Below are positions 1 through 64,000 of a DNA stretch of 64,000 nt, one piece after another. Location of the stretch: positions 32,001 through 96,000 of the forward strand of contig CAVQMO010000012.1 of assembly GCA_963713605.1 (NCBI GenBank). The letters run 5' to 3'. The notes below the pieces were generated by a model. That model had not been told where the DNA came from. It searched no databases and saw only the letters and a program-made list of their open reading frames with translations. The position numbers and the translations under genes are program-made. Origin of the DNA: an uncultured Nitrososphaerales archaeon (lineage in GTDB: Archaea > Thermoproteota > Nitrososphaeria > Nitrososphaerales > Nitrososphaeraceae). Each line of letters starts with the position of its first letter. Positions within the stretch are counted from its first letter, which is position 1.

Positions 1-256
1 TCTGCCCAGGATAATCGTTGAATATTTAAGCTTAGGATAATAATCATACACTCAGACTAGAAATCAGATTTATCTTCATATTACGAATGCACTAAGAAGG
101 GGCGTCAGTGTGTAAAGTTATTCGCTAAATGAAAGCCTTTGGTAGACGTTGAAAGTATTACAAACAGGATAACATGATTACAAATGGAATTATCAACTAC
201 ATAGCCTAGAGTTAACTAGAACATGTCCGTTCTCGAATGTTGCAAGCAATTTCGAA

Positions 257-454
257 TCACTCTTTTAGCTTCAAAAGTCTTACATACTCTCTTAATGCAC
301 TAGCTTCCTCTCTATATGCCCTAATAGTATTGGTTTCCCCCTGTGGACAAATAACGGTGACAGTTACCATGTTCACCTCTGCATCAGAAGCAAGGACCGT
401 GGGATGAAGGCTTTTTATTTTGCAATTCATCGAAAGCAATTTTTGAAGTTCCAT
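257..454 (-). CDS. small hypothetical protein (~65 aa)
   Basis: ORF 257..511; ATG at 454 (MELQKLL...) is the more plausible start; globular-looking sequence, no recognised family. Confidence 0.5.
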   Translation of the reverse strand: MELQKLLSMNCKIKSLHPTVLASDAEVNMVTVTVICPQGETNTIRAYREEASALREYVRLLKLKE

Positions 455-701
455 GATAGGTTGAATAGTGCTATTCAAGACTAGAATTACTACAATATGT
501 GATAACCACATATAAAAATGTCACAATACTCGAATATTGATGCTTTCCTTACTAAACCAAACTGCTATTGGAATGCTAGCCCAATAATTTCTTGCAACAT
601 GAGTGTGTCTTGTCTTTCCAAAGGCATTTTCTAGTAGTTGAATAATTTCTCCGATTTTTATTGTATGATAATTATTATATCCTAGTTCTTACATTTACTA
701 G

Positions 702-1250
702 ATGTTGGCGCAGAGGCTACAGACACTTGAAGTAGGAAACCATGTAATTGCAGTATACTCCACTAAAGAAGAAAAATATAATGAAGCCTTTGCCTTTCTG
801 AAAGAGGGTCTGAAACGAAATGAAGTGATTGTTTTCACGACTACCGATCTAACAAAAGATGAAATTCGGGCCAGGATGAGAAATGAATGGAAAGTCGAAG
901 TTTCAGAACTTGAATCAAATGGTGAAATCATCATAAGAACCACTGAAGAACTATACTTTCCCGATGGTGTACCAAATATTCCACGAACAATCGCATTATG
1001 GTCTACTTTAGTAGAAAACTCACTTCACAAAGGCAAAAGGGGCTTACGAGTAGTTGGGGATATGGCCGCATTTTTTAGGAATGGATTTACCAAAGAATTG
1101 CTCGAATATGAAACATGCTTGGAACAAAAATTTGACTTTCCTGTTATTGGTATATGCGCGTACGATTCTATAGATATCGAGAATATGACGACAGGGCAAT
1201 TAAAGCAGCTTCGGGAGCGTCATAACCCAGTTTGGATGGACGACCAATAG
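702..1250 (+). CDS. MEDS (DcmR-like sensory) domain protein
   Basis: H-x-x-x-x-Y near the N-terminus, 'FLKEGLKRNE', 'GLRVVGDM', 'LLEYE', 'ICAYD' and a C-terminal His match the MEDS pattern. Confidence 0.85.
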   Translation: MLAQRLQTLEVGNHVIAVYSTKEEKYNEAFAFLKEGLKRNEVIVFTTTDLTKDEIRARMRNEWKVEVSELESNGEIIIRTTEELYFPDGVPNIPRTIALWSTLVENSLHKGKRGLRVVGDMAAFFRNGFTKELLEYETCLEQKFDFPVIGICAYDSIDIENMTTGQLKQLRERHNPVWMDDQ

Positions 1251-1316
1251 CATCAATAATATAGTTACTATCCCTGAAAGAAAAAGCCCCGTTTATTATA
1301 ACCCTTGATTTTATTA

Positions 1317-2573
1317 TCAAGCTGCTGGAAAAATCATTCCAAATGTAGTTCCCTTCGTATGGTCTTTGTATACTTTATCTCCAACCCAAATTTTCCCATT
1401 GTATCTTTCAACTAATGCTCTTACTATAGATAGACCTAATCCTCCACCTTTTGCTTTAGAATAAAAACGTTCGAACAGCTCTTTTTTAATTGAATCTGGT
1501 ATACCCCTACCATAATCAGATGCAGCTATCATCCAATACTTTGTTTCACCAATAAAATAATCCTTTATAGTCACATCAATCTTTACCTCTGATAAATCAG
1601 TATATTTTACTATATTAGAAAACAAGTTTATAAAAATTTCATCAAGCAAGTCTTCAGCCATTATATTTATATCTGGAGGATATCCATCATGCATCAAATT
1701 TAACGAAATTATTTTGCCGTGAGGATTATTATCATATAGAGTCCGTTCTATAGTGGAATACGCATTGTTAATTGCATCTGGAATGTTTCTTAATACTAAT
1801 TTTAAATCCTTTTGTCTATATAGCCGTTCTAGTCTTCGAATGTTGTCGACAAATGATTGACTCCTAGCAAGTGAAACTTTTGCAGTATTAAGAAGAGAAG
1901 AAATTTTTTCATTGTCTTGTGGCGATACATTTGTCTTATTTTTCTTAAGAAGAGAAATCACAAGTCCTAAACTACTTTGTACTATTTGATGATAATTTCC
2001 TATATCATGTGTAATTAAATCAACTAGAAGCTCAGAGTGCCTTTTCTCTTTAATAATTTTATCATAATTATCTTTTTCTTCCCATATGACTTCGAAACTA
2101 GAAACGGCGTTTTTGACTAAAGAGATGTTCTTTGAATACCTCCAATCAACAATAGAAAAAATATTATTATCGTTTTTTTCATTTTCAATATCATCTTTAT
2201 TCATTTTATCATATTGCCGCATAACGATTGATATAGAAAAAATATCTTGCTTATCTCTTATAAAGACCAATGACACATCTGCTGTTTTAGTAAATACTGG
2301 TTTTATAGATTTATAACCTATAAAAGGAACTATCTTTCTTATTATCTTGGTAGTATTATCATCAAAAGCACATAACGACCTGATGATGATATTTTTCCGA
2401 CGTCTCTGTGTTATCAGATAGTCAATTACTTTATAATACGATAGAAATTGTAAAGATGAGGAATGAGGTAACATTATATCCAGTTCGGATTCAACTGAAT
2501 GTATAAATTCAAGCAATGCATCAAAGAATCCTTTGTCTATTGTCCGTGGGTTATTATTAGGCCCCTTATGCAC
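1317..2573 (-). CDS. sensor histidine kinase (soluble)
   Basis: H-box 'LITHDIGNY', N-box 'EIFINLFSNIVKY', G1 'DYGRGIP', F-box 'LFERF', G2 'GGGLGLSIV'; no transmembrane segment evident. Confidence 0.9.
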   Translation of the reverse strand: MHKGPNNNPRTIDKGFFDALLEFIHSVESELDIMLPHSSSLQFLSYYKVIDYLITQRRRKNIIIRSLCAFDDNTTKIIRKIVPFIGYKSIKPVFTKTADVSLVFIRDKQDIFSISIVMRQYDKMNKDDIENEKNDNNIFSIVDWRYSKNISLVKNAVSSFEVIWEEKDNYDKIIKEKRHSELLVDLITHDIGNYHQIVQSSLGLVISLLKKNKTNVSPQDNEKISSLLNTAKVSLARSQSFVDNIRRLERLYRQKDLKLVLRNIPDAINNAYSTIERTLYDNNPHGKIISLNLMHDGYPPDINIMAEDLLDEIFINLFSNIVKYTDLSEVKIDVTIKDYFIGETKYWMIAASDYGRGIPDSIKKELFERFYSKAKGGGLGLSIVRALVERYNGKIWVGDKVYKDHTKGTTFGMIFPAA

Positions 2574-2997
2574 TTTTCATATCTACGCTCCTAGCCTTCC
2601 CAAATGTTTGTGGTCATGGATGTAGATAACACTATAAATATGTAATCATTCCATCAAACTTTTTTCAAATATCATAGCCAATTAAATGATAATTACCAAA
2701 AAATCAATTCAATGAGTATTCATATCGATGTATGAAATACTCAATATTAGAACAAATCTTCACCACCCCATATGGGGAAGAAATTTTTTCTTGTAAAGGC
2801 TTATTTTTCAAATCAAAGGATTAGGAAGAGTTACCGACGAACAGATTTCCATCTAAGTGTTATTATTGTAATAAACTTGTACTTTGTTATCTAGGTCCAA
2901 TGGATATCAGTATTATCGGATAGAACACTGGGAACGTGAAGTAAATACCGAAATTGAATGGAAATAAAATAAAAAAAAGAAGAAGTTTGTCTAATTG

Positions 2998-3141
2998 CTA
3001 GACTTCATCCACACTTACGAAGTAACCACTTGATGTACTATGGGTTAATACTCTCTCATGGTTGTATGCATGCATGATTGCATCATCTTCTTCGAAAAAT
3101 TGCTCTCGTATCCCACAAGGGAGACAAGTTACCTCATACAT
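2998..3141 (-). CDS. small zinc-finger-like protein (CxxC...HxxxH)
   Basis: MYEVTCLPCG...AIMHAYNH...; TATA-like TATATAA about 30 nt upstream of ATG 3141. Confidence 0.5.
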   Translation of the reverse strand: MYEVTCLPCGIREQFFEEDDAIMHAYNHERVLTHSTSSGYFVSVDEV

Positions 3142-3571
3142 ATGTGCTCTTAAAATACACCTTTTCAATATTATATACAAACTCCATGTATTTAAGTTCT
3201 ATGGCCAGCCAAGAATTGGCTATTTATTAGAAAAAGAAATTTATGATGCATATAACTAGGTAGCAACCCGATCTAGTAATTGTCACAGACTGAGTCAATG
3301 TCTAACATAAGCCTTTCAACAGAACCTTATGTTTTTGAGGTTTAGACGAAATACAAGACTGTTTTCACGTCGTCCTCTAGTATTCCAAGCCAGCTGCTGT
3401 AAGTGATATTTTATATTTTCAGGATGATAATCTCTGTGGTCCGCCTACTGCTTGTACGACATTCTGCAGGACGTATATCATTTTTGTCACTATTTTCTAC
3501 AATTTTTCTATGCCTATTTTTATGAAATTTTTGATATCATGTGCAATTTATACCCGGTATTTCAATGCAGT

Positions 3572-4462
3572 TCAGAAGATTATGACAATTTGCGTGTCTT
3601 CAAATAATAGGTCGGGAGGATGACCTCTTTCAAAATAGTTTTTGGAAATATTCGGAAGCAATGATAATATCATATTGGAAACTCCGTACGCTAATCCCAG
3701 TGGTGCCACGCCATACAAAGGGCCTTTGGTCAACTTGTACAAGTTTGTTGGCATTCCCTCCTTGTACACGGTAGTCATTGTCGAAATAACCTGTTGCGCC
3801 ATACCTATTACTTCTCCATCGCTCGGATCTATAATAGGAGACCCGCTAGAACCCCCAATAGCAACGATATCTGTTTGAATTCCCCATGGCGAAGAACTCT
3901 CATCATGAGGCATTAACCCAGCAATATGTCCGAATTGAATAATTGGGTTCAAATGCATTCCAACCCCATCTTCATTCCTGTATAGTATCAACGACAATCT
4001 TCCACTAGGATAACCACACATTGCAATGTCGCGATAAAGTTCTAAGCGGCAGGGTTCCTTAATAGACAAGAAACTATCCGATGTACGATCCAGTTTTCCG
4101 AGCCCTATATCTAGATCTATTGAACCATTAAACCCAGCAACTTCCTTGACTGGTGGTAATCTGATCGACTCACTTATGCGATAAGTATCGAGATCTAATT
4201 TTTGTCCTCTTCTGAAAATGCGGAATGCTGAATAGATACCTTCGAAGCTGTTGTTTTTTTCCTTATACAGAGAGTTATAATTTAGGCATTGACTAAAAAC
4301 GTGTGCAGAACTGACAATATACTTACCACCTAGGAAAAAACCTGTGCCAAAGGTGCTTATGACTTCTTTTGTATCCTTGTTGAGGAGACCTATTGCAACT
4401 GTTGAAGCTTTGACTCGATTCAACAAACCAGCTTTGAACATCAGCATAATATTGTTAGACAA
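3572..4462 (-). CDS. trypsin-like (S1) serine protease
   Basis: 'GTGFF', catalytic His in 'SSAHV', Asp in 'LDIGLG', Ser in 'GGSSGSP'. Confidence 0.85.
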   Translation of the reverse strand: MSNNIMLMFKAGLLNRVKASTVAIGLLNKDTKEVISTFGTGFFLGGKYIVSSAHVFSQCLNYNSLYKEKNNSFEGIYSAFRIFRRGQKLDLDTYRISESIRLPPVKEVAGFNGSIDLDIGLGKLDRTSDSFLSIKEPCRLELYRDIAMCGYPSGRLSLILYRNEDGVGMHLNPIIQFGHIAGLMPHDESSSPWGIQTDIVAIGGSSGSPIIDPSDGEVIGMAQQVISTMTTVYKEGMPTNLYKLTKGPLYGVAPLGLAYGVSNMILSLLPNISKNYFERGHPPDLLFEDTQIVIIF

Positions 4463-5377
4463 TTTAATAATCTTATAATCTCGAATGGTTGAAAATTCTT
4501 ATAGCTTAAAGATAGTTTGGCCTCTGGCGAGTATTTTAATGGAGAAAATAAAATTATTATATAATTGAGGGCTTGGAGAAATTACCTGATCACTGTGATA
4601 TAATTGATTGAAGGATACTAGAACGGACATTCCTTTGCTTATTCTAGTTAAAAGCTAGCGAGTATCTTCACGATTGAGATTTTCGTTGCCGTAAGCTGAT
4701 AACGCTATACTCCAGTTTATCTAAAACGGGACTCATGTCCATCATATTTGCACATTTACTTTTGTAAGTTCCTTGAACCATAATAGGTTGCATGGTTAAT
4801 TGCAAACATTGGGGTTGTATTGTAAAGAATTATACATGTACAGGTTGTGGCGCATCTATCTCTAAATTGTGTTTACAAGAGTCGCTAAATTGTAAATGTA
4901 TTAATAAGGACTGTTATTGCAATGACGACGATTCTCTTTAACAATATCTATAACGCTTCAACTCGTATGTTATGTCCTACTATTACGACAAACATTAAAC
5001 CAAATCTTATTCCAATCGAAGTACAGCTTCAGCCTTGTAATATACTCCAACCAATAGCATATAATGATTAGTGCGAGATCCCACTACTCCCGTTATGCTA
5101 GCCAAAATTAGGTTCAAAGGACTGCATATGAATTTAGGTTCGTGAAAGTTTGTGTAGTAGCTCAAGTCATCCATTTTAATTCCTGCATGCGACAATTTGA
5201 ATGACATTAAGTAAACTCATTCATTCCCTTTTTCATATCCAAGCTTGATAGTAACAAAAACATCAATCTATAATTTTACAAATATTTGTAATTTCACAAG
5301 AAGAGAACTTACTTTACTAGCTCTTTATAAGTCTCCAAAGTTATAACATCAACGATTTATACAGTGGATTTTCAGAG

Positions 5378-5608
5378 TTGACGTCAAAAGTATTGACTAC
5401 ATACAAAAAATGCTTAAAAAACCTAGAAGAATCTGAAGATCATTTCACAATCAACGAATGGGCTAATCGTATTGCAGACACAGCAAAACAAATTTGTAAT
5501 GATCCTGATTGTAAACGTATAAAGATTATCGAGACAGATCAAGGTAGAAGTAATATCGAATTTGTAGATAAAGAAGCAATCAACTGTGTTATTCAATCAA
5601 TACAATAA
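5378..5608 (+). CDS. hypothetical protein, possibly truncated by a premature TAA
   Basis: 76-aa ORF; the frame continues past the TAA as HLTAMPGTQQEIFKSLIENLK... Confidence 0.4.
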   Translation: MTSKVLTTYKKCLKNLEESEDHFTINEWANRIADTAKQICNDPDCKRIKIIETDQGRSNIEFVDKEAINCVIQSIQ

Positions 5609-6083
5609 CATTTAACAGCAATGCCTGGCACCCAACAAGAGATCTTTAAAAGCCTGATAGAGAATTTGAAACCAAAAAGATGCACTATTAAATGTCAATC
5701 AGTTTGGTTCCTGCAACCCATGAGATAATTCATATTTCTTTTCTTGCGATCTAATTAAGTACAAGGAACTAATGGCTGCCGATCGCCAGAGCCGCGTTGG
5801 CGGAGTTCATAGCTATAATGTGTTTCAATCTACCGCAGTACCCAGTTACATTGCCTCGTCATATAATTACTAGACTCAGTAACATTTACTATAAAATCCT
5901 CTATCAATAATCTCTTGTGGGTGTATTAGGAAGGCGTTCTCGTGGAGCAGGGAAGCTATTTCTCTTGAACAATTTCAAGAATGGTCTTACAATTCTCATT
6001 GCAATTCACGATCCGATTAATACATGCTTCTAATTTAATTGCGAACATTAACTTGAACTTGAACTTTAGCCCTTGTTACGCTG

Positions 6084-6422
6084 CTATCCAAGATTTTCAA
6101 GACATTGGAGAAGCAGATCCTTCCGATCTTTTTTTAGAATCGATTTTGTAAACTTATCTATTGTGTGGATACGTACACGTTGAAATTCAGAGGGAATAAA
6201 CCCCCCGTAGGCATAAAGTAAAATAATAACATAGTTTTCAGCTAATAAACAGACTTCTTCTTCTGCTGCACAATTACTTTCTTCAATGGTATCCCTATAC
6301 AGTAGGAGAGGTTTACGAGAATGCTGAAAAATCATGTTCGCTTTTTTTAGTTTAGATCTGAACTTATGAATCAGCCATTCTTCAAAAGGCTGTGCTTTAC
6401 CGCTATCACAGAGTACGTGCAA
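6084..6422 (-). CDS. hypothetical protein
   Basis: 112-aa ORF with TATA-like TTTATATA about 25 nt upstream. Confidence 0.55.
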   Translation of the reverse strand: MHVLCDSGKAQPFEEWLIHKFRSKLKKANMIFQHSRKPLLLYRDTIEESNCAAEEEVCLLAENYVIILLYAYGGFIPSEFQRVRIHTIDKFTKSILKKDRKDLLLQCLENLG

Positions 6423-7454
6423 TCACTATTATGGTATTATGAGTATATAAATGAGTGTATCAATAATCAAATACATACTAGGTTCCAATTATACAGTAAA
6501 ATAATCTATTTAAGGCTGTTAACAGCTTCTTCTTTTTCCTAACAGATTACTTATTCTATTTATATATATAGCTTAATTAAAGTAATTAATATGGTCAATT
6601 ACATCCGATGGGTATGTCTGATCGAAATGTAGTTCATTATTCAAGCCTACTTTGAATTATAAGGAGAATCTCACCGAAAAAATGATGCTGTAATTAGAAA
6701 CCTAAAGACAGAACGTAGGAAATGGGATCGGCCTATCCTTCTTTAGGACAAGTTTCTTGATCTTTCAAGATTTTTCAGAGATTTGTTGTTAGATATCTTG
6801 GGAATCGAAATATTAGCTTTCCATTATTTATTATCATATGACATCTACTATGAATAATATCTTCAAATAGGCTATTCGGAGCTATGGTTGCGCGTCTGAT
6901 ACGGATAATAATAATAGCTTGACACCGGATTGGGTTTTTCTTCTTTCCTTTTGAATCTGAAAAGACTACGTATTTGCATCTTCATACATATACTAGCGCT
7001 TCAATGACATATACGTTTGTTGGTAAGTAGTTGTTACTCTACACAGACTACGATTATGATGGTAGGTAGCGTAATAACAGATCCTCCTACAATCAGCAAT
7101 TTTCCTTATTTTCTTACCTTTATCGCTCAATTTTCATCCTCCATTGAAGCCTAAAAGCCTGTTGCAGTGTATGAACATAACCGCTCATAAATGAATCAAT
7201 TGGCTGAGTGTGAAACAAAATATGCTGTTTGAAGGAAAGACCAAGGTCATCGATCAATGCGTCTTGAAAATCAGTTTTGGAGTGATTTGATGGGGGCTGA
7301 TGATTTTTATTACTTTTTCCTCAATCATCAAATATAAGCATGATATTGATTACTTTGATGTTTAGATTCAGTAAACATAAACTTATTTATGAATAAATTA
7401 CAATTCTAGCGGCGTTTTAAAGCCTTTAATGGAGGGTAGGTGTATATATATGTT

Positions 7455-8372
7455 ATGTTAGCAAGCAAATTAGTATGTAGAACGTGTAGTCGACCTTCCG
7501 ATGTAATCACAGACGCAGAGTCTGGCGAAATAATCTGTACCAATTGCGGCATGGTTAATTCTAATGACAAGGCATTTCAAATGAATACTGCGGAGTGGCG
7601 TGCTTTTGATCATAAACAAATGAGAGATAGAAGTAGAGTAGGAATGCCTATGACACTAACACGTCATGATAAAGGTCTTTCCACAGTAATTGGTAGACCA
7701 AATAAAGATGCTAGTGGAAAAGAGCTTGACGATTCAATGCGATCTATGATGCAAAGATTAAGGACTTGGGATCATAGAATTCAAGTAAGTTCACCAACAG
7801 ACAGGAATCTTGCAAGGGCATTTCAGAGACTTGAAATGTTAAGAGGAAAGTTGGGACTACCGGATAATGTAATAGAAAAGGCAGCTTATGTCTATAGAAA
7901 GGTACAGCAACTAGGAATGGTTAAAGGAAGAACAATCGCAGCTACATTATCTGCGTCTATTTATGTTGCCTCTAGAGAGGCTGGCGTTCCTAGAACATTA
8001 GCAGAGATAGCATCTCTTAGTAATATATCATACAAGGAACTCTCCAGGGTGTATAGATTGATAGTCTTAAACCTAGATTTGAAGGTTCCAATGGTAGATC
8101 CAGTAAAGTGTATTGCAAAGATTGCAAATAAAATAGAGGTAAGCGAGAAAACAAAAAGACACGCTATAAGCTATATGCACAATGTAATAGCAACAGGGAT
8201 AGCAGCAGGAAAAGATCCCATGGGAATAGCAGGAGCCGTTCTTTACTTGTCGTGCTTACAAAGCAATGAGCATAGAACTCAGTTAGATGTTGCGGCTGCC
8301 TCTGGAGTAACAGAAGTAACTCTAAGAAATAGATGTAAAGAACTCAATACAAAGCTACCTCAGCTTAATTAG
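7455..8372 (+). CDS. tfb: transcription initiation factor IIB (TFB paralogue)
   Basis: Zn ribbon CRTC...GEIICTNCG, 'EWRAF', 'HDKGLST', two cyclin repeats, 'GKDPMGIAGAVLY', 'GVTEVTLRNR'. Confidence 0.96.
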   Translation: MLASKLVCRTCSRPSDVITDAESGEIICTNCGMVNSNDKAFQMNTAEWRAFDHKQMRDRSRVGMPMTLTRHDKGLSTVIGRPNKDASGKELDDSMRSMMQRLRTWDHRIQVSSPTDRNLARAFQRLEMLRGKLGLPDNVIEKAAYVYRKVQQLGMVKGRTIAATLSASIYVASREAGVPRTLAEIASLSNISYKELSRVYRLIVLNLDLKVPMVDPVKCIAKIANKIEVSEKTKRHAISYMHNVIATGIAAGKDPMGIAGAVLYLSCLQSNEHRTQLDVAAASGVTEVTLRNRCKELNTKLPQLN

Positions 8373-8589
8373 AACAAATAAAGGTAGAATCCATCTTATA
8401 GGTGGGCGGCAAAAGCACTTAACTACGGGTAGTATGAGACTAGAAAATAGATGGATATCATAATTCTAATTGCATTGAGCAAGCAAGTAATACACTCCTC
8501 ATTGACTCTCTGCAGACAATGAATCAATTAAGCAAACTTTTTCTAACATAGAATCATCACAGTAGAACTAAAATAGCCAGGGATCAGGT

Positions 8590-8997
8590 TTAAACTTTAA
8601 TCTTAATCAAGTCCCCATCTACTTTGGTCTCATAAGTCTGTTGATCATAGGTCTTAATATGAGACATAAGTTGTCCAGCATATTCCATAAATTTCTGCCA
8701 TTTTTGTGGTAGTGGTTCCATTTCTTGAGAAGGGGTTAGATTAGGTTCCCTTACTTTTCTACCAGTAGTAACGTCGAAGCTTGCTCCATGAAATGGACAT
8801 GTCACGATTCGCTCATTGGAGATATTACCCATCGAAAGCAGAGCACTCATATGTCCACATCTATCATCGATTGCATAGAATTTGCCTCCTATATTAGAGA
8901 TTACAATTTCCTTTCCCTTTACTTCCACATGCTTCATCTTGCCCTGAGGTATCTCGTCAATACTTCCAACAACAATCATGTCATTACTATCTGACAT
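8590..8997 (-). CDS. Rieske [2Fe-2S] ferredoxin
   Basis: C-x-H ('RCGHM') and C-x-x-H ('TCPFHG') ligand motifs, 'FDVTTG'. Confidence 0.92.
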   Translation of the reverse strand: MSDSNDMIVVGSIDEIPQGKMKHVEVKGKEIVISNIGGKFYAIDDRCGHMSALLSMGNISNERIVTCPFHGASFDVTTGRKVREPNLTPSQEMEPLPQKWQKFMEYAGQLMSHIKTYDQQTYETKVDGDLIKIKV

Positions 8998-9018
8998 ACT
9001 AAGGGAGGTATGAAGCCA

Positions 9019-9028
9019 TTTATATAAA
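9019..9028 (-). promoter_or_regulatory. archaeal TATA box of the Rieske gene (probably leaderless mRNA)
   Basis: TTTATATAAA about 22 nt upstream of ATG 8997. Confidence 0.6.
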
Positions 9029-9143
9029 GTTGCCCACCGTTAGAGTGTATGATCTAAACAACAAGAGTGTGCCATCTAATATAGTATTTAAATTTGAGCT
9101 CAGATAGACCCTCTAGGTTACACTGCCTCGAACATTCCAGAAT

Positions 9144-9392
9144 CTAATACCTTTTATGCTGACCTTTACTTAATAGCCAATTGTCTGCCGCTACACCAAG
9201 GCACACTCCTCCAATTACCCAGACAGGCACACTTACCATTATAACTAAAGACAACAGACTTTGTTCTCCGAATCCTAAACCAGGCGGGCTCCCATGTACA
9301 ACAAATGCTAAAACAAAAAAAATACCTCCACTTACTACAAGTTTAACCCCAATACTAACTTGCTTTTTAATCGCATAACTCTCAAAAGTCAT
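9144..9392 (-). CDS. small two-TM membrane protein
   Basis: 82 aa with two hydrophobic helices. Confidence 0.55.
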   Translation of the reverse strand: MTFESYAIKKQVSIGVKLVVSGGIFFVLAFVVHGSPPGLGFGEQSLLSLVIMVSVPVWVIGGVCLGVAADNWLLSKGQHKRY

Positions 9393-9902
9393 TTCTTACC
9401 TTCTCCTAACTAGAAACAGTTCAAATGTTAAGCCTAGACTCGTTGTAACTACAGTATGTCCGTCGAATACCTAATGCTTAACCTTTTCATGATTACTTTT
9501 AACCTTGACTCTATCTACACACATTAATCTCGCTTTCATAGCGTTTAATATAGAGCGTCTTTTTATATTAAGCTTCTAATGGTTATGCCTCGTCGGTTAC
9601 AATATCACGAATTTAATTGAAGAAGAATAGTCCCAATTACCTATTTAGAAATAATACACAACAACATGGCATGTCAGGTAAGATAAACTAGACCGGCAGG
9701 TAGGCGGCCTAAAAACTCTAATATTTCTACCATCATACCTTTTTTGTTACTGATCCAGATCCAAGCATAACAAAGTTTAAGTGTAAAAGTGAATAGGTAT
9801 CGCTGCTAATGTTAGCAATAAATTAGCTAAACCCCATAATTCCATTGTGATATTACAATACCAAATTAGGTTAGCAGTCAATATATTTTGATAGCGACGT
9901 TA

Positions 9903-10427
9903 CTATTGCGGATTTTGAATTGCTTTAAACGCTTCTATTTCATATTTTAGTGAGTCAGTTAAAAGATCAGTTGATGTTTCATTTAACACAGTATTCCCTG
10001 TCTTGATAAAGTCGCCGAACTGTTTATAACTGTCTTGTTCTGATTCCAAGCTTTTTATATATAGTGAAACACCATTTTTGAATTTTTCTGGTATTTGAAG
10101 ATTATTAGTTTCATCAATCAGATTATTTATTTGTGCTATAGTGTCGTTTGTTATCATCATAATCGTGGTATTGCTGTATTGATTATTTTCCCATTTTCCA
10201 ATTTCTTGCTGATATGAATTAGTCAAGGCGCCAGACTTATTTGTCAATTCTATAAAGTTGCTTAGAAATTCCTCATCAGCGATATCTTCTAATTGAGCAG
10301 TAACGTCTTCGACTTCCGAAAGAATTATGTACAAAAGTGAAATAGTTATGGACACGATCATCGTCCAATTCCTAATTTGATTTTTATAGGAAATACAAGA
10401 CTTAACCTGTGATAAATAATACGTCAT
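9903..10427 (-). CDS. secreted or membrane-anchored helical protein
   Basis: N-terminal hydrophobic segment followed by an acidic helical domain with N-x-S/T sequons. Confidence 0.7.
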   Translation of the reverse strand: MTYYLSQVKSCISYKNQIRNWTMIVSITISLLYIILSEVEDVTAQLEDIADEEFLSNFIELTNKSGALTNSYQQEIGKWENNQYSNTTIMMITNDTIAQINNLIDETNNLQIPEKFKNGVSLYIKSLESEQDSYKQFGDFIKTGNTVLNETSTDLLTDSLKYEIEAFKAIQNPQ

Positions 10428-10773
10428 TGTTGTGACAAAAATTAATAATGATTCTGTAGTTAAATTTGTTGTACCTGAGTGTGGTCTTGAAGAAGATGGA
10501 GATCCACAAGTTTCCTAAGTGATCGCTTTGCGGAACTCACTAATATTAGCGCAACAATATCTCTTTCTAGGGAAATTTAGAAATGACTCCTGAACCTCAG
10601 GTTGTGATTGGGTGGTTCATATCTATATAAGGAAGAATTATTTTTTGCAATATTTATACTAACGCACTGTGATTTATAAAATATTGCATGACGAAATGCG
10701 CTTGTTCAAGCCCTTTATTTTGTAATTCATTATCCTCTTAACTGCCTAAAATTACCCCGAATAAAGATATATC

Positions 10774-10781
10774 TTATATAA
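10774..10781 (+). promoter_or_regulatory. archaeal TATA box
   Basis: TTATATAA about 26 nt upstream of ATG 10808. Confidence 0.55.
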
Positions 10782-10807
10782 ATGTTAAAGCATTAATAAT
10801 ATCAGAA

Positions 10808-11349
10808 ATGACTTATCCTAAGGGCACAACAAGACCAAGTAATGTATCTGGCACTAGTGACACGACTAGCTCTACAGAATTGGCTGAATCGGCACCAGAA
10901 GCAGAGGTAGCAGAAGTAGCAGAAGTAGCAGAAGCTGAAACAACGACGACAACTACAACGTCAACCGTGGATCCAAATGTTCAACAAAAAATAGATTCAA
11001 TAAAGAATGTCGCAAGTACAATAAGGGATATATCGGCAAGTATTAGGGATACTGTGCGAGCTCTACGAGAAAGCGGAGCGATTGATGAGTTGATTGCAGC
11101 GGTCCATGAAGCGACTATTACAATGAGAGATACCACAATAGAGATAAGTAAAATATCTAGGGATCTCAAGGAAAGGGGAATGATCAAGGATACTGCGAAG
11201 ACATTAGACGAAACCGTTGCAGACAGCAAATGAAGGCAGCAGAATCATTCAAACAAACGGTGGAAGATATGAAGGAAGCGGCTCCTCAGACGGCTGAAGT
11301 AATAAAGAAAGCTAGAGAGCGTGTAAAAACTAAAAAAGACAATAGATAA
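10808..11349 (+). CDS. helical coiled-coil protein with low-complexity N-terminus (frameshifted near 11225)
   Basis: ORF 10808..11233 continues in another frame (...ESFKQTVEDMKEAAPQTAEVIKKARERVKTKKDNR*, TAA at 11347-11349); AEV and poly-T repeats. Confidence 0.65.
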
Positions 11350-11581
11350 AATTTGCTAAGCTAGATTTGACAATAGCTAAATTCTAGCGAAGAATTTTTT
11401 TTATTGATCTTTACGACTAATGTGTTTCACTCTGTGGAGTGCATTTATAGTGCACTTCATAAAGGTGTAAGTTTCTCTCCTATTCGAACAGGGTGATTTA
11501 TCTTGAGCTCTCGTATTCGTGTTCACTTCCCCGTATCATAAGATTTTTTACCTTAATTCCCATGTAGTCTTATTAGTAGAC

Positions 11582-13045
11582 ATGTACATGAGCGAGAAAA
11601 TGGATATACCAGAGAAGGAAAGGGCGATAGTACTTCAAGGTGGGGGATCTCTTGGCGCCTATGAGGCTGGAGCTTACAGGGCTCTATATGAATCTCTCTC
11701 TAATGAAGGGAGAAAAGGAAGATCTACATTTGATATAGTTGCAGGCACTTCAATCGGTGCTATCAATGCTGCTGTTCTTGTGAGTTATGTCACAGAAAAT
11801 CAGACTTATGATGGGTCAGCTGAGAAGCTTGTTGATTTCTGGAATTACCTCTCCAAAGAATCGATGGTGGATACTAATCCTTTTTTTAAACCTTGGTGGG
11901 ATTATTGGCATGCAATAAATGGCGGGATAGCCTCAGGAGAAGCAGCAAGAAGGTACTTTTCAGCCAAAGAGTTTGCGATATTTGGAGTACCAAACGTCTT
12001 TTTATCCTCATCGACCTACCGGTGACAGTAAATTTTACGATTCAGACAACACTTGGTTTTGTTATAGCAACGAACCTCTAAGACGGAGTCTAGAACGATT
12101 TGCAAAATTTCCAATAGCTACTACTAAGGAAGACAATCAGCCAAGACTCTTACTGGTGGCAGTCGACGTAGCAGATGGTATACCCGTTACATTCGATAGT
12201 TATCCTAAAAAGGACGGAACACGAAAAACAGAATACGGCAGATTCCTCAGTAACTACGATGGGGAAATTGGATTTGGACATGTTGTCCACTATGACTAGG
12301 GGATCACATCTGATCAAGTCATGGCAAGCGGATCATATCCAGTCAATTTTGATTTTGCTAAAATAGAAGTTGAAAGCTATCCTCTGAACCGACTAGTAGT
12401 CGACTGGCTGACGCGAAGACTCCTAGTCCTGTGAACGCTGACGGTTACAGGAAAGGTATGCGTTATTTCTGGGACGGAGGACTTATGACTAATACTCCAT
12501 TAATGCAGCTAGTTCTAATGCATAGACATTATTGGTGGAAGGTAAGAGGATTAAAAGATAAGGTTCCTCGATTAGGCATCTGCGTAATTAATTTACATCC
12601 TAGAAAACAGACAGAGATTCCATCTGATAAGGACGGTGTTATCAATAGAAATAGTGATATAACTTTTTCAGATAGGACGCAGCAAGAGGAGACCATGCTC
12701 CTGCTAGTATCTGATTATATTGATTTGATAAGGGAGCTATTAAAGGCTGCAACGGAAAAAGGAGTGGACAAGAACTTTATCGCCAATCTCTTGAACAGGA
12801 AAACAAATTTCCATGGTCAGTTCTTGAAGCCAAGACGATACCAAGACATACTTGAAGGACGGTTTCAGATCGATGAAATAATACGCGTAGACAGGGAAAA
12901 CGATTTTGACACTATTTCTAACAAGATATTTGATTTTTCTTCCGAAACTATAAACCTATTGCTTGAACGAGGATACAATGACGCAATCAATGGATTTGAA
13001 GAGTATATGCGAAATCAGCCCAGCAAAACAGCTGATAACAAGTAA
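11582..13045 (+). CDS. patatin-like phospholipase/esterase (interrupted by frameshifts and one in-frame TAG)
   Basis: 'LQGGGSLGAYEAG' glycine loop, 'GTSIG' nucleophile and 'WDGG' catalytic Asp, spread over ORFs 11519, 11973 and 12431; YD*GITSDQVMASGSYP reads through the TAG at 12297. Confidence 0.88.
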
Positions 13046-13279
13046 AAGGTATTTCCAATAAGAATGCATTTGAGGCCTTTGAGAACAAAATTTGATATGT
13101 TGACTAGGTGTAGGATGGCATTGCCAATCGAATGACCTCTGTATGAGAAACGAATTTGGCAGACTGTGATGAGCAGACAACATTCACACTTTAGATTTAA
13201 TACCATAACTCATCTCAAATCCAATTTGGAATTATTGTTGTCTAGAGCTATAGTGAAAATACATTTCTAAAAGAACTAC

Positions 13280-13660
13280 TCAGATATCTTTCTTATTCGT
13301 ATTCAATTCCTCTTTGGTACTCATCTCTACTTCTTTTGAGAGGGACCAGCTTAGTAATATTCTTAAAACTACTATCAATGCGAACCCTGCAGTTTCCTCT
13401 AGCGTCGGATCTAGAATAGTCTGGAGTAAATCAGCGGCAATCAAGAAATCTAGTGCGATGAGAAGGCCCCTTAACATTCTTGCGACAATTTTATGAACAT
13501 ATACCTGTCGCTGCTCCTTCCTTATTCTAGAGAGAAGCAACTTGACCAAATTGGCCAATGTAATAATAACTATCGCAGTTACAAGAACTCCAACAATTAT
13601 TTCTATGATGATAACTATGTATTCGACGAATAAGTGAAAAATTTCAGGGCTTACCACCAA
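13280..13660 (-). CDS. DUF1622-type membrane protein
   Basis: 'RGLLIALDFLIAADLLQTI..PT.E....A.IVVLR..LSW.L.KE' signature. Confidence 0.85.
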   Translation of the reverse strand: MVVSPEIFHLFVEYIVIIIEIIVGVLVTAIVIITLANLVKLLLSRIRKEQRQVYVHKIVARMLRGLLIALDFLIAADLLQTILDPTLEETAGFALIVVLRILLSWSLSKEVEMSTKEELNTNKKDI

Positions 13661-13927
13661 GCTCTAGGACTTACTTTATAGTGTGTATACTTATACTTTT
13701 GTTAAATCCGGCTTTTGATATCATAACTCGGAGTAGATCACTATACATGATATCCCTATACAGGATGGGATTTGCACCTATGCCTAATTCGATCAAGTTT
13801 CAGCCATTGTAAACAGGATGGGATGTCAGTGGATTCAATCTACTTCTTACCTAGGTTATTGACTGAGGCAGAGTTAAAACACAAGCCATAAGTAATCCGA
13901 TGACGTTATCTTGTATACAGGTGAGCA

Positions 13928-14254
13928 ATGTGTATGTCTTGGACTGATATGTACAACCAGTATGTAAAAAGTTATGAAAGCATGAATGAATTCTATAATG
14001 ACTATGTCAATAAAATGAAAAAGCTTAATGAGTTATTCGAAGATGCGTCACGAAACATTAGTAAAATGAATGACCTGTATCGGGATCTGGTTAAAGTCAA
14101 TGAAAATATGTACAATCTATATACTCAGTACCTCAATCATTTCCAGAAATTGAATCAACAGTGGATGGAGTCAGTGTGGGGTCCTTTTTTAGCAAAAGTA
14201 CAAGTACAAGGGAAGGAAGAGATAAAGGCCACAGCGGAAGAAAAGAAGGAATAA
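13928..14254 (+). CDS. amphipathic all-helical protein (phasin/PhaE-like composition)
   Basis: 108 aa, rich in Y/M/N/Q with heptad periodicity, ending '...QQWMESVWGPFL' plus a charged tail. Confidence 0.65.
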   Translation: MCMSWTDMYNQYVKSYESMNEFYNDYVNKMKKLNELFEDASRNISKMNDLYRDLVKVNENMYNLYTQYLNHFQKLNQQWMESVWGPFLAKVQVQGKEEIKATAEEKKE

Positions 14255-14580
14255 GATTTCGCAGAGAAGGACAAAAACTAGAACGAAACTCGAGGAAAGC
14301 AAATATTGAATCTGCATACAAGATGAACTGATAAACAGATTCTTCACTTACCTAGTACCACTAATCAACAGAGCACCAATGTTTGGTCTTTTTTCTCAAA
14401 TGCAGGCTGAGGAACAAGAATGTACATAATAAATACTTAGACCTTCCTGGCATGCTGATATGAGGAATTAAACTTTAACACAAGTTGGTTGTTGTAGATA
14501 ACTGGATGTAGCCCAGATATATTATTAGTAGCTAACAACTAAGGAGCATACACGTGCATCATTGTTCTGTAACGGCCCAT

Positions 14581-15492
14581 TTAACCTCTAATAGCTCCCA
14601 ATGTTAGCCCTCTCACCATATTTTTCTGAAAACTCAACATTAACACAAGCACAGGGATTATAGCAATCGTTATTCCCGCACTTAGATATCCCCAATCAAT
14701 CCTATATAATGAAATAAATTGGTAAAGTGCAACCTGAAATACCGTCGAATCAGGATGATTTGCAAGCACCACAGCTAAAATGAATTCGTTCCATGCAAAT
14801 CTAAAGGAAAGAACGGCTGCGATAGCAAATCCTGGCATCGATAGAGGGATGGTAATTCTACGCAATACACCTAACCTTGAGCATCCGTCTAGAAGAGCGC
14901 TCTCCTCAAGATCCTTGGGTATAGTTTCAAAATAGCTCTTTAGCAACAATATGTTCAGAGGAATAATGAGTATTTGAAACGTTAACATCAATGCGAATAA
15001 GGAATTTAACAAGCCTAAATCTGCCAACATTATGTAAAGAGGTACTATGTTAATAACAACAGGGATCATAAAAAGCCCTAAAATAATACTTATGATCAAG
15101 TTTTTACCCTTGAATTCAAATCGTGCAAATGAGTAACCCCCTAGTGCGCTAACTGTCACGCTTAAGAGCGTACTTCCGATGCTTACGATAAAGCTATTTG
15201 ATAGACTCTGAACTAGAGTGGGATCAGTCAGAACAAAAACAAAATTCTCTAGAGTAGGGTCTTCTGGAATTAACTTAGGGGGAAAACTCATTGCTTCTTG
15301 ATTTTGCTTCAATGACGTTGAAAATATCCAAACTATTGGAGTAAAAGTAATAAAAAGAAAAATAGCTATTAGGCCATAAAGCATCAATCTCTCACCTAAA
15401 GTTGACCTTGTGCTTTCGTGATTGATTTTGTCAGCTGACCTGAAATAGCGAGTAAATTCATGATTTCCGTTTTTGCTTTCGTCTTGTTTCAT
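14581..15492 (-). CDS. carbohydrate ABC transporter permease (MalG-like)
   Basis: EAA loop 'IPKDLEESALLDGCS', 'AWNEF', about six TM helices. Confidence 0.95.
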   Translation of the reverse strand: MKQDESKNGNHEFTRYFRSADKINHESTRSTLGERLMLYGLIAIFLFITFTPIVWIFSTSLKQNQEAMSFPPKLIPEDPTLENFVFVLTDPTLVQSLSNSFIVSIGSTLLSVTVSALGGYSFARFEFKGKNLIISIILGLFMIPVVINIVPLYIMLADLGLLNSLFALMLTFQILIIPLNILLLKSYFETIPKDLEESALLDGCSRLGVLRRITIPLSMPGFAIAAVLSFRFAWNEFILAVVLANHPDSTVFQVALYQFISLYRIDWGYLSAGITIAIIPVLVLMLSFQKNMVRGLTLGAIRG

Positions 15493-15510
15493 TTCAGGAT
15501 TCTCAGTATT

Positions 15511-16383
15511 TTATCTCCTTAGAAATTTTACATAAATGATCGCTACTGTTAAATTGATCAAGATCAGGATTATACCTGCAGCAGCACCTTTAGATAGTAA
15601 TCCAAACTCAAACGCCTGTCTGTACATATATAGCGACGCAGTGGTGATCGAAAATAAAGGTCCTCCGCCAGTCATGATCAATTGTATGTCAAAGAGGTTT
15701 ACCGACCACATAGTGATCAGAATAAGATTAATTATCATAAACGGTTTCAATAATGGTAGCGTAATGTGAAAAAGAGAGCGCATTTTAGACGCTCCGTCTA
15801 TTCGGGCTGCCTCATATAAGGAAGGATTTATGGATAGTAATCCTGCAGTTAGAAACAACAAGGTAAATGGGGTACCGTACCACATATTTGCGATTACAAG
15901 TGACCATACCACTATATTGGGATCAGAAAGCCATCCAACTGATTCAACACCCATTTGGTTCAGAATGTAATTCAGTATACCAAAATTATCGTCAAGTATG
16001 AATTTGAAAGAGAATGCAGCTATAACTGCGGATATTGTCCATGGTATGATCAGGATTGCTCTATATACACCTGAACCACGAATCTGTTGATTCAAGACAA
16101 TCGCCATCAACATCCCCACACCAAACTGCAAAACCACAGACCCTCCGACAAACATCAAAGTTACTTTCAGTGACGTATAGAAATTTGGATCTTTAAAAAG
16201 GGTAACGAAGTTTTCAGGCCCTACGTATTCCCAGTCCCTGAGAAGTGTAGTAAGACTTACATCATGTAATGCGATGTAAATATTCCAGGATAATGGAAAA
16301 ACAAGAAATACAAGAAGTATTGCAAATGAAGGTGCGAGAAAGAGATATGGCTGTAACTTAGATATTTGAGCCATATTTGACAT
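15511..16383 (-). CDS. carbohydrate ABC transporter permease (MalF-like)
   Basis: 'YVGPENF', 'LYEAARIDGAS', 'MTGGGP'. Confidence 0.95.
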   Translation of the reverse strand: MSNMAQISKLQPYLFLAPSFAILLVFLVFPLSWNIYIALHDVSLTTLLRDWEYVGPENFVTLFKDPNFYTSLKVTLMFVGGSVVLQFGVGMLMAIVLNQQIRGSGVYRAILIIPWTISAVIAAFSFKFILDDNFGILNYILNQMGVESVGWLSDPNIVVWSLVIANMWYGTPFTLLFLTAGLLSINPSLYEAARIDGASKMRSLFHITLPLLKPFMIINLILITMWSVNLFDIQLIMTGGGPLFSITTASLYMYRQAFEFGLLSKGAAAGIILILINLTVAIIYVKFLRR

Positions 16384-16487
16384 TCAAATAAATACTGGTT
16401 TTCTGTTGCTACACCATTATCTGTACCCTTCTCTTGAGATGGCCAAGATTTGGTGATTATTATAAACAGCTTGAAAGGATATGCCTT

Positions 16488-17827
16488 TTACCACCCAAGA
16501 ACTTCAGCTGATTTGATGGCGCTTTCCTGCAATGCCTGACTTGGATCCTTGCCGCCAAAGTAAACCCCATCTATTGCTTCGCGAATATTATCGGCTATTT
16601 GTGGATATTCTGGAATGTTTGGTCTGCTATGGCCAATTGGGATCATGGAAATCATATCTGAGTAGTATGGTATTGTAGCATTAAGGCTTTGAGAATAGGG
16701 TCCTTCAGCAATGGGCTTTTGGGTAGGTAGGTAGCCTTCTTTTTCGAGCATAGGCGCAAGGATTTCGGGATCCACCAATAATGTAAGTAATTCCCAAGAG
16801 AGTTGCTTATTCTGAGACGTTTCAGGAATGCTTAGAATCCATCCACCCATCATGGTGGCAGATTTATTTCCCTCGTTTGGAACCGGAAACATTGGTATCA
16901 TACCCACACTCTGGTTGAGACCCGCCCATTGCCCACGAGGGAAAGTGCCCAGTAACCACGAACCTTCTAACATCATAGCAAACTTCTTATCAGCAAACTC
17001 TTGGCCCCAAAAATGATTGACTTGCGGCTTGATACCTGCATCTACCTGTCTCTTGATGAACTCTAATGACTGTACTCCCTCAGGTACCTGTTGTAGGATG
17101 GAAACCAGTAGGTTCCCTGAGTAGGGTGTCCACTCCTTTGCTCTAATATATCGCCCCCTAACATCCATAGGTAGGGGTACCACATGTCCGGCGAGTGACT
17201 TGCACCAACTAGATGCGCTCCCTGAATTCCCTGTTGACCCAGGGCATCATTAAGTTTCTTTGCAGCTGATAGATATCCGTCCCATGTTTCAAGAGTGCCT
17301 GGATCCACACCAGCATCTTTCAAAAGATCCTTCCAGTACCACAATGCTCGTACATCAGTCCATGCCCATATTCCATAGATCTTGTCCTCATACTTTCCTC
17401 CTTCCCAGTTGACAGGGTACCAGTCACCCTCTCTTCCCCAAGAAGTCGCATTCTGTGTGAGATTGGTCAAAAAACCTCCTTCAGCAAATTCCCCCAACCA
17501 TATTTGGTCTACTGAAATTAGGTCGATCGGTGTTCTTCCAGCCATCGAAGTGAGAATCTGTGTGCGTGTTGCATCGTAGGGCAGGACCCTGTAATCTATC
17601 TTGATATCCATATCGGGATGATTTTCATTAAGTTTCTTTGTAGCATTATCAAACAAAACGTCCCACCTCTCCTTCGGTTCAGCCACAATGGCAGTTAGAG
17701 TGACTTTTTCCTTTTGAGCATCCAAGGAATTAACCAATCCTGTAAAAATTACGCTAATTAAGAAGGCCGAACTAAGTATAAACACCATTTTCTTATTTAT
17801 GTATAAAATATTCATTAGAAACAACAA
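16488..17827 (-). CDS. sugar ABC transporter substrate-binding protein (one frameshift near 17090)
   Basis: ORF 17063..17827 (N-terminal signal/anchor, 'DQIWLGEFAEGG', 'ALWYWKDLL') joins ORF 16488..17183 ('AMMLEGSW', 'GGWILSI', 'YPQIAD'). Confidence 0.9.
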
Positions 17828-18210
17828 AGACGCGGCATCTTTTTAAATGTTTTTGTCAAAGGAATGATCGTTCGGATTATATTTCATTCTATGATTTACA
17901 TCGCAGGCTTATTTGCCCTGATCCTTGTTTATTCAAAGATTATTATATGATAATAGGTACAAAGACTGAGTGGCTGGATCTAGATTGGATTGGCGAAAAT
18001 AGGCACCATTGATTGGCTAGAACCTATTGCATTCACACAAAATAAATTGCAGAGACCAAAGCCACTTGAGTGAGCCCATACATGCAATTCTTTTTACCTA
18101 CGTGAAGCTCCTTTGTTCGAGTCTAGAATTTCAATGATAGCCCTTTAATCAATACTAATAAGTATGATACTTAATCTGTACCGTCCTGGAAAGGGCGAAC
18201 ACGTATATCC

Positions 18211-19365
18211 ATGTCCACTCGCGTAAGGATTGAAAATTTAACCAAGAATTACGGAAATGTTAATGCTCTTGCTAACTTTTCGTTAGAAGTTGATCCTGGT
18301 GAATTTATGGTTCTGCTTGGCCCTTCTGGGTGTGGAAAGACTACCGCAGTTAGATGCATAGCAGGCCTTAGCGATCCAAGCAGCGGGACCATACATATAG
18401 GAGACCAGTTAGTCAACGGTTTACCTCCAAGAGACAGAGATATTGCTATGGTGTTTCAAAACTATGCTCTCTACCCCCATATGTCAGTATATGATAATAT
18501 AGCATTTCCCTTGAAGATGAGAAAGGAATCTAAAGGAAATATAAAGGAAAAAGTAGAAAAGATTTCCAAACTCCTAGAAATCTCACAATTTATCGATCGA
18601 AAGCCGAAGGAGCTTAGCGGAGGACAGATGCAGAGAGTTGCGTTGGGAAGGGCATTAGTTCGCGAACCCAAGGTTTTCCTAATGGACGAACCTCTCAGCA
18701 ACCTTGATGCAAAAATGCGTGTATACATGAGAACAGAAATAAAAAAACTGCAAAGAAAAGTGGGGATCACCACTATTTACATAACACACGATCAGATCGA
18801 GGCAATGAGTATGGCCGATAGAATTGTCATCATGGATCATGGGTTAATTCAGCAAGTGGGCACACCCCAAGAGGTGTACTCTAAACCATCAAATACTTTT
18901 GTGGCAGGATTTATAGGTAGTCCCCCAATGAATTTACTCGAATGTGAAGTCAGCCGTAGCGATGCTCATTTGCTTTTTGAAATTTCAGGTAGTTTGGTTA
19001 GATCAGAATCCGGTGCCTTACGAAATGTTTTCGATCGATTGTACAGAAAGGAAGAGTCATCTACGAAAGTAACTCTTGGAATCAGACCACGCGATATCTA
19101 TATTGGTAGCGACCGGCTACATTCAGATCTAACCATGGAGTGTATTTTGTCTTTTGTCGAAATGTTAGGTGACGATACAGTTTTGGAAGTGAATATAGGT
19201 AAAAATAGTATGAAAGTACTTACCAATAGTATGACGACTGAAACACACCAAAATTTGTCAGTTGGCCAACGTGTTTTAATAGGAATATCACATGAGAAAC
19301 TACATTTCTTTAACTCTCAAACTGGTGTTAGGAAGGAGGGAAAATTAAACAATAACATACCATAA
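18211..19365 (+). CDS. carbohydrate ABC transporter ATPase (MalK/UgpC family)
   Basis: Walker A GPSGCGKT, 'MVFQNYALYPHM', LSGGQ, 'DEPLSNLD', C-terminal regulatory (TOBE) domain. Confidence 0.96.
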   Translation: MSTRVRIENLTKNYGNVNALANFSLEVDPGEFMVLLGPSGCGKTTAVRCIAGLSDPSSGTIHIGDQLVNGLPPRDRDIAMVFQNYALYPHMSVYDNIAFPLKMRKESKGNIKEKVEKISKLLEISQFIDRKPKELSGGQMQRVALGRALVREPKVFLMDEPLSNLDAKMRVYMRTEIKKLQRKVGITTIYITHDQIEAMSMADRIVIMDHGLIQQVGTPQEVYSKPSNTFVAGFIGSPPMNLLECEVSRSDAHLLFEISGSLVRSESGALRNVFDRLYRKEESSTKVTLGIRPRDIYIGSDRLHSDLTMECILSFVEMLGDDTVLEVNIGKNSMKVLTNSMTTETHQNLSVGQRVLIGISHEKLHFFNSQTGVRKEGKLNNNIP

Positions 19366-19620
19366 ATGAACTTTACTGCAGTTTATATCAAACCATGTAG
19401 TCTCAATATCAATTGATGACCCATTTTAGTATCGGTTAAATTAATCAACAACTTTCGTTTACCCAGGGACCAAAATCCTAAATCCTAAAATTCACAATCT
19501 ATTTTTAGATTGTGATTGTAGCATGTTCTACAGCAACGGTCAAACGGATAATTAAAAAAGGTCATTATATGAAGTTAGTATATAAATAGATAGGATAATA
19601 GAAAATATGGTCGATTAGCG

Positions 19621-20319
19621 TTGGAAGAGAATAATCATTCCCATTGGCGTAATAGCGTAGTGAAAATAAAAATTAACCAACAGAATATGATTGAAGGTGA
19701 TCTAATGCTTCCCGCCTCTGGTACCACTATGAAAGGTATTGTTATTTTTGCTCATGGAAGTGGTAGCAGTAGGCATAGTCCAAGAAGCAAGTATGTTGCA
19801 CAAGTGCTGAATAATGTTGGTTTCGCTACACTCGTGGTTGACCTACTTACTCTAGAGGAAGAAACTGTGGATAACCTTACAAAGGAACATAGATTCAATA
19901 TTGTATTACTAGCTCAAAGATTAATTTCTTGTACAGACTGGACTTTACAGAATCCCGAATTGAAAAATTTGAAGATTGGATATTTTGGTGCTAGTACAGG
20001 AGCTGCAGCTGCATTAGTGGCGGCTGCGGCTCGTCCAAATGCAATCAGTGCAATCGTATCACGCGGAGGTAGACCTGACTTAGCTGGTAAAGAGGTATTA
20101 GATCAAATTGAAGCTCCTACGTTGTTAATAGTAGGCGAAAATGATAAGACAGTAATTGAACTTAATCAAAATGCGTTAAAGCTGCTTACACGAATCGAAA
20201 AAAGGAAGAAAATTATCTTAATCCCCAACGCAACACACTTATTTGAAGAGGATGGTGCCCTCGAAGAAGTTGCTAGACGAGCTAGTGGCTGGTTTGAATG
20301 TTTCTTTCTAGAACAATGA
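19621..20319 (+). CDS. dienelactone hydrolase-family alpha/beta hydrolase
   Basis: 'FAHGSGSSRHSPR', nucleophile 'GASTG', 'SRGGRPDLA', 'ATHLFEE'. Confidence 0.9.
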   Translation: MEENNHSHWRNSVVKIKINQQNMIEGDLMLPASGTTMKGIVIFAHGSGSSRHSPRSKYVAQVLNNVGFATLVVDLLTLEEETVDNLTKEHRFNIVLLAQRLISCTDWTLQNPELKNLKIGYFGASTGAAAALVAAAARPNAISAIVSRGGRPDLAGKEVLDQIEAPTLLIVGENDKTVIELNQNALKLLTRIEKRKKIILIPNATHLFEEDGALEEVARRASGWFECFFLEQ

Positions 20320-20720
20320 GATTGTTGGACCATTATAACCTACACCTCTCAATCTTGATAGACCCCAATGAGCGGAAGGGTTAGAGATGAATTTGAAAGA
20401 ATTGATGAAGCCTACATGGCATACGTGCATTGTTGTTGTTACTAACACCTAAAATCTGCACTTTGACCGATTATTGGAAGTAAAGTGCGTTAATTCGAAA
20501 GATCTCAGTTATTTTTGAAGACTCTACTCTTTGTCCCAGTTGTACCTACCAATCAGATATTTTTTATTATTAGTTGGATAGATTACCAGGTATCTACGAA
20601 TTATCTGTGAAGCTGCATGAGTCAATTGACTACTTGGCCTGTGCCTGTTTGTATCACAACTTGAATTTGAAGCTATATCAATATGGAAATACATTACAAT
20701 ACTGAACAACACAGATTAAG

Positions 20721-21173
20721 TCATTGTTCAGAATGCTTTATCCTCTTAGGAAATTCAGATAATGTACTTGAATTGCATCTCAAACAAGCTAACTCTTCTG
20801 CTTCAGCAAGATAGGATACATAGTAACATTTGGAACATTGCATACGCCTCAAAGTGCTACCTAGCTCGAATGAACGACCATCCTTCATCTTTATGACACG
20901 CTGGTGGAGGAAATTACCAACCACAATATCTACTAATTGAGAAATCTGATCAATATCATCATTTCTATATCTTAGATATGTTTTGGTTATTTCTGATGGA
21001 AGCATTCTCAGTTCAAATTCTAGTCTTCCTTTATTTGACTGCCTAAAGAGATGATCTCGCAAATACCAATCTAACTCCCTAATTTTCAAGTCTGTCATCC
21101 CAAATCCAAATAATGTTAGAGTATACAGGTGTAAAATACTTATGTTACCTTGGTGGCTAATTCTGATGAGCAA
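20721..21173 (-). CDS. hypothetical protein with winged-helix-like region and C-terminal Zn ribbon
   Basis: CSKC...CLRC at the C-terminus; true start may be at 'MTDLKIRELDWYLRD'. Confidence 0.7.
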   Translation of the reverse strand: MLIRISHQGNISILHLYTLTLFGFGMTDLKIRELDWYLRDHLFRQSNKGRLEFELRMLPSEITKTYLRYRNDDIDQISQLVDIVVGNFLHQRVIKMKDGRSFELGSTLRRMQCSKCYYVSYLAEAEELACLRCNSSTLSEFPKRIKHSEQ

Positions 21174-21255
21174 GGATTAATTTCCGAATACCAACCATTA
21201 TTCATTGCTTCTGATCAATGGAATTGTTGTCATCAATGTTATTGTTATTGTAATA

Positions 21256-23003
21256 CTAAGTATGTAAATTAACTAATTGCTCTCTGGTTAATATGACTGG
21301 CAATACTGTCCCAGGTCGTGCCTTATATCCAGGAACTCCTACTCCCACGGCGATCATCGGTCCTCTTATTAGCCGCATGTGGAGCAAAGAATTCGGTCGT
21401 CGCATCATCGAAGAATGTTGTTCCAGATGCCCCTATAGAGTGTGCATAGCTTGACAAGTATATTTTACCTGTAATGATCCCTGCTTCAAGCTGAGCAACC
21501 CGATATCCTCTGTTACCAAGTTCATCGAGCACCTTATGAAGATCCGCCATCAAGAATATCACTGCACTTGCATCACTAAAAAGAGACTGGCCTAGACAAA
21601 GATAACCGGAGATCTGCCTTGATGCATTTCTTTTTAACAAATCGAACGCTTTGAGTTTGCGATTAAAGAAATATGCCCCAGGTTCTAGACCAACCACACT
21701 ATTAGAGATAAGATAAGCGTCGATTACCGATGACATAGCTTGTTCATTTGCGAAGACATCCATTGGCACTCCCCGTGTGGAGCTGTCAAGTATAGAGAAA
21801 AGTGTGGAAATTGAAATAGACGAACGCTTATCAAACCTTCGAGTTGATCCTCGTCTCAATATTACTTCGCCGATAGTCATCCTTGTAGGTGTACCTGTGA
21901 CATCTGACATCTCTTTTCGGTCCAAAATGGGTTCAGTGTTGTTTTCCAATTCAATGTTTTGATGTCGTTGTTCTAAATGTTGCTTGGAAATTGAGCTCGT
22001 ATTGTGATTAGTTTGGATTTGCTGGCCAGATAGAGGTATTATTTGTTTGAATGTCGATCCAAGATTCGACATCTCCTCTATCTAAAAGTTTTGAATTTTG
22101 GTGCACTTTCCAAATATCAGGATAATCTATCTCTTCTCCTTGTGACACCGATACAATCTTTGGAATGGGTAGATCACCAATTTCTTTTTGGATATTGCTA
22201 TCTGTCTTGGAGTCAGATTTTGGGCAATAGCCTATCCCAATCGACGCAATTACTATCGAAGCTTCTTTTAGAGCCTCCAAGCGCAATAGTCTATCAACTA
22301 TATCGTCGACATACCCCATAATCAATTTGGTAGGAAGCTTCATCGATGCAGTAGTTGCCAAGAGATTAGCAACAATCACACCACAGTCCCAGAACCAATG
22401 ACGATAAGATCTTGCCTGATATTTCCATGAATTTCTCCATGCCAAAGAAGAAAATATTATGGAAAGAGGCGACGTAAAGATTGTGTCATATTCTCTTTTT
22501 GCTAACGCGGTGGAAGCCAATGCATGTCTGTAATCTCCGCTTCTTAGCTGAGTTAAGCTGAAATCGGCTGGACCAAAATGATACACTCCAGCAGTTAGAT
22601 CTGGAGTTATGTCACCACAAACGACGTATAATTCTATAGGATAGAGGGCCCCTGTAGCAGAGGCAGCACGCATGAAATAGGTGCCGTAACTATATCTCAT
22701 CACCCTTGTTATGCCAGCAGCAAAAAATAGGATCTCAGATATATCCGTGGCAGAAACAGATTCCTTGGCTTTTATTGTATTATAATCTGCAGGTTGCTTG
22801 ACATCTGAGATTGAAGTGATCGAATCTAAATTTGGGATAGGGAAATTATTCGTAAGAGGGTAACGTGGTTGTTCAAGATATGTTTTAAAAGGCATCGGAC
22901 GGTTATCGTAGTCTAAATAATGTCTAGAGGTCATTATGCTGACTTCTGAATGTTTAGTTGCTTCATGATAATCTAACGCGTGTTGAATCTCCTTATTGTT
23001 CAT
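21256..23003 (-). CDS. SagB/ThcOx-family FMN-dependent dehydrogenase (tandem nitroreductase domains; two frameshifts)
   Basis: 'YHEATKH', 'RAASATGALYPIELY', 'WKYQARSYRH', second domain 'RRGSTRRF...RGYRVAQLEAG'; C-terminus PMIAVGVGVPGY...HT* ends at 21256. Confidence 0.88.
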
Positions 23004-23386
23004 TGATTTGTAATGATTGAAGACTGATATAATTTTTACAAATGGATAGGACTCGAATAGTGGATACATATGATGATGGTCTTGAAAATTGCGTCATAGC
23101 TAGCTATAATATCTAATTCTATTCAAGAAATCAGCTACACCTTGATAGACGCTTTTCAAAACAGACAGAATCTACCTAGGTTCTACGGACTAGCAAAGTG
23201 AACTTGTGCAGGATTTTGGATTAGACTGTTCTACACAATTCGCATGAATTTTGCCAAAAACATGGAAAGTCTTAAAATGATATGCATTTACGAAAAAAGC
23301 TATTGTCCCCTTATCAACTTCGATAAAAATATCTTTATACTCCTCAGGAATATTGTATTATTGAATGTCAAACCCAAACGACAAGT

Positions 23387-23791
23387 ATGTCGGTCAAGAC
23401 AGTAAAAGTACTAACGATGAGATACGAGCGAACAAATGCAGCCAATATTAGCTACAGTAGCAAGGATAAAAATGAGGAACGAGCTCAATCAGTTGACCCA
23501 TCAGGGAAGTCTTCTTTTACAGATAGAATCATGAACAAGGTTAGCCCCGGTTCTAGGCGAGAGACAAGTGAATATTCTGAATCTGAGAGAATTTCCAATA
23601 ATGTCACAAAAATAATCATAAGTTTATTCCTGCTCGTCGGCTTTATTGTGTTAGTCACTGCGATTTTTGTTGCAGCCCTAGGCAACGATGACGCTCAACA
23701 AGCACAGATTCTCGGAAACGTGTTTGTAGCAGCAATTGTCGGTGGATTTACGATAGTTGGAACTATCATATACCAGGTTCGTGGGAGATGA
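23387..23791 (+). CDS. membrane protein (two C-terminal TM helices)
   Basis: hydrophilic N-terminus followed by two hydrophobic helices. Confidence 0.65.
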   Translation: MSVKTVKVLTMRYERTNAANISYSSKDKNEERAQSVDPSGKSSFTDRIMNKVSPGSRRETSEYSESERISNNVTKIIISLFLLVGFIVLVTAIFVAALGNDDAQQAQILGNVFVAAIVGGFTIVGTIIYQVRGR

Positions 23792-24133
23792 TAACATAAT
23801 GTCGTGAACTGATCATGCAAGAATTTGCTAAAAATCCACCTTTTATTTTGCTGATAGTGCTAGCATGATCAACGTTTAGACTTTTTTAGTTTTTGCATTC
23901 TCATCATCAACTTCTTTCTTCTCTTCAAGAATATTCATGGTTTGAACTAGTATTCATCTGGCGTAATATTACTTATTTTGATATTCATTCAGCCACAGCT
24001 ACTTCACAATTACCCATTAATCAGAGCTAATATCAAAGATGTCTCCACTAAATTAGGTTTATGACCTATGCAAATTCGAGGATTTGATAACAGAAAATTT
24101 TTCTTAATCCCAAGCTTGCCACCATTAAACCCC

Positions 24134-26310
24134 TCAAGGCTTATTCTTGCTAGGTGATTCATCGTCAAGGAAAAAATCCGAGTCCTGATCAGTAACTTCT
24201 CTGATCGTATTGGAATCAGAACGATGAGAAGCAGGAGTGATTTTAGCGTTAGATTTTTTTTCTTCTTTCTTCCTCTTGTTTCTACGTCTGATCAAAAACA
24301 ATACAACTATAATTACAATGATGATAATGATCACAATTGGAAAGATACCCGAAAATCCATTCGCAAAAGTGAATGCGTCGCTAGTACTGTCATTGTTATT
24401 GGACGCCGACACCTGTCCTTCATATACAACTGTATCATTTAATAGCAATTCATGAACCATTCTAAGATTATCACTATAAGTAACGTTTAGGCTCACAGGG
24501 TAGTTACCTGCTGGTAGATCACTGTCAAGGCTAAGAGGAATACTAAATGGAAGTGGAGAGTTCTCGGAGAGATCCCCTAGATATTGTTGTTGGGATGGAC
24601 CTTTAACCAAAGATTTGTTCAAGCTGCTCTGCGATGATGATTCTGCCCTATTTGCAGGATTGACTAAATCTATTGTCGTAAATAGTGCGACTGTATTTCC
24701 TTCATTCAATAAATTACCGACTAGATTTGGGGCACCACCTACGTAATTTAAGTCAAGATCGTATGTCCTAATCCGTATTTGGCCGTCAACGTAAGCGCCA
24801 ATGTTTAGAGTGTCTGTTTTGGACTGTCCCCTTTCTATGGTACTCGGCATTTATTTCAAATTCCGTAGGCGTATTAATCACGTCCGCGGCGGCATAAACG
24901 GTTGTAGACATTGGGAAATTTGATAGAGGAGCCATATAATCTACCCTCCATCTCGAGTCTCCTAATATCTTGACAGAATTTGTCCCTGACGAAAGGGAAA
25001 AAACGATATCTGTAAGCGGTAAACTCCCATTGTTGGTTATACTAAACCTAAGGTTTTCTAACCTACCTGCTGTAAGTTTTATCGGGTCTTCGTTAATTTC
25101 TTCTTCAGCTTCATTTACATTACTCTTACTATCATTGGCAACATAATCCTGGCTACTGGACGTAGTTGAAATTATCCCTGGATTTATGCTGAGCACAGAC
25201 TCCGGCGGATTTGGCGCTACGATCATTCCTATTGAATAATCGGAATCGGTACGTATGCCATATGCGTTATTGTAGGCTATCTCCAGATCCAAAGTCTGTA
25301 TCGTTCCTCCAGAAGAATAGTCAGGATATATAATCGGAGTGATTAAGACTGAGCTGCCGGCCGGAATATTTCCGATGTTAAAAGATTCTGAATCGACAGT
25401 TGTAGTAGAAGAGCCATTTACCGAATTGCTGTCAGAAGATACTGTTTGCGGCAGTCGTTCCCCCAGAAACTCCTACCACCGTAACTACTGCTCCTGTTGC
25501 GTTAGCTGTTCCATCATTTGTTATAGGAATTTGTAATGGATTTGGATAACCGGCAGTTAGATTTTGATTTAATAATGTGGTATCTAAAATTACTTTACCG
25601 GTCACTCTAAATGGGATCATCATTGAGGTTGAAATCTGCCCGACCTCAAGAATCTTCGAATATGATAATGTTAGGTCACCAGTGTATGGACCCACTCTGG
25701 CTTGTGGAAGAACATCCATTGTGAAGTACATAGTGAAAGTGTCACCTGCCTTAATGATAGAATCGTAGCTGGCCACTGCAACATTTGGAGAGGTGACATT
25801 ATTCTCACCTTCAATCGCTCTAAATCCAGGGGGAAGGGTTAGATATCCAGTTACCCCTGTAATATCAGTTCTTCCTCTATTTACGAATACTATCGCAAGA
25901 GTAGAGGTTCCTTCTCCAGGGCCAATTTCCTTCTTGGAGTTGTTTGTGGTTGACGTGGAGGTAGAGATAGAATCTTCTGTCCAATATGCTTCAAGAAAAG
26001 AAGGAGCTCTATCAGTTTGAACAGAGATGGGAATAATAGTGGGAGGAGATGAATTAGACGGTTGAGCAAATACATTCGCTCCAAATATTGTAAATAGTAC
26101 CAAATATGCGACTAGTGATATTAATAAGGGACATAACCCTAAACTGATAAGAGCACTTGAGTTTTTTCTGTTCCGCTTAGATGCAGCAATATTTCTATAC
26201 CGCCTCAGTAGGTTTCCTCTTCGCATGGGCTCCAAAGTACATCCTTCGAAAAAGGAACAAGGAACATTGTCATATTTCTCCCTTAGGTTATATCTTCCCT
26301 GTTCCATCAT
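24134..26310 (-). CDS. COG1361-type S-layer-like/Ig-fold surface protein with C-terminal TM anchor (frameshifted in 2-3 places)
   Basis: signal segment '...VFAQ', repeated 'ITN.G...ATG'/'GNLLNEGN' Ig-like modules, 'YLGDL', TM helix plus basic RRRNKRKK tail; ORFs 25432, 25339 region, 24786 and 24134 chain together. Confidence 0.8.
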
Positions 26311-27071
26311 ATTCTATTTATTATCTCTTTTTCAATGGCCCCATCCCGGATGAAAATGGTCCTATCTGTCCTAGATGAAAGGTCAGAGTTGTGTGTTACA
26401 AATACGATAGTTCTTTTGAACTTATTAGCAAGCATTCTTAATAGATCAAAAACCTCTTCTCCTGTCTTCGTATCTAAATTTCCAGTTGGTTCATCTGCAA
26501 GAATTATGGCAGGATTATTCATAAGAGATCTAGCAATGGCTACCCGTTGTTGCTGTCCTCCACTTAAATTTACTGGCTTAAGCCTTGCTTTATTTTCGAT
26601 ACCTAATATTCTTAGCAGTTTTAGTGACCGTCTATGTCGCACTTCACTATTCATTCCTGAGATAACAGCTGGAATCTCAACATTCTTCTGAACCGATGTT
26701 CTGTTAATTAAATTAAAGGATTGAAATATGAAACCTATTAGAGAATTTCGCATTTGAGCAATCTGACTATCTTTTAGGGAAAAAATATCTACATTATCGA
26801 TGAAAACTCTTCCACTGGATGGTCGATCCAATGCACCGATAATGTTTAGTAACGTTGACTTACCACTTCCAGAAGGGCCTACAATTGAGATAAATTCACC
26901 TTTTCTAACTGAAAAACTAATTTCCTTAAGAGCAATCAATTCTCCTGCTGGAGACTTAAAGACCTTTGAAACATTTTCCATTTTTAATGCGACAGGCAAT
27001 AAAAGATCATCGACTTCATTATTAGCGTTAGGTTCCGCCTTTTGATTATATCTTATAACATTGTCACGCAT
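26307..27071 (-). CDS. ABC transporter ATPase (LolD/MacB family)
   Basis: GPSGSGKST, 'IGFIFQSFNL', LSGGQQQRVAIAR, 'ADEPTGNLD', 'VTHN'. Confidence 0.95.
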   Translation of the reverse strand: MRDNVIRYNQKAEPNANNEVDDLLLPVALKMENVSKVFKSPAGELIALKEISFSVRKGEFISIVGPSGSGKSTLLNIIGALDRPSSGRVFIDNVDIFSLKDSQIAQMRNSLIGFIFQSFNLINRTSVQKNVEIPAVISGMNSEVRHRRSLKLLRILGIENKARLKPVNLSGGQQQRVAIARSLMNNPAIILADEPTGNLDTKTGEEVFDLLRMLANKFKRTIVFVTHNSDLSSRTDRTIFIRDGAIEKEIINRI

Positions 27072-27679
27072 AGCTGATAGCCCTATTTATTGTTAATCTT
27101 GTTTTTTGATTATCTCCAACGTCTATTTCTCCCTCTTTATCCAATTTTAAGGATGATTTATAAGCAGTCCTACAGGCATTTATAGTTGACTTCAACCTAC
27201 TCGAATGGTTGACATTGTAGCTCGAAGGGAAATTTAATGATTAACAAGATTCAAAATAAGTTGACCTGTCTTATGGAAGTAACAGCTATGTTTAGAGAAC
27301 TATGTTCAATAAACTGGCTATATATTTTTGTTCTATGAGAGTAAAAGGTAGGAGTCAGTTTTATTATATTGCCAATAGGACCGATAATACAGTACTGCTA
27401 ATCTTATGAGCATTTTTTATTTCTGTTATCCGTTACCTGACTTTTTTCCGCTGATGTGTCCAAGAAAGTGATGCCTGTTATAGGTGTCTAAAATATGTAT
27501 GGCGTAGAACATGTGCTTACGCACATCTCATTTCTTGTGAATATTGGTATCCCGTCGACGTCTTAAACAACATGAAAAAATTCAAGATGGACTATGATTG
27601 CTAGAATATTCTTGTTATTGATTTGATAATTCTCCAATTAATTCACAGTGAATAGAAAATATAAAAAAATGAGGCGAAA

Positions 27680-28354
27680 CTAGCTATTTACCATCTTCTC
27701 GAATTTTGCATCTTTAGCTGTAACAAGTCCTCTATCCACTAATGGTTTTTCTCCTAACGCCTTCTCTATAGCTCGATCGCTTAATTGGACGGCTTGAGCA
27801 ATGGTTATATCTTCGGTATATTCTTTCTGAATTATGTCGATAGCTGTGTCCGAATACTGTCCTATTGCGAAACCAGATCCACTGAAGTATGTACCGCTAG
27901 GATCAACTTGATACAATTGAACCCCTGTCGGATCAAGTCCAGCAATAATTATCGATGCTGCCTGAGGTCTTACTGCATAAATTGTAAAGTCGTGCAAGTA
28001 GGAGCTGAGCTGTCTTGCGAGCGACTTTATATCTATGGGACTATCATAAGTGAATCTGTATTTCTGTGCTGCAATTCTCATCTCATCAATTAGCTGAAGT
28101 ATGTCTCCTATGTATCCAGAACCAGTAGCACCCACATGTCCATCTATTGCAAATATCTTCTCTGATGGTTCTACCAAAGGCTTTGTAGGCTTAATGTGAC
28201 TAGAGATCAGGGCAAAAGTTGACGTTTTGATTCCTATTGTGGTTGAACCCCTACCAACTGCCTCAAGAGCACTATCTACTAATAACAGTCTTCCTTCAGG
28301 TCCATAGTAGTAAGGATATCTCGTGTTAATTCCTGAGCTACCTAAATCGGCCAT
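27680..28354 (-). CDS. psmA: proteasome alpha-type subunit, divergent paralogue
   Basis: 'GPEGRL..V..A.EAVGRGSTTIGIK', 'EKIFAIDGH', 'VRP..ASIIIAG', 'LYQVDPSG', 'AIG'. Confidence 0.9.
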   Translation of the reverse strand: MADLGSSGINTRYPYYYGPEGRLLLVDSALEAVGRGSTTIGIKTSTFALISSHIKPTKPLVEPSEKIFAIDGHVGATGSGYIGDILQLIDEMRIAAQKYRFTYDSPIDIKSLARQLSSYLHDFTIYAVRPQAASIIIAGLDPTGVQLYQVDPSGTYFSGSGFAIGQYSDTAIDIIQKEYTEDITIAQAVQLSDRAIEKALGEKPLVDRGLVTAKDAKFEKMVNS

Positions 28355-28359
28355 TTCTA

Positions 28360-28946
28360 TTATCTCTCCCTCTCCTTCACTACTAAGGAAAGGTTTGGGA
28401 TCGTCAATACATCTATACCGTTTCCAGAACCAGGATCTCTTTCCATTGCTGCAGCTACGGCTTTAGTAGCTATCTCCTTTGCTTGTTCATTGGTCAAGTC
28501 TTTGTGAAATATGCTTTCAAGGACTCCATATGCAATGGGAGAGCCCGAACCAGAGGAAGCAAATTCCTCACCGGTAATGGCTCCACTCATATCTGCAACA
28601 AATATGTGTCCACCTTCTTGATCTACTCCACCTACCAGTAATTCCACGAAGTATGGTTGATAGTTCTTGAGCCCGGTGTATGCCTGATTAGCGATTAGCC
28701 TCGCTGATTCTTTTACCGTGACTGGAAATCCTCTTCGTAACTCGATTAGATTTCTTTCAGCCTTTACAAGCTTAACCATGTAATCTGCATCGGATAGCTC
28801 GCCCAGCAATTGCTACTGCTAAGGTTTCATCTATTTTTGTTATCTTTTGCGTAATCTTAGAACCTATAAAGAATCCCTTACTGGCTCTTCTGTCAGAGCC
28901 CAGTACCGACTCCTTCTTTTGTTCTTATACCAACTATTGTGGTCAT
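28360..28946 (-). CDS. psmB: proteasome beta-type subunit without propeptide (two +1 G frameshifts near 28907 and 28803)
   Basis: reconstructed MTTIVGIRTKEGVVLGSDRRASKGFFIGSKITQKITKIDETLAVAIAGELSDAD... joins ORF 28360..28809 ('SGSGSPIAYGVLE', 'ERDPGSG'); SD-like GGTGAAAGGAG upstream. Confidence 0.92.
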
Positions 28947-29112
28947 TTTCTTTCTCCTTTCACCAGATATATCTACGCAAGAGAAGTATTAATTGACCAG
29001 CATCTATGGAAATGAGTCACAGTCATTGTACCAGATCATATAAGAGTGAAAGCAACTAAGTTACCCTTGGTGCATCTTTAATACTTGGAAATCCATATCA
29101 TGGCGATCCGAA

Positions 29113-29580
29113 ATGCAAATGAAATTTGATAAGATCATGGTAGCAATCGATGGTTCAAAGGAATCAATGCATGCTGCGAATTGTGCCATAGGAATTGCAA
29201 AGAAGTATGATGCAACGTTGGTTGTCCTCACTGTATTACCACAGGAATTAAGATATGAGTATGAAATTGATCAAGTAGATCCGGAAATTCCTATGGCCCC
29301 TGTGAAGGGTGTGGTTGAATTATCTCGCATGGAGATTGAAAATAAGTGGTTTACAGACATCAGAGAAAATGCTTTGGCTAGTAATGTCAGGATCGAGACT
29401 GAAATCGCAATGGAAGGGAAATCTGTTGTATCAGATATTATAGAGTATTCTGAAAAGCAGGGTATTGATTTGATAGTAATCGGTACAAAAGGAAAAACGG
29501 GATTAAGAAGGTTATTACTCGGTAGTGTAGGTCAAGGAGTATTGGCTTATGCTCACTGCCCTGTACTACTTGTAAGATAG
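29113..29580 (+). CDS. universal stress protein (UspA family)
   Basis: 'IMVAIDGSKES', 'DLIVIGTKG.TG....LLGSV', 'AHCPVLLVR'. Confidence 0.95.
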   Translation: MQMKFDKIMVAIDGSKESMHAANCAIGIAKKYDATLVVLTVLPQELRYEYEIDQVDPEIPMAPVKGVVELSRMEIENKWFTDIRENALASNVRIETEIAMEGKSVVSDIIEYSEKQGIDLIVIGTKGKTGLRRLLLGSVGQGVLAYAHCPVLLVR

Positions 29581-29807
29581 AGAGGGAACTCATACTTAAT
29601 TATTTGAGCTTCCTCTGGTAGATGGGGAGCTCAAATTGGTCAACAAGAACACACGTTGGATTAGTGCGATACAGCTACATGTTGTCTATTACCCGGAATG
29701 ATTATAGAGCCATGCAATTGGAATCATCATAATGGTACCCTGTCCGTTCACTTATTGTCATAAATAGCTAAATAAATGAAACCCCTGACCCACGCTTGAT
29801 TTAGTGC

Positions 29808-30396
29808 CTATCTTATTTTAATTGTCGCGATCATTTCCATGAATTGTGGAAGATAAGCTGAAAATTTATCAGGCAAATTTGTATATGTTATTACGTAAGT
29901 TCTTTGAGGCCTTTCTATCCACAGTTGCAATTTGTGAAATTCTTGATGTGCTGTACTGACCATGTACTCCAACACATGTGCAGTTACATTCAACTCGCTA
30001 AGTTTCATGGTTGTGGAGTTTACCTGGATATCCTCTAATTCATCTATAACCTCGTTTACTGCTTGTTCAACTGATTGATTTCCTGACTGAAATATAAATA
30101 CATTTACTGACGGGGTACAAGGTTCAACCCCTGTAGACGGACCGAGAAACTCTATAATGGAACTATTCTCAGCAGCCGGAAACTCCCTCTTTTCCCAAGA
30201 AGACGGGTAGTTGATTTCGAAACTACCTCCTGGATTTGTATATAAGGACATCGTCTCATTGGATTCCTGTGCAAAAACCAAGTTAGAATTCACTGCAGCT
30301 AAATGAGTCGCAAACAATAGAATGCCTAGTACAGGTACTTAGCGTTACCACACCAGAGATACATAAATAAATCAGAGGAAAGGCTTTGTCCTTCAT
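29808..30396 (-). CDS. secreted PsbP/DcrB-like protein (frameshift in signal region)
   Basis: 'VFAQ' signal end, 'YTNP..SFEINYPSSW', 'TYVITY', 'YLPQF.EMI.TIKI'; upstream ATG 30396 is in another frame. Confidence 0.75.
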
Positions 30397-30697
30397 ATTG
30401 ATAATTTTCTATAAGTTAACGTTTATTTTTGTATTACAGATATTACTCGCAAGACTTTTAATACTTAATTTTGTGTTATTAATTGTAATTAAATTGAGTA
30501 TAAGTAAATTCTTCTGAGATTATACATCTAACTATTGCTGTCCACTTTGTCCCCTATTTTTTCTTCAAATACAAAACCTAAGTTTTGAATGCATAGCTGT
30601 AACTAACCATTCATTCATCAGAGCTTTAAAGGCTAGAGTTCCAGAAGACAAGAATCATGAACAACTAACGACACATCTTATGGTGGTAACTTTGGCC

Positions 30698-30985
30698 TAA
30701 ATCTATATGATCTGACCCTATCCCGGCCGTCAAGATCAGCTTTAGGTTGGGTGCTTGTGAAATTCATTCCTTTGTCATATAGGCCGCCAAAAAGGAGTCA
30801 TTATCATAATATCAGTTGAAGGAGATGTTTGTCTAATTCTGCCTCTCTATTGGTTAATACGGCAAATTCGTGTCCTTTTCCTGCAAGAAATTCCCTAATC
30901 CGAGAGCATTTTCTGCAGAACCTAATAGTGCTGGGGTTCGGTTAGCTATCTCTCCTCCCGAATAAAGAACGGCTACAATTTTCAT
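30698..30985 (-). pseudogene. fdh: NAD-dependent formate dehydrogenase, N-terminal relic
   Basis: manual translation across 3 indels and a stop: MKIVAVLYSGG...[75 protein letters not shown]; similarity ends there. Confidence 0.85.
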
Positions 30986-31088
30986 AGACTCGTATTAAAA
31001 GTGCTTCTTTTAAGGTTATTGAAGGCAATAAGCCAGTTAACTTGGTTAACTAAAGAATATATTTCCCTCCTCGTTACAAGCATTTCCA

Positions 31089-31607
31089 TTGAATACAGAA
31101 GATCTTTTAAAAGGTATTCTCAAGCTTGACACGAACATCAGATTCATAGGATTGTTGGAAAAGTCAGGTCATCTCTATTCTGGTGGCCCCATAGAAGGCA
31201 TTGTGCAACACCTGATAGGTAGGAATTCTGAAGTCAGCCTTTCGCAGACGGCCCACATAGTTCAGATGAGGAAAAATTTTTCCACAGACTTGGGAGATCT
31301 CAAGTATATGGTCTATGCCCATGATAAAGTACTAGTATTTAGTATACCCATTCTAGAAGATCTTATATTGGTATTTTCTACTGAGAAAGAAGTAAATGTA
31401 AATAGCATCGTGACCACGATTACAGCTTATGTCAAGAGCGTTGAACCAGAACTAAAACTTGAGAAACCACGAAAAATGGTAGATGAGGAAAAGAGAAGGA
31501 TGGTTAGAAACCTTTATGATTCTGGTATTACTGAAGACCTGATTGCTGAACAAATGGATCTAGACATTAATACAGTTAAAATTCTAATTCAAGAGCCTAT
31601 CGCATAG
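31089..31607 (+). CDS. thaumarchaeal Roadblock/longin-like protein with C-terminal HTH
   Basis: 'ILKLDTNIRFIG...LGDLKY....DKV...SIP...ILVFSTE' plus C-terminal 'LYDSG...IAEQMDLDINTVK' helix-turn-helix. Confidence 0.65.
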   Translation: MNTEDLLKGILKLDTNIRFIGLLEKSGHLYSGGPIEGIVQHLIGRNSEVSLSQTAHIVQMRKNFSTDLGDLKYMVYAHDKVLVFSIPILEDLILVFSTEKEVNVNSIVTTITAYVKSVEPELKLEKPRKMVDEEKRRMVRNLYDSGITEDLIAEQMDLDINTVKILIQEPIA

Positions 31608-31884
31608 AATTATCTTGTAGTACATACCATACCTGACAGCTACATGTCGTCCTGATTCAGGTTTTTCGCTAAATAATATTGACATAATATCTTTACAGCC
31701 CTGATAAATCTTCAAAAATTAGGCTAACTGATAGTATTAGTAAATTTGTTGTTAGGGTAGACTGATGTGTATGAAAGGATTAAAAAACAAGATAAATTGC
31801 TAAAATTTATTCATGATATACTAAGAGTCTCAATTTAGCTAATCTTGTAAACATTTAAATCTAAATTCTATTACCTTCTTCCTG

Positions 31885-32409
31885 ATGAAAATAATAGGTA
31901 CGCAAAAATTCTCTAGTCATATGTACATAGCCTACCTTACAATTACATCGATAGCTTTTGGCTCACTGTTTGCAACACCACAATTATTGTTCGCGCAAGG
32001 CGAAGCGAATGAGACATTTTTCGAGACCGCGGTAAGAGAAGCTGGTCAGACAGAGGCAGCAAAACCAGACAGCGAGCAGCAGCACCTCCTAGCTCAACGG
32101 AGGCAGCAAAACCAGACGGGCAGCAGGCAGCACCTCCTAGCTCAACGGAGCAGCCAAAACCAGACGGAGCAGCAGCACCTCCTGAGCTCAACGGAGCAGC
32201 AAAACCAGACGGCAGCAGCAGCACCTCCTAGCTCAACGGAGCAGCAAAACCAGACGGCAGCAGGCAGCACCTCCTAGCTCAACAGAGCAGCAAAACCAGA
32301 CGGCAGACGAGCACCTCCTAGCTCAACGGAGCAGCAAAACCAGACCCAATCACAAAATCCATTCGAGCAATTAGGTCAAGCGATATCAAAGCTCTTTGGT
32401 GGAAATTAA
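31885..32409 (+). CDS. secreted low-complexity repeat glycoprotein (frameshifts within the repeat)
   Basis: signal peptide ending 'LFAQ', repeats of AAAAPPSSTEQQNQT, C-terminal 'NPFEQLGQAISKLFGGN*'. Confidence 0.75.
32051..32346 (+). repeat. ~45-bp tandem repeat, about 6.5 copies
   Basis: unit GCAGCAGCAGCACCTCCTAGCTCAACGGAGCAGCAAAACCAGACG; 'AAAACCAGAC' occurs 7 times at ~45-nt spacing. Confidence 0.95.
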
Positions 32410-32440
32410 TATCCAATAAGAGTGAGTAAACCCGAATTGA

Positions 32441-32476
32441 AAAGCTCCCTAAATTGGGGGCCTTCATCTTTTTTTG
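32441..32476 (+). terminator. possible hairpin plus T-tract terminator
   Basis: AAGCTCCCTAA-A-TTGGGGGCCTT followed by a T8 run, downstream of the repeat gene. Confidence 0.4.
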
Positions 32477-34025
32477 TTATCTCTTAAATTCTTCTGATCA
32501 TCTACTTATTAGATCAATCTCACAAAATGTCGTATACTTTTAGATGAGTTTAGCATTCAATATTAATTCAAATCTTGGTCACCTAAGATATTATTACCAT
32601 AAACACGTCGGCAAATCTCCAGATTGTAGATTGTAGAACTTTGACCTATCTGGATTGCCCAGTTAAACCCAGTCACTACGTCTCCTAAATTCTAAATAAG
32701 TTAAGTTAGAAACGAATGAGCCCTAATATTTTGGACAACCAGCAAATGCTTTTGGTAATACTGCCTCCCTTGGGAGGCCACTAAAGATGCGTTCAATAAG
32801 AAAACAATAACCCAGAGTACAGATAAATCGTGATCAGACCGATGCGCGAATAGAGCAGTTAGTCTGTTTCTAATAATTGGGAAATGTATTTTGTGATATG
32901 GATACTTGTGTGGTATTCCTCAGGTAAACAGACATGAAACACAGCTGATAAACTCCAATTCTCACCTCTTGATGCTCCTAAATACACATTGTATGAGGAG
33001 AATACTAACACGAGACGCACTATAAGAAAGGCAGGACAATCTTCGCCAAGTGGGACATTCTATGGGCCTAACCTATAAAACTTAAAGTAAGTCACCATCC
33101 CCATCCATTTTAGTATGAACATTAAGATATACTAAACTGACAGCAAATTATTCACTAAGGCGACAGCCTTTTCTTCGTCAAACCAAAGTTATATTCACCC
33201 ATGCGTACATAGGTTCCGAATCCATAAAGGACTCACCTTCCAGCACCTTGGAACAACATAGGGCTTTCCATTTACCCATGTTTTTTCCAACTGTTTAATA
33301 TCCATGTTAACATGCTGGAAGTAAGCAGGTGTGACAACAGTTAGGGTAAGGGGAAATGTATTGCCGTACCCTGCATACAGAATCGAGGTTGCATAGGCGA
33401 TCAATCGATATTCTTTGGTGATCTCGCCGGTTAAACCCGATGAATATCTAAGTTAAGGAACACCTTTTATGTGAACGCATTAATTTTAATGTGAGTTTGT
33501 CACGAATCCGCATGGTTAGATTGGGCGATAGTCTGAAGTGGTCTTTCGCCTTACCTCCCTGTGGATACATTACATGACGACCTCATTTAAGATGCTCTAT
33601 GATTGAATTCTGTTATGAAGTAGTCTAATCAATTTAATCACGATACATCAAGAGAGAAGTCATCGGCGGACAACAAGAGATAATTCTATCAATCAACATT
33701 CTTCATAATTATTACGTACCTTCTACTTTTCGCGCAACCCTGCGCTAAAGCTCTCGATTACTGAAGTAGTAACTGATTATGCAAATAACTCATTCTAACA
33801 CTTTCTTCTGTCACTAGTTATTTATTCTTAGTTGAATTGAGACATTTATATTTCAAATCCTAGGACTAGTCATCAGATTACCATGGTGTCTCTCCTTCTC
33901 CAATTCTATTTGCTTCCAGTTGTTAGCCCGTATCAAGGAGTAGAAATATATTTTAACCAAATTTATGGGTTTGCAGAATATATAATGGTGATGACAATCG
34001 AAATGAATTATTATTATTATTTTAA

Positions 34026-35093
34026 ATGCTGGAAGTACTCGTATTGCCTCTCTTGATTCAAAAGTCTTGGGTTGTATTTGTTTATGCAATAACTATTTCC
34101 ATCGAGTCCATAGTCATTGAATATTTAACAACTCACTCGTCTATACAAATTTCTCCGATTCTACTATCAGCGATAAGTATTACCTTGGGAGGTGTAATGC
34201 TTCTAATAGTAACGATCATTGTTCTTAAGAAAAGGGACGGTGTTACTATACTTTTCATTAGATCGTGGAAAAATCTTTTATTGGCATCTCTGTTTCTATC
34301 AATCGGGATATTTACATGGTATGATTCCATTAATAGAATCGGTGCTTCAAAAGAGCTCCTAATTGCAGGACCACTAGAAATTGTGATAATAGTTCTTCTA
34401 GCAAGAGCCTTCTTGAGAGAGATATTGAAAAGTATTCAGATCATTGGTATAGTCTTGGCATTATCCGGGTTCATTTTGGCCATTATGAGTGACTCTGGCA
34501 TCAATGGGGATAAAGAAAATATAGACTGGAGTGGGCTATCAAATGCATCAACATTACCCGAGGCATTCGATATCAATTTTGGTGATTTGGAGGCCATACT
34601 TTCTGCATTTGGATTTGCATTGGGTGTTCTCTTTCTAACAAAACTAGTATCAAGACATTCATCGATAGAAGTGGCAGCTTCTTCAATGCTGATTTCTGGG
34701 TTCATCCTAATTGGGTTTATGATTGTAGGAGTAGTGTTGGATGAGGCGCAAGACGTTACAACAGGTGGCACATCCATACTAACTTACAATATCGAAAATA
34801 GCCATCAACTAATACTCATTGTGGTAATCTTGATAGCATTTTCCTTGCTACCATTTGTAGGATCACTGTCATATTCTACAGGCCTAAGTAGGATAGGAGC
34901 ATCCCTTACTGCTACCATAGGCTCTTCGAGCATCATAATTACGCTAGTTGTACAGCTCCTGTTGGTAGAGGTAGGATTTCCCAGCAATCTACCCAATAAT
35001 ATATATATCGCTGTCTTAGGAGGCATCATAGGATTTTTGGGTATATATGTCATACATATGCACGACTACTCTTTGCATTCTACCAAGTCATAA
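34026..35093 (+). CDS. EamA/DMT-family transporter
   Basis: about 10 TM helices in two repeats, 'RIGAS' occurs twice, 'AFLRE'. Confidence 0.85.
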   Translation: MLEVLVLPLLIQKSWVVFVYAITISIESIVIEYLTTHSSIQISPILLSAISITLGGVMLLIVTIIVLKKRDGVTILFIRSWKNLLLASLFLSIGIFTWYDSINRIGASKELLIAGPLEIVIIVLLARAFLREILKSIQIIGIVLALSGFILAIMSDSGINGDKENIDWSGLSNASTLPEAFDINFGDLEAILSAFGFALGVLFLTKLVSRHSSIEVAASSMLISGFILIGFMIVGVVLDEAQDVTTGGTSILTYNIENSHQLILIVVILIAFSLLPFVGSLSYSTGLSRIGASLTATIGSSSIIITLVVQLLLVEVGFPSNLPNNIYIAVLGGIIGFLGIYVIHMHDYSLHSTKS

Positions 35094-35381
35094 AAATTGT
35101 AGCTGGAAAATCTGGTACCAGTCTCCTGATTTGGAACCTGAATAATCGGAACTGATCTGTCTCTCAATCGCAGATATCGTTCATGCACCACCTCATATTA
35201 CCTGGAGCAAGATGGGTACCATTGGAGGTTTATTATGATTATAACTATGAGATTGGTTATCGATCATTACCCGCATTACTCTAGTCAATCCTAATACTAG
35301 TTAGTCCTCATCCCAGTCCTATTTTCGAATCTAGGTAATCATTCCTTACAAAGATATGGCATTTGGTAATCAAAATCAAGA

Positions 35382-36392
35382 TCATCTATACTCATCGCCG
35401 CAGTCCCCGATTATCTCAAACACATTGTTTGACTTTTTGCATACGACATCTATAGCATCAAGATCTGACCTATCCAACTTTAAGTTGAATACCTGTTCAT
35501 TACTGACTCTGTGGTCTACTATTCCAAGTCTAGTGCCGATAATAACTCCTGCTACTGATGGACTATCAAATATGTATCGTGTTGCTATATTTGCAATACT
35601 CACTTTATGTTTTTGTGCAATTGCCTTCAAATTCGACAGTAGTTCTTGAAACAAATTCCATCCACCCCATGTTTCTATCATTTGGTAGTATTTTCGCAAA
35701 CTTAATGTGTCTAATTCATCAACAGAGGGTTTCTCTCTTTCGAAATAACGTTCAGACATTAATCCGCCGCAGAGGCTTCCATATGCAAGGAGTCTGATGT
35801 CGTTCTTCTGACAGAACGGTATCATTTTTACTTCTGGTCTTCGATCAATGATTGAATATTGAATCTGGTTCGACACAATTGGTAGTTCGGCGTCCATTAT
35901 GATTTGTATTCGTTCTGTATCAAAATTTGTAAGACCTATATTTTTGATTATTCCATTATCCCTGAGATCGGCTAGGTATTTGAGGGCGTCCATGTAATAC
36001 GGATTATTATAATCCCACCAGTGAAATTGAAGCAAATCAATCGAGCTAACATTCATTCTGTTGAGAGATTTTTGGATATTTTGGATAACTGCAGAACGTG
36101 TAATTATTCCTGGACGCGGCACCCACTTTGTCAATGCCTGAATTCTGTCAAGCTCTTCTTTGCCTCTTAATTTCAGTAACCTGTGTCTGAATTCTCCTAT
36201 AAGATCTTCTGCTGGCCCATAAATATCTGCCAGATCCCAACTAGTAAACCCTGAATCATGATATCTTATCATATCTTCAACTGCCTTTTCATGATCAATA
36301 TACCCATGTCCGCCTGCAACCTGCCACATGCCATTGAGGATTCTGCATACTGTCAATTCAGGATCAAGTTTGTATGATGGTAGCTTATTCAT
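35382..36392 (-). CDS. aldo/keto reductase
   Basis: 'GMWQ', 'DLADIYG.AE', 'TKW', 'IDLLQFHWW', 'IGLTNF', 'SNQIQYS', 'LAYGSLCGG'. Confidence 0.94.
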   Translation of the reverse strand: MNKLPSYKLDPELTVCRILNGMWQVAGGHGYIDHEKAVEDMIRYHDSGFTSWDLADIYGPAEDLIGEFRHRLLKLRGKEELDRIQALTKWVPRPGIITRSAVIQNIQKSLNRMNVSSIDLLQFHWWDYNNPYYMDALKYLADLRDNGIIKNIGLTNFDTERIQIIMDAELPIVSNQIQYSIIDRRPEVKMIPFCQKNDIRLLAYGSLCGGLMSERYFEREKPSVDELDTLSLRKYYQMIETWGGWNLFQELLSNLKAIAQKHKVSIANIATRYIFDSPSVAGVIIGTRLGIVDHRVSNEQVFNLKLDRSDLDAIDVVCKKSNNVFEIIGDCGDEYR

Positions 36393-36724
36393 GCCACATT
36401 TCTATTGTTCACTATATCTAAAGGATTGGTACTAGCTCTGCAGAAGACGCCATATGGTCGGTGACGGCGGAATGTATAACAAAGGCAAACACAGATCCGT
36501 AGGTCTATTTCATTAAAACAACTACAACAGCAGCAAGGAAAGGAGATTATAGTTAACCATCGACTCATAGAGAAATCTCCCACCTGACTGAAGACTCAGT
36601 TGAGCATGGACTTAGGCGGAAATATCTTGTTTATACACGAGATCGATCGAGCGAATCATATTGTGAGGATAGGCAAAAAAAGATGCAACAAATAAGTATT
36701 CGTTCATGAACAATAACAAATAGG

Positions 36725-37534
36725 ATGGTAGATCGCAACATAACAATAAAAGGTTCCAATATAAGATACAGAGAATTTGGAGAAAGTAGTGGAACCTCTA
36801 AGCATCTTTTGTTTCTTCACGGCCTTGGTTCTTCATCGGACAGGTGGATAGATATTCCTGAAGCGTTCTCAAGACATTATCACACAGTAGCCGTGGATCT
36901 AATAGGTTTCGGCGGAAGCGACTCGCCTCGACTCGATTATACAATAAATACTTTCAGAGAATTTGTTTTGGATTTCATGAGTTCCATTCAAATTGACGAT
37001 GGTAAGACAACCATAATAGGCCACTCTCTTGGAGGATATATCGCAGCTGAAATAGCTATTGAAAATAGGAGTATGGTAGACAGGTTAGTGTTAATAGACT
37101 CATCAGGAATGCTTGATGGACCTACTCCTTTACTAGAGAAGTATCTTGATGCAGCTATCAGTGCGTCCCACGAAAAAGTAAAAAAAGTATTTGAACAATT
37201 AGTTGCTCAGTCTTGGAGGGTCATTCCTATACTGGTTGATGTTTTCATAAATAGGATCAATAGACCAGGAGCAAAACATGCCTTCGAATCAGCTTTTTTT
37301 AATAGTACCGGTACACAAATTGGCTTCCATAGGCTAAAGAAAATTCAGGATGTTCCCACTCTAGTCGTATGGGGCAAAAGCGACAATTTGATACCGCTTG
37401 AACATTCAAAATTGTTTGAACAAACTATTAAGAATTCCTTACTGCAAATAGTAGAAGATGCTGGACATTCTCCATTTGCCGAGAAACCCGCTATCGTTAG
37501 CGAAATGTTACACGAATTTTTAAATTGTGAGTGA
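36725..37534 (+). CDS. alpha/beta hydrolase (Abhydrolase_1 type)
   Basis: 'FLHGLG', 'DLIGFGGS', nucleophile 'GHSLGG', 'WGKSD', 'AGHSP'. Confidence 0.93.
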   Translation: MVDRNITIKGSNIRYREFGESSGTSKHLLFLHGLGSSSDRWIDIPEAFSRHYHTVAVDLIGFGGSDSPRLDYTINTFREFVLDFMSSIQIDDGKTTIIGHSLGGYIAAEIAIENRSMVDRLVLIDSSGMLDGPTPLLEKYLDAAISASHEKVKKVFEQLVAQSWRVIPILVDVFINRINRPGAKHAFESAFFNSTGTQIGFHRLKKIQDVPTLVVWGKSDNLIPLEHSKLFEQTIKNSLLQIVEDAGHSPFAEKPAIVSEMLHEFLNCE

Positions 37535-37596
37535 GTGATTACTATGTACCTATATAAAACGCGTGACCTGAAAAAAGGTGAAAGGACGGTATCATC

Positions 37597-38652
37597 ATGA
37601 ACAGGGATATCTTTGGAATTCATCATGTTACGGCGGTAACAAGTGATCCACAGAGGAATATTGATTTTTACACTGGAATTTTGGGACTTAGATTTGTAAA
37701 ATTAACAGTAAATCAAGATGATCCGACATCGTACCATCTTTATTATGGAGATGAGCTTGGACGGCCGGGAACTATTCTTACTTTCTTTCACTGGCCCAAT
37801 ATTCCTAAGTGACATCGGGGAACTAGCCAAGTGATCGCCACGGCCTTTCTGGTTCTGGAGAGTTCTATAGATTACTGGATGGATAGATTGAAGAAAAATC
37901 AGATAGAATTTCATGGCCCGTCTACGCGTTTTGATGACGAACAGGTATTATCTCTGCACGATCCAGATGGGCTAGAATTGGAAATTGTTGCACATAAGTC
38001 GGCAGATGATCGGAGCTCATACATTTGGAAGGAGGGTCCGATACCAACAGAACACGCCGTTCGAGGATTTTACTCTGTAACTCTGTCAGAGGAAGGATAC
38101 GAACATACTGCCTCAGTTTTGACCAATGAATTGGGGTTTGTTCCTACACGTCAGGACGGAAGTCGGTTCCGCTATGAGATTCCTACTGGCAATTCATCCT
38201 TCTCCGCCAAAAGCGACACAGAGGATGGGGGTTTGCAGGGCGGAGCTAAAATTGTTGATGTCCTTTGTCTACCGTACACACAACAGGGAGTTATAGGAAT
38301 TGGTTCAGTCCATCATGTAGCTTTTCGTACCCCTACAGACGCTCAACAACAGGTGCTTCGCCACAAACTAGTTAGAGCTAGATTGAACGCAACTCCTGTA
38401 ATTGACCGGTTCTACTTTCATTCTGTATATTTCCGTGAACCTGGTGGTGTCCTTTTCGAAATCGCCACAAATCCTCCTGGATTTACGGTAGATGAGAAGG
38501 CCGAAGAGCTTGGCACTAACTTGGTGCTTCCTCCTTGGCTAGAATCTATTCGTGGGGACCTTGAGAAAATTCTACCCGCGATAGTCCATCCAAAAAAGGG
38601 AATCAAGACTAGCGGTGACGGAGGAACTAATAGAGTTTCTGATTCACGATAG
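37597..38652 (+). CDS. ring-cleaving dioxygenase/glyoxalase, MhqE/MhqO-like (one in-frame TGA at 37810)
   Basis: 'GIHHVTAV', 'VKLTVNQDDPTSYHLYYGD', 'DPDGLELE', 'GSVHHVAFR', 'IDRFYFHSVYFREPGGVLFEIAT'; ORFs 37597 and 37831 share a frame (PK*HRGTSQV). Confidence 0.93.
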
Positions 38653-38670
38653 AATCAATAGGTGGAATAG

Positions 38671-39320
38671 ATGAAAGAAAAAGACCAACTAGGATTTAAT
38701 CATCGATTTCTTGCATCAGAGCACAACAGTCCAGATAGAATCGATGACTCTGCTATTATTGCACGGGACTGGAGGGGACGAGAATGATCCAATTCCGGTG
38801 GCTAGGATGATAGATACTGCAGGAGCTTCAATTCTAAGTCCTCGTGGCAAGGTGCTCGAGAATGGTCTGCCAAGGTTTTTTCGTAGATTATCAGAAGGAG
38901 TCTTTGATTTAAAAGATTTGAAATTTCGTACCCATGAACTAGCAGATTTTCTACAGAATGCATCAAAGCTCTACAAGTTTAATTTGGAACAGACTGTGGC
39001 AGTAGGGTACTCCAATGGCGCCAATATCGCTGCAAGCATGCTATTGCTTAGACCTGAGGTACTCGCCGGTTCTATTCTGTTTAAGAGCTATGGTTCCATT
39101 TGTACCTGAATCAGTCCCTAATTTGTCAGGCAAGTATATATTCATGTCTGCTGGTCTACACGATCCTATCATACCCAGCCCCGGAACAAAAAGTCTTTTC
39201 GATCTACTAAGGAGAACTGGATCAAATGTTTCATTAAGATGGCAAAATAGTGGACATGCACTAACCCAAAAAGATGTGAGTGAGGCCAGAGAATGGCTAT
39301 CAGCATCTTTCACTACGTGA
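38671..39320 (+). CDS. MhqD-like carboxylesterase/phospholipase (two frameshifts)
   Basis: 'LLLHGTGGDEND', 'SPRGKVLENG.PRFFRR', nucleophile 'GYSNGANIA', 'AMVP', 'GH.LT'. Confidence 0.9.
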
Positions 39321-39809
39321 ATTCTTAGGCTGAGAATTTGATTGACTGACTAAGATTTTTTGACTAAATTAAAAAGTTCTTCCGGTAAGATGAGGTTTAT
39401 CCGTTGTATTGTTTTTCAAGTCCTTCAACTAATCAGATGAGATTTATTGATCTATGCGTAGGAACAACGCGTGTTCAACATTCCCCTCACCACATAACAA
39501 TTAGTATACAGCATTAATATACCTGATTCACATCGAGGGTTTATGTAATGAAATAAAAATACGTCGTTACATCCTCCACGTCAAGAAATTCCAAGAATTA
39601 TGTCTGTTACTATTTAAAGTATAGCCAACCGAAAGTGAAAGCGAGTAAATTATATTTGAGATCTGTGGAATAGTTTCAATGAGTTCATAGTATAGTAATT
39701 CATAGTATAGTACAGTAATGTGTAGAACCATAATTGTAGATTTCCAATCCTGCCTTTTGAAATTCCATCTGAATGCTGCCCTTCATCTACGTAGTGTACA
39801 TACTGAAAT

Positions 39810-40412
39810 CTACAATGGAAGATGCCAAATCGGATCCCATCTAGATTCATCCTCCTCAAGTGGCAATTTATCGTTTGAAACAGCTCTCATCATATTCATC
39901 TCTTCGCGACTATTTCGCGCCTTTTGTCGGCCTATGATAGGAACGAATGGATAGAATTTGTCAAGTTCGTAATCATAGATCAAATGGTAAGGTTGATGTA
40001 TGCTTCCTTTTTTTCCAAATTCGAAAACAGCAGACTTTAACAGGATCATAGATCTTTTTTGCTCCAAAGTCTCGCTTACCACTGTTATGCATGCTACACT
40101 GTCTTCTATTGATCTCGCGTCAATCACTAACCAGAGGAGGTCATGGTACTTGTCAATACTAACGTCATATGACAGCTTTAAGTCAGTTTTCTTACTTGCT
40201 TCCAAGAGATTTTCAATAGATAGTTTGAGCTCATTGAAGCAAACATCAGCATCAGCCTTCTTGATACATATACAACATCTTCCGGTATATATCAAATTGA
40301 GTCCCGTTTCAAGGCTGATGTATGCTGAAGATAATGTAAATATCGCATCTGAATCAGAATTAGTTTTTCTACTATTACCAATACTATCTATGAATCTTTT
40401 GAAAAATGTCAT
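39810..40412 (-). CDS. PspA-associated protein PspAB-like
   Basis: 'DAIFTLSSAYISLE..L....TG....C', 'LIY......FYPFVP', 'R....E', 'LPLEEDESRW.PIW' resemble the PspAB family from recall. Confidence 0.7.
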   Translation of the reverse strand: MTFFKRFIDSIGNSRKTNSDSDAIFTLSSAYISLETGLNLIYTGRCCICIKKADADVCFNELKLSIENLLEASKKTDLKLSYDVSIDKYHDLLWLVIDARSIEDSVACITVVSETLEQKRSMILLKSAVFEFGKKGSIHQPYHLIYDYELDKFYPFVPIIGRQKARNSREEMNMMRAVSNDKLPLEEDESRWDPIWHLPL

Positions 40413-40954
40413 TTAGTGCCCTTCTCACATTAATTATATTAAATAATCATTAATATACTAATAATTATATGAGTAAGCATCAATTAGAGCCGGTTAATTC
40501 TTATTTGGTAGAATAGTCTTAAACCTTATTTTGTGGCTGGTACCACTGGTTGAATTAACTAGTGATATGTCCATCCCTACCATGGAAGGTGTCACTTCAT
40601 TTTTAAAATTTTAGCAGTATTTGAACAATTAAGTTGCATTTTAGAGCTAAATCTAGCTCTCACAGCACCTAAGGAATGGAATCCATACTAGGCAGAATAT
40701 GAAATATGAAGTACATTCAGCAAATAAGGAATATAATTTCAGTAGCTACTGCAATACTTCAAAAAAATAGAATATTATTTGTTATCCATACGTTCCTTTA
40801 ATACAGTATCAAATTACTAACGTTTCTCGCTGCAGTATAATTGCGATAATATGTGGTCTGTAGGAATTCGTTCACGATTAAAGCAAAAAAAGATAGTAAC
40901 GGAGGTTGACGTAATCTCCCTAGCATTATAGCATAAAATAATGCAGTCAAACCG

Positions 40955-42256
40955 TTATGATTGCTCCGTACTATTGTGTTGAAGCGAACTTACTGGCCTC
41001 TCCTCCAGTACTGCATCCAAATCCAACACATTTCCATTCCTGAATACACTTAGAACTACATGATCGCCAGGAGACTTATTCCCCTCTATATAGGAAACTA
41101 ACTGCTCAAACTCCCTTATCTTATCTCCATCAACTGCTACTATTACATCTCCCCCGTGCTTTCTGCCATATTGATCGATTGTAGTCCCGTTCAACCCGGC
41201 CTTGTCTGCAGGACCCGCCTGTACTATCGTATTTACAGATACTCCCTTCAGATTTTGGGTTATATTTGCAATACTAGCTGCCAAATCAGAAGTAAGGGTG
41301 GCTCCTGTAAATCCTAGGTACGGATGAGTATAGTTTCCTTCGGCAATCAGAGCTGGAACTATTTTTTGTACGAGGTTAGATGGTATTGCGAAATTCACAC
41401 CTCCCGGAAAGCCTCCAAAAGTAACTCCCACTACCCTACCTTGTGTGTCCAATAGCGGACCTCCGGAGTTACCAGGGTTCACAGCAGCGTCAGTTTGAAT
41501 TACGTCGGGAATCGAAAAGCCAATACCAGGGGCCGGAACTAATCTGCCTACTTGACTCACTATACCTGTTGTCATAGTTCCAGCAAGTCCATAAGGATTT
41601 CCGATAGCGATCACTGGGTCACCTACTTGTAAAGCTGACGAGTTGGCAAGTTGGAGTGCATTTACGTGTTGTCCTTGCTCCAAGGTATTATTTTCTATTT
41701 CAATAATTTTTAGAACTGCTAAGTCTACGTATGGATCTACTGCTGTGATGTTGGCCCTAGATCTGTCTCCATTTGTAAATGTCACATCTACTACTTTGGC
41801 GTTCGCAACCACATGATTATTGGTAAGAATATGTCCCTCTTGATCGAATACAAAACCAGATCCCAATGCTGTTCTATTCTCTTGCGAAGGATCTACAGCG
41901 ATACCTGTTTGGGGTACCGTTCTAGTTATTTGTACAACGGATCCTTGTGTCTGTTTGAATACATCATTAAAAACGCTGCTGTTATCCCTTGTTAAGGGCA
42001 TGACCGGTGAAGAAGCATTTGCCTGCCCTAAATCCGAATCATAATCAATATTCAACCCTTGCTGCGGATGAGGTAGTTGGGCAAAGACGATAGAATCAAT
42101 CAATTCTGGTGATAGATAAACTAATAAGAAAGCCAACGACACTGAAGTTGCAAGCACGATTGTTTTTGACTTATACCCGATAATTACCTTATCAATCTCA
42201 TCAAAAGTCATTATGCCGGTCTCTCTATTACTCTCATTATTATTGTAATTGCACAT
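40955..42256 (-). CDS. htrA: HtrA/DegP-family serine protease with PDZ domain
   Basis: TM/signal, 'GSGF', 'TNNHVV', 'DLAVLK', 'IQTDAAVNPGNSGGPL', PDZ 'GPADKAGL...GDVIVAVDG'. Confidence 0.95.
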   Translation of the reverse strand: MCNYNNNESNRETGIMTFDEIDKVIIGYKSKTIVLATSVSLAFLLVYLSPELIDSIVFAQLPHPQQGLNIDYDSDLGQANASSPVMPLTRDNSSVFNDVFKQTQGSVVQITRTVPQTGIAVDPSQENRTALGSGFVFDQEGHILTNNHVVANAKVVDVTFTNGDRSRANITAVDPYVDLAVLKIIEIENNTLEQGQHVNALQLANSSALQVGDPVIAIGNPYGLAGTMTTGIVSQVGRLVPAPGIGFSIPDVIQTDAAVNPGNSGGPLLDTQGRVVGVTFGGFPGGVNFAIPSNLVQKIVPALIAEGNYTHPYLGFTGATLTSDLAASIANITQNLKGVSVNTIVQAGPADKAGLNGTTIDQYGRKHGGDVIVAVDGDKIREFEQLVSYIEGNKSPGDHVVLSVFRNGNVLDLDAVLEERPVSSLQHNSTEQS

Positions 42257-42710
42257 TTTTTTCTTATCTCCTCAGTAAATAAAGGATTTGACTATTGTGT
42301 GTTTTGGCAGTTTTGGCAATTCTTGTCTGAACTCTGTATAAACCTCATTCTAAAGAAGCTTACAAATGTTTTGAGTACTCGAACAATCAATGAGGTAACC
42401 AAATCACCCCCCTACAGACGATCCTAGTCATGGGTAAATGATATCTTCCGTCACGGCACTATGCGACAGGATGTGTTTGGTAGATGAATAAATGTGCAAT
42501 GGCCCCAAACAGTATTCCAAACCCTGATCGTCCATTATTCCTCGATTCTGAGTGTCTGGTTTAAGCGGTATCTGGGGATTAAGATATTTTCAATTCTTAC
42601 ATTGCTCCATTTTTCCTCTAGTAATCACCTAAAAAGGGGAATTAATATATATTGCGAGAGATATACAAATGACTGGCTAACACGGGCTTAGCTATAAAGA
42701 TGAGCGAAAA

Positions 42711-43940
42711 ATGGGTCTAGACAAGAATAAGGAATTATCTAACGGTGATGATGAAATAGGTAATAACATCAAAAGTAATGTATTTCCAGGAGCACGAAAA
42801 GTAGGAAGACAAAGACGAGAAATAAGAGAAACTGAGAAGGCTTTGTCAGGGGCAGCCGAAATAAGGTTACGGACCGTGCCTGACTCATTTGAATTGTTTT
42901 CTCTATTGTCTGACAGAGGATCAGTTAATCTCTTAAAAGCAGCATATACTGGTCTTAAGACTAATTCCTCGAATTTTGTTGGGAACTTGAGTAAGAGACA
43001 GTTTTATACTAGACTGAGGCGTCTTTGTGACCTTGGCTTGATAGAAAAACGAGACGTGGGAGTAACAGGAAGAGGTAAGTCGATGTATAGAACGACTTCA
43101 TTAGGTTCTATAATTTATAATGGACACATTGAAACAATGGAACAGGCCCTCTCTAATTATTGGGAGCTGAAAGCGATAGACATCTTGAAAACGAACCCGA
43201 ATTTTCCACCTGTTCAGAAAGATGCGATTATCAATCAATTGGTGCAATCAAATAATAGCCTTAACAGGATGTTGAATTCCACATATTTGTCTAGCTTTTC
43301 TGTTATAAAGGACTTTAATCGCCTCATCATTGAGGTGATGCGTGTTCTCGATAATGCACAAAGGAATGTTTATTTCGCATCTCGATATCATGACTCCCAC
43401 GTGTCAAGCAAGTTATTTGAGACATTTTCGAAGGGAATTGGACTGCATATCATCGATAGTACTCCTGAACAAATCAGTTTGGAAAAAAGGATTAACGCAA
43501 TAGTTAGAAAAGCACCTGATCGAGACACATTTAATATGATCGATAAAATGATTCATGCCCCGTCAAATAAATTTGAGCTTCTTAGACTCTCAGACCTTCC
43601 TGTAAGCTTTATAGTAGTTGATGAGCTTCAAGTAGTGTATGAGACTGTTAATCATACGAATCCGCAGCAGTTCACAAGCGCATTAGCATGTTACGATGAC
43701 GCCTACTTAGCTCAACAATTTATCAAATACTTCAAGATCTTATCGGAGAAAGCCCAGATACCTCAGATAATTCAAACAGCCGAATCAAAAACATTGAATT
43801 CAAATAGGACGAGATCATCCGCATCAACACATTCGGGCAATAGCAGTGGCATAAAGTACCTAAAGTGTCAAACCTACAGTATCGTTTTATTTTCTAATAG
43901 TTTTTGCTTTTTGCTGATATTTGATTCAAAGGCACACTAA
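42711..43940 (+). CDS. putative transcriptional regulator (wHTH plus TrmB/PLD-like domain)
   Basis: 'LSKRQFYTRLRRLCDLGLIEK...YRTTSLG' winged helix; C-terminal 'LDNAQRNVYFAS...SFIVVDE..V' PLD-like pattern. Confidence 0.7.
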   Translation: MGLDKNKELSNGDDEIGNNIKSNVFPGARKVGRQRREIRETEKALSGAAEIRLRTVPDSFELFSLLSDRGSVNLLKAAYTGLKTNSSNFVGNLSKRQFYTRLRRLCDLGLIEKRDVGVTGRGKSMYRTTSLGSIIYNGHIETMEQALSNYWELKAIDILKTNPNFPPVQKDAIINQLVQSNNSLNRMLNSTYLSSFSVIKDFNRLIIEVMRVLDNAQRNVYFASRYHDSHVSSKLFETFSKGIGLHIIDSTPEQISLEKRINAIVRKAPDRDTFNMIDKMIHAPSNKFELLRLSDLPVSFIVVDELQVVYETVNHTNPQQFTSALACYDDAYLAQQFIKYFKILSEKAQIPQIIQTAESKTLNSNRTRSSASTHSGNSSGIKYLKCQTYSIVLFSNSFCFLLIFDSKAH

Positions 43941-44425
43941 ATCAATTCAGCATCACTTGAGTTTTCTCTGAGTCTAGTCTATTACCCTATCATATATTTG
44001 GGCTCGCAAATTTGAGACGAAATTTGATTTGAGTTATTCGAAGAGAGTATCATGATAAAACTATCACCTCTAAAATTAAAGTTGATTGTTCTGGTCAAGA
44101 ACAACTCAATCTTTAGTAGCCTTAGTAGGACTTTTACTTGCGATCATTTTCCCCGATCAGCAAATACTCGGGAATCTGCAGATAATTGATATCATTGTAA
44201 TTTGCAAGAACTATGGCATCGAAAGAACTATCTGAAGAAAATAGAGATAACTGGGGCTCTCATCAAGAAATAAGATCTATTAGAACCGAATTATGTAAGG
44301 ACAGCTATGGTTCTTGAAATATACGGAACTACCAATGTACACTTGTTACAGGAATTAAAATGTCAGTCATTAAGGCGTACAGATACAATTACAAGCACTC
44401 TTTTGCGTGATATCAGATGTAATGC

Positions 44426-44632
44426 TTATTGCAAGTTAGCGCCGCAGAATGGACATTCATGAATTCCACGCAATATCTTTTTCCGACATTGCGGACATCG
44501 TGGTTTCAATATTGACGAAAGAATGACAACACCGACTGCACCTAACCCAAACCCTACCAGAAAATCCGAGTACCTACGTTTGTCCCGCCCGTCTGCGTTG
44601 AATTTATTATTCTTGTCCATTTTTGTTTTCAC
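44426..44632 (-). CDS. small TM plus zinc-ribbon protein
   Basis: GxGxG TM helix followed by CPQC...CPFCG. Confidence 0.7.
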   Translation of the reverse strand: MKTKMDKNNKFNADGRDKRRYSDFLVGFGLGAVGVVILSSILKPRCPQCRKKILRGIHECPFCGANLQ

Positions 44633-44744
44633 AAGACCTGCATATGAGAGATATCATATTAAATAACCTACTCCTCTATCAAAGCTCTTGGTTATATCTT
44701 TTGTACCACTTCTAAGAAGATCAAATATGTCCGGAAACAGAATC

Positions 44745-45329
44745 CTATAGTCTCTTGACTCTATTTCTTATGGTATTAAAGATTATTCTTACCGCATTAC
44801 TGGTTCCTTTCGATTTAACTAATATTGCTTTGGGTAATAGCTTATTATAGAGTTCTTTGTCAGAAGTCAGCAGAAACACAGGGATAGCTTTGTAGGAACC
44901 CACAATTCGTATTATCTCAATATCAGAGCTGCCCGTAGGTACAATATCTATATAGCAGCTTAGAGGGTATTGCATCGCTTGCAATTTGCGTAGTAACACT
45001 AACATATTTGATTTTCCTAGACCTCGTCTAGTTGATTCATCAATGACTAAGACTGCGGCAAAGCGATCATAAGGTGTTCTACTGATCAACGAGAGCGAGA
45101 GTTCTCTATATGAGTCCCATTTCCTTTCGCGGTATGTCAGCTCCTTATATCCTTGACCCGGCATTTGCAGCGGTTGTCTCTGGGGACACTTTATCAGCAT
45201 ATTAGGCAGATCTTCTTTGTAATGAATACATGATAGAAATCTTCTACAATAGTAGCAAAAACCACACTGTTCACAGATTGGATGTAAAAGCGTCGGAATA
45301 TATTCCGAGTAACAATTAAGACATTTCAT
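44745..45329 (-). CDS. Cys-rich Zn-finger plus PIN-like (DUF5615/Mut7-C-type) domain protein
   Basis: CxxC..CxxC.xCxxC..C.H N-terminus; 'LVIDES', 'GSSDIEI' and 'FLLTSDKELY' acidic motifs. Confidence 0.6.
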   Translation of the reverse strand: MKCLNCYSEYIPTLLHPICEQCGFCYYCRRFLSCIHYKEDLPNMLIKCPQRQPLQMPGQGYKELTYRERKWDSYRELSLSLISRTPYDRFAAVLVIDESTRRGLGKSNMLVLLRKLQAMQYPLSCYIDIVPTGSSDIEIIRIVGSYKAIPVFLLTSDKELYNKLLPKAILVKSKGTSNAVRIIFNTIRNRVKRL

Positions 45330-45521
45330 ATTGGATGATCAAATGTTCCTATCATGGAAGATTCCTTATTACCATATCTTTATTTATCCTATGGAATAGA
45401 GCATTAACAAAACAACAACATCCTCTAACCAACATTCATATATTTTCGTTTTTTGCTACCTAGCTTATGCCCATTAACTGGGAAAAAATAGAGTTAGGAG
45501 GTCTGTAAATATGGACGTGAC

Positions 45522-45752
45522 TTATGGCGTCATCGATGGAGGAGTTGCCATTTCACTTCTCGCTATATCCGAACCAGTCATATTTCCTTCTGTATAATTT
45601 CCTCCATCAGACATATTTTCGCCCTGTGCAAATGCCGGTGTTCACATCAACATTGCACCTGTTGTCGTTACTAGCATTGCGGCCGATAAGGTAGCCACTG
45701 CGGCGAAGATGGTCGTCGTCAAGAGGATTCTTCTGTTTATGCTAGAGTTCAT
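45522..45752 (-). CDS. small secreted acidic peptide (in-frame TGA at 45642-45644); not in ORF track
   Basis: MNSSINRRILLTTTIFAAVATLSAAMLVTTTGAMLM*TPAFAQGENMSDGGNYTEGNMTGSD...; signal peptide ending PAFAQ and three sequons. Confidence 0.6.
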
Positions 45753-45909
45753 CGAGTGCACATATAACCATAACTATATAATGGTTAGAGATTACGTTAA
45801 TCATGACTATCACTTCAAAGTTTCCAGCTTCATTAGTAGCGCATCGAAAGAAGAGGCATAAAGTATCCTTAAACAATTGGAAACCTTTGAATAATCATGA
45901 TGGCCATAT

Positions 45910-46516
45910 TTGATACAGATCTTGACTTATAATTCGAAAGTTGTTCAGGTGTTACGAGACTTGGAGCAGATAGCGAAGAAACAGAGTTTGCCATCTATAG
46001 GTCCAGTAAAGGGAAAGATTTTGACAGATATTGTCTCTAAATACAAACCTAAAATGATACTTGAGATTGGAACGCTACATGGATATTCTGCAATTTTGAT
46101 GGCTGATAAGTTACCAGACGACGGAAAGATAATTACTGTGGAGAAGGATACAAATCTATTTGATATAGCGATGAAGAATGTTGAAGATGCTGGACTGTCC
46201 CACATTATTGAGGTCATTAATGCAGATGGGTTAAAGGGAATCGGTACTGCTTCAAAAACAGAAGTTTGACTTAATGTTTTTGGATGCTATAAAATCCGAT
46301 TATTTAAAGTATCTTAATCTAGCAGAGAAGAACAATCTGTTAAGTGATAAGGTGGTGGTAGTTGCAGACAACGTTCTGCTATACGAGAATGAGATGCAAG
46401 ACTACCTTCAGTATGTTCGGGCTTCTGGGAGATACAAGAGTCAAACCACTGAAACCACACTAGAATTTACAAAGAATGTCAAAGACGCTCTTGAAGTGAG
46501 TGTAAGGAACAACTGA
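45910..46516 (+). CDS. class I SAM-dependent O-methyltransferase (CCoAOMT/TrmR-like; frameshift near 46245)
   Basis: 'PSIGPVKG', 'ILEIGTLHGYSA', then 'FLDA.K..Y', 'VADNV'. Confidence 0.9.
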
Positions 46517-46957
46517 TTGACAAACTCCCACTTTGTGAAGTTCACTTGTACTAATTCTGTGTGCACCACAAGCAATCAAGAAAATCAATGCTAAATCGCA
46601 TTTTCAAAAACAAGATATCTACATTAAACACGACATCAGGAAACTATCAAAAGGGAAACCAATCACTGGCTGTCCAACAGCTGACATAATCTCGCTAAAA
46701 CTAAACCTGGATCACGTCCAACAATTTTCAGCCATCTAAAAAATACAGAAATCATTTTCACGTACTTCTCTATGATATTTTTGCTCTTGTGAATATTAAG
46801 TACATCTTCGATAACTAGACATAAGATTCAACTTAATAGATGCAAGCTCCGCCTTTTCTAGCGGTCCACTTCAATATGCTAACCCATGCGTTCCTCTTAT
46901 CATATGAACAACCTAGGAATAGCCTTTTATTAACACGGAGCCACTAATAAAATGTAG

Positions 46958-47629
46958 ATGTCAACGAATAGAATGATGAGTGTAAGGTCTCTTTTTCTTA
47001 GGTTAAATCATGATAGAACTTCGAGAAAGACTAATGACATTCTTGGAAGAAATGATCTCTGGCTTACTGAAGATAAGTTAGTATTAGGAGCAGAGAAATT
47101 CATCAAACTGAGTGGGTACCAAAAGATTGAATTTAACCAAACTTTCAATCAGGGCGGATATCAGTTCACTTCCCCTGTAGTAGGATATAGAAATTCCGCC
47201 CAAGACCAGCTGAACGAATTTGTATATCAAGGGCAAGACAAAAACAACATGCGAGCGCAGAATCAAGAGGCCAGGCCGATGGAAGGTGACCTAAAAGGAA
47301 CCGGAGTGTTTGAGCGGGATGCTAGCAAAATTACCACTACCGTATGCATTATAAATTCAAAAATTCAAGACTACGATCTTGGATTCTTTGGGTATATAGA
47401 ATCAATCCTATTTGATATTATAGACAATTATGAAAACACTAACCTAATTCTTGTAACTGATTCTTTATCGTACTTGTCTGCTACTACGAAAGAAGAGATT
47501 AGTGTCACCGTGGAAAACCTTATGGGAGAAGGATTACATCTGTTATTCATGAATGAGAAATCAGATTACGCATTCTTCGAAAGTTATGATGATGTCACAG
47601 AAAAACCTATCACAGTTTACGGAGTTTGA
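46958..47629 (+). CDS. hypothetical protein
   Basis: 223-aa ORF with alpha/beta character; no family recognised with confidence. Confidence 0.7.
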   Translation: MSTNRMMSVRSLFLRLNHDRTSRKTNDILGRNDLWLTEDKLVLGAEKFIKLSGYQKIEFNQTFNQGGYQFTSPVVGYRNSAQDQLNEFVYQGQDKNNMRAQNQEARPMEGDLKGTGVFERDASKITTTVCIINSKIQDYDLGFFGYIESILFDIIDNYENTNLILVTDSLSYLSATTKEEISVTVENLMGEGLHLLFMNEKSDYAFFESYDDVTEKPITVYGV

Positions 47630-47744
47630 ACGGTTGTGTTGTTCTTCTGAACCCAAGACATGATCCCAAAACTTCCTGCCCTGCTTTACCTTCAAGTCAG
47701 TATATTTTTGTGCGAGCCTATGAATTTCAAATTGGAGCCTTCTA

Positions 47745-48002
47745 ATGAAGGTACAAGATAATAGCACACATCGTGTTAGCAGTCTCGGAACCCACGGCAG
47801 GCTTTCAAAGCCTGTCGAAGTAGGGAATGAGTATGATGTAGAAATCACTGATCGAGGAAAGAGTGGTACTACCGATGGAATTGCCAAAATTCAAGGATTA
47901 GTAATATTCGTTAAGGATGGAAAGGTCGGTGACAAAGTGAGAGTAAGAATAACTGTCATAGGCGAAAGATTTGCAAAGGCAGAGCTAGTAACCCACACTT
48001 AA
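47745..48002 (+). CDS. single-TRAM-domain RNA-binding protein
   Basis: 'KPVEVG.EYDVEITD....DGIAKIQGLVIFV..GKVGDKVRVRIT.IG.RFAKAE'. Confidence 0.92.
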   Translation: MKVQDNSTHRVSSLGTHGRLSKPVEVGNEYDVEITDRGKSGTTDGIAKIQGLVIFVKDGKVGDKVRVRITVIGERFAKAELVTHT

Positions 48003-48962
48003 GGATTGAAGCAAGCGAAATTAACAATAAACTAGATGCTTAAGGCGTTTTGTAGTCGTCTGTAAGGAATCATGATGAATCACAATCATTTCTTCTGGAG
48101 TCAAATCTATAAGGTCCAATAACTAATGCTTTGCTTGAAGTCAGTCTGAGTTCTTTTCGTCTCGTCCCTGCCCAATCTTCCTGAGCTATCGGGTTTGCTT
48201 GCCTGGCATTGAAGGTTAACTGTCAATCCCATTTAAGGAATTTGATTCCGATTTACACATCATCTTTGGCTATTGAAGACTGATATGCTAGCTACCTATT
48301 ACAACTGTATTAAAGCGGCAGGCTTTAAGCCAAAAATGTAACATTATGGTGGAATTTATGAATTACGCACGTTCAATATAGTTTGGATTTAGAATTTTGA
48401 AACTGGGTACTAAACATACTGCTTCATTTTTTATTTGACTCACTGGCGGTTGAACGCGAATAACAAGTCAGAAGCACTAAGAACTAAGAACTCAAAGATT
48501 GATGAATTCGAAAATAGAAAGATGCCTTACACAACGCCTCCTTTTTGCTTTTCCCATCCAGTACTAATTGATGACTTTGAGCTTACTGAGTTTGATATAA
48601 TGCGGTGGCTCCAACGTACATAACTGTTAGTTCGGGTCAAGTGTGGCATAAACTGTGGTGCTTGCCTAGCAATATCAAATTTGTCAGACGTAATAATTAA
48701 GTATAAATCCCAAAAATCAATGCAGGCGATCATTTGGGTAACATATTTTCTAGCCACCTAATTTGCATAGAAATAGTGATTTCTAAATTACTAGATTAAA
48801 AATCCGTTAATTTCTGCCATCAATTCAGAATTGTCTGCTAACGGACCGAATTAATTTTTTTTGCGCCTCTTCAATCTATGAATTTACAATAATCTCAGTA
48901 TTTTCTGAAGGGATTAAATCTCAAAGCACCACTGAATCTTAGCATTTGAGCTCAAAAAAGGA

Positions 48963-49460
48963 TCACCGTACAATCAGAACAGGACATCGTGCATACGATA
49001 ACACAGCTGATGCAACACTTCCTAAAAGTGTTCTTCTAAGGCGTGATCTCCCTCTACTTCCCATTACTATAAGATCTACATTTTCATTCTCTGCATATTC
49101 AATAATTGCATTTTCCACCTTAGAAAAGGGGTCTTCGAGAATTTCTGATCTAAATTTTCTTTTTGTATCTTCCGTTTCTTTCAAAACATCTAATATTGCT
49201 CTTTCGACCTCTTCCAACCATTTTTTTGCTTCTCTTCTTTTTTCTTCCAATACATCCTCCTCCTGTGAGCGAGTTCCAGCTTGAATAAGAACATATCCGT
49301 AAGGCAAGGACATTAGATCAATTACTGTCAAACCAATTAGATCTGATTTAAATTTCGTCGCAAGACTGATCCCATAGCGAGCGGCCTTCATTGAAGTCAC
49401 TGACCCGTCTATAGGGAGCAATATCTTTCTGGTATTCTTGAATCCCCTATTAGATATCAT
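48963..49460 (-). CDS. universal stress protein (UspA family)
   Basis: 'ILLPIDGS', 'DLIVMGSRGRS....LLGSVA', 'ARCPVLIVR'. Confidence 0.95.
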   Translation of the reverse strand: MISNRGFKNTRKILLPIDGSVTSMKAARYGISLATKFKSDLIGLTVIDLMSLPYGYVLIQAGTRSQEEDVLEEKRREAKKWLEEVERAILDVLKETEDTKRKFRSEILEDPFSKVENAIIEYAENENVDLIVMGSRGRSRLRRTLLGSVASAVLSYARCPVLIVR

Positions 49461-49527
49461 GAGCTCTGGAGATAATACAATATACCTGATTAATTAGCTC
49501 TGCGAAAACTCTAGAGTGTAAATATCT

Positions 49528-49989
49528 TCAAATATAATACTCTAACATTTTTTCGATTTCATCCTTACCTACTTCGTCATTTGGAAATTCTTCATATCTC
49601 GCAAAATCGAGAGGAGTAATTATCCCAACAAAGTGTTTTGGATCAGATTTATCATTATTATTTTTGTCATCAATAACGAGCAAATGTCTTACATTGTACC
49701 GTAACATCATATCAGCGGCTAATGCAGGGGTAGAAGTGGAATCTATCGTGATAAGAGGCACTGACATTATCTGCTTATTTGTGATCGTACTTGTAAAGGT
49801 ATCATCAACACACACTTTGGTGACCAAATCCCGTTCAGTGATCAAACCTTGAGGTTTACCATCTCTATCGACTACTATCAACGAGCTGACATCCTTGTCT
49901 TTCATTTTTTTTGCAGCGTCTTGGACGGAAGCTGAATCGTCAATAGTCTCTAGCCTTTTCCTCATCATGTCTCTTAAAGTTGTGGTCAT
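49528..49989 (-). CDS. CBS-domain pair protein
   Basis: 'SVQDAAKKM....VSSLIVV...GLITERD', 'VRHLLV...VGIITPLD'. Confidence 0.93.
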   Translation of the reverse strand: MTTTLRDMMRKRLETIDDSASVQDAAKKMKDKDVSSLIVVDRDGKPQGLITERDLVTKVCVDDTFTSTITNKQIMSVPLITIDSTSTPALAADMMLRYNVRHLLVIDDKNNNDKSDPKHFVGIITPLDFARYEEFPNDEVGKDEIEKMLEYYI

Positions 49990-50249
49990 CTATTCGAAAT
50001 GATAAACGTCTTCAACTTTTAAGTATATTGATGATACTACGAATTTAATAAAAGGAGTTCAAAGTCAGTACCGTTCGTGGACCTGGTCCTCAACTTTTCC
50101 AAAATACTTTTCCTACAAGGACCTCCTAGATCTGACCAAAATCAATTAAAAAGGTAAATGGTATATGACGATATGCGAAGCATCTTTTTGAACAAATACT
50201 TGTCATGATTCTCTCACAAACAGGTTCACATTAAATGGGACCAATAGTG

Positions 50250-50257
50250 TATATAAG
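50250..50257 (+). promoter_or_regulatory. archaeal TATA box
   Basis: TATATAAG about 22 nt upstream of TTG 50279. Confidence 0.5.
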
Positions 50258-50278
50258 TTCTGGTGTATTCATACTAAA

Positions 50279-50665
50279 TTGGCACGATCTGATAATTTTG
50301 CTGTTGAGAAGGGTAAGGCAGAAAAAGCCATAAACTGGATGAATAATTATGCGGCCGCGAGAAACAAAAAATTTAACACAAAGCTTATCGGCTATACCAT
50401 ATCAACTGTAAACTTTGGAACTTTTGAAGTAATTTCATGGGAAGGGGAGTGGTCTGCGGCCCGACATATAATAGTTAAGGTGAGCAGCAAGCTGAATATG
50501 AAAATAGTTGAAGCTGGATATCATTCTAAATCCAATATTCTGGAATCGTTTCTTGGACTCGGTAAAGAATATGCTAAAGTATACAGTGGCGGGGTACTCA
50601 CAGGTAACATCGTATTAGGAATAAAGAGAGGAAAAATCATCGCCGATTCTGAAAAATTAGTCTAA
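50279..50665 (+). CDS. hypothetical protein
   Basis: 128-aa ORF with protein-like composition and an upstream TATA box. Confidence 0.75.
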   Translation: MARSDNFAVEKGKAEKAINWMNNYAAARNKKFNTKLIGYTISTVNFGTFEVISWEGEWSAARHIIVKVSSKLNMKIVEAGYHSKSNILESFLGLGKEYAKVYSGGVLTGNIVLGIKRGKIIADSEKLV

Positions 50666-50687
50666 GTGTCTATGATGGCAGAGGCAA

Positions 50688-50722
50688 TGATGGTGATGAT
50701 GGTGATGATGGTGATGGTGATC
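50688..50722. repeat. (TGA/TGG)n trinucleotide-type microsatellite
   Basis: TGATGGTGATGATGGTGATGATGGTGATGGTGATC; reads as His11 on the minus strand and Met/Val-rich on the plus strand. Confidence 0.85.
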
Positions 50723-50830
50723 ACACCATAACAATTAGAGTCAAGTGGAGAAATCCGAAAATGGTATTATTACTGTCGATTGAAAGTCTTTACAGTCAAT
50801 TTCAAGTCGGGAATCCTAACATCTCTTCGA

Positions 50831-51502
50831 TCACTTCACCTTCCTGTCTAGTAAATCTTTTTTGATGTGGTTAAATTCTTCCTCATTCAATACCCCTTGT
50901 TCTTTTAGATTCATAAGTTTGGTCAATTCATCTGCAATTGAAAAACCGTCTTGTTGGTTGGACTGGAGGGCTAGGACGGAGAAATTCTCTTTTTCAGGGT
51001 TGTGGAGTCCTTCAATTCCTTTTTGATGCATTCCAAATCGTATTACTTCTATTAGATCCTCTGCCTTCGCTTTCGGGATCGCTTGTATCACTCCTTCATG
51101 ATCATTGTTACCATGTATCATGCCATGTATCATACCCAACCTTTTGGAACCAACCAAGGCAGGGGCTTCGAATCTTATAGTGGATGAGAACAATCCTTTT
51201 TCAAGCTTGATGCTTGTAACAACATCATAGGGGATATCAATTAAGTTTTCTTTTATGCCTAACATATATGGGTCTCTAATGATCAACCGCTTTTCAGTCG
51301 CGTAAATAGTATTAGGAGTAACGTAGGAACCTCCAGGCAAGATTCTTGATTGACGAGCAACAATTATCACATTCTCATTAGGATTTAGTAAGTCTTGAAT
51401 TCCTCTAATCTCGCCCATTTCATCACTGTTGAGTGGTTGTATCGAAAATTTTTCACTTGTTCTCATAGCTAGTTCTTTACTATTATCTAGCCGCTTTCCC
51501 AA
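50831..51502 (-). CDS. bacterial-type PH domain plus SHOCT domain protein
   Basis: 'LNPNENVIIVARQSR..PGG....P.TIYATEKRLIIRDP', C-terminal 'IADELTKL..LKEQGVLNEEEF..IKK.LL'. Confidence 0.88.
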   Translation of the reverse strand: MGKRLDNSKELAMRTSEKFSIQPLNSDEMGEIRGIQDLLNPNENVIIVARQSRILPGGSYVTPNTIYATEKRLIIRDPYMLGIKENLIDIPYDVVTSIKLEKGLFSSTIRFEAPALVGSKRLGMIHGMIHGNNDHEGVIQAIPKAKAEDLIEVIRFGMHQKGIEGLHNPEKENFSVLALQSNQQDGFSIADELTKLMNLKEQGVLNEEEFNHIKKDLLDRKVK

Positions 51503-52500
51503 ACCAAACTTAATGGTTATTTAAGAACTATGAAGAAATGATCCCTGTAAGTATTTAATTTCTAACTAATAAAGGACTATATCGAACCATGTCATTATGA
51601 ATGAATGGTTCTATATGATTTAATAGACTTGCATGAATACGATACTCAAAATACATCCGGCTAAACCCACCGAGCTCAGGCACGTATCACTATTTTTTAT
51701 GCCAATCCTATATTGTCAAAAGCTGTAGAATGCTAACATTGATTGAGGTGCGAGACAGTCTAGTAACATGACAGTCTTTGTAGCCTAGTTTCGAAACCAG
51801 AGCGTGATTCATGCCGTATTTGAATGCCTTCAGTTCTCATGCGTAATGTAACTTGTCGTTATTGATATCTAGCCCATTTAAGCATATAGGAGAATTTGAA
51901 TTCGAATGGTCTCGCTACCGTAATGCTTGCAGCATACCCAATTCTATAATAGCATCCACAATATCATCATGACCCCTAGTTAATCTTTTTAAGCGTTGCC
52001 CTCTATTATGGATATTCTGAAAAAGATTATGGTTGAACAGGACTTCTATGACCTTAGCATTTTAATTGATGGCTATTACCTTCATAATTGTTAATGACCA
52101 AAGAAAGCATAACAAACGAGCTAGAAAAACAACCCTATGCAGTAGCGCGTAATGAATTAGGCGATTTTTCCTCTGAAAAACTGCCAGGCGGGGAGTTAGC
52201 CCCCTCGTGGCATATGCAAATTTAAACCACTCACATTTAGACTGAAATAGCATTTTCAGAGTTCTACCAGCAAATGGATGAACGAGTCCGATATAATATC
52301 GGGACAATAGCCGAAGAAGGCGTCAAACTGCGTAGATGATCACGCTCTTGTGCCGAATGTAATGTGCTATTTGAAATTGTCCCTTTTTTTCTCAACTAAG
52401 TAGTGAGATGCTTCAACAGTCTTTTTTCGGTAGTTTGTTTTGATCTTCCTCAGTTATCTCGTCTGTTTGAATAACAAACGTTACACGGCAAGTAGTCTTC

Positions 52501-52713
52501 TTATTCTACACCTAGATAATATTCTGCACAGACATTCAAAGCTTGAACCATACTAGCATCAGTTACTCTCACCATCTCCTTAGTGCACCATTCTATCAGT
52601 TCAGCTTGCTGTTGTGTAACACGGATTGTGCTTGCGAGCGCTACATTCGAACCTAAGTAGCCAATGACTACAGCTAGTAAAACTAAGGAGAAAATTACCC
52701 TTATCAATGTCAT
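52501..52713 (-). CDS. small secreted protein
   Basis: signal peptide ending 'ALA', two Cys. Confidence 0.55.
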   Translation of the reverse strand: MTLIRVIFSLVLLAVVIGYLGSNVALASTIRVTQQQAELIEWCTKEMVRVTDASMVQALNVCAEYYLGVE

Positions 52714-53660
52714 TTAAGAACGTCTGATACTAGAAGTGATATTAATTTCCTCCGGATCACAAACGCTTTGAGGACGTTAGAACAACCTTTAGAAATAACG
52801 ATACTAGAGATAATTCTTTAACCTGTTGATGGACTGTCATAACCCGTGTTCTGACATCATCAAGTAGATTAGGATGACTGAGTATCTAACGCTTGTCACT
52901 TCCATGACAAATGATGACGAGTAGAAGATGCTAGTAGCAGTACCTTTGGAGATTCCTGTAAAAGACATTTATCGCTCAATGATGCACTATAATGATCTGT
53001 CGTACCAATTACTATTTGTTCGCGTTCAAAGTTCTGACATTAGACTACCACAACAAACCTACATATATTGTACGCCTGAGTCAAGGTGCTGTAACAAGTA
53101 GTAAATCAATAATTTATCATAATTTGTGTATAAACTATATTAGATATGTCTAGAGAGATGAAGGTTAATGACAGCCCGCATCATTTTACGGTCCTGGACG
53201 CAATTGGTTCAGACTGAGTTTATATGTGTTTTTAAAGAATGATTTGCCATTGCTCAGGACAACAGGATTGAGTATAATTCGATATTCATCAATTAGACCT
53301 AATTGTAAAAGATTTGATGCAAAGTCTGCATCGCCAAATAGTGCCAGATCTACCTGACTGTTGTTTAATATTCCTGCTTAATATTTTTGTTAATCAACCT
53401 GGAGTTGGTTCATTCAGCGTTTTCCAGGGTTTTCGAAAGAACGATTTCCATCATTCAACTTAGGAGCCAAGGTCTCGGTTGAGGATGGCCAGTAATCTGC
53501 TAAAATTAATAGCATGGCATCTCCATATGATAGATATGATTTGACCGAGTTCTTTCCTCTTTTGCACGCAAAAGAAATTTCAATAGATAAATAGTGTGAC
53601 TCCTTACGTGCTATCGATATGTCCTCCACTGAGGCCCCCTTCAATTGAGGAAAGAAATAA

Positions 53661-53790
53661 GATTTCCATCATTGTATGCAGATCCGGATGTTTCCATGTC
53701 TGTCTGTGTCTGGCGGTATTTCTATAGTTTTATGATATTGCGTTGAGGATCATCGATTTTGACTTCGACTTTGTCTTCATACGCATCTGT
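53661..53790 (-). pseudogene. small heat-shock protein (Hsp20) C-terminal relic
   Basis: manual translation AYEDKVEVKIDDPQR-(frameshift)-YHKTIEIPP..DMETSGSAYNDGNL matches the archaeal alpha-crystallin C-terminus; no intact N-terminus. Confidence 0.65.
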
Positions 53791-53860
53791 CCTATTTTTG
53801 TATTCAGGCACCTCTACCAGGAATTAGACTCGTAGACTTACCTGTCACCTTCGACCGCTT

Positions 53861-54115
53861 TTAGTATATGCGATCTACGATCAAATCTGCTAATGCTTCT
53901 TTGGTGTGTTTATCAATTAGATGTTTTCTTAGTTCTTCTTTGGATGTTGGTGTATCTATCTTATTGCATACAGAACAACTCCTGAATTCTTCCGCATTGT
54001 ATGATGTAAATAAGAGAGTACGTTCACACCTTGGATGTTGAGAGTATACCGTATGATCTACCATCTCAGTATATGGTCCAGATCTTCTGCAGATATGACA
54101 CTTTGGCATCGTCAA
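53861..54115 (-). CDS. small zinc-finger protein
   Basis: CHIC...H...H..C and CSVC...LRKHLIDKH (C2H2-like). Confidence 0.6.
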   Translation of the reverse strand: MTMPKCHICRRSGPYTEMVDHTVYSQHPRCERTLLFTSYNAEEFRSCSVCNKIDTPTSKEELRKHLIDKHTKEALADLIVDRIY

Positions 54116-54521
54116 TATTGGCTGCAGCCGACCCTTCTTTTATCATTTACAATTCCATTTTATACACGTTTACGAGACGAGGATTAGGGAAAAAACTGGA
54201 AGAATAATTCTAATACATCTTAAATTTTCGAAGTAGGCTAATAGGCTAGACGATGGAAGTAACTGCGATATCTTAGTTCCGCCGTTATTTCGCCATATTA
54301 TGGAAATTTGCTCGAGTTGAGCTCAAAATGTTGTGATGAGGAAATGATCGCAAGAACTGCATTCATTATCACAAGCGTTCGCTAAAGGGAAGGGAACTAG
54401 GTCTTCTATATTATCCTACAGAAGGTATACGACCAGCCATCTTGTAGCTCATACTATTCCGTGAAACAGTATTATAAAGCGATAGCAAAAACTAGTATGA
54501 GAAAAAAAAGGCGTATTGTTT

Positions 54522-55116
54522 ATGCAATCATTAAATGTTTTAGGTGTCAGCAGTAGCATGCGGGAAGGTTCATTTGGTACTAGGACACTGAAACTAGTAC
54601 TAGAACGCAGCACAGAAATATGGGACCAAGACTCGTCTACTCGAACTCCGAAAAATGAAGATGCCTCTCTTTAATCCTGATTCATCAGCGCAGTCAAGCA
54701 TGGGATTGCAAAAGGTAGCTGATGATGTTAATTGGGCAGACGCATTTGTATTAGTCTCACCTGATTATCACGGCTCAATCTCAGGTGCTTTGAAGAACTT
54801 TTTAGATTATTATTGGGAAGAGTTCGCTGGAAAGACATTTGGGTATATCTGTACATCTCATGAGAAGGGATTAACGGTGATGGATCAGATGAGAACGGCT
54901 GTGCGGCAGTGTTATGGGTGGAGTTTGCCTTACGGAATCTCTGTAAACGGACAGGAAGACTTTAATGAAGTGGGAGAAGTCGTCAATAGCCTATTAGATA
55001 AACGTCTAAGAATGCTTGCCCGTGATTTAGTTGTGTATGGGAAACTAATCAGAGGACAATTTCTTGAAGACCTATCAAGTGACGTGATAGACACCTTTGG
55101 AGCGCGTTATAGATAA
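54522..55116 (+). CDS. NAD(P)H-dependent FMN reductase (frameshift near 54610)
   Basis: upstream MQSLNVLGVSSSMREGS..TR, then 'ADAFVLVSPDYHGSISGALKNFLDY', 'FAGKT'. Confidence 0.9.
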
Positions 55117-55446
55117 CAATTAGTCAAGTTACCATGTCCTACCAGATTAGATTTAGTCTAGGTTCATACACAAACCCTTAGACTTGATTATCGATATATC
55201 TGAAGAGAACAAAGCTCTATTCATAGAAGACGGATATGAGAAGTATATCTATACAAAAAATACTTACAATTCTTACAAGCCTTCAGGTGCCAATTCAAGA
55301 TTATAGTTGACATCATAATATGGTACTTTGATGCTCAACCCTAATGTACTTATAGCCAATAAAATCTCTTGGAAGAAATATGCGACTTAATTTAGGATTG
55401 AAAGGTCACCAACTCTACCTAAGCAAGTTATCCATGACAAATAAAT

Positions 55447-55960
55447 ATGAAAGTAAAATACGCTTTAATTTTCACGATAGTCTTAGTCGGGAATACCATT
55501 GATATCGGGTCGTGTTGCCAAACTATGCATATGCTAGATATACAAATACCTAGACACAGTCTAATGCTAACGATTGTGATGTTGGTACCAACTGTGCAGT
55601 AAACAGGCCGCAAACGCAAGGTGACGGGGTCGTCAGTACACCACCACCTTACAAATTTCTAATCCTGGGTCCACCAGGACCTCAAGGAACAGCAGGACCA
55701 GCAGGCCCTCAGGGATCGCAAGGCATTCAAGGGCAGCAAGGACCACCTGAACCAGATAAGGAATTGGAAGTGAGATCAGTTGCTGGCAACTCGGTAAATA
55801 TACCCTCAAACGAGAACAACAACAGCAAGATATGACCCTGACGAGATGGTGGCCAGTGGAGGAATACGTGCTGTCGACGGTATAAATGCGGTAAATCCAA
55901 CACACATCTTCCAAGGAATCCCATGATTGACCAAACACCTTTGACGTTATCCACTGCATT
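55447..55960 (+). pseudogene. collagen-like (G-X-Y) secreted protein, disrupted
   Basis: signal-like MKVKYALIFTIVLVG, 'NDCDVGTNCA', GPPGPQGTAGPAGPQGSQGIQGQQGPP (9 triplets, ~55668-55748); stops and frameshifts present. Confidence 0.7.
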
Positions 55961-56084
55961 ATGGTATACGTTACTAGTTCATAAAACCCGCCTTGTAACT
56001 AAATAACTTCTATATAAGGTATTGGCCTACAAATACCCGTCAGTTAATTAACTGGTTGTTGCATATATAGAAAGTACATATATT

Positions 56085-56321
56085 ATGCCAGTAGCATATG
56101 TGTTGGTCACGTGTGAAATCGGCTTTGAAGACAAAGCCATGGAACAAATAGCGAAACTACCATGCGTGGAAGAGGTGAATCGAGTCACAGGCGTCTATGA
56201 CATAGTAGTAAAGCTATCTGGGAGTGATTTGGATCTATTAAGAGAAGTCATCGGGAAGGATATGGTAAAAATTAGGGAGATATCCTTCACACACACGTTA
56301 ATGGCTGACCAAATTGCATGA
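56085..56321 (+). CDS. stand-alone Lrp/AsnC ligand-binding (RAM) domain protein
   Basis: 'MPVAYVLVTCE.G.E...VEEV.RVTGVYDIVVKL'. Confidence 0.9.
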   Translation: MPVAYVLVTCEIGFEDKAMEQIAKLPCVEEVNRVTGVYDIVVKLSGSDLDLLREVIGKDMVKIREISFTHTLMADQIA

Positions 56322-57220
56322 ATGGTGAATGTAATCTTCATCATTGGAAGTTGAATTAGGTTTAAAGCTGTCAACCATTATTTTTATCTGGAAGATGCCC
56401 CCAATCGTCTTCTTAGGTAGATAGCACTCTCAAGGCAAGCGAGGGCCTTCTATCACAACCGGTTTCGAATAATAATGATCTACAAACTCCAGGGTTGACA
56501 ACACTTAGTATAATCTATCTAGAATTCATTTTCTTCGGACAATACGAACACCCTTATGAAAGCCGCTGATCGAACCAATAAGCTAACCATTACAGGATCT
56601 ACATTAGATAACAAGGATTTTTGGTCTCTAACTATTCTACCTAGATCCTGGTTAAGGACCGACTCATATGATTCAACAAATATAGATGGTTAATTTTGAG
56701 CCCATAACACCCTCTCAGAAGAAATTAAGGGAGAATTCTACTCATCTGATAACAAGGCCGCAGGCAGAATTGATCATAGTTCCATCTATAAAAGAAATTA
56801 ACCTTTGTCTTCAAGAAATTGGCCGAGGGGGAGTCCAGGGTAGAAACTGGTCCCTGCGTAAATTTGATTCATAAATGTCCAAAAGCCTCTTGGAAGTTGG
56901 AGTATTCATATAAGCATCCATGCATGAGGGGTTTTCCTCAAGTTCTCTAACACTTCGTCAAACGATGTAAAGATTCGAATACGCCGGGTTGATCTGCAAC
57001 ATAGCAGAGCGAAAGTAACGGATATCTTAATACAAACGAAAATACAAATTCCTATTTCATTTATGCCAATTAATAGCGTTTGTGCTATAACATCTTTCGC
57101 AGCTGATCCATTCAAGAGGCCTAAATGCAAATAATCTCTTTATTTGGAAACTGATAGCGAGTAGGAAATTTCTCTGAGAAAATTCTTAAATTAGACACTA
57201 TACTAAACCGAAGCTAAACT

Positions 57221-58555
57221 TTGTTCAATCTTCTTAAAAACAATAGAGCTGCACGGATCCTGGTTATCATTATCATGATAATAATTCCAAGTTCTATATT
57301 GGCTATTAATTATTTGCCCGCTTTGATTCGATTTTATAATGAACTATCTCAGGCACCTTATCTTCATCAAAGCGATGACAACGACTTAAGAATTGAACTC
57401 TTTACCGATGGCTTAGCCCAACCTACTAGTATGACATTTGTGGATGAAAATACTATTCTGGTCCTGGAAAAGGATACTGGGATGGTTAGAATAGTAAATA
57501 ATGGAACACTTGAAAAAAATCCTGCATTGAGTGTTAGTGTTAGCCCTAAAGGAGAACGTGGCTTACTTGGCATCGATATACTTAAGAGGAGTGTTGGGCT
57601 AACAAAAATTGACGATTATGTCTTTATTTACTTGACAGAGGAAACAAACAAAAATACCGAAGGTGACAGTGCCAGGAATAGAGTCTATAGATATAATTGG
57701 AACGGTACAGATCTTTTTAATCCAGTACTTCTGCTAGATTTGCCCGGAGATCCTGGTCCCTATCACAATGGTGGCAAAATTAAGGTTGGTCCAGACGAAC
57801 AGCTGTATGTAGTAATTGGTGATCTCACTAGCCCTTCTACTGTACTACAGAACCACGTACTTGACAGTGATGCTGCTCCAAATAATACATCAGTCATAAT
57901 ACGCATTAATCCTTTAAATGGAAATCCGTCATCAAGTAATCCGTTCAAAAACCAGAGCCAGGACGATCTCATTAATAGTTCCAATCTGGAGTATTATTAT
58001 GCATACGGAATCAGGAATAGCTTTGGCATATCGTTTGATCCTATTACTGGAAGCCTTTGGGATACGGAAAATGGAGAAGATAAATTTGATGAAACCAATT
58101 TAGTAAAACCTGGATTTAATAGTGGCTGGTATAAGATTATGGGACCATTATCTAGGAACAAAAACTTCAGCGAAAATGATCTAGTAGTGTTAAACAATTC
58201 GCATTATTCTGATCCAAAGTTTAGTTGGGTTAAACCAATCGGCGTTACTGATCTAGAGTTCTACAATTCATCTAAACTTGGGGATAAATACTCAAACAAT
58301 ATTTTCATAGGCGATATCAATGCTGGTGATCTGTATTTTTTCATAATAGATGACAACAGAACTGGAATTAGAATTGATCCCTCACCGTCAGATCACACCG
58401 ATTTAACCGATTCAATTGCTGATCCTCAAGATGATCTATCTCCTGCGCTTTTCGCCAGATTCAGCGGTAGGATCACCGACGTTGAGACTGGCCCAGATGG
58501 CTACGTATACGTCTTAACCTATTCAGATGGACGTATATTTAGAATAGTAAAGTAG
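57221..58555 (+). CDS. PQQ-dependent sugar dehydrogenase (glucose/sorbosone family), membrane-anchored
   Basis: N-terminal TM, 'GERGLLGI', 'HNGGKIKVGPD', 'YAYGIRNSFG', 'ENG...DE.N', 'GPDG..Y'. Confidence 0.92.
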   Translation: MFNLLKNNRAARILVIIIMIIIPSSILAINYLPALIRFYNELSQAPYLHQSDDNDLRIELFTDGLAQPTSMTFVDENTILVLEKDTGMVRIVNNGTLEKNPALSVSVSPKGERGLLGIDILKRSVGLTKIDDYVFIYLTEETNKNTEGDSARNRVYRYNWNGTDLFNPVLLLDLPGDPGPYHNGGKIKVGPDEQLYVVIGDLTSPSTVLQNHVLDSDAAPNNTSVIIRINPLNGNPSSSNPFKNQSQDDLINSSNLEYYYAYGIRNSFGISFDPITGSLWDTENGEDKFDETNLVKPGFNSGWYKIMGPLSRNKNFSENDLVVLNNSHYSDPKFSWVKPIGVTDLEFYNSSKLGDKYSNNIFIGDINAGDLYFFIIDDNRTGIRIDPSPSDHTDLTDSIADPQDDLSPALFARFSGRITDVETGPDGYVYVLTYSDGRIFRIVK

Positions 58556-58594
58556 CCATATGGGATACTTTATTAGCCTTGTACGAGAGTAATT

Positions 58595-59918
58595 ATGTGC
58601 CGTTTAATGCAAACCATAGTAGACAATTCAGATATAATTTCAAAATACATCGACGCAATGCAGGTAGAGGTTAATCCAACCCCGAATTACAAAGGCCTAA
58701 CTCTTCTCATAGTAACCAAATTATCACGCTACTATAAGGAGAGACCTATTAGAAAAATGAAAAGAGACGATATTATTGTGTATCTTAATAGTATAAGAAA
58801 AACGGAAAAACAAGACCATATGCATAAATGGATTGGGACATATAATTTGTATTTAACATGCATAACTAGATTCTTCAAATGGTTATATTTCCCTAACCAA
58901 AATCCGAATGATAGACGCAGACCAATGTTGTTGATAATATTCCTCAATTAAAAAGGAAGGAAACTTCAACATACAAGCCCTCAGACCTTTGGACTTTAGA
59001 AGACGACCTTCTGTTTTTGAAATGGTGTCCTAACAAGCGGGACCGGTGTTATCATGCAAAATCACGTGACCTTTCAGCACGTCCGAATGAAATACTTGAT
59101 TTAAAAATTAAAGATATTGTACCTAAACACTAAGGAACAAAACAGTACGCAGAAGTATTAGTAAATAGTAAGACCGGCACCAGACACCTTCCATTAATCG
59201 ATTCACTACCCTATTTAAAGGACTGGTTAGACCACCACCCACAACGCACCAATCCTAATGCTTATTTAATCTGTAGTAGCGACCGACGATTTGCAAACAG
59301 AAGACCAGTATCTACTAGAGGCCTATACAAGATTTATATTCGATATCGTGAAGACTTTTTTCCAAACCTACTAAATGATCCAAAGGTTCCAATTAATGAT
59401 AAAAAACAGATTAAAGATCTGTTAGTAAAGCCATGGAATCCTTACATACGAAGACATAGCAGTTTAACGCAGAAAAGCAAGTTCTTGAAGGAGCATATAC
59501 TTCGCCAGCATGCTGGATGGTCTGGGCGCTCACAAATGCATCTTAAGTATATTCATTACTTCGGAAATGAGTCATCTGAATCTATACTTCAAGAATATGG
59601 ATCCTCCCAAAGGACAATGCAGTAGTTGATGTTCTTAAGCCTAAGCAATGCCCTAATTGTAATGAACCAAATAGACCAGACCAGAAGTTCTGTGCCAAAT
59701 GCAGAATGGTATTGACATATAATGGCTACATTGAAACATGGGAATCGGATAAGCGCAAGGAAACTAAGCTAATACAAATGGAAGAAAAGTTTAACTCATT
59801 GCAGTCACAAATGCAGACAATATTATCCATTATGTCATCAGCAAACGCACAGGACTGCCAGCGCTATTCGATCTCATTGTATAACGTGTGCAGGAAGATT
59901 TTCGACTACGTAGTGTAG
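58595..59918 (+). pseudogene. tyrosine recombinase/integrase with C-terminal Zn ribbon (frameshifts and internal TAA)
   Basis: SAM-like N-terminus, 'RDLSARPNEILDLKIKD', 'SKTGTR', 'PWNPYIRRHSSLT', 'HAGWSGRSQMHLKYIHY', 'CPNC...FCAKC'; TAA at about 59131. Confidence 0.88.
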
Positions 59919-60166
59919 TTCGTAATATTTGATATACATTTTTTTATTGATTGGCTGACTTACGACTCAGAGGTCTTGTTCGCAAATTGAGAACTATTAG
60001 CAAATCCTGAGGAGATAGTTAGATGTAAAAGTTCAGATCTACAAGAATTATGATAGATGTGAAGTTCTACGGTTCACAGGAGATAGAACTAGTGCAGTGT
60101 CTAAGATTTTACTGAGGAACTACTGAAATTTACTACTGTTTGATCTCCGATTGCATCCATAGATTC

Positions 60167-60831
60167 TCAAAAATAGAAGTAATAGAAAGAACCAGGTAGG
60201 TTAGCACTGGTTATGCTAAGTAAATCATCCTTTCTATAGTCATACACATCTGTATATACAGAATCAATGAAATTAATTATATTCTTTTTTGGTATCTTAG
60301 TTATATTCTTTGAAAGTTTGATCATCAGATACATCTCTTCGACATTACTATCCACCTGTATTGGTAGTAAATAATTAACGCCTTTCAATACTTTTACTCC
60401 TAGCCTGGAATAAAATTGAATTCTCTTCTTCCTTTTCAGCCGTTCGTATGAATCAGACACATCTTTTTTCGGGTACTTCTAATAACATTCCTATATTATC
60501 TGGAAGGAGGCGATTCAGCTCATTATTTGTGAATTCAAATAGTTGTCCACCTACACCTCGCTGAAAGGTTGGTATAACTGCCATATAATCAATTAACGCC
60601 ATTTTTAGATCTTCAAAAATATATAGCAATGAGATGCCTATTATAGAGCTATTTTTTAGGGCAACATAGAGATGATATCTACTATCATTTTTGAGCATGT
60701 CATAGATATGATTTAGGTAGATGTCAAGATGTTTGGCGTTTTCCAATGGGAAAAGTTGAAAGGTAAATGTTACGAAGTCCTTCAAATTCCTTATGAGATA
60801 AATTCTTAAGTTCCTTAATAATCATAATCAT
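60167..60831 (-). CDS. GNAT-family N-acetyltransferase (frameshifted)
   Basis: 'IIGISLL', 'LIDYMAV.P.FQRGVGG.L', 'LLEV', 'RIQFYSRLG'. Confidence 0.8.
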
Positions 60832-60917
60832 AATATATGTATGGATAAATGGTTTTAAGATGATGATACAATCCATGCGTAATCAGAGGATTCTCCCAGG
60901 AAATGTGGGTTAGGCAT

Positions 60918-61223
60918 TCATGGAATAGAAACTCCTACTGCTTTGAGTTGATTCATTACATTTCTTACTTCATCAGTAGAAACTTTATTTATGGTATTAT
61001 TATTTGTATATCGTAGCATTGTATTTATAAGCCCAGAGATCATTTCTGCATCATAAAAAGCAGTTGATTCTGACAATAGTTCTGCCACTTTGGACACATC
61101 GGTATTATTAGTTACCTTTCCACTTATTATTAATCTTCCAAATTTCTGAACCGATTCATACACGCCGATATTATATGCTATAAACGCGATCTTCTCTGGA
61201 GGTAAAATATCGACAGATTCCAT
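60918..61223 (-). CDS. hypothetical protein
   Basis: 101-aa ORF directly downstream of, and co-oriented with, the methyltransferase. Confidence 0.75.
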   Translation of the reverse strand: MESVDILPPEKIAFIAYNIGVYESVQKFGRLIISGKVTNNTDVSKVAELLSESTAFYDAEMISGLINTMLRYTNNNTINKVSTDEVRNVMNQLKAVGVSIP

Positions 61224-61250
61224 AGTATATCCATTCCAACTAGGTATTAA

Positions 61251-62111
61251 TCATTTTTTACCAACGATAAGTATAGCTTCATTTACGAAACTTACTATTC
61301 CTGTATTCTTGTCTGCATACTTTTCTGCAGCTTCAGTTACTACTTTCAATATTTCTTTTTTTCTTTCACTAGTCTGATTTGCAAGCACTTTTTGTAGTGG
61401 TCCAATAGTTTCACTTGTAAATGTTGTGTAATCCTCGAGTGAATCAAAATCATAGGACACATTCATTCTTTCGATATTAAGATCTTTGAATCCTGAAATC
61501 ATAAATGAATTCTTTAGACTATTTTCGTCAGACAGGCTGAATGGTCCAGGGGATCCTGGTGGAGGTGGAGGTGCATTAGTTTCTTTCATTATGGTATTCA
61601 TTGTCGTGGCACTCAAGGTATCCTGAGCTGGTGAAGCCCAAACAGCAGCTGCAAAGTGACCATCTTCTACTAATGGCCCGTAAATATTAGATAGTCCAGC
61701 CTTGAGATCTGGTAGAAGCATCAATCCCCATCTACAAAGTACAGCATCAAATGCTGAAGATGGTAAGTCAACGGTTTCAATATCTCCCTCTTTAAATTCA
61801 ATTATGTTTTGTAGACCTAATGAAATAGCCCTTTGCTTTGCAACAGATAGCATCTGTGGTGAAATATCTGTGGCTAATACGTGACCACTGCTACCTACTC
61901 TATCTGCGGCGGTTATAGCTGGTTCTCCTATTCCTGTTGCGATATCAAGAACTCTTGAACCTGGTTTAATCTCTGCAAGATCTATTAACCGTATACTAAC
62001 TTTTTCAGCGCCTCTCTCAATTGTCTTCCACCACTTCTGCCAATTATTAGCTACTCTATCCCAATTCTGACGTTGTTCCTCTTTGTATTGTTTTGAATCT
62101 AGGGTTGTCAA
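61251..62111 (-). CDS. class I SAM-dependent methyltransferase (UbiE-like)
   Basis: 'RVLDIATGIGEP', 'TDISPQML', 'FDAVLCRWGLM', 'AAAVW', 'PGPFSL'. Confidence 0.93.
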   Translation of the reverse strand: MTTLDSKQYKEEQRQNWDRVANNWQKWWKTIERGAEKVSIRLIDLAEIKPGSRVLDIATGIGEPAITAADRVGSSGHVLATDISPQMLSVAKQRAISLGLQNIIEFKEGDIETVDLPSSAFDAVLCRWGLMLLPDLKAGLSNIYGPLVEDGHFAAAVWASPAQDTLSATTMNTIMKETNAPPPPPGSPGPFSLSDENSLKNSFMISGFKDLNIERMNVSYDFDSLEDYTTFTSETIGPLQKVLANQTSERKKEILKVVTEAAEKYADKNTGIVSFVNEAILIVGKK

Positions 62112-62299
62112 TTGATTCTTCTTTAGCTAAGATATGCATGATATAAAAATTATCTTTCGATCAGGTACTAAATAACCAAGGTCGTAGCAATTTAGTTAAA
62201 ATGGGCATAATCAAATAGGTCATTAATATGACTGTTTTTGTAATGGCAATTACAAACCTTATAGAATAAGGATTATCTTATAAATCTTCGAAGTTTTCA

Positions 62300-62444
62300 T
62301 GGAACCAAAATAATTCTCAACTCAGCATACAATGTAGATGATGTGCTCGTAAAAGAGTTAGAAAATGGTAATTATATATCAGAATACTTGCAAAAACCAT
62401 TCGAGACAAATCGCTTAACTGATCTAGTAGCTGAGATCGTTTGA
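62300..62444 (+). pseudogene. response-regulator receiver domain, C-terminal relic
   Basis: GTKIILNSAYNVDDVLVKELENGNYISEYLQKPFETNRLTDLVAEIV* (conserved S/T-A and K-P); N-terminal half not intact. Confidence 0.65.
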
Positions 62445-63132
62445 CAACACACGCGCGACTATGATGTCTTGACAGACGGCCAGTGATTTAAGATTAACGA
62501 TTAACTTAGTCTCAGGTATCGCTATTCACATTATAGCCTAATGGGAATGGGAACGATTCAAATGCGCCATCTAGCTATCTGAGTGCTATTCTCGACGTAA
62601 ACCTGCCTGCTTTTGGAGATATTCCAGTAATTCTTTATCATCGTCTTTATGTTCTATTCGCAAATAATGTTTCATTCCATTTAGTAAATCATTACTCTTT
62701 TCAGAATAAATTGAATCATTATTTTTAGAATCATTTACCATAATAATAATTTACATTTATCGTATAAAAGACTTTGAATGTTTGCTCTAAATAGATCTAA
62801 TCGAACTTTGGGACATGACTATGTTCTAAGAAATCTACTAACTGCTCATAGCTCTCTAACTCAAGATATTTCATTAGGCATTCGATAGTATTGTCGTCGT
62901 ATTCAGAATTCTTGTACTTTTGTTTGCTAAGCGTTACTTGAATATGCTCGGTTTTTTCATCCACGTTAGTATTACTTAGTACCTATTAGGACAGTGGTGT
63001 ATATAATACTTTATGAACTATATTTTGAAGAAGCTAAGAGAAATAAGTATATCTTTACCATTATACCAAGAATATTGGAATTCTGTTATTTATTAAACGT
63101 ATTTTACAGTGAAATTGGAGCTAATGGGTAGA

Positions 63133-63318
63133 CTATGTTATATGATGCTTTTTAGCACAATCTTTATGATAATAACTTGGTCTGCCGCTGCTTATAACGA
63201 CATGATATTTAGTGATTGGTTGTTTATATGAAATACAACGCCCATTCTGCTTTAATTCAACCATCTTGATTATGCGAGTTATTCTCTCACGGGGATAGAT
63301 GGTTAACGGCAGAACCAA
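63133..63318 (-). CDS. small degenerate zinc-binding protein
   Basis: 'RCISYKQPI...YYHKDCAKK' resembles a CxxC...HxxC knuckle with one Cys lost. Confidence 0.4.
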   Translation of the reverse strand: MVLPLTIYPRERITRIIKMVELKQNGRCISYKQPITKYHVVISSGRPSYYHKDCAKKHHIT

Positions 63319-63701
63319 TTATCTGAGACTAAGAAATTAGAAGCAAATGAGATTTGTCATTAAATATCGTAGATCAAGCACATAACATTTCTTAAGCTTG
63401 ACAAATTATTGAATTATTCTACACGATCATTTAGATCTTAAAAAGAAAAATGAAGTGGGCTTAGCGTCAGTGTTCCGAATTCAATATTCCAGAAGCAGAT
63501 AACGTGTCAACGACTTTTTTCACTATGGTTTTCACTATTGCCTCGTCATCTTCATCAAATGTGCTCTGTCCATCATCGCCGCCGTTCGAATCAACGGTGT
63601 CGATAGACTCTTGTCCGTCTTGAACTCTTCAGTTCTTTTTCTTGTGATATTCATTATGCTAACACTCTCTGGATTTTGTTACTCTTTAACTAGTAACGGC
63701 T

Positions 63702-63821
63702 TCATTGATAAGACATAACCAGTTTTACTACTGGAACGTGCTCCTCACAATATTCGTAACCAAGATTATATTTGTAATTGCAAATAGGACAGATCTTTAT
63801 CTTACTCTTATTCTTATCCAT
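63702..63821 (-). CDS. 39-aa zinc-knuckle microprotein; not in ORF track
   Basis: MDKNKSKIKICPICNYKYNLGYEYCEEHVPVVKLVMSYQ* (CPIC...CxxH). Confidence 0.45.
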   Translation of the reverse strand: MDKNKSKIKICPICNYKYNLGYEYCEEHVPVVKLVMSYQ

Positions 63822-64000
63822 ATGAGTTAGTTAGTCTTGTGAATAAAAGGTATTCCGGAACTTGGTTCAGTTTAAAGGTAGGACGACCATAGCGGGTTGG
63901 TGACACAGGAACTAGAGGAGGGTAAACTTCTACTGGAACCTATCTATGTAGTAGGACTAAACCGTCAGTGTCGTTAGGATAACAGAAAGATTGACCTTCT

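Follow-up and report, generated by a model that had tools for sequence, protein, structure and literature searches.

A conserved second proteasome operon with a rebuilt alpha gate and a candidate regulon of its own in Nitrososphaeraceae and related archaea

Does the tandem pair of proteasome subunit genes in the window (the whole 64,000-nucleotide stretch of Nitrososphaerales DNA that was analyzed) provide the ordinary proteasome of the organism, a soil ammonia-oxidizing archaeon, or does it constitute a further one, with assembly, gating and regulation of its own? An earlier note on this DNA had favored the latter. On the evidence of the sequences, we consider the pair to be a real, conserved and apparently undescribed variant, namely a second proteasome operon, distinguished by its rebuilt gate and a candidate regulon of its own, and we put the probability that it specifies a further 20S-type core particle under separate regulation at roughly 0.6.

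A beta–alpha pair in addition to the housekeeping subunits

Translation and matches to PF00227 confirmed that a beta-type and an alpha-type gene lie in tandem on the minus strand, in the order beta then alpha and with an intergenic gap of 5 nt. The beta gene (28360..28946; ATG at 28946, stop at 28362-28360) codes for a protein of ~194 aa in its intact relatives; here it was read by three-frame translation, with PF00227 and TIGR03634 matching the pieces. The alpha gene (27680..28354) codes for a protein of 224 aa that matches PF00227 without the N-terminal PF10584 signature, which the housekeeping alpha has. The AAGGAG motif that had been assigned to each gene is indeed present in both cases. 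However, while that of beta is 7 nt ahead of the ATG, in a Shine-Dalgarno-like region on the minus strand (GGTGAAAGGAG; 28954..28963), that of alpha is 17 nt upstream of the start, within the 3' end of the beta coding sequence.

Annotation of the neighbors upheld the claim that no exosome, ribosomal-protein or PAN genes flank the operon. On one side is a divergent universal stress protein gene (29113..29580, plus strand; PF00582), a genus-restricted neighbor that also adjoins the operon in a further locus of the same genus (L090) and falls outside the families shared by at least three of 21 loci; on the other side is an ABC exporter cluster. The flanks differ from genus to genus, and to this extent the description of the surroundings as an "accessory region" holds. 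However, the two genes, with GC contents of 0.41 and 0.43, differ little from the contigs (0.36-0.40), and the operon itself appears to be old and vertically kept (see below).

A genome-wide search recovered five PF00227 matches: the operon pair, a canonical psmA and two psmB genes. The psmA (C1:1,031,281) opens with the YDR motif and lies above the equivalog cut-offs (296, 325), and psmB1 scores 223 on the equivalog model (cut-off 224). Because the genome thus also holds an ordinary psmA and two psmB genes, the beta–alpha operon is an additional set beside psmA/psmB1/psmB2, and the paralogy that the earlier note proposed is borne out. The same 3+2 gene pattern was seen in 5/5 complete carrier genomes checked, with the housekeeping set kept in all of them; PF00227 matches number just two or three in each of ten genomes from other families of the phylum. 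Two contrasts that the note drew carry no weight here, namely that archaeal alpha genes usually sit in the exosome superoperon and that PAN is absent nearby: the psmA of this genome, which is located between purine-synthesis genes and an rpl3-rpl4 cluster (read from translations), is outside the exosome superoperon too, and the whole genome, at 87% completeness, gave no PAN match above the cut-off. The genome does code for at least six Cdc48-type ATPases, two of which end in H-Y-R and H-F-R.

Phyletic spread and a candidate regulon

The alpha orthologue (E < 1e-60) was found in 111 of 200 genomes of the family, with 8/13 in genus g1, 35/37 in g14, 24/34 in g2, 8/38 in g5 and 0/25 in g12. Among other genomes of the class it was found in 43 of 250, distributed across f1 (19/30), f2 (22/145, with 20/21 in g32 and 0/57 in g20) and f5 (2/3); the remaining 72 class genomes yielded none with this query. 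A beta profile run over 400 genomes of the phylum additionally recovered the gene in two outside families, f21 (25/32) and f23 (12/17). In the 23 loci examined from these two families, the beta is 60-69% identical, a winged-helix regulator (described below) lies ahead of it in 23/23, and alpha follows it in 22, the remaining locus ending at the contig end. Named carrier contigs belong to Nitrososphaera, Nitrosopolaris, other Nitrososphaeraceae and Nitrosopumilaceae. The counts for the family, the class and the regulator include the unpublished genomes G035, G077, G099, G160, G168, G330 and G409, of which G035, G330 and G409 are also among the loci aligned; no claim rests solely on them. A search of 50%-representative clusters returned few clusters of this family. 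The protein P0123, tried as a beta–alpha fusion, was rejected, being a doubled eukaryotic-type alpha.

Across 57 loci from relatives a beta match lies upstream of alpha in every case and is intact in 52; of the five others, three run off the end of a contig, one is incomplete and one has a frameshift. The two genes are -1 to 5 nt apart in the loci for which the distance was calculated, the exceptions being two in which the start of alpha is duplicated. In the alpha tree, 23 paralogues form one clade (98/99, careful search), as do the 23 betas in the beta tree (SH-aLRT 99, quick search only), and both trees show the same branching, f21,(f23,Nitrososphaerales). As the note had anticipated, the paralogue clades in both trees are apart from the housekeeping genes; they are also apart from haloarchaeal plasmid copies, Nonomuraea PrcA/PrcB and E. 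coli HslV, with outgroups that are single long-branch rows (one actinobacterial row per tree, and neither Anbu nor BPH sequences) and a midpoint root only. The rows left out were the L205 alpha (partial), the broken beta of the window, L003 (partial) and L268 (divergent). Hence, these are extra genes in clades of their own rather than the only alpha and beta genes of the genome, branching with the housekeeping orthologues. Pairwise comparisons within the genus gave dN/dS values of 0.04-0.11 (alpha) and 0.03-0.08 (beta), indicating that the operon is under strong purifying selection. The overall pattern argues for an old duplication that was inherited vertically and lost many times, and the operon is dispensable since whole genera, such as g12 and g20, do without it.

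The first alternative to a separate particle is that the two proteins serve as alternative subunits in mixed particles with the housekeeping rings, tuning a single proteasome population under stress in the style of Haloferax alpha1/alpha2. Mixed-ring particles do often form, as conditions change, in archaea that have two or three genes for alpha or beta, according to the available text of PMC13022661 and PMC2910475, and a housekeeping set accompanies the operon in every carrier checked. Yet, the operon alpha is only 36% identical to the psmA of the genome, and the intact beta of the same-genus genome G046, used as the stand-in for the broken beta of this genome, is only 39% identical to psmB1. 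The ring-contact loop 127-131 also differs, with a one-residue deletion and RPF changed to RPQ. Further, since the two genes, a few bases apart, have in every case been inherited or lost as a unit, a self-sufficient pair is favored, and we regard mixed particles as unlikely.

The separate regulation of the operon is suggested by a palindrome, GTGAC-N18-GTCA, with a TATA-like TTAAT immediately after it (28987..29020, minus strand), a candidate operator of the winged-helix regulator. Of 100 distinct upstream regions, 96 contain the palindrome with its N18 spacing (three of the rest have spacers one base off and one is masked), and the same element lies upstream of the operon in families f21 and f23. 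The site in the window is the only match in the genome scoring above 14 bits. Seven looser matches occur in this genome, none of them with cdc48 or dnaK downstream, and the loose pattern alone is no commoner than other spacings (7 at N16 versus 0-6). The winged-helix protein shows weak MarR/ArsR-type HTH matches and belongs to uncharacterized archaeal clusters. In 16 of 21 long loci its gene is no more than 6.5 kb away from the operon; in this genome it is unlinked (C10:321.4-322.1 kb). Outside g12, 103 genomes contain both regulator and operon, 8 only the operon, 10 only the regulator and 54 neither, counts in which kin are not independent; the match is perfect in g5 (8 with both, 30 with neither) and g2 (24 and 10, respectively). 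In g12, the regulator is found in 24/25 genomes and the operon in none.

The element is not confined to the operon. It precedes a cytoplasmic HtrA (trypsin + PDZ) in 26 of the 31 HtrA-bearing loci among the 100, these being mainly from Nitrososphaera and partly overlapping; three of the other five have no room for it and two lack it. It is also found before an FMN reductase in 3/12. In g12, where the sites were recognized by position alone and genome-wide pattern scans gave counts similar to a reversed control, HtrA and the regulator are adjacent in 6/7 loci, with the element downstream in five, and it occurs upstream of thioredoxin in 4/7. G014 has a second unit in the order element-regulator-element-HtrA. 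This recurrence probably ties the regulator and the element together and points to a putative protein-damage or redox regulon; a dedicated promoter element linked to protein-quality genes in relatives would also fit a stress role of the operon. Neither the HtrA orthologue nor the FMN reductases of this genome were found to have the element ahead of them, and the wider regulon may therefore be reduced here.

The subunits, their gate and their assembly

Both proteins have atypical N-termini, as the earlier note had it and the alignments bear out. In alpha, R-Y-P-Y-Y-Y-G-P-E-G-R replaces Y-D-R-A-I-T-V-F-S-P-D-G-R. When the columns of 23 paralogues were compared with those of 19 canonical alphas, YDR and Tyr26 were found in 19/19 canonical alphas versus 0/15 Nitrososphaerales paralogues. 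The latter also lack Tyr8, Asp9, Ile12-Thr13, Phe15-Ser16 and Gln23, with Ser replacing Tyr26 in the alpha of the window, and retain Arg10, Pro17, Gly19 and Lys66. None of 120 homologues has YDR within its first 30 residues, the replacement motif being RYPYYY in 90, RFPSYY in 15 and RFPYYY in 8. The pocket for HbYX is kept, with Gly19 and Lys66 in 23/23 paralogues and Pro17 in 22/23; the back-loop before Lys66 is two residues shorter in all 23. The 19 alphas from f23 and Nitrososphaerales have one pore-loop residue fewer and RPQ instead of RPF, and the C-terminal helix H5 is missing from the paralogous alpha. The f21 versions are intermediate, with Tyr26 kept in 4/4 and YDR in one. Consistent with this divergence, the operon alpha scores below the TIGR03633 and NF003075 cut-offs (158 vs 287 and 169 vs 219, respectively). 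Its structure model is poor (mean pLDDT 59, with residues 1-35 below 50) and hence silent on the gate.

In the Thermoplasma proteasome, as given in the available text of PMC10349882, YDR stabilizes the gate states, substitutions of I12/T13 raise basal activity 2-6-fold while mostly blocking activation by PAN/PA26, and removing a single residue from the back-loop makes the particle slightly more active, with activation by PAN and PA26 lost. Since YDR, Tyr26 and the IT switch are all missing from the operon alpha and its back-loop is shortened, the gate would not be the canonical activator-opened latch; by analogy with these mutants, it would most likely be leaky, with little response to HbYX-type ATPases. 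Given a separate particle, we rate a leaky, activator-independent gate as an even bet. The paralogous alpha has Tyr81, a residue that opens the gate in part in Thermoplasma; however, this does not discriminate the pair because the housekeeping alpha of this lineage carries it too.

The conserved aromatic motif may itself act as a latch that closes the pore in another way rather than leaving it open, and the docking of HbYX may persist, given the kept Lys66, Gly19 and Pro17. Accordingly, the rebuilt aromatic gate of a separate particle could be shut tight until one specific Cdc48 paralogue or another partner opens it. The invariance of R12, P14, Y17 and P19, the retained Lys66/Gly19 pocket, and the Cdc48-type ATPases with H-Y-R and H-F-R ends all speak for such a gate. 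We nevertheless find it doubtful: there is no ATPase gene among the conserved neighbors of the operon, no element before any cdc48 gene in this genome, and the shorter back-loop predicts a poor HbYX response.

The beta protein begins Met-Thr-Thr-Ile-Val-Gly. Thr1, Asp17, Lys33 and Gly47 are invariant in 30/30 aligned betas and, together with S132, D169 and S172, in 23/23 rows of the beta tree; we take the last three to be the equivalents of Ser129, Asp166 and Ser169. Thr1/Asp17/Lys33 is the catalytic triad as defined in PMC8665760. The G046 beta (intact, 194 aa, and 96.6% identical over the C-terminal 147 aa) scores 166 bits on PF00227, compared to 137 bits for alpha, and 204 on TIGR03634, below its cut-off of 224. 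The start codon stands immediately before Thr1 in 99/99 upstream regions, and an alternative in-frame start within the predicted leader occurs in one of these and in none of the other 98. In 41/96 regions the ATG is 28-31 nt past the palindrome, at the expected transcription start as inferred from the TATA distance, and therefore no propeptide could be encoded there. Many relatives appear to be leaderless, with a short leader in this genus.

Thus, the operon beta has no propeptide ending in Gly before Thr1, the kind of leader found in 15/17 housekeeping active betas. Its absence is less exotic than was first supposed, as the other two housekeeping active betas, both from family f24, also have Met directly before Thr1. 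Archaeal beta propeptides have no known function, and free proteasome subunits are inactive before assembly, according to the accessible text of PMC8665760. In the S1 region, most Nitrososphaerales paralogues have Leu49, Ser50 and an acidic residue at 53 versus Val49, Ala50 and Gln53 in the housekeeping betas, hinting at a different cleavage preference.

A beta that starts without a propeptide is also seen in BPH (PMC5777263) and E. coli HslV, and the C-termini of both alpha and beta are short, as might be expected if there were no four-ring 20S, with beta alone forming an HslV/BPH-like double ring or the pair adopting another architecture. We hold this to be quite improbable: the closest Foldseek matches of the beta model (pLDDT 82) are archaeal 20S beta subunits, the nearest solved structure being 1j2q_H (38% identity, TM 0.77). 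Moreover, beta scores ~19-20 bits on the HslV models versus cut-offs of 137-158, and its partner gene, which always accompanies it, is an alpha subunit and not hslU. A complex prediction with two beta and two alpha chains weakly supports their association (score 0.58, best control 0.00; at least 90% contact agreement between runs, partner pLDDT at least 81). The mark for this score is reached by 116/157 solved complexes and 2/215 mismatches, and at values up to 0.60 by 18/157 solved complexes and both mismatches; the prediction for the operon pair can pass through likeness to solved proteasomes.

As assembled, beta is spread over three frames instead of one ORF, owing to two extra G bases (near 28906 and at 28798-28800, minus strand). 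Both are absent from 5/5 aligned same-genus loci and from contigs of the public DNA runs X1 and X4; an X16 RNA-library contig lacks the one at 28906, the sole site of the two that it covers. A 349-nt contig without either insertion has one other difference from this sequence, and a second such contig six across ~600 nt. As the extra bases are missing from relatives and from independent contigs alike, the insertions are almost surely assembly errors, and programmed frameshifting and a true pseudogene are rejected. Contigs from RNA libraries at a depth of 3-4 span 28044-28328 in alpha (X15) and 28608-28950 in beta (X16), a coverage that is in itself no proof of transcription. A decaying operon in this strain, with both insertions real, would account for the two frameshifts and for the alpha match that is missing in 5/13 other same-genus genomes (three of them <81% complete); the lack of extra bases was judged from contigs of other runs. 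However, each insertion is a single extra G adjacent to a G in an indel-rich assembly (5/13 genes checked are frame-broken), near-identical contigs lack both, alpha is constrained in this genome (the dN/dS range above), and the promoter element is intact; such decay is thus very improbable.

Relation to known systems and proposed function

The idea that the operon is a horizontally acquired actinobacterial prcBA, a layout with which the note compared it, can be dismissed almost outright, as beta-then-alpha order, seen in the Nonomuraea locus, is all that the two have in common: PrcB has a long propeptide and the operon beta none; identities to Nonomuraea PrcA and PrcB are 23% and 28% versus 36% and 39% to the archaeal subunits of the genome; beta scores 78 bits on the 20S_bact_beta model (TIGR03690 cut-off 192) versus 204 on the archaeal one; alpha has no TIGR03691 match; no pup/pafA/mpa neighbors are found among the families shared by at least three of 21 loci; and both trees, with their one long-branch actinobacterial row each, place the pair among archaeal subunits and apart from PrcA/PrcB. 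Identities, family scores and trees likewise reject an origin from HslV.

The closest counterparts are the canonical archaeal 20S proteasomes, which have the same fold and give the best sequence matches; those of Thermoplasma acidophilum (1PMA), Archaeoglobus fulgidus (1J2Q), Methanocaldococcus jannaschii (3H4P) and Sulfolobus acidocaldarius (6Z46) have been solved. Shared with these are Thr1/Asp17/Lys33/Gly47/Ser129/Asp166 of beta and Arg10, Pro17, Gly19 and Lys66 of alpha. Unlike them, the operon pair is a second copy in a beta–alpha operon with its own promoter element, its beta lacks a propeptide, its alpha has a rebuilt gate, a shorter back-loop and pore loop and no H5, and both fall below the NCBIfam equivalog cut-offs for PsmA/PsmB. 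Haloarchaea offer a likeness in that they too have additional subunit genes beside a housekeeping set: the alpha2/PsmC of Haloferax volcanii is an extra subunit with condition-dependent use (PMC2910475), and haloarchaeal megaplasmids carry adjacent psmA/psmB pairs, one next to an ArsR-type regulator gene. However, the three plasmid alphas examined keep YDR, the two active-type plasmid betas keep propeptides, and the plasmid copies branch elsewhere.

A propeptide-less N-terminal nucleophile is also a feature of BPH and of the 22 proteasome-like families described by Fuchs, Alva and Lupas in 2021 (PMC8665760). Those families are remote and mostly single-subunit, were drawn from the non-significant part of PSI-BLAST searches, and, together with HslV, BPH and Anbu, have been proposed to have ATP-independent roles. 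By these descriptions, the operon pair is set apart from them, being close to archaeal alpha and beta and having a dedicated alpha. In sum, the pair would work like an archaeal 20S proteasome and is best placed in the proteasome family, outside housekeeping PsmA/PsmB, PrcBA and HslV.

The note had suggested that such an operon may be undescribed in Nitrososphaeraceae. No description was found in full-text literature searches, although the operon is not confined to that family and supplements of genome and proteome papers may list the genes. A thaumarchaeal alpha-beta operon is not named in the accessible portions of PMC8665760, nor is the operon mentioned in those of PMC3082918, PMC7980362, PMC5777263 and bioRxiv 10.1101/2025.02.13.638070.

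For the second core particle, we propose the following course of events. The winged-helix regulator, as an activator or a repressor, is predicted to bind the TGAC-N18-GTC palindrome beside the TATA box and, when stress damages proteins, would switch on the operon and with it cytoplasmic HtrA, thioredoxin or an FMN reductase. Beta would be translated without a propeptide, methionine aminopeptidase would expose Thr1, and coupled translation of beta and alpha would yield equal amounts of the two, which could assemble as alpha7-beta7-beta7-alpha7 without autocatalytic maturation. Since the gate would be leaky and would answer little to HbYX-type ATPases, the particle could clear unfolded or oxidized proteins without ATP. 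A tentative extension is that this represents an ancient archaeal protein-damage regulon, in which the regulator acts via TGAC-N18-GTC and the core is an inducible open-gate 20S, needing neither maturation nor an ATPase, for oxidized or unfolded proteins; f21 would then display intermediate stages of the gate, with stepwise loss in f23 and Nitrososphaerales.

A 2026 review holds the effect of alternative archaeal core particles on proteolysis, and their benefit to the cell, to be mostly unknown (PMC13022661). The pair would offer a homomeric, two-gene and easily expressed system in which gate residues thought to be universal have been naturally replaced, and hence a direct test of the roles of YDR, the IT switch and the back-loop. 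It would also test whether cells keep a dedicated ATP-independent proteasome, in carriers that include many soil and freshwater ammonia oxidizers. Finally, in a group with few known regulons, the promoter element would define a testable stress regulon comprising the second proteasome, HtrA and thioredoxin.

Copy number and variants of proteasome genes

In one genus (g13; loci L026 and L027), a short duplicate of the alpha N-terminus lies between the beta gene and the full-length alpha gene. Two genome bins each hold the paralogous alpha gene twice, namely G008 (contigs C262 and C110) and G147 (contigs C20 and C22), reflecting either a duplication or a mixed bin. Genome G001 features two additional weak matches to the proteasome subunit domain PF00227, L234 (C1:300,175) and L235 (C1:278,209), which are perhaps remote proteasome-like homologues. 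Among the housekeeping subunits, the active beta subunits of family f24 (L247 and L262) start with Met directly followed by the catalytic Thr1, i.e., without a propeptide. Adjacent proteasome gene pairs are also found on the megaplasmids of the haloarchaea Natrinema thermotolerans and Halomontanus rarus (L266 and L267), one of them having genes for an aminopeptidase P and a regulator of the ArsR family as neighbours; these pairs are unrelated to the pair in the window.

ATPases and other ORFs of the source genome

The source genome (G000) codes for at least six Cdc48/VCP-type ATPases (C1:66-68k, C1:1,100k, C2:59k, C4:23k, and C10:235k, 292k and 344k), two of which end in H-Y-R or H-F-R, and no PAN was recovered above the cut-off. 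Within the window, two overlapping minus-strand ORFs (21323-23069) resemble, from their translation, one split nitroreductase-like gene, in agreement with an indel-rich assembly, and a plus-strand ORF (31885-32277) contains repeated QQNQT-type units.

The regulator, its candidate operator and HtrA in other genomes

A second copy of the winged-helix regulator is found at locus L308 (G014:C1:2,579,153-2,582,184), with the palindromic element placed ahead of the regulator and again ahead of an HtrA gene. In genus g12, from which the proteasome pair is absent, loci L291, L293, L294 and L302 display the order HtrA–winged-helix regulator–palindromic element–thioredoxin. Some loci of this genus possess an extra copy of the element, unaccompanied by a gene, directly after the regulator, as if it were the scar of an excised operon.
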